Virus record (IMG/VR): IMGVR_UViG_3300034682_000170
Span: 1 to 27,345 of that record
Length of the DNA stretch: 27,345 nucleotides
Source: a virus
Lineage: Duplodnaviria > Caudoviricetes
Reading direction: 5' to 3' (one strand)
Every line of letters starts with the position of its first letter. Position 1 is the first letter of the stretch. The notes beneath the pieces were generated by a model. It did no database searches and had not been told where the DNA came from. It worked only from the letters and a program-made list of their open reading frames with translations. The position numbers and the translations under genes were made by a program. This document shows, in pieces, positions 1-27,345 of the stretch.

Positions 1-61
1 CTAGCCAGAAATCAGCCTCGGGATAGTGGGTCTTGATGGTCGCTACATCACTCAGTCTCAT
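1..61 (-). CDS. N-terminus of small phage/plasmid hypothetical protein (runs off window)
   Basis: ATG at 61 on the minus strand reads MRLSDVATIKTHYPEADFWL..., downstream of a good sigma70 promoter at 135-163. Confidence 0.5.
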   Translation of the reverse strand, partial: MRLSDVATIKTHYPEADFWL

Positions 62-134
62 CTCGTTTCCATCGGTGGCATCAACTAGCCGCCTCAGAAT
101 TCGAGTGGCTTTCTGTGTGCCACCGTTGAGAGAT

Positions 135-163
135 ACAATAGGCGGATTCCGCCTATTGGTCAA
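135..163 (-). promoter_or_regulatory. sigma70 promoter overlapped by a perfect palindromic operator-like site
   Basis: Minus strand TTGACC-17 nt-TATTGT; CAATAGGCGGA-T-TCCGCCTATTG inverted repeat at 136-158. Confidence 0.65.
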
Positions 164-167
164 GCCA

Positions 168-221
168 TTTAATATTAAAATGATATTAAATTAATATTAT
201 ATTGATATTATTTTAATACCA
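168..221. repeat. AT-rich 11-bp-period repeat array A (parS/parH-like)
   Basis: (A/G)ATATTA-like cores at 171, 182, 193, 204, 215; same motif flanks parA. Confidence 0.7.
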
Positions 222-1398
222 TTTCGTCCTCAAGCCACTGATGGTAATGAACAAAGGCAGACATGATCTGCCCCTCCACCAGGGTGTTGATATAGGTCTT
301 GTCCAACTTGCTGAGGGCATGGTTTAGCATCAGTTCTGATACCAGGTAATCCACCCCCTGATCGGCCCAGCGTGTACGAGCCAGTTTCCTCAAGTCGTGG
401 GCGCTCCACTCTCGGTCACTGACGCTGGCGACCAAACGGCTGGCCTCTCTTGCCGACAGCGGCTCACCCTTGGCACCAGGGAACAGGTAAGCCCCCGAGT
501 ACCCATTGGACTGTTGCCAATGGCGGTAGGACTGCAACTCGCGCACAGTGAACGAGGTAAGCGGGATCCGGTGACTACGGCGCGGCTTGGTGTGCGCTGC
601 CGGGATATGCCAAGCTCCATCACCGACCAGATCGATGTCCCGCCAGCGAGCTTGGCGCGTCTCACCGATGCGAGTGGCATTAGCCAGCATCATCAAGCAG
701 AGCAGGCGGTCAGGGGCGGGAGAGGTTGATAACTGTGCAAGCACCTCTGCCACATGAGACGGGCGCAGGCGGCCAGGCTTGACTGACGCCTTGACCTTTA
801 TCAAGTCGCTGAAAGCGATGCCGTCGAGCGGGTCATGAGTGATGAGGCGCAGCTTACGGGCCTGAGTGACCGCCTGCTTGAGGATCCCCCACCCCCCACG
901 CGCCGTCTCGGCGTGATAGCCATGCTGATAATGCTGCATGGCCCTATCCAGTTCATGGCGGGGCGGAGTGAGTGGCATAGAACCAAACAAGGGGAGCAGC
1001 TGACATTTGATTTGGGATGCAATGGCCGCACGACGCGAGGGGGAGATCTGGCGATTGGTGCTTGAACGGTCAGCGTACCAGGTAAGCAAATCTGCAAAGG
1101 TGGCCATGCCACTGATGGCAGTATGCTCAGCGGGGTTTGTGATGATCGAGGCCAGCAAACGAGGGAGGGATGAGATTGTTTCGCTGGCCGTGACCGCTGG
1201 CCATGGGGCGACCTTTCGCCATATCTCAGCGCCGCCAGAGTAGACCACGGCATGCATAGAGCCGGTCTTCCTACCCTTGTGATAACGAAACCGGATCGGG
1301 TGAGCCGGGTCTTTTATTTCCCGGATAGCCAGGTTGGAAGAATGCCGCCTTATCGCGGCATCCGTCAGGGCGCAATGAATGGTGGGGCCTGTGCTCAA
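208..1398 (-). CDS. tyrosine recombinase / integrase family protein
   Basis: 396 aa; catalytic R (ATRIGE), K (HTKPRR), HxxR (HDLRK), H (LNH), Y (DKTY); integrase arm-binding-like N-terminus. Confidence 0.9.
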   Translation of the reverse strand: MSTGPTIHCALTDAAIRRHSSNLAIREIKDPAHPIRFRYHKGRKTGSMHAVVYSGGAEIWRKVAPWPAVTASETISSLPRLLASIITNPAEHTAISGMATFADLLTWYADRSSTNRQISPSRRAAIASQIKCQLLPLFGSMPLTPPRHELDRAMQHYQHGYHAETARGGWGILKQAVTQARKLRLITHDPLDGIAFSDLIKVKASVKPGRLRPSHVAEVLAQLSTSPAPDRLLCLMMLANATRIGETRQARWRDIDLVGDGAWHIPAAHTKPRRSHRIPLTSFTVRELQSYRHWQQSNGYSGAYLFPGAKGEPLSAREASRLVASVSDREWSAHDLRKLARTRWADQGVDYLVSELMLNHALSKLDKTYINTLVEGQIMSAFVHYHQWLEDEMVLK

Positions 1399-1640
1399 AA
1401 CTGCCCCCGGACAATGCGAGCCTGCGCCAGCCCAGCCCGCCGCAAGTAGGCGGCAAACCGATGAAAAGCAGCGATTGCCCCCTGGGCAGCCCGCACCATT
1501 GGCGATGAAGTGGGGGCGGCCAGCTCGTCACACACCCGCACCAGGTCATGCTTCCAAGTCAGATAGCGGCACTTATGTGCCACTCCTTTTGCCAGCCCTT
1601 GGCGCTTATGTGCCAGCTTTATGCGGTGGCTCAGCCTCAT
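1395..1640 (-). CDS. hypothetical phage protein
   Basis: 81 aa; 4-bp overlaps with both neighbours in the operon. Confidence 0.7.
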   Translation of the reverse strand: MRLSHRIKLAHKRQGLAKGVAHKCRYLTWKHDLVRVCDELAAPTSSPMVRAAQGAIAAFHRFAAYLRRAGLAQARIVRGQF

Positions 1641-2089
1641 AAGTTAAGCTCCAGGGCACCACGGGTAAGCCAACAGTCGGCTTGCCCCTTGAAGGTGCCG
1701 CCGCAATGCTCGGGAGGGATGCGCCCGCAATTCTCGCAGGGCTTATCGCTCAGCGCCTTGAGTTCACGGTTTAACCTGTCGGCATCGTGTAACAGCATCG
1801 TGGTGATGTAGTCCTGCAGCGAATAGTTTGAGGTTGACCAAATGGCCCTTATCTTCATTGCCTTTTCGAGGTGAGCTGATTCATTCGCACTGAACGACAC
1901 CATCACGGTGCATGCCTCACCAGGAACAAAGAGGGCCGTGGCCTGTTTGCGCTTTTCCCTGAAACGGGCTTGCCTGGCAGCGTTGCTTTTGTTGTCACGC
2001 TCCTTGCGTTCCTCCTCATCCAGGGCCCGACGTTTCTGGCGGCGAGGGCTGCCAATCAGATCGGCAATTGGCGGTTTATCTGCGGGCAT
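1637..2089 (-). CDS. hypothetical phage protein with C-terminal Cys cluster (putative Zn finger)
   Basis: Start ATG 2089 after GAGGTG; basic N-terminus; CENCG...HC...DC motif. Confidence 0.7.
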   Translation of the reverse strand: MPADKPPIADLIGSPRRQKRRALDEEERKERDNKSNAARQARFREKRKQATALFVPGEACTVMVSFSANESAHLEKAMKIRAIWSTSNYSLQDYITTMLLHDADRLNRELKALSDKPCENCGRIPPEHCGGTFKGQADCWLTRGALELNL

Positions 2090-2228
2090 ACAGCACCTCG
2101 TTATAGGGCAACCCGAGTGATTTACGCTCTTCCATTTCTTCAATGAGGCGGCGCTGGGATTGGCGAGATTTAAGCAACGGCAGGGCCGCTTGATCCTTTC
2201 TACGGTTGGTCAGGTTGTACGATGACAT
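2076..2228 (-). CDS. small hypothetical protein (50 aa, not in ORF track)
   Basis: MSSYNLTNRRKDQAALPLLKSRQSQRRLIEEMEERKSLGLPYNEVLYARR; GAGG RBS; TGATG coupling to the Q-like gene; fills the operon gap. Confidence 0.6.
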   Translation of the reverse strand: MSSYNLTNRRKDQAALPLLKSRQSQRRLIEEMEERKSLGLPYNEVLYARR

Positions 2229-2647
2229 CAGTCAATCCTCTTACGATTGGGATGGGTGGGTTGGTGTTGCGCCTCCAACGCAACGCTGATCGCCTTCTTG
2301 GCAGATCTCAGATCGTTCCAGTAAGTCTCCAGCTTGATACCTAACCGGATGGCCTTTGCCTCTTGGGCGCGGGCCTCATCAGGCATGCTCCAGATGTACT
2401 CAGCCCGCAGCACGCTGGCACGGCGCATCCCTACTTTGTTTTTTGCTGCCAATGCCATGAGCGCCGCCTCAATAGCGGCCTCAATGCCATCACAAACCAA
2501 TGGTTTGCCGCCACCGTTGTTGCCGGGGCCAGTCACACCAGAGGCGAGTATCTCCATCAATACCGCCGTGTTACTGCGGCCAGCGCCAGCCACAGGGCCT
2601 TGATGAACCCATCTGGCCCACGCCTCCAACGCGCGCTCCAGCGTCAT
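2228..2647 (-). CDS. antitermination protein Q-like late regulator
   Basis: LEAWARW N-terminus, LRAEY, C-terminal HTH-like AIRLGIKLETYWNDLRSA; position in early operon; ATGA overlap at 2644-2647. Confidence 0.65.
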   Translation of the reverse strand: MTLERALEAWARWVHQGPVAGAGRSNTAVLMEILASGVTGPGNNGGGKPLVCDGIEAAIEAALMALAAKNKVGMRRASVLRAEYIWSMPDEARAQEAKAIRLGIKLETYWNDLRSAKKAISVALEAQHQPTHPNRKRID

Positions 2648-2919
2648 CCACGCCCCCTTGCCCATGCTGGGCGGGTTGGCTTTCTAGCCTTGCTTTTTGC
2701 GGGAGCAGGTGGGTTTGCAATCTTTTGCAGGTCTCTGTAATGACGACACCACTTGCGCACCTCTTCACGGCGGGCAGCATCTTCAATGCGGGAGATCTCA
2801 AGCTTCACCTTTTCTGGCGTCCACTTGTTCGCAACCACATAGCTGATCCAGAGCGAGGCAACGCGCTGAGCGTCAATACTTAACCGAATGTCGGCGGGCA
2901 GGGTGGCAAGGTTGGTCAT
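2644..2919 (-). CDS. hypothetical protein, DUF3283/Pol III theta (HolE)-like
   Basis: 91 aa; N-terminal NLATLPADIRLSIDAQRVAS resembles the theta/DUF3283 pattern; coupled overlaps. Confidence 0.45.
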   Translation of the reverse strand: MTNLATLPADIRLSIDAQRVASLWISYVVANKWTPEKVKLEISRIEDAARREEVRKWCRHYRDLQKIANPPAPAKSKARKPTRPAWARGRG

Positions 2920-3089
2920 GACTTGCGCCTCGCCAAATAAACAAGCGGGCGAGGATCGGGGTAGAGCGATTTGGTAGCCTGAATGGCACGAAGAGTGCCG
3001 GTCGCAGGAACTTCAACAGCCCTCACCTCAGCGAGGCGAGTACCGATCAAGGTCAAGGCCGAAACGAGGTACTTCCCAATCGCAGGCAT
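2916..3089 (-). CDS. small hypothetical protein (57 aa, weakly Icd-like; not in ORF track)
   Basis: MPAIGKYLVSALTLIGTRLAEVRAVEVPATGTLRAIQATKSLYPDPRPLVYLARRKS; GGGGG RBS; ATGA overlap with next gene. Confidence 0.6.
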   Translation of the reverse strand: MPAIGKYLVSALTLIGTRLAEVRAVEVPATGTLRAIQATKSLYPDPRPLVYLARRKS

Positions 3090-3090
3090 A

Positions 3091-3480
3091 TCACCCCCTG
3101 GCAGCCAGATAGCGACAACGCATCACCGAATAGACATCGCTGGCCAAGGTGACATGGGGGAGAGCTGGCGCATCAAGACCGATCATCATGTCGCGACGAT
3201 CAATAGGGATAGAGGGGTGCGCTACCGGGCCGCGCAAATGACCGACAATGCCACCAAGGCGGCGAACCGTGTCCACTTCAATCAGCGAAGAAACAGGCAC
3301 AACCGTCAGCCAATCAGCATTGAATCGGTCGCGCTCCAGGGCGGCGCGAAGGGTGGCAGGACGGGCAGACTCTGGGCGATTCGCCACGGAGAAGCGTTGA
3401 ACCTTTGAGCGGCTGGCCATCAGCACATCAACCGCCTTCTCAAGCAGGTCAGGGGAGGGGGATACAAGGGCCAGGATCAT
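3091..3480 (-). CDS. hypothetical phage protein
   Basis: Start at 3480 overlaps the cro stop (ATGA); 129 aa. Confidence 0.65.
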   Translation of the reverse strand: MILALVSPSPDLLEKAVDVLMASRSKVQRFSVANRPESARPATLRAALERDRFNADWLTVVPVSSLIEVDTVRRLGGIVGHLRGPVAHPSIPIDRRDMMIGLDAPALPHVTLASDVYSVMRCRYLAARG

Positions 3481-3707
3481 GACTTGGGATCCCGCTTTGC
3501 AAGCACCTGCTTTCGCCACTCGTCGGTATCGATACCGGGCAGCACAGAGCCGATCAGCTCCAGCAACTTGATAGCCGGGTATCGGTCCAAGTTAACCAAT
3601 TTCTGTATGTACGACTCAGAAACGCCAAGCGTATCGGCCGCAGCTTTAACTGTATGAGACCAGCGCCTCGCGCCCCATTTTGAAGCGATTGCATCCCGAA
3701 ACGTCAT
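3477..3707 (-). CDS. cro: Cro-like HTH regulator
   Basis: 76 aa, HTH VKAAADTLGVSESYIQKLV; divergent from the repressor; first gene of the early operon. Confidence 0.75.
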   Translation of the reverse strand: MTFRDAIASKWGARRWSHTVKAAADTLGVSESYIQKLVNLDRYPAIKLLELIGSVLPGIDTDEWRKQVLAKRDPKS

Positions 3708-3722
3708 TTAAACAGCCCTTCG

Positions 3723-3806
3723 CAACCCAAAACGAAGCGAGTATAGCCATTTAAAATTCAAATTGCACTGCCTGTGCTTTACCGTTGCACTGATAGTGCT
3801 AGACTA
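3723..3806. promoter_or_regulatory. cro/cI divergent promoter-operator region
   Basis: Minus GTGCAA-17-TATACT (cro); plus TGC-TAGACT extended -10 (cI); CCAAAACGAAGCG at 3727-3739; GCAC-N5-GTGC palindromes at 3765-3777 and 3787-3799. Confidence 0.65.
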
Positions 3807-3866
3807 TGGGCATGTTTAGAGCCTCATTTGGAGGCTTATTTCCACTTGGGTATTAACAGGATAACT

Positions 3867-4487
3867 ATGTCCGAAACCAAAATGATCTCTGACCCTGAGA
3901 TGGATCGACAAAGAGCACGACTGATGGGCAACAAGATATACAAAGCCCGAGTTAGGCGGTGGCTTTATATATCCGAAGGGGCGAGCGCATTAAACATGCC
4001 GGCAAGCACCCTGGCCAATTACGAGCGGGGCGACAGGCTTGATGTGCTGGGCCGCTGGATGAACAACATGGAAAGGATTTTTGCCCCCACGCTGGGGGTT
4101 AACGTCAACTTCCTACTCGGCATGACAGACGATGACTGCACAGAAGAAACCTGGCGGGCCAATCAGAGACTTGGGAAAGAGATCTCAACCCTAGCGGGCA
4201 GTGAGAAGGGGTTATTTCCATTTCAGCTTGAGAATGACGGGATGCGGCCCGCGCACAAGAAAGGCGAGGTTTTACTGTTCGAACCCACCGACCATGTTGA
4301 TAAGAGCCAGGGCGGCCTCTACGTCGTGGAGATAGATGGAGCTATCACCCCAAGGTTATTTTCACGCAACGTTGATGGTGAAGGGTGGAGGGTAAAGGAT
4401 GGGGTCAGCGAGGAAACAATCACGGATGAAACGATGTGCTCTATCAAAATAAAAGGGGTCTACCGCTGTAAAGTGACCGACCTGTAA
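3867..4487 (+). CDS. cI: CI-like phage repressor (HTH plus degenerate S24-like domain)
   Basis: HTH ISEGASALNMPASTLANYERG, LGVNVNFLLG; C-terminal S24-like fold (LENDGMRP...GGLYVVEIDGAITPRLF); start ATG 3867 after CAGGA. Confidence 0.8.
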   Translation: MSETKMISDPEMDRQRARLMGNKIYKARVRRWLYISEGASALNMPASTLANYERGDRLDVLGRWMNNMERIFAPTLGVNVNFLLGMTDDDCTEETWRANQRLGKEISTLAGSEKGLFPFQLENDGMRPAHKKGEVLLFEPTDHVDKSQGGLYVVEIDGAITPRLFSRNVDGEGWRVKDGVSEETITDETMCSIKIKGVYRCKVTDL

Positions 4488-4517
4488 AAAGCCTGCCGGT
4501 ATAGCCGGGCTTTTTTT
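4487..4517 (+). terminator. intrinsic terminator after cI
   Basis: Imperfect GC stem followed by T7. Confidence 0.6.
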
Positions 4518-4528
4518 CGCCTATACAA

Positions 4529-4582
4529 AACCCAAAACGAAGCGCAAAGAGACGTTGACATGCCAAAACGAAGCGTAGAAGT
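4529..4582 (+). promoter_or_regulatory. promoter with two direct-repeat operators (PL-like)
   Basis: TTGACA at 4555-4560 flanked by CCAAAACGAAGCG at 4532-4544 and 4563-4575; -10 box unclear. Confidence 0.6.
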
Positions 4583-4619
4583 AGAAACAGCAAGAAAACT
4601 TGAAGGTGCAGCCCTGGAT

Positions 4620-4862
4620 ATGAGGGGGCTGATGGCGCTGGCTGAGCGAGTTCTCACCGGCATCCCGCAAGATCGACAGTTTGACAGTGTCATCAATGAC
4701 CTGATGGCCATCCAACACCACGGCGCGAGAATCCAGGAAGCACTTGGCCAATCACATGAGGTACTTCATGAGCTGAGCAATAAGCAGACTGATTTACTCA
4801 TGCACCAGGTAACACAACCAGGCGGATTACTCAGTCATTTGGAGGCAGTTGCAGCGTCATGA
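4620..4862 (+). CDS. hypothetical helical protein
   Basis: Start moved from 4560 (inside the promoter) to ATG 4620 (alternative 4632); ATGA overlap with next gene. Confidence 0.6.
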   Translation: MRGLMALAERVLTGIPQDRQFDSVINDLMAIQHHGARIQEALGQSHEVLHELSNKQTDLLMHQVTQPGGLLSHLEAVAAS

Positions 4863-5224
4863 TCACTGGAAAGGAATTCACCGCCATGCCGGGCCATGGA
4901 TTGGCGGCCAGAGAACTGGGCTTCTTGTTGCTGCATTGCGAGGGCGCATTGAGTCAGGACATCGAGCGCATCACCGGCATGGATAGCGCAGAACAGAGCA
5001 GCACAACACGCTCAATAATGAAGAAGCTGGAGGCCAGAACACAAAGCCACATGATCAGCCGCGCCTTCTCTCTCGGCATCATCATGAGTCGGGTGATCTG
5101 CTTCGTACTGGCATGCCTATCTGCCGACTACCATGACAGCATGAAGAACCGGAGCCCCATCAAGGGAGGCAGGCCGAGCAGCGTAATGGTCAGGATCAAG
5201 ACCAGCGCCAGAGACATAGTGTAA
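4859..5224 (+). CDS. LuxR-type HTH-only phage regulator
   Basis: GLAARELGFLLLHCEG...RSIMKKLEARTQSHMISRAFSLGII matches the LuxR C-terminal HTH pattern; no ligand-binding domain. Confidence 0.6.
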   Translation: MITGKEFTAMPGHGLAARELGFLLLHCEGALSQDIERITGMDSAEQSSTTRSIMKKLEARTQSHMISRAFSLGIIMSRVICFVLACLSADYHDSMKNRSPIKGGRPSSVMVRIKTSARDIV

Positions 5225-5261
5225 CGTATCACGGAGAATCGCCGCCGTTACGTAACGCAAG

Positions 5262-5290
5262 AGCCCAGCCACTGAGCTGGGATTTTTTTT
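5262..5290 (+). terminator. intrinsic terminator
   Basis: CCCAGC-CACTGA-GCTGGG followed by a T-run. Confidence 0.7.
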
Positions 5291-5305
5291 GCCTGAAACG
5301 GTTCA

Positions 5306-5350
5306 TTTAATATTAAATTAATATACTATTGGTATTAATTTAATATTAAA
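5306..5350. repeat. AT-rich 11-bp-period repeat array B (par operator/centromere)
   Basis: Cores at 5309, 5320, 5331, 5342, immediately upstream of the parA RBS (GGAGG). Confidence 0.75.
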
Positions 5351-5363
5351 AGGAGGGTTTTAC

Positions 5364-6002
5364 ATGATTATTGCAGTAGCGCACAACAAGGGCGGAGTAG
5401 GGAAAACCACTGCCACGGTACAACTGGCCGGGGAGCTGAAACCTGACCTCATTATCGATCAGGATGCACACCAAGGGATTGCCATCATCAACGCCCGGCG
5501 GCCCGCTGAACAGCGGTGGAGCGTACTGGCAGGGCTAAACAAGAGCGAGCTGATAAAGGAGCTGAATGGCTCAGGCAACAAGCTGATTTTGATCGACTGC
5601 GGCGGGTTTGACTCAGAGCTTACCCGCATAGCCATTGCCGCTGCCGACCTCATTATTTGTCCAAGCAACGACGACATTACAGAGCAGATCGGATTAGTCA
5701 GGTTCAACAAGGTGCTGTCCGAAATCAGCAAGGCTGCTGACACAACCATCACCGCAAACGTACTGATGACCAGGACGAACCCAAGCAGAAAGAATTTCAG
5801 CGCCATCAGCGAGGCCATCGACTCCCTGCCACACCTCAGAATGATGAGCAGTAAATTGAGCCGAAGGGCTGACTTCTCTATCCAAATGGAATATGGGCTT
5901 GGGGTAACCGAGAGGGCAGCGACACGAAGCAGTGAAGCGGGCAAAGAGGTCGTTGTGATGGTCAACGAAGTCAGAGAAAAACTTGCAAACCCCACGATTT
6001 AA
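5364..6002 (+). CDS. parA: ParA/ParF-family partition ATPase (type Ib)
   Basis: 212 aa; deviant Walker A HNKGGVGKTT, DQDAHQG, Walker B LIDCGG; no N-terminal HTH. Confidence 0.92.
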   Translation: MIIAVAHNKGGVGKTTATVQLAGELKPDLIIDQDAHQGIAIINARRPAEQRWSVLAGLNKSELIKELNGSGNKLILIDCGGFDSELTRIAIAAADLIICPSNDDITEQIGLVRFNKVLSEISKAADTTITANVLMTRTNPSRKNFSAISEAIDSLPHLRMMSSKLSRRADFSIQMEYGLGVTERAATRSSEAGKEVVVMVNEVREKLANPTI

Positions 6003-6042
6003 TATTAATTTAATATCATATTAATATTAAAAGGGTATTAAA
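5998..6042. repeat. AT-rich 11-bp-period repeat array C
   Basis: Cores at 6001, 6012, 6023, 6034, between parA and its partner gene. Confidence 0.75.
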
Positions 6043-6282
6043 ATGAAGAGAAAGGCACTTGACTTAACATCTCTCGGTGAAGGCGCGGCGTTGAGAGAAG
6101 CGGTGACAATAGACACACCAAGTAGGAAAGCGGCAACAAAGCCCAAGGAGATTAGAAACATGCCGGTAGAGTTCTTTAACCGCCATGCAGCACTAAAGGC
6201 CCAGGGTAAAACCGGCCTGCTTTTCACAGCGTTCATTATTGAGGCAACCAGAAAGGCACTTGAGGAACACGAACAGCAGTAA
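6043..6282 (+). CDS. small centromere-binding partition partner (ParG-like, probable ribbon-helix-helix)
   Basis: 79 aa directly after parA; flexible basic N-terminus, C-terminal IRNMPVEFF...FTAFIIEATRKALE. Confidence 0.7.
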   Translation: MKRKALDLTSLGEGAALREAVTIDTPSRKAATKPKEIRNMPVEFFNRHAALKAQGKTGLLFTAFIIEATRKALEEHEQQ

Positions 6283-6351
6283 CCAAAACAATGCGGGCCA
6301 GGATGTAAGAGATCCCGGCCCGCGAGTTGATAGCACCTTGGAGGGGTAACC

Positions 6352-6498
6352 ATGCAACTAATTACGCATTCTAACAAAACTCGAAATCGCCTGACAGGTC
6401 TTTTCGCCCTGCCGCGCAATGAGTTAGCTCAGACCCTTGTCAGCCTTGGGGTCAGCCACTGGGTAGCAGTGGCGATAATGCGCAGCGTGAGTCGATAG
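6352..6498 (+). CDS. possible 48-aa small protein
   Basis: Strong GGAGGGG RBS; MQLITHSNKTRNRLTGLFALPRNELAQTLVSLGVSHWVAVAIMRSVSR; followed by a hairpin; overlaps the opposite-strand ORF. Confidence 0.4.
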   Translation: MQLITHSNKTRNRLTGLFALPRNELAQTLVSLGVSHWVAVAIMRSVSR

Positions 6499-6666
6499 CA
6501 ACAAGCCCCCGCCCTGGGGGCTTGTTATTTCCATGGACAATGCCTTTGCCTCCATCACCAGCGCCGTGACCTTACCGTCACATACCTCCGGGCTCATATA
6601 GCAAACAAGCTCAGACAACAGCACATCCAAGCGCCTGGCCACTTCTGTATTGACATACATCGTCAT
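6424..6666 (-). CDS. small protein paralogous to 9210-9455 (candidate antirepressor 2)
   Basis: 80 aa from ATG 6666; RLDVLLSELVCYMSPEVCD aligns with RLAAKLRALVLYQTPEVCD. Confidence 0.6.
   Translation of the reverse strand: MTMYVNTEVARRLDVLLSELVCYMSPEVCDGKVTALVMEAKALSMEITSPQGGGLLLSTHAAHYRHCYPVADPKADKGLS
6500..6530. terminator. hairpin / possible terminator
   Basis: AACAAGCCCCC-GCCCT-GGGGGCTTGTT 11-bp perfect stem then ATTT. Confidence 0.55.
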
Positions 6667-6731
6667 TATCAAACCCGTTATTTATTGATTTATCCCGCGA
6701 CAAATACTACTCCGACCAAGCCATGGCTGCT

Positions 6732-6775
6732 CGCCACTTATGGCGGATTTGCTACGCTAAAAACCATAAATGGTT
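6732..6775. promoter_or_regulatory. two CCA-N4-TGG palindromes, candidate XRE operators
   Basis: CGCCACTTATGGCG (6732-6745) and AACCATAAATGGTT (6762-6775), 30 bp apart in the divergent intergenic region. Confidence 0.4.
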
Positions 6776-6845
6776 GTCAGATCTTACAACCCGTAAGACG
6801 AGCGACATCTCATGACGGGCGCGGGATGCTCATAAGGAACCATCT

Positions 6846-7223
6846 ATGCGCCGCACGTACCTGGACGACGATGATCGGGAATACGTAATCGCCACCAAAC
6901 GGCACCTAAGCCAGCTCATTGAGCGGAGAGGGATGGCCATTGACGACCTGGCCTATGAGACAGGGATCCCGGTGACAAGCCTACGGCGGTGGCTCAACCC
7001 CAAGAACAGCACCTTCATGCCGCTGCCAGCTGCCCGCCGCACCTGCCGTGCGCTCGGCATCGAGATCAGCGACATGCTGCTCCCTGTTGGCCATGACCGG
7101 CGACTCGATAGGGCAATGCGGATCTTTCTCCAGCTCCCCCCCGAGCTGGCCGACACAGTGATCGATCAGCTGCTGGCCATCGCCGGGGCCCTGGGCAAAC
7201 CCCTTCCCTTCGACGAGGGATAG
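6846..7223 (+). CDS. XRE-family HTH transcriptional regulator
   Basis: 125 aa; LSQLIERRGMAIDDLAYETGIPVTSLRRWLN...ALGIEISDML; TAAGGA RBS. Confidence 0.85.
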   Translation: MRRTYLDDDDREYVIATKRHLSQLIERRGMAIDDLAYETGIPVTSLRRWLNPKNSTFMPLPAARRTCRALGIEISDMLLPVGHDRRLDRAMRIFLQLPPELADTVIDQLLAIAGALGKPLPFDEG

Positions 7224-7236
7224 TTGCTTCAATAGC

Positions 7237-7264
7237 ACCGCGTCTAATCAGTTATATGTTAAAC
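7237..7264 (+). other. XerC/XerD (dif-like) recombination site
   Basis: ACCGCGTCTAA-TCAGTT-ATATGTTAAAC, 11-6-11 geometry; XerD arm 9/11 and XerC arm 6/11 identical to E. coli dif. Confidence 0.65.
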
Positions 7265-7779
7265 AAGGCTCTGCGCCAGGCGTTGGCCAGGCGAACGGCG
7301 CGAAGGTGCCATAACTGACAACCAACCAGGCGCCTGACCACCTGGTTCACCCCTTCAAAATATGTTGCGACATTGTTGCTTTTCGATGGCCGATTTCATT
7401 GTTTGGCTTTGCTCCTCTCTAACGTGCCTGAGCCTCGTTTTACGCAATCTCGACCCGAGCCCATGCCTTGCCATGGCTTTTCTTTTTGATGGCCACAGCG
7501 GTGGTGGTGTGGATGGATGACTGCGGTATCACAGCGACAACCACCCCCCTTCCTGCTGAGCCGTCTTTAAGGCCACTGTCGCTTGACGCCCCCGGATGTT
7601 GATCGGCCCCTTTATGGGGCATGGCTGGTTCAAGTTGGGGTTTGTGGACTGGGGTGTGGGGGCTTGCCCCCACGAAGGGGGTAATCTGCTGACCGGCGGG
7701 TGGCTTGCCGCCCTGCAAGGTCAGGCATTACTCGCCCTTGCTCTGCTCTGGCGGCGGCCAGCTTGCTGGCCTGCATAGC

Positions 7780-8100
7780 CAGGCGTTATCCCCGTTATCG
7801 ACAGATAACGGGACCCAGACAATAAACTCTATCTCTTAGTTCTTTGTTTAGGTGTCTTAGAGAATCTTGCATCTATTCGCTATGCCACTGCATACAAGGG
7901 AGGGCAGGGGATGCATTTATATGTGGATAACCGTGCGTGACCGTGTGCCAACCCACAGGGCAGGCTGTAGCATGGGCTGAATGTGGATAAATCGAGTCAG
8001 GAGCGCCCCGGAATTGATTGGGCTGTAGCGCCATTACTGGCGAGGCGGAACGACAGACGCCGCCGTGAGGCGGTTATATGGTAGGGAATGACGGGGGTTG
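7780..8100. other. plasmid replication origin downstream of repA
   Basis: Perfect DnaA boxes (TGTGGATAA) at 7922-7930 and 7982-7990; palindrome CCCGTTATC-GACA-GATAACGGG at 7791-7812; AT-rich tract ~7820-7880; same layout as IncFII origins. Confidence 0.7.
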
Positions 8101-8105
8101 CGGCT

Positions 8106-9005
8106 TTACTCTCGTGGTAATGGTTCCATGGCCAGCACCTCGAGGCGATACACGGCCAGCGACACGGCCCGGTTAAACGCCGCGGGGTCCTGCCTTGAGC
8201 GAAGAGCCTCATCAGGCGTCATCTTCTTGAACATGCTGTCTGCCACCTCGCGGCGCATTGCGTCCTTACCAGAGGCGACCAGGCGCTTGGCTCGGCGGAT
8301 CTGGGCTGCGGTGGCTGATTTGTTGTGGCGGTACTCGAAGGCACGCTGCTTAAGCCTGTCCATGCGCAGTTGGCAGTAAGCCTTGTGGGACAGGTTGAGG
8401 GCATACGCAGGATCGAGTCCGTCCTTCATCCAAGCATCTTCGGTGCGCCACTTCTCCCACGCCTGTTCCCGCACCTTGATCGCCTCTTCGGCACCCACAC
8501 CCACCATGTCCCAGAACAGTTCAGTGACTGTGATAGCTTTGTAGTACCAACTGCCAGCAGCGGGATCCCAAAACTTATCACACTCGACAATACCCATTTT
8601 CTCCAGATCCTGGATAAGTCGAGATCCGCGAGTGATCGAGTGATTACCGGCGGCAGATGTAGAATCAAGGCGACACTGGCGGGTGAGCACATCAACGGAG
8701 GTTTCAACCTGCCAGGTGATCACGTTGGTGTAATGCAGCATGCCTAAACCCATCTCGTTGAGAGAGTTGGCCCTGTGCATATTCCAGTGCCGTGTACGAC
8801 CAATGAGGGGACGAAGCGGAACCCAACCAGGCCAGCAAGCCAGATCGCGCTTGGCGGCTATGTTACAGGCCTTGCCGATAAACTGGGGGCGACCCTTGTG
8901 GTGACCGGGCTTTTCAAACTGAGGAGTGGCATTTGCCACATAGCACCCGCGCACTATGGCCGGGCGAGGGGTGTCCTGATGGACGTAATCAGTCAGGTTT
9001 AGCAT
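8106..9005 (-). CDS. repA: IncFII-family plasmid replication initiator
   Basis: VETSVDVLTRQCRLDSTSAAGNHSITRGSRL...WDPAAGSWYYKAITVTELFWDMVGV matches RepA1 (SAAGKLSITRA); likely start ATG 9005 (299 aa), alternative GTG 9086. Confidence 0.88.
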   Translation of the reverse strand: MLNLTDYVHQDTPRPAIVRGCYVANATPQFEKPGHHKGRPQFIGKACNIAAKRDLACWPGWVPLRPLIGRTRHWNMHRANSLNEMGLGMLHYTNVITWQVETSVDVLTRQCRLDSTSAAGNHSITRGSRLIQDLEKMGIVECDKFWDPAAGSWYYKAITVTELFWDMVGVGAEEAIKVREQAWEKWRTEDAWMKDGLDPAYALNLSHKAYCQLRMDRLKQRAFEYRHNKSATAAQIRRAKRLVASGKDAMRREVADSMFKKMTPDEALRSRQDPAAFNRAVSLAVYRLEVLAMEPLPRE

Positions 9006-9033
9006 GGTTCCGCCTAAAAAAGTGGCGGCAAGG

Positions 9034-9062
9034 TTGCCAATGGCCAACACCTTGAGTAAACT
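9034..9062 (+). promoter_or_regulatory. promoter of antisense RNA
   Basis: TTGCCA-17 nt-TAAACT, oriented opposite to repA. Confidence 0.7.
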
Positions 9063-9068
9063 GACTGT

Positions 9069-9146
9069 GCGATTAGTCGTGCTCACTGCTTTGTGGTGAT
9101 GCCCGAATCAGAAACCCAGCCCGGCAAGGCTGGGTTTCGTCATTTT
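9069..9146 (+). ncRNA. CopA/Inc-like antisense copy-number control RNA (~78 nt)
   Basis: Promoter at 9034-9062; 11-bp stem GAAACCCAGCC-CGGCAA-GGCTGGGTTTC (9111-9138) then GTCATTTT; complementary to the repA leader; ends approximate. Confidence 0.65.
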
Positions 9147-9157
9147 GGTCTTGCCAG

Positions 9158-9186
9158 ATTTTAAATTCACATCAGGATATGCAAAA
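9158..9186 (-). promoter_or_regulatory. probable repA promoter
   Basis: Minus strand TTTGCA-16 nt-TAAAAT upstream of the target hairpin. Confidence 0.45.
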
Positions 9187-9209
9187 ACCCTGACTCAATG
9201 CCCGAGACT

Positions 9210-9455
9210 TTAGCACGGAGAGTGCAGAACGGGCAAGCTACAACCCGTTTTGGGTTGACCCTTCACTGCTACCACCAAAGACTCAGCCTCCTTTGCAGCC
9301 CAATCCAGCTCGTTGGCGATGTGTTGATCACACACCTCAGGGGTCTGGTACAAAACCAGCGCTCGCAGCTTGGCGGCCAATCGTTCCATCCTATCTGATC
9401 CAAACGGCTCGATCACCTGATCATCGTGATCACCCGTCACATTATCCCCACTCAT
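9210..9455 (-). CDS. LexA-controlled small protein (candidate antirepressor 1)
   Basis: 81 aa from ATG 9455 with GGGAGG RBS; SOS box 21 bp upstream; paralog at 6424-6666. Confidence 0.75.
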   Translation of the reverse strand: MSGDNVTGDHDDQVIEPFGSDRMERLAAKLRALVLYQTPEVCDQHIANELDWAAKEAESLVVAVKGQPKTGCSLPVLHSPC

Positions 9456-9476
9456 CCGCAACCCTCCCGGCTGGCA

Positions 9477-9492
9477 CTGTATATCTATACAG
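9477..9492. promoter_or_regulatory. LexA (SOS) box
   Basis: CTGTATATCTATACAG = CTGT-N8-ACAG with AT-alternating core; overlaps a TACAGT -10-like hexamer on the minus strand. Confidence 0.88.
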
Positions 9493-9528
9493 GCAATTTT
9501 GACACCACCCGCCCGACTGGGCAAGGCG

Positions 9529-9559
9529 AAAAAAGAAAGCCCCGGCACTGGGCCGGGGC
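9529..9559 (-). terminator. terminator closing the virion operon
   Basis: GCCCCGGC/GCCGGGGC stem followed by TTTCTTTTTT on the minus strand. Confidence 0.8.
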
Positions 9560-9567
9560 GGGTTCAA

Positions 9568-9732
9568 TTACTTCGGCAGCACTTCCGCGCAGGGTCGCGG
9601 CACCAGGACGGTTTTACCCTGGTGCTGCTCCTGCACCTGACAGACAGGCCCCGGGGCGGGCGCGGCATTCCACGCCCACCCCAGCAGCACAGCGACCACG
9701 ATCGCTGTGATAGGTTCGAGACGCACGATCAT
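9568..9732 (-). CDS. 54-aa membrane-anchored/secreted small protein (not in ORF track)
   Basis: MIVRLEPITAIVVAVLLGWAWNAAPAPGPVCQVQEQHQGKTVLVPRPCAEVLPK; ATGA overlap with upstream gene; ends just before the terminator. Confidence 0.7.
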   Translation of the reverse strand: MIVRLEPITAIVVAVLLGWAWNAAPAPGPVCQVQEQHQGKTVLVPRPCAEVLPK

Positions 9733-10007
9733 GGTTCACCCTGGCTGACTGGATACCGCGCCTTGATCTCAGCCACCTTGTCAAGCCAGCGGGTTTCAGC
9801 CTCCGGCGCCTTGTCATACTGCCACTCAAGAAAGAGCGGGTCAGACTCTGCCTCATAGGCCCGCTGCCGCGCTGCTAACTGCCCCGCGCCCAGTGCGTAA
9901 TCACGCTGGGCGATGACTGATGCTATGGCTTCTTCGCTCATCCCCATGGCTGACATGAAACTATGGCTGTAGTTGTCATGAAACACGCCCTTAAATAGGT
10001 AACTCAT
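9729..10007 (-). CDS. tail fibre-associated (assembly-type) protein
   Basis: 92 aa directly after the fibre; RQRAYEAESDPLFLEWQYD...WLDKVAEIKARYP motif typical of post-fibre genes. Confidence 0.6.
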   Translation of the reverse strand: MSYLFKGVFHDNYSHSFMSAMGMSEEAIASVIAQRDYALGAGQLAARQRAYEAESDPLFLEWQYDKAPEAETRWLDKVAEIKARYPVSQGEP

Positions 10008-10014
10008 ACTGACC

Positions 10015-11514
10015 TCACGCGAAACATGACCTAAACCCTACACCAACCCACCCAGCACCCCTCGGATCATTGAGATTGATTGACCCTAGCCCAGCACCTG
10101 CCACCTGCTGCCACATCCCACCGCGCTGAAGTACGCGCTGACCAGACAATACAACGTCAACAGATCCTGGCAGTTGGGTTCGTTGCGTGGGCTCAATAAG
10201 CAGTCGCTTCAGATCGTTCCGGCTGGTATATGAGCTATCCCGCCCCATCTGCGCCCAAACTGCGCTTCGCGAGCTCAAAGACACCTCGCCCGTAGATGCA
10301 GAAAGAACCAGGCTCCCGCCTTTAAAGGCTATATAAGCATCTGTCCACACCATGTCATCTTCTGAAAACGTGTTGGCAGGTGAGACTTTAATCCTGCCGT
10401 CATCGATCAAGATCCCGTGTTGCCACTCAGATAGATTGCCAACCAGATCGAAAACACCAGAGTCAGATCTGTCATGGGATGACCGGACTCCAAGCGATCC
10501 AGTCAAGGTTGCGCCATTGCCAGACACTTCGGCGGGAGGGGCTTTATCGACGCGAGCGCCAAAGATGTGAGACAGGGAGTGGCTTCGCCCCCAGTATGTA
10601 TTCCCGAGAATCTCCCCACCATTGGCCGCACACCACAGAGATATCGCTGCCCACTCATGAGCGGTCATCATGTGCCAGCCAGCCCCCATATCAGAACACA
10701 CAGCTTTAGCTGATGTGTGGCTCAATCCCGCCAGCGGAACAGCCATGGGGGCACTAACACCGCCATCTGATGCCTGATATGCGCCTATGAAGATCTCGCT
10801 TTTTATGCCGCCAGCACCCAGATCGAACGCAGTGACATTACCTGCCCCCATGACATCAGACATCCCGACATCTTCATATCTGAATCGTGGCAGGACGAAC
10901 ATAACTGATGGTCTGCCAAGCCGGTCCCTGATTATCGTCTGCCGACCACCTGTAGCTCGCTCCAGCGAATAACGCTCAGAGTCAAGGATCGCAGGGCCGT
11001 CGACCCGCATCAGCTTCCCCGCGCCAGCTTCCGGGTTGATACTGGCGGCGGAAGCCTGGGCGCGATCTGCCTCGGTCTTGGCCTGCGCCACCACGCCATA
11101 CCCGGCATTCATCACCTTATCCCAGCTCGGGATTGTGATCTTGGTGCCATCAGGCGCGGTGAGCGTCACATCGCCGGTGCCGGTCAGCAGTTGCTGCCAG
11201 CCGTCCATCTGCGTCTGGTGATACCCCATAAACGCCGACAGATCGCGACTGAATGCCGGAACGCCGCTAGTCCTGGGGATGTCGATGGCATATGCCTGGC
11301 CCGCTGCTGTCGCTCCGGCATACGCCGTGACGATATACATCACGGTGTCGCTCTCGACGTAATCCAGCTCGTAAATGCGTCCATCCGGGCCATGAACGGG
11401 GTGCCCCTTGTCCGGCTTTAACACCGTTGTTTTCCACAAGGTGCCAAAGCCGGTGATCTTCTTGCTGCCATTCGTCACGCTGACTGTGCCAGCGCGATAC
11501 CAGAGTCCTGCCAT
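10015..11514 (-). CDS. tail fibre / receptor-binding protein with C-terminal Mtd/FGE-like C-type lectin domain
   Basis: N-terminal WYRAGTVSVTNGSKKITGFGTLW anchor; C-terminal GWHMMTAHEW, GVFDLVGNLSEW, RGGMW...GFR. Confidence 0.85.
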   Translation of the reverse strand: MAGLWYRAGTVSVTNGSKKITGFGTLWKTTVLKPDKGHPVHGPDGRIYELDYVESDTVMYIVTAYAGATAAGQAYAIDIPRTSGVPAFSRDLSAFMGYHQTQMDGWQQLLTGTGDVTLTAPDGTKITIPSWDKVMNAGYGVVAQAKTEADRAQASAASINPEAGAGKLMRVDGPAILDSERYSLERATGGRQTIIRDRLGRPSVMFVLPRFRYEDVGMSDVMGAGNVTAFDLGAGGIKSEIFIGAYQASDGGVSAPMAVPLAGLSHTSAKAVCSDMGAGWHMMTAHEWAAISLWCAANGGEILGNTYWGRSHSLSHIFGARVDKAPPAEVSGNGATLTGSLGVRSSHDRSDSGVFDLVGNLSEWQHGILIDDGRIKVSPANTFSEDDMVWTDAYIAFKGGSLVLSASTGEVSLSSRSAVWAQMGRDSSYTSRNDLKRLLIEPTQRTQLPGSVDVVLSGQRVLQRGGMWQQVAGAGLGSINLNDPRGAGWVGVGFRSCFA

Positions 11515-11529
11515 TTCTTGGCTCCAAAT

Positions 11530-11555
11530 AAAAACCCGGCACAAGGCCGGGTTTG
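11530..11555 (-). terminator. intrinsic terminator between tail tip and fibre genes
   Basis: AAACCCGGC-ACAAG-GCCGGGTTT with T-run on the minus strand. Confidence 0.6.
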
Positions 11556-11565
11556 TTGAGGTGCG

Positions 11566-14500
11566 TTATTTCTTAGAAACGATCACCAAACAATAAGCGG
11601 AGTTATACCCACCATTGCCAGACCATGAAAATCTGGCCGTGTGACTAACACCTGCAGGGATGGTTACCACATGGGCGGCGGAGACAGTGTTGGCACTGAT
11701 TGTGCCTGCAACATCTATTGCCGTTGATGTCACAGTTTTGACTGTCGCGCCATTAAGAATGGCATTGCCTGTCGTTTTCTCCCTTCCCGAATTAACGATT
11801 ATCGAGAATGATATTTCACGGGCAAAGCTCGCAGAGCCAAGGTTTATTTGCGCCTGATTTGACGCATCATAAACCCTCACAATGTCACCAACAATTTGCC
11901 CCGCTTCCAGCGTACCGTTTATTTTGCATGTATCCTCAATGGTGACATTCCTTAGCACACCAGAGAGAGCGGTGATTTTCCCTATTATGTCTGCATCTTG
12001 AAGTGTTGCTTTCCCAGCGGAGTTTATTATCGCCTTCCCCGCGCCGATATTTAGTGAACCGCCGATTATATTTGTACCTGAGATTGACGACCCCTTTATA
12101 TTAAGACCAACCAATTCAGTGACGCTGATGTAAGCCGCGACCAAACTATTTATGTCTGCGCTATCCATCAGGGCTTTATTGAGATAAGTGATTCCATTCT
12201 TTATCACAAATGGGTTTCGCTTGGATGTTACTCCAGACACCCGAGATAGCACGGCAAACACATCCGCATCGACCACAAAGGAGGACAGCGTAGAGCCATC
12301 AGCCGCCAGTTTGACCGACAGGCCAAAGCCGCCACCCTCCCCATTGATCTGTGCTTTTGTGTACCATCCTGCCTCAACTTGCCCCGCCGTATCAGCCTGA
12401 GCTCGTGACACGGTTTGCACGGCGGCTGACGTATCATCAAGCTGAACTTGTACCGTTTCAACGATCTCAGCAAGCGCCTGAGTCTGGCTAACCTGTACCT
12501 GCTGGTCACGACGGATCTGGCCCGCCGCCTTTCGCTGGCGGGTGGCTTCGGTATCCGCCGCAAGCGCACCAAGAATTTCCGCCTCGGCGGTGAGGTCAAC
12601 ACTGGCGGTGAGGTTCTCTAGCTTGCTGGCCAGGGATTGGCCGTCACCGGTAACCACCTGCTGCAACTCATTGATGGCGGCTGATTGGCCATTGGTCAGC
12701 ACCTCCAGCGCTTGCAGGCGCTGGGCCTGAGCGCCGGTCGTGGTGGCCACGGCTTGCGCCAAGTCAGTCACAGAGGCGCTGATCGTCGCATCGGCCTGTC
12801 GCAGCTCGGCCTTCACCTGCTCGATGCGCTGGGCGTTGGCTGAGGTGTCCGAGGTGTTGGCGATGAGCTTCTGCTCTGCCGCCGCCAAACGCTGGCCCTG
12901 TTCATCCACGGTGCTCTGGGCGGCCTTCTGGCCCAGCGTACCCTTGACGGCATTCAGCTCCTGCCCCACTTGGGTGACTTGCGACCCCACTGCCGTCACT
13001 TCGGACTTGGTGGCCGTCTGGGCCAAGGTGCCGTTGATACCGTCGATCTGCTGCTCGACGGCGGTGATGCGCTCTAAATCAGCGCTGATCTCTGCTCTGG
13101 TCACACAGGTTTTCACGATACCTTCAACCGCATCGAGATGCTGGCTGACAGTCGTGATCTCGGCGGCAAGTTCGGAGCGTACCGCATTGATCGCCTCCAT
13201 GGTGATCAGGCCTGTCTCCGGATCCAATTTGAACACCGCATCCCGAAAGTCGGAAAAGTCCAGGTTGTAGCGGTCAATGCGCTGGCGCAGCTGCTCTGTC
13301 ACCAGGGTCACATTGATGTAGTTCTCGCCGAGCTGATTCTGGGTGTTTTCCAGCAGGGTTTTCACATCCCGCTCGCGCTTGTCCAGGGCAGACAAGGCGC
13401 CGTCAAGATCGGTCAATGACTGACCCAGCCCGGGAATGGCGGCGATGGGCTTGCGCAGCTCCTCGCGCAGGTGCTCGGCGCCGATCTCCCCGTCCAGCAC
13501 ATCGAGGATGGAGGCAACATCGTAGCTGGTGCGGGCCGTGGCGGCGATCAACCCTGATTTGCCGTAGGCGTTGACCGCCCGCAGCCAGACGAAATATTCC
13601 GTATCCGGGCGCAGCCCCTGTAAGGTCATATAGCTGGCCATCCCCGCCGGGATCGCTTTCGTCATGGCCTCGCCGAGGGGGTGATTGATGTGGCTCCACC
13701 ACCATTCACACAGCACGCCATAGTCGTGGCCACCGGCAAAACGAGGGCGCAGGGCCAGCGACCAGTTACCCGCCTCCACATCCACCCCCTGGGGCATGGC
13801 GGGTGCCGTGATCACGAAGTTCACCGCAGCCACCGGAGAATGAGCGCCAGTGAGCGCCACGGCTCGCACCAAGGCGACATAGTTGCCCGTCGTCAGACCG
13901 TTGACGCGGCAGGACTGGCCGGGCACCTGGGCAGTCATGACGGTGACCGGCGCCGCCCCCTGGGCTAGGCGCTGAATGATCACCTGGTTGTAAGCCACGG
14001 TGCCGGTATTGCGCCAGGACAGCACCCCTTGCAGCACCTCGCCGAGCTGTTCCAGCTCGTAGCGCAACAGATCCGGCATGGCCGCCCCGCCAGTGGGCAG
14101 GCCGGTGATCTCCGGGCGGGCCATGGGCTTGCCGATGGCGTCGGCCCAGAACAGCGGGGAGTCCTCCCGCAGGGTCAGATCCACCCCGCCGTTCAGGCTG
14201 AAAGACCAGTCCGTGACCCGAAACTCAACGCCGTTGATGCCCAGCGCCGGGACATAGAGCTTGATGGTCTGGCCGGGGCGGTAGCGCCAGCCAGACAGGT
14301 TGACGCTGCATGTCAGGGTGCGGGCATTGCGGCGCTGGCGAAGGATGATATTGGCCAGGCGCTGGGCCTGGTATTCGCTGGTGACACAGCGCAGATCGAG
14401 ATCTTCGATCAGGGGGTGGCCACCGTCTTCCTCGACCCATTCCGGCACGATGACGGCGGGGAAATCGGTCTTCTTGAAACTGACCGGATCGACGAAGGTG

Positions 14501-15471
14501 CCCACTACCTGGTTGATCTTGTCGCTGCTGGAAGGCTCCGGCAACAGCTCTAGATCCCCGATGAGCTGATGGGCCCGCAGCTCGTCACTCGCCGGGCCAT
14601 AGTAGGCACCGGCAATAATGCCGTGCTTGCCGCCCACATAGGTCGGCTGGCCCGCACATGCCATGTGCATGGCCTCCAATACCTTGGCTCTGGGTTCGCC
14701 CAGGTCAAACTCCATGTTGATGGTGTAACGGGCCTCGGTGCCACCGCCGGGGATGGTCACACGCTCGTCGCAAAGGTTCGCGGCCTGGATAAACTCGTCG
14801 AGCCGGATCTCATCGTCCGGCACCTTGAGCCAGGAACGGTAATAGTCGAGGATCACCAGGGCGGCGTTCGCGCTCCACTTCCACTTGCCGTCTCGGGGAT
14901 CCCACACCTCCTTCCCGAACTTCTCCACCTTGATATTCGGCAACCCGGCGGGGAACTTCTCGGCGTCGAACTTGCACGAGATCCGCAGCCAGGTGATGCC
15001 CCTGCCGATCATGTCAGAGTGCCAATCGGCGCAGTTAGCCAGCATGAAGGGATCGCAGGTCTGACGGTCGGCGTGCAGCTCGTAGTTGACCAACTCCCCG
15101 AAGGTGCCGACCAGGTCGTCACCAAGCCAGATATTCCCGATACGGTTGAGCTTGTGGCCAGCCAGTACCAGGGCGATATGCAGCCACTCCCCCTCGTCCT
15201 GTTCGCCCGCCTGCTCGGCAGCAAAGCTCATCAGGCCCGACGAGATCACCCGGCCATAGGTGCAAGTCTTGTCGCTGGCGGCAGCCCGCAGGATCTGGCT
15301 GCGCTCGCTGGCGCTGCGATAGTCCCCCAGGCTGGGTTTCTTGGCGGTGATCATCATGGTGGCGCTGGCCACCGCCGTCCCGATGGCGATGGCCGTGGCG
15401 GTAGTGACCACCAGGGCCGACCCCGCGCCAGCGGCGACACCAGCAATGATAGGAATGGCAACAGCGGGCAT
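11566..15471 (-). CDS. central tail tip / host-specificity protein (J-like)
   Basis: 1301 aa from ATG 15471; YGRV, GLPNI...VWDPR...WSANAAL, FN3-like repeats, coiled coil, DUF1983-like FVVDADVFAV...PFVIKNG. Confidence 0.88.
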   Translation of the reverse strand: MPAVAIPIIAGVAAGAGSALVVTTATAIAIGTAVASATMMITAKKPSLGDYRSASERSQILRAAASDKTCTYGRVISSGLMSFAAEQAGEQDEGEWLHIALVLAGHKLNRIGNIWLGDDLVGTFGELVNYELHADRQTCDPFMLANCADWHSDMIGRGITWLRISCKFDAEKFPAGLPNIKVEKFGKEVWDPRDGKWKWSANAALVILDYYRSWLKVPDDEIRLDEFIQAANLCDERVTIPGGGTEARYTINMEFDLGEPRAKVLEAMHMACAGQPTYVGGKHGIIAGAYYGPASDELRAHQLIGDLELLPEPSSSDKINQVVGTFVDPVSFKKTDFPAVIVPEWVEEDGGHPLIEDLDLRCVTSEYQAQRLANIILRQRRNARTLTCSVNLSGWRYRPGQTIKLYVPALGINGVEFRVTDWSFSLNGGVDLTLREDSPLFWADAIGKPMARPEITGLPTGGAAMPDLLRYELEQLGEVLQGVLSWRNTGTVAYNQVIIQRLAQGAAPVTVMTAQVPGQSCRVNGLTTGNYVALVRAVALTGAHSPVAAVNFVITAPAMPQGVDVEAGNWSLALRPRFAGGHDYGVLCEWWWSHINHPLGEAMTKAIPAGMASYMTLQGLRPDTEYFVWLRAVNAYGKSGLIAATARTSYDVASILDVLDGEIGAEHLREELRKPIAAIPGLGQSLTDLDGALSALDKRERDVKTLLENTQNQLGENYINVTLVTEQLRQRIDRYNLDFSDFRDAVFKLDPETGLITMEAINAVRSELAAEITTVSQHLDAVEGIVKTCVTRAEISADLERITAVEQQIDGINGTLAQTATKSEVTAVGSQVTQVGQELNAVKGTLGQKAAQSTVDEQGQRLAAAEQKLIANTSDTSANAQRIEQVKAELRQADATISASVTDLAQAVATTTGAQAQRLQALEVLTNGQSAAINELQQVVTGDGQSLASKLENLTASVDLTAEAEILGALAADTEATRQRKAAGQIRRDQQVQVSQTQALAEIVETVQVQLDDTSAAVQTVSRAQADTAGQVEAGWYTKAQINGEGGGFGLSVKLAADGSTLSSFVVDADVFAVLSRVSGVTSKRNPFVIKNGITYLNKALMDSADINSLVAAYISVTELVGLNIKGSSISGTNIIGGSLNIGAGKAIINSAGKATLQDADIIGKITALSGVLRNVTIEDTCKINGTLEAGQIVGDIVRVYDASNQAQINLGSASFAREISFSIIVNSGREKTTGNAILNGATVKTVTSTAIDVAGTISANTVSAAHVVTIPAGVSHTARFSWSGNGGYNSAYCLVIVSKK

Positions 15472-15872
15472 TACTCGACTCTCCAGGCAAAAAGGGGAAC
15501 GGCATCGGGAATGGGGCGGGCGCCCTGCTCGGTCATGGCCCACACCTGCCCCGCCCACATCACAGCGGCGGTCTGACCCTGGGGGCCCTCAAACACCAGG
15601 GCATCACCCCGCTGGGCCATGGCCACCGGCACCCGCTCAAACAGCGTATCGAGGGCGGCGGCAATGCTGCCGTGGGTCTTGGCCAACACCCGCTTGGCGC
15701 CGGTCTCGGTGCTGTAGCGGCCGCGATAGGCGGCCGCCGGATCTTTGTCACAGGCCGCCAGGCAGACATCCGCCACAAACAGACAACAGTCGTTTTTGCC
15801 CCAACAAAAAGGCCGCTCGGAGGCGGCCTGAATGGTTTGGATGGTGCGGAGTTGCCAGTCTGGGTGGCGCAT
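15471..15872 (-). CDS. tail-associated NlpC/P60-like (DUF6950-type) protein
   Basis: PFCWGKNDCCLFVAD, RGRYST, AQRGD motifs. Confidence 0.75.
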   Translation of the reverse strand: MRHPDWQLRTIQTIQAASERPFCWGKNDCCLFVADVCLAACDKDPAAAYRGRYSTETGAKRVLAKTHGSIAAALDTLFERVPVAMAQRGDALVFEGPQGQTAAVMWAGQVWAMTEQGARPIPDAVPLFAWRVE

Positions 15873-15875
15873 GAG

Positions 15876-16469
15876 TCAGTCCTTATAAACGAAACCGGGG
15901 GCGTCCCTCTTCGAGCCCCAGAAGATAGACTTATCAGCCATCTCATCCTGGTAGCGGAAGAAGTGATCATCGGGATAGAGACGGCGGTGACTCTCGTTGG
16001 TGTTGCGCAGGTTCAAGCCCCGCTGCCAATCCTCGAAGATATTGGAGATGGTGAGCTGAATAGTGTTGGTTCGGCCCGCCTTGACGGGGGTCTGGGCGAT
16101 GCGCCCCTTGAACTGGAGGCAGGCATTGAGCGGCGCCCCGTCAGGGCCCATCACGACCAGGTAGAGCCAGGCCATCCGATCCACGATGCGCTCGCGCATC
16201 ACCTCTGCGAGCAGGCTGTCATCCAGCCCACCCATGGCGACCGACATCTTGGTCGGCGAGGTGGATAGCTGCTCTTTCTGGGGGCCGACAGACCCCATGG
16301 AGCCCACGCCGTAATAGGTCTCGCCGTCGATAACCAGGGGCCCCAAGCCGGAATGAATGCGGCTGATGCCGCTGACCAGATCCAGCTTGAGCGCATAGAC
16401 GGCTGTCACATGGGGCTGATTCAGGGCATTGATGGTCGCCGGGTCTAACCCGGTCAGCAGGACGGTCAT
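15876..16469 (-). CDS. minor tail / baseplate hub-like protein
   Basis: 197 aa; GETYYGVG and YPDDHFF...IFWG motifs; position. Confidence 0.7.
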   Translation of the reverse strand: MTVLLTGLDPATINALNQPHVTAVYALKLDLVSGISRIHSGLGPLVIDGETYYGVGSMGSVGPQKEQLSTSPTKMSVAMGGLDDSLLAEVMRERIVDRMAWLYLVVMGPDGAPLNACLQFKGRIAQTPVKAGRTNTIQLTISNIFEDWQRGLNLRNTNESHRRLYPDDHFFRYQDEMADKSIFWGSKRDAPGFVYKD

Positions 16470-17080
16470 GGATAGAAGCTCTCCACGAAGGACAGAGACA
16501 CATCGGTGAACACGCCGGGGGAGCGCTGAAATGTCACTGCCTTGTCGCCGTTCAGCATGAACACCCCACTGGGACGGCTTACCAACAGAGGCGTGCCAGA
16601 TGGGTAGTTATTGCGAAGCATGGGTGCGACCCGGATCAGCGCGCTGCCACTCAGATCCGAAGTTACGTCGGCCAGCACCCGTTTCAGTTCATCTCCGACC
16701 TGGATCCAGTCGCCGACCTGCAAGACCTTGGTGCCAGGCGTCCAGCCGCGACTGGTCAGCGACTTGCGCATTGCCAGCGCCTCAGTCACAACAGGGGCGC
16801 CGCGCACCGGCTGTGGGCTACTGACCAGCCGCGCACCGAAGTCCCATAGACGAACCCGGCCCGCTTGCCCATGCAGGGAGAAGATCAGCGCCTCCAAACG
16901 GCGAGCTTTGTCCACGGGCAGCCCCTTGAAGCTGAGCTGCATCACCACCTTGGCGCCGGGGGTTTCCGCCGTCTGGGTGGAACCCGTCCAGGGGGATTCG
17001 AACGTCCTGGTCATGCCCTCCAGCCCCAGGCCCATCTCGCCAGGGATCAGATCCACTGGCCAGTCAATTACTTCAGCCAT
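16466..17080 (-). CDS. distal tail protein
   Basis: Follows the tape measure gene; FESPWTGSTQT, C-terminal LSFVE. Confidence 0.7.
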   Translation of the reverse strand: MAEVIDWPVDLIPGEMGLGLEGMTRTFESPWTGSTQTAETPGAKVVMQLSFKGLPVDKARRLEALIFSLHGQAGRVRLWDFGARLVSSPQPVRGAPVVTEALAMRKSLTSRGWTPGTKVLQVGDWIQVGDELKRVLADVTSDLSGSALIRVAPMLRNNYPSGTPLLVSRPSGVFMLNGDKAVTFQRSPGVFTDVSLSFVESFYP

Positions 17081-17086
17081 TCATCA

Positions 17087-19393
17087 TCACCCCATCAATT
17101 TACGGATAGTCCCGTAGCTAGACACATCCTCAACCACCATCTGATACGCCTGCCTGGCTCCGGCCTCTGCGCCTTGTCGGGCGGCTTGCTGACAGGCGTG
17201 GGCCAGGGCTTCATCGCCCGCACCAGACACGGAGATATGCTGGATGACAGTCACCCCGCCACCGCTGCCACCCTGCCCTGCTGCACGCTCCAGGATCGCC
17301 GCCGACTCGCGCCGACTGGTAACTTTGGCTGGGCCACGCACCAGGGTGCCATCCACGAACTCGTCGCCGAGTTCCGACACGATGCCGAACTGGTTGGCCG
17401 GGATATACCCGCCCTTGTCGAACATGCCGGCGATGGCCTGCCCTGCCACCATGCCCGCCGAGGCATACCCCATCGCCTTGACGCTGGCGGCGAGCCCCAT
17501 GCTGTACGGTGGCGGAAAGGCCGCCAACGCCTTGGCAGAGGCCTCTTCGGTTGACACGATGATCGACGGAATGGCCGCCGCCTTCTGCATGGCAAACAGC
17601 GTCTTATAGACACCGGTGTGCTCCATGCCAGCCTGCTGCATCGCCGAGGTGGTGATGCTCATTTGCTGTTGGGTGAAGCTCAGCAGCTCGGCAGAGACTA
17701 CCGCCTGATACTCTCGCTGCTTGTTGACCCGGTCATTTTCGATCTGCAACAAGCGGGACTGGTGATCCTGCTCCAACTGCTCGCGGGCGCCAAAGCGCTC
17801 CATCTGCAATTGCATCTGCAACTCATGATTACCAGCGGCGGCATCATAGGCGCTGGCATACTGCTGTTGCAGGCGTGCCTGGGCGTCTTGCCAGCGGCTC
17901 GACTCCTCGATAATTGAGGCGCCATAGGCCTCCTGAGCCTGCACGGCGCGGGCGTCATACCACCGCTGATCGACCCCAGCCAGGGCGGCATTGCTGTTCT
18001 CAAGCAGCGCTTGGCGCTTGGCCAGCTCGCGGGAGATCTGGGCGGTTTCCTCGCGGAAGGAATCGACGGCGGCATAATTGGCGGCCTTGGCTTTCTTCGG
18101 CGCCTTGGGGGCATCCTGGATCGCCACTACACCGACAGGGCGGGCGGCACCAGGGACAGGCAAAGGCGCCTCGCCATCACCTGCCGTTGTGGCCGAGGCG
18201 ACTTTCTGGCGTAGCAAGTCGAGGTTTTTGAAATAACCATCCCAACCGTTACCCTCGCCAACATTCTGGAACGATTTAACACGCTCTTCCGCCTGGGCAA
18301 GGGCCTCACTAATCTGAGCAAGATGACCGAAAGCGTGCTCACCGACAGAGCCCTCCGCATTGGCAACCTCACTGAATGCTTTCTTGGCCTCGTTGTAATC
18401 GGCCCGAGCCGCAAACAGATCGGCACGGGCCTTGAGATAAGGCGCCCGCATCGACTCATTCATCAGGGGCTCGACCTTGTTGATCGTCTGATCAACCCAC
18501 TGCATCAGCGCTTGCAAGGCGCGGCTTGCTTGCTCCACGCCATCGATCACATAGAGCGCGATCCCCTTGCCCAGTTCGGCAAAGCCGCCCTTGGCCTCGG
18601 CACTGTCGGTGATCCAGGTTCTGATCAGGCGGGAGCCTTCCGCCACAGCAGGGGCCATGCTCGCCTTGACCTGCTGCCAGAGCGCCCCCATCACCGACAC
18701 CAGGCGATCAAGCTCAAGACGGGCATCGCGCACCGCGGCGAACTGGCCGCCAGTGAGCGACATGCCCATCGCCTCGATGCTATCGGCGAACGTCAGCAGC
18801 TCACCGTTGCGGGTGTAGAGGGTATCGAACAGCTCAGCCGCTGCGTCGTTCAGCTCATCGAGCCAGAATCGCGCATCGCTGGCACTCATTTTCTGGAGTT
18901 CAGCAGTGAAACGACGCAACTGCTCATCTGGCGAGAGGGTCGCCCACGACTGCGCCGACTGGCCGATCTGCTTGAAGAAATCCGCCAGAGGGCCGCCGCC
19001 GGTCTTGGCGGCATCTGCGATCTTGACGTTGAGATCCTTGACCACATCCGCCAGCCGCTCACTGCTGGTGCCCGCCCATTCGGCGGCCTGGGCGTAGGCG
19101 TGCCACTGCTGCGCAGCGATGCCAACATTGCGGCCAAGCTGGGCAGTCTGATCCAGCGAGCTGTAAGCGGCCTTGATCCCGGCCAGAGCAGCCCCTGAGC
19201 CAAGGGCGATCAGGGCACTGCGCAGACTGAATATCTGCGCAATCGTGGCCTGCACGCCCCCGGCCACCGCCTTGGCGCCGGTGACGATGCTGCCACCAAA
19301 GCTGGTGAAGTCGTCTCGGGAACGTTTCAGCTCGCTGCGAAACTGCGCAGCGTTGAGCCCCAGGGTGGTGACCAGGGAGCGAAGTACAGCCAT
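17087..19393 (-). CDS. tail tape measure protein
   Basis: 768 aa Ala-rich helical protein; GMFDKGGYIP...GIVSELGDEFV C-terminal motif; follows the chaperones. Confidence 0.9.
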   Translation of the reverse strand: MAVLRSLVTTLGLNAAQFRSELKRSRDDFTSFGGSIVTGAKAVAGGVQATIAQIFSLRSALIALGSGAALAGIKAAYSSLDQTAQLGRNVGIAAQQWHAYAQAAEWAGTSSERLADVVKDLNVKIADAAKTGGGPLADFFKQIGQSAQSWATLSPDEQLRRFTAELQKMSASDARFWLDELNDAAAELFDTLYTRNGELLTFADSIEAMGMSLTGGQFAAVRDARLELDRLVSVMGALWQQVKASMAPAVAEGSRLIRTWITDSAEAKGGFAELGKGIALYVIDGVEQASRALQALMQWVDQTINKVEPLMNESMRAPYLKARADLFAARADYNEAKKAFSEVANAEGSVGEHAFGHLAQISEALAQAEERVKSFQNVGEGNGWDGYFKNLDLLRQKVASATTAGDGEAPLPVPGAARPVGVVAIQDAPKAPKKAKAANYAAVDSFREETAQISRELAKRQALLENSNAALAGVDQRWYDARAVQAQEAYGASIIEESSRWQDAQARLQQQYASAYDAAAGNHELQMQLQMERFGAREQLEQDHQSRLLQIENDRVNKQREYQAVVSAELLSFTQQQMSITTSAMQQAGMEHTGVYKTLFAMQKAAAIPSIIVSTEEASAKALAAFPPPYSMGLAASVKAMGYASAGMVAGQAIAGMFDKGGYIPANQFGIVSELGDEFVDGTLVRGPAKVTSRRESAAILERAAGQGGSGGGVTVIQHISVSGAGDEALAHACQQAARQGAEAGARQAYQMVVEDVSSYGTIRKLMG

Positions 19394-19402
19394 GGAGATT
19401 CC

Positions 19403-19624
19403 TTACCCAAGCAGCGCCTTGACGGCCAGTTGGGACTCTACCGGGGTGATGGTCTCGGGGTCTTTCGGGGTGGGGTGCAAGCGCTCATGCTCAAGGGCGT
19501 ACCACGCGGCCCAGGTATCCAGCTCGGAGACCGGCAAGGCCATGATCTCCGTGATGCTTTTGTGTAGATCCAGCGCCAGCCGGATCACCCATTTCAGGGT
19601 GTCGCTGGCGCGGATCCGTTTTTT
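19403..19624 (-). CDS. tail assembly chaperone frameshift extension (gpGT-like)
   Basis: The -1 frame after A AAA AAC reads KRIRASDTLKWVIRLALDLHKSITEIMALPVSELDTWAAWY... Confidence 0.75.
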   Translation of the reverse strand, partial: KKRIRASDTLKWVIRLALDLHKSITEIMALPVSELDTWAAWYALEHERLHPTPKDPETITPVESQLAVKALLG

Positions 19625-20004
19625 TCCTGCTCCGTGGCCTGCTCACCCATCCGGTTCAGGGCCTTGGCCACGGGTATCAGCCGGTCAACCAGCGACATGG
19701 GCATGGCGTCCATCAGCTGAGGTACATCGTCCTGGGTGGCAAGCGGCTCTCCGTCCTCATTGACCATGCAGGCCACGAGCAGGGAGACCATCCACTGATA
19801 GGGGTTATCAGCCAGGGGGTGCCCCGTGATCGGGTCGAAGTTGCGGCGCTGGAATTCGAGCAGCCCGGCGATAGGCATCTCGCGCACGATGATCTCCATC
19901 CCATCACCGAACTCGGGGGCGGGGACACGTTCATTCCGATAGGCCAGCTTGTTGAGCAGGGCCGCCGCCGTGACAGTGGGCGACTTTATTTTTTTGGTCG
20001 TCAT
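19594..20004 (-). CDS. tail assembly chaperone (gpG-like)
   Basis: 136 aa between tail tube and tape measure; ends EQEKN at the slippery site. Confidence 0.8.
   Translation of the reverse strand: MTTKKIKSPTVTAAALLNKLAYRNERVPAPEFGDGMEIIVREMPIAGLLEFQRRNFDPITGHPLADNPYQWMVSLLVACMVNEDGEPLATQDDVPQLMDAMPMSLVDRLIPVAKALNRMGEQATEQEKNGSAPATP
19618..19624 (-). other. -1 programmed ribosomal frameshift site
   Basis: GAA AAA AAC contains in-frame X XXY YYZ heptamer AAAAAAC. Confidence 0.8.
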
Positions 20005-20010
20005 GTTTGA

Positions 20011-20451
20011 TTAAGCCCCCGCCTTCTTGCCCCAGGTAACCCGACCGTTTTGCTTGACCGGCACCACCCAGTCGAGGGTCTTGTCGCCGCCGGTCTCATC
20101 GCGCATATAGCCCAGCAGCACCACCTCATACTCGGCGGTAACGCCATCCGGCCATTCGTGCTGAATGATGACGATCTTGCCCGCGCGAGCGGCGGTGAAG
20201 AACGCCTCCTGACCGGGATCGTCGCTATAGAATTTCCCCTTGAGCTCCTTGTCAGGGCCATCGAACAGGCCCGCAAGGTAGCGCTTGGCGGTATCTTCCA
20301 GGGTGGTTTGCTCCAGTGTTGGGGTCTTTTCACCGACCTGGCCGATGGTCATCATCCCCATCACCTGCTGGAAGGTTGTGGCGGCGCCCTTCTCCTTGAA
20401 GAGAGTGATGGTGCCCGCACCCAGGACGGCGTCTTTCGTGGTAGAACTCAT
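20011..20451 (-). CDS. major tail tube protein
   Basis: 146 aa; LEQTTLEDTAKRYLAGLFDG, DDPGQ, WPDG motifs. Confidence 0.85.
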   Translation of the reverse strand: MSSTTKDAVLGAGTITLFKEKGAATTFQQVMGMMTIGQVGEKTPTLEQTTLEDTAKRYLAGLFDGPDKELKGKFYSDDPGQEAFFTAARAGKIVIIQHEWPDGVTAEYEVVLLGYMRDETGGDKTLDWVVPVKQNGRVTWGKKAGA

Positions 20452-20816
20452 GATCGATTTCTCCGATTGGTGGTTTGGATCTCAACGATGGCGCGCAGCG
20501 TGCTGCCGCCTTCGCTCTTGGCGTCCCGCGCATCGAGCACGGTCACCCGTTGAAACTGGGGGGTTGTGGTGTTGTCCAGGGCAGCCAGCCGGTTGGCCAG
20601 TTCGTCAAGCTGCGCCTGACGAGTGGCAAACAGGTCGATCTGCCAGTTGTGACTTTGCAAGGCGATCCCGCCCTCCAGAGTGCGGGCAGCCTGCACTGGC
20701 GAGGTGAGGAAGTAGCCCGCCGCTGGCAGCGCTGCCTCTTGAGGAACGGTGCCGGGGTATGGCTCAAGGCCAAGGGTGCCGCTGATAAGCTGGTGAAATG
20801 CTTCTCTGAATATCAT
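20448..20816 (-). CDS. tail terminator / completion protein (DUF3168-like)
   Basis: PYPGTVPQEAALP, WQIDLFA; position. Confidence 0.7.
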   Translation of the reverse strand: MIFREAFHQLISGTLGLEPYPGTVPQEAALPAAGYFLTSPVQAARTLEGGIALQSHNWQIDLFATRQAQLDELANRLAALDNTTTPQFQRVTVLDARDAKSEGGSTLRAIVEIQTTNRRNRS

Positions 20817-21373
20817 CGCAGTGCCTTGTCGATGGCCGCTGACAGCGTGGTGCGCTGGATCTCGAGCGCGTCCTCGATATGGCGGTCAAATGCCGGGCGG
20901 ATAAAGGGGCCAGCCTCAATGCCAGGGTGAATAAGAGCCTCTTGCCCTGGTCGGTCACGGCGCAGGTGGGCACGTTTCTGAGCCTTGGCCGAGTCGCTGT
21001 GTTTTTTGAGGCTGGCCCCCGAGGCGAGGCTGTGCTCGCGAGTGCCATTCTCAAGCCAGAAGGCATACACAGGGGCGTCAATGGCCTTGCCAGCCGCCAC
21101 CTGTACCTTGTGGTTTTTGAACACCCCAACAGAGGCAACCACATCAGCCCAGGTGGGGTTTCGTGGAATGCTGACGCGCATCTTGATGCTCTCGCCAAGC
21201 TGCCCTGTGTCGTGGTTCCAATTCTGCTCGTAAAGGGATCGGGTGTCGGCAAGCACCGGCTGGGCCGAAGTCCGCACCACTTCCCGCAGCACCTTCTTCT
21301 GCAAGGCCAAATCCAGGTTGGCGAGTTGGTTTTCCAACTCGTCAAACCCGGCCACATCAAACGAGGTCGTCAT
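20813..21373 (-). CDS. HK97 gp10-like head-tail protein
   Basis: VAGFDELENQL, DTGQLGESI, FWLENGT, PFIRPAFD. Confidence 0.85.
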   Translation of the reverse strand: MTTSFDVAGFDELENQLANLDLALQKKVLREVVRTSAQPVLADTRSLYEQNWNHDTGQLGESIKMRVSIPRNPTWADVVASVGVFKNHKVQVAAGKAIDAPVYAFWLENGTREHSLASGASLKKHSDSAKAQKRAHLRRDRPGQEALIHPGIEAGPFIRPAFDRHIEDALEIQRTTLSAAIDKALR

Positions 21374-21693
21374 GGGTCTACCCTCTCGGCGGTGATGGTC
21401 AACCAGGTGCGGCGCTGATCTGGTTGCGCCAGCTTGATGTCCAGTATCTCCCCAGACGCTTCCAGGCGAATGCGCTGGGCGGTAGTCACACCGGGGCGGT
21501 GGCGGATCCGTATGCTGTACTGACCTTCACTCACCTCTCGCCCTGCCCGGATCTGCTCCCTCCCGCCAATCATCTGCACATCAGCCCAGATGGGGCTGGA
21601 TTCACTCCAGCCGTCCTGAAGTTGACCAACAGCATCGCGGCCAAACTGGCGGGCAAGCAAGGTGATGCGATGGCGCAAGCGGCCTGCTGGCAT
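21370..21693 (-). CDS. head closure protein (SPP1 gp16-like)
   Basis: AGRLRHRITL, IWADV, IRIRHRPGVT. Confidence 0.85.
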   Translation of the reverse strand: MPAGRLRHRITLLARQFGRDAVGQLQDGWSESSPIWADVQMIGGREQIRAGREVSEGQYSIRIRHRPGVTTAQRIRLEASGEILDIKLAQPDQRRTWLTITAERVDP

Positions 21694-21707
21694 GTTTCCT
21701 CCGGCAA

Positions 21708-21733
21708 TAAAAAACCCCGCCGAAGCGGGGTTG
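21708..21733 (-). terminator. intrinsic terminator (UUCG loop)
   Basis: Minus strand CCCCGC-TTCG-GCGGGG-TTTTTT. Confidence 0.75.
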
Positions 21734-21748
21734 TGGTTTGATGATGGA

Positions 21749-22090
21749 TTAGCTGTGGTGCCACCAGATCCTGATTTTATTGACTACCTGCCAGATCACC
21801 CCCAGCGCCAAGATGGCGGCACCTGTGCCGTAGCTGTACGGAGTAGGCGCCACACCTTTGGCATTGAGCCAGAGCGGCATCAGTACCAACATGCCGACCC
21901 CGACCGCCATCACCAGGTATGCCCACAGCACCTGCTCTTTCAGGTTCTTTGATGTCTGTTGCGTAGTCGTCAACCGCTCGCCAGTATCCACCACATCAGC
22001 CAATTGCATCACCGGCGAACCGCAGTGCGGGCAACTGGCCGCCTTGTCAGATACTTGGCCGCGACACTCGGCGCATTCAATCAGAGCCAT
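21749..22090 (-). CDS. zinc-ribbon two-TM membrane protein (moron-like)
   Basis: CAEC...CPHC zinc ribbon, two hydrophobic helices, WWHHS end; GGGAGG RBS; own terminator. Confidence 0.8.
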   Translation of the reverse strand: MALIECAECRGQVSDKAASCPHCGSPVMQLADVVDTGERLTTTQQTSKNLKEQVLWAYLVMAVGVGMLVLMPLWLNAKGVAPTPYSYGTGAAILALGVIWQVVNKIRIWWHHS

Positions 22091-22147
22091 TATCCCTCCC
22101 GTATCAATCCCGGTAGGGTATATCCGATCAGGCCCCTGATCCAGCCA

Positions 22148-22498
22148 TCACGGATCCGGCGGCAACTCGGGAAACAAGATCCGGTAGGGGCCAAGCGCAT
22201 GGGAGTAAGCCAGCGGCAACTCTGCCACGATAGTGCCAGTGATGATGGGCTCGCGGTTCTCGTAGAACTGCGCCGCCGACATAAGAACCGCCAGGGTGAC
22301 AGCCGGGTTCTTCACGCTGATACCATAGTGATCGGTATCGGAGATTTCCTCATCGCTGTCGTAGATCTTGCGGCCCATGTAGTTGGAAGCCGCCACTTCG
22401 GCGGCCCCCAGGTACAACTCCAGCAGCTCGTCTTCATCCGTCATGCCTGCATCGAGGCGAAGCTGTTTTTTCAACAGCGAGATGTTGAGCAGTGCCAT
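22148..22498 (-). CDS. head-tail connector (HK97 gp6-like)
   Basis: LKKQLRLD...DEDELLELYLGAA...AVLMSAAQFYENRE...LGPYR; start ATG 22498. Confidence 0.88.
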   Translation of the reverse strand: MALLNISLLKKQLRLDAGMTDEDELLELYLGAAEVAASNYMGRKIYDSDEEISDTDHYGISVKNPAVTLAVLMSAAQFYENREPIITGTIVAELPLAYSHALGPYRILFPELPPDP

Positions 22499-22502
22499 CT
22501 GA

Positions 22503-22862
22503 TTACGCCTTATCGGTTTTGGCCTTGACCTGTTTACCCTTCGGTTCCTCTTCGGTCGCTCCCGCCTTGGCGCTCTTTTCAGCAGCCCGGGCCTGCTCTT
22601 CTGCCAGCGCGGCAGCCTGGGCTTGCTCTTCTGCCAGCGCGGCAGCCTGGGCTTGCTCTTCTGCCAGAGCGGCGGCTTGGGCTTGCTGCTGTTCGCGGGC
22701 CTGATACTCAGCCAGCTGGCGCTTGAGTTCGGCCTCGGTGTCATAACGAGCGATCCCGATCCTGACCAGTTCGTCTGCCTCTTCCTGGCTGGCAACCGGC
22801 AGTTTATCGCCTACGTTGCCCCGCTTTTCACCACACAGCGAGGTGAGCAAAATTACGTGCAT
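22503..22862 (-). CDS. post-capsid small protein with Ala/Glu/Gln repeats
   Basis: 119 aa from ATG 22862 (GGAGAG RBS); EADELVRIGIA head followed by repeats. Confidence 0.7.
   Translation of the reverse strand: MHVILLTSLCGEKRGNVGDKLPVASQEEADELVRIGIARYDTEAELKRQLAEYQAREQQQAQAAALAEEQAQAAALAEEQAQAAALAEEQARAAEKSAKAGATEEEPKGKQVKAKTDKA
22591..22680. repeat. 30-bp tandem repeat x3 (QAAALAEEQA)
   Basis: Three near-identical units at 22591, 22621, 22651. Confidence 0.9.
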
Positions 22863-22907
22863 GGGGTCTCTCCATTCAGCCGGGGGCATGGCCCCCGGCT
22901 TGGTTGA

Positions 22908-24119
22908 TTAAGCAGCCTTGAGGGTCAGCGCCTTGACGGCTGCGGTATCTTCCAGCAGCGCATCGAAGCGGTGGAACATCAGGAAGCCGACCAGACCGGC
23001 CTCGGCATACTTCTCGTCCAGACGGCGCAGGGCCATCCCTTTGACGCGGCGGATCTGGAAGTAGCTGAAATCGCCATAGAGCACCGCTTTCTTGCCAGCG
23101 GCCACATCCGGCATGCCCTGGTCGATCTGGTACTGATCGCCGTCAATGGTCGCCGGGGCAACACCGGACACATCCGGCAGCCACAGCGGGCGGCCATTAC
23201 CGTCCTTGAGTTCCTTGAAGCCGAGCAGGGTGTTGTCGTTGAACACCCAGCGGGTGTTGCCTGCGCGATAGGCCGGATCCACCGAGTGTTTGAGCTTGAG
23301 CAGATCACCGTGGGCAATGGAGCCCGCCACCGCAGAAGTCACACCACCGGTCAGCTGCATGGTCAGACCCTTGATGTTGTTGCCCTGGCCGTCACCGTTC
23401 AGCAGTTGCTTTGCTTCACCTCGGCCGAGGCGAGATCCGATGCGGCGGGCGATCAGGCCAATGACATCCACGCCGCTATCTTGCAGCAACTCGTCACTGA
23501 TCTTGATGGTCTTGGAGGTCATCTTCTTGGCACCGATGGCAATCTGGCCAAAGTCCATGTCCTTATCGCCACCCTCTTCGGCTTCACCGATCATGACGCC
23601 TTCATCCGCAGTGCCATCAGTGGTCACCCAGGTAATGGGCTGACCGCCATCGGTTTCGAACACGGTAGAGATATTGGCCACACCGCCGAAGGCTTTCATG
23701 GTTTCCACAACGCGGTTGCGGAATTCGGTGGGAACGGTAAATCCGCCCTTGGAGTCCACGTTGGTCGCCTGGGCGCGCATTTCCTTGAACAGCGAACGCT
23801 CCTCGCTGGAGAGTGCCGGGTAGCCACCGCGCAACACGGTTTCCAGCACCTTCATCTGGCGGGCTTCGGCGACACTGGTGTCGAGGTCAATCCCAGAGCG
23901 GCGTTCCGGCTCGTTGTTGATTTTGTCAGAGTCCAGGTTGAGCAGGCGCTCTTCGCGGGCTATCTGGGCATCCAGGTCATCCAGCTCCTGGATCATGTCT
24001 CCCCACTTCTTGGAGGCGGCGTCATCCCAACGCTTCTCGCTGTGTTCATCGTTCAGCGTGCGCATCTGACCGGCGATGGTGCTGCGCTTCTGCTTCAGTT
24101 CGTGCAATTTCATGGGCAT
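22908..24119 (-). CDS. major capsid protein, HK97 family
   Basis: 403 aa; coiled-coil delta domain, GGFTVP, ISDELLQDS, LKDGNGRPLW, GDFS. Confidence 0.95.
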   Translation of the reverse strand: MPMKLHELKQKRSTIAGQMRTLNDEHSEKRWDDAASKKWGDMIQELDDLDAQIAREERLLNLDSDKINNEPERRSGIDLDTSVAEARQMKVLETVLRGGYPALSSEERSLFKEMRAQATNVDSKGGFTVPTEFRNRVVETMKAFGGVANISTVFETDGGQPITWVTTDGTADEGVMIGEAEEGGDKDMDFGQIAIGAKKMTSKTIKISDELLQDSGVDVIGLIARRIGSRLGRGEAKQLLNGDGQGNNIKGLTMQLTGGVTSAVAGSIAHGDLLKLKHSVDPAYRAGNTRWVFNDNTLLGFKELKDGNGRPLWLPDVSGVAPATIDGDQYQIDQGMPDVAAGKKAVLYGDFSYFQIRRVKGMALRRLDEKYAEAGLVGFLMFHRFDALLEDTAAVKALTLKAA

Positions 24120-24137
24120 ACGCTCCGTTATGGCAAT

Positions 24138-24158
24138 AAAAAACCCGCCGAAGCGGGT
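24138..24158 (-). terminator. intrinsic terminator (UUCG loop) between protease and capsid
   Basis: Minus strand CCCGC-TTCG-GCGGG-TTTTTT. Confidence 0.65.
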
Positions 24159-24175
24159 CAGGTTTTACAGCACCA

Positions 24176-24772
24176 TCAGGCGCCAATCAGTTGTAAAAGT
24201 CGTTCTCGCCGCTCGCGGGCCTCGTCTTCCTTGGCGCGAGTCTCTTTGTTCACAAACTCCTGCATGGAGCGGGAGGCGGCGGTGGCGTCAGGGTAAGCGG
24301 GAAAGGCCACCGGCCCCACATCGTAGAGGCGGGCGAACTTGGTGATCTCCCGCGTCAGTAACCCATCGTCATCGTAAAACCAGCGCTCGCCATCATGGGC
24401 CACCTTGAACTGGAATGAGCTGGCATCGATGTCGCCACGCAGCATGGGGGCCAGCACCAGATCTTGCACCGTCTGGGTTTCAGGTGCGTCAATCTCGTAA
24501 CGCAACCCCTCATCATCTATCGACAGGTGCAAGGTGCCGCTCTTGGTACGGCCAAGAACAAAGTTTCGGTCATGGTTGAACAGTCCCCGCACATCGTCCT
24601 GCATCACCCCGTCGAAGGCGCCTGGCTTGATGATTTCACGAAAGCCGCCGAGGTTTTCACTCAGGCGGTTAAACACTGCGCCATAACCGACTATCTTCGG
24701 ACCTTGCCCGTCAACGGCAGGATCGGCTCGCACTTCACAGCGAAAGAAGCGGCGTTCGCTATCATTCGGCAT
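24176..24772 (-). CDS. prohead protease, HK97 family
   Basis: GYGAVFN, FREIIKPGAF, LFNHD, SSFQF, PAYPD. Confidence 0.93.
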   Translation of the reverse strand: MPNDSERRFFRCEVRADPAVDGQGPKIVGYGAVFNRLSENLGGFREIIKPGAFDGVMQDDVRGLFNHDRNFVLGRTKSGTLHLSIDDEGLRYEIDAPETQTVQDLVLAPMLRGDIDASSFQFKVAHDGERWFYDDDGLLTREITKFARLYDVGPVAFPAYPDATAASRSMQEFVNKETRAKEDEARERRERLLQLIGA

Positions 24773-26009
24773 TGGTCACCTCATCTTCTTGTTGTTTGTT
24801 GTCCTGCTGGCTGGCGGCGTTGACCGAGATCAGGAAGTTGTCGAGCCCATCGACCCGGTTCATATCTTCCAGCACCCGCACCTCATTGCGGTTCATCCAG
24901 CCATCGGTGATGGCGTAGTGGTAGAACTCGGCACGCTCTTTGGCGGTGCCGCGCAGCAGGCCCGCCAGGTTGAACTTGACGTAGTAACCGGCCCGCAGCT
25001 CGGCCTCGGTGAACACTTTGCGGTTGATCTCCTGCTCCCAGCGCACCACCCAGGGCATCACGCTATGGCGGACGAAGTGGATCGCCTGCTCGCTGATGTT
25101 GGAGAAGGTGGCCTTGTCCAGGTCGTTGATCATGTGGCTCGGCACGTTGTAGATCCCCGCGATCTCGCTACGGTTCATCTTCTGCGTTTCGAGAAACTGC
25201 GCCTCTTCCGGCGGGATGGTGATCGCCTTGTAATCCAGATCACCGGTCAGCAAGGCGGTGCGCCCGCTGCCCTTGCCGATACCACCTTCACGCCATGAGC
25301 TTTTCAGGTTGGCGCGATGCTGCCTGCCTTGATCTGCCGCCATATTCGGCGTCTTGTCGATCAGGATGCCGGACGGCCGCCCACCGCCACCAAAGAACTG
25401 GGAGCCATATTTCTTGGTGGCCAGACCGAGGCCGATGGTCTCAGCGTGATAGCGGATAGGGCTGGCACCCCACAGCTTGTCGGCGCCAAAGCCCTTGATG
25501 TGCACCGCGTCATAGATGGGCAGGGCAAACCAGCGATGCTCCTGATCGTCATATGCCGGGTAGTACCAACCGGACTGGCCGCGCTGCGGCTTGCCGATAT
25601 GCTCGGGGTCAAACAATGCCAGCTCGGTCAGCTGACCCGTTCGGCGATCCCGGATCAGGCGAGTGATCGCATTGCCGTTCGCCAACACCACTTGCTGCGA
25701 CTGCTCCCGCCAGTCATAACTGCTCTGGAACAGGTTGGGCGATGCCGACAGCAGGTAATGGGCCGGGTGGTCGGTGCCTGGCACCACATCCCCCCCCTGC
25801 TTGCGCAGCACATGGAGCGGCATCTGGGCCATGCTGCTGGACAGACGATGGATACAGGAGTACACCGCCGCCAGCCTCATGGAGCTGGCAGGCGTCACCG
25901 AGACCCCGCTCTCGGTGGTGGCCCCCAGGCCAAACCATTCAGCGAGACCAGGATCGGATGAGCTGATGGTTTCACTGCGGGCCTCAGCCCCGAACAGCAG
26001 ACTGAACAT
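24762..26009 (-). CDS. portal protein, HK97 family
   Basis: AVYSCIHRLSSSMAQMPL, AQFLETQK, IYNVPSHMI, ATFSNISEQ. Confidence 0.95.
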   Translation of the reverse strand: MFSLLFGAEARSETISSSDPGLAEWFGLGATTESGVSVTPASSMRLAAVYSCIHRLSSSMAQMPLHVLRKQGGDVVPGTDHPAHYLLSASPNLFQSSYDWREQSQQVVLANGNAITRLIRDRRTGQLTELALFDPEHIGKPQRGQSGWYYPAYDDQEHRWFALPIYDAVHIKGFGADKLWGASPIRYHAETIGLGLATKKYGSQFFGGGGRPSGILIDKTPNMAADQGRQHRANLKSSWREGGIGKGSGRTALLTGDLDYKAITIPPEEAQFLETQKMNRSEIAGIYNVPSHMINDLDKATFSNISEQAIHFVRHSVMPWVVRWEQEINRKVFTEAELRAGYYVKFNLAGLLRGTAKERAEFYHYAITDGWMNRNEVRVLEDMNRVDGLDNFLISVNAASQQDNKQQEDEVTNAE

Positions 26010-26193
26010 CGCGGCCCCCTTGTTTCTTGAGCTTTACCAGTACCAAGACAGTCAGCAAAACCAGACCGACCAGCAGACCGCCAGCCAGCAGCAGGGCAGG
26101 GCCTAAGCCATACATCAGGTAGGTTCCACCGCTCATCAGCAGGACGCCGAGCAGCAGGGCCGCATCAATCAAGTACCGCGTCCGTTGGGTCAT
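25984..26193 (-). CDS. small two-TM protein between terminase and portal
   Basis: 69 aa hydrophobic ORF from ATG 26193; position typical of HK97-like phages. Confidence 0.7.
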   Translation of the reverse strand: MTQRTRYLIDAALLLGVLLMSGGTYLMYGLGPALLLAGGLLVGLVLLTVLVLVKLKKQGGRDVQSAVRG

Positions 26194-27345
26194 AATCATC
26201 ATCCAGGTAGGGGCTGCTGTAAGCGCCCTTGTTAAGCATGGCGCGGCCGATTGCCATGATGGCAGCCATCGCACCGTCTATCTTGTTGTCCTTGCCCTCC
26301 TTGCGAGGGAACACGTTTTCGTTGGCATCCTCACGCGCCGTCACGTTGCCGACCATCCAGTTCATCACCGGGTTATCGTCATGGTGCAGGCGGCCAGCCG
26401 CCAGCGCGGACTCCATCTCCTTCATCGGCGGCGACAGGTGCGCCGTGGTCTGAGGGATCGCCACCGGCAACCAGCCAGCGGTTGCCAGCTGTTGGGCCAG
26501 CTGGGCACTGTTCCATGGGTCGTGCGGGATCTCGCGGGGTGAGTAGGTGCTGGCCAGGGCCGCCACCTCTTCGCCTATCTCGCCGAAATCAATCTCCGCC
26601 CCATCCGTGGGCGTCAGTGCCATGCCGCCAGCATTGGGCCACACCGTCGAGATCCACTGCTGGTACTTGTCCAGGTTGCGGTTGTCCGGGTCGTTGGTGG
26701 TGTCCTCCGGCAGCCAATGGCGGGTGAACAGGTAGTAATGCAGCAGGCCATCCGCCTCATAGCGAGCAAAGCAGATCGCCAGTGAGCAGACGTCCAGCTT
26801 GCTGGCAAGGTCGAGCGCGAACCAGCAAGGGCAGCCAATAAAATCCTCAATCTTCAATGACGCATCGGCGGCACTGCGCCAATGGTCGTAGTTGAAGAAG
26901 GTGGAGCTGGCGGTCGTCCATTTGTTGAGGTGCTTGATCAGGTACTTGGTGAGGTGCCGCGCATTGCGCTTGGCCCGCATCAGCTGAGCAAGCAGGTAGT
27001 CCTCAAACACCGACACCCCATAGTTTGGGTTGGCCTTGCGCAGGCTGGCCGGGTCAAAGATGTCGTCGTCATCGTCAATGGTGTAGATCAGGGCGAACAG
27101 CTCTTCGTCCGGCTCGGCACCACTGAGCATTTTGACGCACTCATCCCAGAACTGTTTGCATGGGCCAGCCGGGTTAACCCCTGCCGTGCTGATCACCAGC
27201 ATCATGGGCTGCTCTCGCGCCCCCTGGCCGGTCTCCATGGTGTCATACAGTTCAGGGCTGTCATGTTCGTGGTACTCATCGACTATCGCCAGGTGCGGGC
27301 TTGAGCCATCACCCGGATTGCCGATCACCGGCTCAAACACCGAGC
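26165..27345 (-). CDS. terL: terminase large subunit (5' truncated)
   Basis: Walker B IVDEYHEH, ISTAG, KANPN, LDLASKLD, HDPWN, KIDG nuclease motifs. Confidence 0.95.
   Translation of the reverse strand, partial: SVFEPVIGNPGDGSSPHLAIVDEYHEHDSPELYDTMETGQGAREQPMMLVISTAGVNPAGPCKQFWDECVKMLSGAEPDEELFALIYTIDDDDDIFDPASLRKANPNYGVSVFEDYLLAQLMRAKRNARHLTKYLIKHLNKWTTASSTFFNYDHWRSAADASLKIEDFIGCPCWFALDLASKLDVCSLAICFARYEADGLLHYYLFTRHWLPEDTTNDPDNRNLDKYQQWISTVWPNAGGMALTPTDGAEIDFGEIGEEVAALASTYSPREIPHDPWNSAQLAQQLATAGWLPVAIPQTTAHLSPPMKEMESALAAGRLHHDDNPVMNWMVGNVTAREDANENVFPRKEGKDNKIDGAMAAIMAIGRAMLNKGAYSSPYLDDDYDPTDAVLD

Follow-up and report, generated by a model that had tools for sequence, protein, structure and literature searches.

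A duplicated small-protein family as a candidate two-input antirepressor switch for a dyad-less CI repressor in an Aeromonas phage-plasmid

Two paralogous small proteins of an Aeromonas phage-plasmid, smA and smB, are likely both antirepressors of a CI repressor that does not cleave itself, a reading to which we assign a probability of roughly 0.6. DNA damage would act through LexA on the one arm, and an XRE regulator, likely together with AHL-LuxR, on the other. The natural cues of prophage induction besides DNA damage are, to our knowledge, largely unknown. The window, i.e. the whole stretch of 27,345 nucleotides analysed here, is a fragment of a phage-plasmid of ~39 kb, 11-12 kb of which it lacks; three of its relatives are circular records on which no protelomerase is annotated, and direct terminal repeats are present in two relatives. 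From the sequence we infer antirepression, the binding and inactivation of CI, activation by XRE and LuxR, and the OR logic of the switch. Cleavage of LexA in the SOS response would permit synthesis of smA, the transcript of which might run on into the rep leader; smA would then remove CI from its three operators and thereby turn on the lytic genes. XRE and LuxR-AHL would lead to smB independently of SOS and to the same outcome. The first-pass annotation had proposed one family duplicated and wired to two sensors; the duplicated family and the two promoters are upheld by conservation (both genes are intact in 8 of the 9 elements that cover both sites), by the geometry of the box and by covariation of smA with CI. 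Neither of two scans of GTDB genomes, with XRE and with the CI alignment respectively, found a relative, and single-protein scans of viral contigs with CI and smB yielded no new locus.

The repressor region comprises the following features.
3867..4487, + strand: CI-like repressor, helix-turn-helix (HTH) plus dyad-less S24-like domain (domain searches, LexA alignment).
3477..3707, - strand: cro-like HTH gene, first in the lytic operon (Pfam HTH_3, E 1.6e-4, under the cut-off; homologs adjoin cI in relatives).
3727..3739, no strand: candidate CI operator at the cro promoter (direct-repeat family D2; putative role from position).

Alignment with Aeromonas LexA places a glycine (ENDGMR) in the catalytic serine column and a proline (ITPR) in the lysine column of CI, which confirms the earlier statement that the S24 Ser/Lys dyad is missing. 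Within the CI family the lysine is present in none of 11 proteins and the serine is kept in 3, so that the full dyad is absent in 11 of 11; the VAAG cleavage loop has no counterpart in this alignment either. If the phage is SOS-inducible, an external inducer is therefore needed. The match of CI to Pfam S24 is weak (E 0.0018). Its structural model is poor (pLDDT 57); the best Foldseek matches are structures of coliphage 186 CI, again weak (E 6e-3 to 1e-2), a wider fold search with the same model gave a best Z of 5.2, and a sequence search of the PDB gave no match. The 13-nt repeat at the cro promoter occurs twice more without change (4532-4544 and 4563-4575). A model of CI in complex with the smA core scored 0.00, i.e. 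no answer, and counts neither for nor against binding.

The two small genes are located as follows.
9210..9455, - strand: smA, 81-aa paralog, candidate SOS-induced antirepressor (ORF, family profile, helical-hairpin model).
6424..6666, - strand: smB, 80-aa paralog transcribed divergently from the XRE gene, candidate SOS-independent antirepressor.

By sequence comparison, smA and smB are paralogs and form part of a so far undescribed family of small proteins: BLASTP aligns them with 11/23 identities (E 2e-5), and hhalign connects the smA with the smB family at a probability of 96.3 (E 2e-9). The paralogy proposed from a shared PEVCD motif is thus borne out by hhalign, but PEVCD is no family signature and only the spelling of this subtype; relatives carry GPDMCD, GPDNCD, GPDVCD or GDDVAD at this position. 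Among 24 aligned sequences (the GDDVAD variant left out) proline alone is invariant, and L..L, C, D and A occur at ≥90%. Recent gene conversion between the two genes is unlikely because their core bases are identical at 38 of 66 positions. The smA model is a helical hairpin without strand (mean pLDDT 68), for which a fold search of PDB and BFVD gave nothing at E 0.001; the best ESM Atlas score was 0.76, below lead level. Searches of Pfam, PHROG, PDB, Atlas and Foldseek, in which short helical proteins can be missed, gave no sequence or fold link to a known antirepressor. A full-library search with the family HMM produced 17 matches, namely 12 short family members and five long repetitive proteins that were set aside as helical-repeat noise. 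Membership was also rejected for a 69-aa LexA-boxed ORF of loci L015-L017 and for ORFs of pHm21 and LPM4 (HMM ≤2 bits each), as well as for four ARM81ld-type smORFs (≤1.6 bits).

The proposed SOS arm would depend on the region upstream of smA.
9477..9492, no strand: LexA-type box at the predicted smA start site, which it overlaps (motif scan; of one class with the host boxes upstream of lexA and recA).
9496..9559, - strand: smA promoter, -35 TTGCCC at 9519-9524 and -10 CAAAAT at 9496-9501, preceded by the tail-operon terminator at 9539-9559 (same geometry in 9 of 9 loci).

This box is the sole CTGT-N8-ACAG in the window, a loose pattern expected 0.26 times by chance. It deviates by one mismatch from CTG(TA)5CAG, a value reached by none of 200 shuffled windows; the gene and box described earlier are thus real features, although the box is near-perfect and not perfect. 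In all nine loci it lies 3-4 bp past the -10 and behind a terminator, and its central bases vary. LexA presumably binds here. Alternatively, the box could be of the lux type and bound by the phage LuxR, in which case both boxes would serve quorum sensing and no SOS arm would exist. It also fits CT-N12-AG, the conserved lux-type motif, all complete relatives encode LuxR, and CTGT-N8-ACAG is found upstream of xre-luxR in ARM81ld-type phages. However, the smA box overlaps the start site instead of lying at -42, resembles the host lexA and recA boxes in its AT-rich centre, and has an equivalent before the rep-proximal small gene of the LuxR-less loci L015-L017. We regard a lux-type box as highly improbable.

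Replication and partition functions flank the two small genes.
8106..9086, - strand: IncFII-type RepA with an in-frame 26-aa leader (Pfam PF02387, E 1.6e-38).
9034..9146, + strand: candidate antisense RNA for copy control (z -3.9), with a promoter match at 9034-9062, two hairpins and a terminator at 9111-9138.
5364..6282, + strand: parA plus small partner gene, partition cassette (PHROG 164 ParA, E 1.5e-27; both conserved in relatives).

The position of smA is the one where IncFII plasmids have a repressor of the rep promoter (CopB arrangement). The family might hence act on plasmid replication or partition instead of on CI, with the LexA promoter mainly boosting rep. The gene order (promoter, small gene, rep promoter, antisense RNA, leader peptide, repA) is consistent with this, as are the absence of a scored terminator on the smA strand between smA and rep and the location of smB next to the par cassette. 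The candidate antisense RNA matched no Rfam family at gathering score. The RepA slot holds a different Rep in most relatives, and the window and L011 have CI and smA in common (98% identity of smA) despite different Rep types; smA is thus not co-inherited with Rep as a CopB-like protein would be, and the strandless hairpin model of smA also speaks against this assignment, which we consider improbable.

The proposed antirepressor smB is associated with a second set of features.
6846..7223, + strand: XRE regulator of PHROG 18342, with 34% identity to its homolog in phage ARM81ld (106 aa aligned, E 2e-7).
6293..6323, - strand: terminator-like hairpin downstream of smB (hairpin scan).
6704..6721, - strand: putative smB -10 (TAGTAT, 6704-6709) and, overlapping it, a FadR-like operator at 6705-6721 that is strong in relatives and decayed here.
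6733..6744, no strand: inverted repeat GCCA-N4-TGGC, a candidate activator site whose centre lies near -42 of the putative smB promoter.
6772..6791, no strand: 20-bp palindrome (core TGT-N8-ACA) before xre, a candidate binding site of the XRE or LuxR type.

The arrangement reported for smB was verified: the gene is divergent from xre with 179 bp between the two starts. It is also conserved, being intact in 9 of the 11 loci that cover its site and deleted in the remaining two (L013 and L014), which retain XRE. The XRE of ARM81ld is a co-activator that requires LuxR plus C4-HSL and drives a divergent antirepressor smORF near the par genes (PMC10432266). The cue of the present XRE had been called unknown; indeed the protein has no recognised sensor domain, but its homology to the ARM81ld regulator and the luxR genes of the relatives mean that the cue is not wholly obscure. 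An AHL-type luxR (autoinducer domain), unlinked to xre, was found in each of the five complete relatives, and a further relative that is 77% complete has it too. Its product is 37-41% identical to ARM81ld LuxR, and in the three relatives measured the gene lies 9.9-10.6 kb from cI, a distance beyond the end of this contig. The window itself contains no luxR; in the relatives luxR does not follow xre, and no xre-luxR operon was found in either. Five other XRE-bearing elements have no LuxR, so the presence of XRE is no sign of a phage LuxR. On plasmid pO23AP3, a luxR is present and this XRE module is not. The repeat at -42 does not fit CT-N12-AG in this window and was not matched to the host ahyI box; palindromes similar to that at 6772..6791 precede xre in ARM81ld-type as well as in LuxR-less elements.

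In most relatives a 17-bp FadR-like operator overlies the -10 of smB, which suggests a further input to this promoter. With a matrix built from literature sites only, the operator ranked first in 7 of 15 loci scored, and the site of this window ranked 30th of about 27,300 positions. A pdhR-site matrix fits most phage sites worse than FadR matrices do; the site of this window is slightly better with pdhR (rank 12 versus 26-30). The one A. caviae chromosome analysed encodes fadR and has FadR-like sites before fabA and fadL, which came up only upon inspection of these upstream regions: a strict consensus scan of the chromosome, allowing ≤3 mismatches, found 17 sites against 61 for the reversed control, none of the 17 being recognised at a fad gene. 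One of the 17 is a pdhR box. The likeness to the host FadR regulon (PMC9329746) thus consists in an operator match over the -10, the usual repressing position, and in resemblance to the fabA and fadL sites; the difference is that the site belongs to a phage promoter and has decayed in L002, L012 and the window itself. It is absent in ARM81ld and pHm21. Tentatively, and with somewhat less than even odds, host FadR would in the relatives also shut the smB promoter until long-chain fatty acids are taken up. A full three-signal circuit, in which lysis follows either SOS (LexA, smA) or the combination of XRE and unlinked LuxR-AHL with fatty-acid uptake via FadR relief (smB), and in which unrelated Aeromonas phages have the operator on their XRE-divergent promoters as well, appears rather unlikely. 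If true, long-chain fatty acids, as on animal surfaces or from lysed neighbours, would be a licensing cue for prophage induction.

Mantel tests of covariation between the small proteins and CI included seven related elements with about four CI types, and their P values are for this reason optimistic. The identity of the smA core follows that of CI (rho 0.80, P 0.002), with a rho of -0.07 for XRE; a correlation with parA was also found (rho 0.62). For smB, rho was 0.65 with CI, 0.83 with parA and 0.88 with the 4859 gene, and its covariation may reflect linkage since it tracks these linked genes better than CI. In L002, the XRE is 96% identical, CI is 26% identical and the smA/smB type is different. 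The promoter and N-terminus of smA stay constant while its core varies with CI type. A core that follows the CI type and is unchanged across a rep swap is as expected of a repressor-binding protein. Such variation is not expected if smA and smB act on a host target (a toxin, a RecA/LexA modulator or anti-defence) and are co-inherited with CI types, an explanation that we hold to be quite improbable. In its favour, the function of the family is not fixed by any homology, and LexA-controlled prophage operons include genes other than antirepressors, e.g. dinI homologues (PMC3121763).

The preferred reading, with both paralogs as antirepressors, has to be weighed against one in which smA alone fulfils this function and smB either is a decoy that occupies CI or smA without freeing the operators, or acts on the repressor of another, related phage-plasmid that superinfects or shares the cell. 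In favour of such a modulator, smB evolves faster than smA and is under weaker purifying selection (core synonymous versus non-synonymous changes of 11 versus 11 and 7 versus 7, compared with 17 versus 5 codon changes for smA against L007), the conserved acidic N-terminus of smA is lost in smB, and the gene is missing in L013 and L014; moreover, antirepressors are known that act on repressors other than the cognate one (PMC3121763). Against it, the cross-paralog similarity of smA and smB within an element rises with CI identity (rho 0.52, P 0.005), and the XRE-divergent position is that of the cognate antirepressor in ARM81ld and Apop. We judge the modulator to be unlikely.

If both paralogs are antirepressors, the element shows how phages with non-cleavable repressors can gain an SOS and a non-SOS route through gene duplication. 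The undescribed family with its about four matched CI types would provide material for specificity tests, and C4-HSL and long-chain fatty acids are two concrete candidate cues.

Among the closest known systems is the XRE-LuxR-smORF module of ARM81ld and Apop (Silpe et al. 2023, PMC10432266), with which the present element shares a homologous XRE, a divergent small ORF near par genes, an Aeromonas host and, in relatives, an AHL-domain LuxR on the same element. It differs in the unlinked luxR, in a smORF family that is unrelated by HMM, in the circular records of relatives and in the SOS arm, which is predicted to be a second paralogous small gene here and is proteolysis of an autoproteolytic CI there. 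The repA-telN search of that study excluded phages with non-cleavable CI. With coliphage 186 Tum, N15 AntC and Gifsy GfoA/GftA (PMC3121763) the element has in common a repressor that is non-cleavable, here as judged from sequence, and a small gene away from the immunity region with a LexA box overlapping its promoter after a terminator; the Gifsy antirepressor operons have the same terminator-promoter-LexA box arrangement as smA, and the weak fold matches of the CI model point to 186. The differences are the lack of detectable homology, no dinI neighbour being seen, and the second paralog with its different regulator. VP882 VqmA-phage/Qtip and the Vibrio TF63/TF72-smORF modules are comparable by arrangement: a divergent transcription factor and small gene provide an SOS-independent route, although theirs act on an autoproteolytic CI in linear phages. 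The present element may thus represent a variant of the antirepressor switches known so far, one whose SOS arm is a duplicated antirepressor, with predicted expression and CI binding, in place of self-cleavage of the repressor.

Two paralogous small genes with separate promoters form a two-promoter switch whose reality and conservation are well supported: smA lies behind a LexA-type box and smB is divergent from the gene of an XRE regulator. The first-pass annotation had proposed a two-input switch of duplicated antirepressors. The duplication, the two promoters and their conservation stand; for the antirepressor function itself, which we infer, a probability of roughly 0.6 seems appropriate. 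The genes concerned are:

3867-4487, + strand, repressor-like gene cI
5364..6282, + strand, partition cassette (par)
6424-6666, - strand, smB (80 aa)
6846-7223, + strand, XRE regulator gene (xre)
8106-9086, - strand, rep (RepA)
9210-9455, - strand, smA (81 aa)

The window is a single virus record of 27,345 bases with the gene order tyrosine recombinase, early operon, cro, cI, partition cassette, XRE gene, rep and then tail, head and terminase genes, the structural genes being named by likeness to annotated relatives. A DNA search led to three circular Aeromonas plasmids of 38-39 kb (L001, NZ_CP121813; L002, NZ_CP097210; L003, NZ_CP149128) that share the layout of the window and have full sets of phage genes; additional relatives (numbered in the same way) were drawn from viral and metagenome contigs. 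Since the named family proteins come from Aeromonas species, except for one entry from a compost metagenome, Aeromonas is the presumed host genus. Contigs from four public runs (four studies) map to the region, no single one spanning all of it. NZ_AP026896.1 (W03), a record of 4.9 Mb labelled as a plasmid, is actually a chromosome and carries lexA, recA, fadR and ahyI.

Comparison of the smA and smB sequences confirmed that the two genes are paralogous. Their family has no name in the libraries searched, and only 12 short members were found among 1.84 billion representatives. The smA core is predicted to fold as a helical hairpin about a Pro-x-x-Cys-Asp turn. Nine elements cover both positions (the window, L001, L002, L003, L007, L008, L010, L011 and L014, repeat fetches of the same contig being counted as one element); all nine have smA with its box, and in eight both genes are intact. 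Intact smB occurs in 9 of the 11 loci that cover it; L013 and L014 have lost the start and promoter of smB and retained XRE. This deletion (L013:6620-6960; also L014) lies between short repeats and is found in two assemblies. The smA core is under purifying selection (17 synonymous and 5 non-synonymous codons against L007), which is weaker for smB (11 and 11; 7 and 7).

The repressor-like protein was said to lack the S24 Ser/Lys dyad of self-cleaving repressors, and alignment with Aeromonas LexA agrees, with Gly in the Ser column and Pro in the Lys column. Among 11 CIs of the family the catalytic Lys is present in none and the Ser is kept in three. A role as repressor is suggested by the neighbouring cro-like gene, by HTH matches among the relatives, by a 13-nt repeat present in three identical copies at the promoter of cro and the next promoter to the right, and by weak matches to 186 CI in a fold search. 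Downstream of cI lies a two-gene operon (4530-5224), the promoter of which holds two copies of the candidate operator. The start at 4560 overlaps this promoter, so that the true start of the first gene is probably further downstream; the second gene matches PHROG 3282 (labelled sigma factor) and is conserved at 50-99%.

With about four CI types among related elements behind them, the covariation tests are suggestive only: across seven elements the smA core tracks CI identity (rho 0.80, P 0.002) and does not track XRE (rho -0.07); further correlations of the core are with parA (0.62) and with the 4859 gene, a neighbour within the cI-par block (0.44). XRE and rep separate smA from cI, and each of them is swapped independently. 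CI and smA are common to the window and L011, which differ in Rep type; L002 and the window have XREs that are 96% identical, CIs that are 26% identical, and different smA/smB types. The higher the CI identity, the more similar smA and smB are (rho 0.52, P 0.005). As smB follows the whole cI-par block, its covariation may reflect linkage. Taken together, the sequence comparisons are suggestive of CI as the target of the small proteins.

Upstream of smA the same order is found in 9 of 9 loci: terminator, TTGCCC, 17-18 bp, CAAAAT, 3-4 bp, box, 15-21 bp and start codon. The nine boxes deviate from CTG(TA)5CAG by one to three mismatches, and the same class of box precedes lexA and recA on one A. 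caviae chromosome. The smA box also matches the lux-type CT-N12-AG motif; we favour LexA over a lux-type regulator as its likely ligand because the box overlies the start site and has an equivalent in elements that lack LuxR. On the strand common to smA and rep, scoring gave no terminator between the two genes, hence SOS induction may also raise rep transcription. The region 9034-9185 resembles IncFII replication control, with opposing promoter matches and a structured antisense candidate of ~80 nt (z -3.9); in IncFII plasmids the position of smA is taken by CopB, a repressor of the rep promoter. The 26-aa leader at rep also occurs in relatives with Rep of another type. An unannotated stretch (7468-7787), possibly origin-related, has ~80% identity in the DNA search to regions of several other Aeromonas, Edwardsiella, Klebsiella and Citrobacter plasmids.

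For the second input an XRE-sensed, unrecognised cue had been assumed. Homology to the XRE of Aeromonas phage ARM81ld (34%, E 2e-7) shifts the cue toward LuxR and C4-HSL. According to PMC10432266, XRE with C4-HSL-bound LuxR activates a divergent smORF in ARM81ld and Apop, and the smORF inactivates cI. No luxR was found downstream of xre in the window or in its relatives. An autoinducer-domain LuxR is encoded in five of five complete relatives and in one 77% complete contig, and was not found in one 32% fragment. In the three plasmids measured, 9.9-10.6 kb separate luxR from cI on the lytic side; in this direction the window extends 3.9 kb beyond cI and stops short of such a position. None of five other XRE-bearing elements searched (pHm21, pACil, LPM4, pEI-2083-2, pWP8) has a LuxR domain, which counts against a strict XRE-LuxR link; host AhyR could be the partner. 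At the smB promoter the -10 is conserved and a clear -35 is missing; upstream lie an inverted repeat at about -42 and a palindrome at about -85. These candidate sites fit two-factor activation, -42 being an activator position. In L001 (38713 onward), L002, L003, L021 and L022 luxR and the lysis operon are divergently oriented, and the interval between them holds a conserved TGTGA-N6-TCAC, which we take to be a CRP-like motif. Since the interval in L001 contains a copy of sequence also present between cro and cI, CI is a possible regulator of luxR or of the late promoter.

An element across the smB -10 resembles, as noticed post hoc, the FadR operator given in PMC9329746. With a matrix built from that consensus alone and ranking over each whole sequence, the site comes first in 7 of the 15 loci that were scored. 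These include L001, L015 and L016, all complete plasmids of 37-39 kb, and also LPM4 and an ARM81ld-like plasmid, two elements with promoters that are otherwise not alignable with the family. The site ranks 3-13 in five further loci (among them the 1.4 kb L012, with a score near zero), 15 in L011, 30 in the window and 359 in L002; no such site was found in ARM81ld or pHm21, which were scored separately. A second matrix, derived from three sites of the host, ranked the site similarly. A. caviae encodes fadR and carries comparable sites upstream of its fabA and fadL. Loose matches (10 of 12 core bases) number 5-17 per element, both strands counted. Genuine FadR control in the relatives is a tentative proposal to which we give slightly less than even odds, and lower ones in the window; another GntR-family protein or XRE itself could bind the site instead.

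Related arrangements occur elsewhere. The Myovirus-type phage-plasmids L015 (5385-7205), L016 and L017 carry XRE and the FadR-like site as in the family, yet in them the XRE-divergent promoter is directed at tail gene D, after which come a LexA box, an unrelated gene of 69 aa and then rep; a single candidate antirepressor is possibly served by two promoters. As in the family, the catalytic Lys is missing from their CI. The linear plasmid phage pHm21 (L019:5346-6366) has no LuxR and bears an XRE-divergent 98-aa gene with its own LexA-type box at 5786. The P2-like phage LPM4 (L006:8753-9318) has an XRE homolog and a divergent 61-aa ORF, both unannotated, the record giving ORFs on the opposite strands; it lacks luxR, and its FadR-like site is strong.

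A literature search at listing level, with most subscription papers outside its coverage, returned no report of the smA/smB family, none of paralogous antirepressors with one under LexA and another under XRE control, and none of FadR at the promoter of a phage antirepressor. Six record identifiers are absent from 12 of the 22 supplementary files of PMC10432266; the other 10 may affect novelty. Tum and AntC are LexA-controlled antirepressors, as given in PMC3121763. The window lacks the xre-luxR operon and the cleavable cI of the ARM81ld-type module as defined and is therefore not a member of it; its system is likened to a LexA-controlled antirepressor of the Tum, AntC or GfoA kind joined with an ARM81ld-type XRE module.
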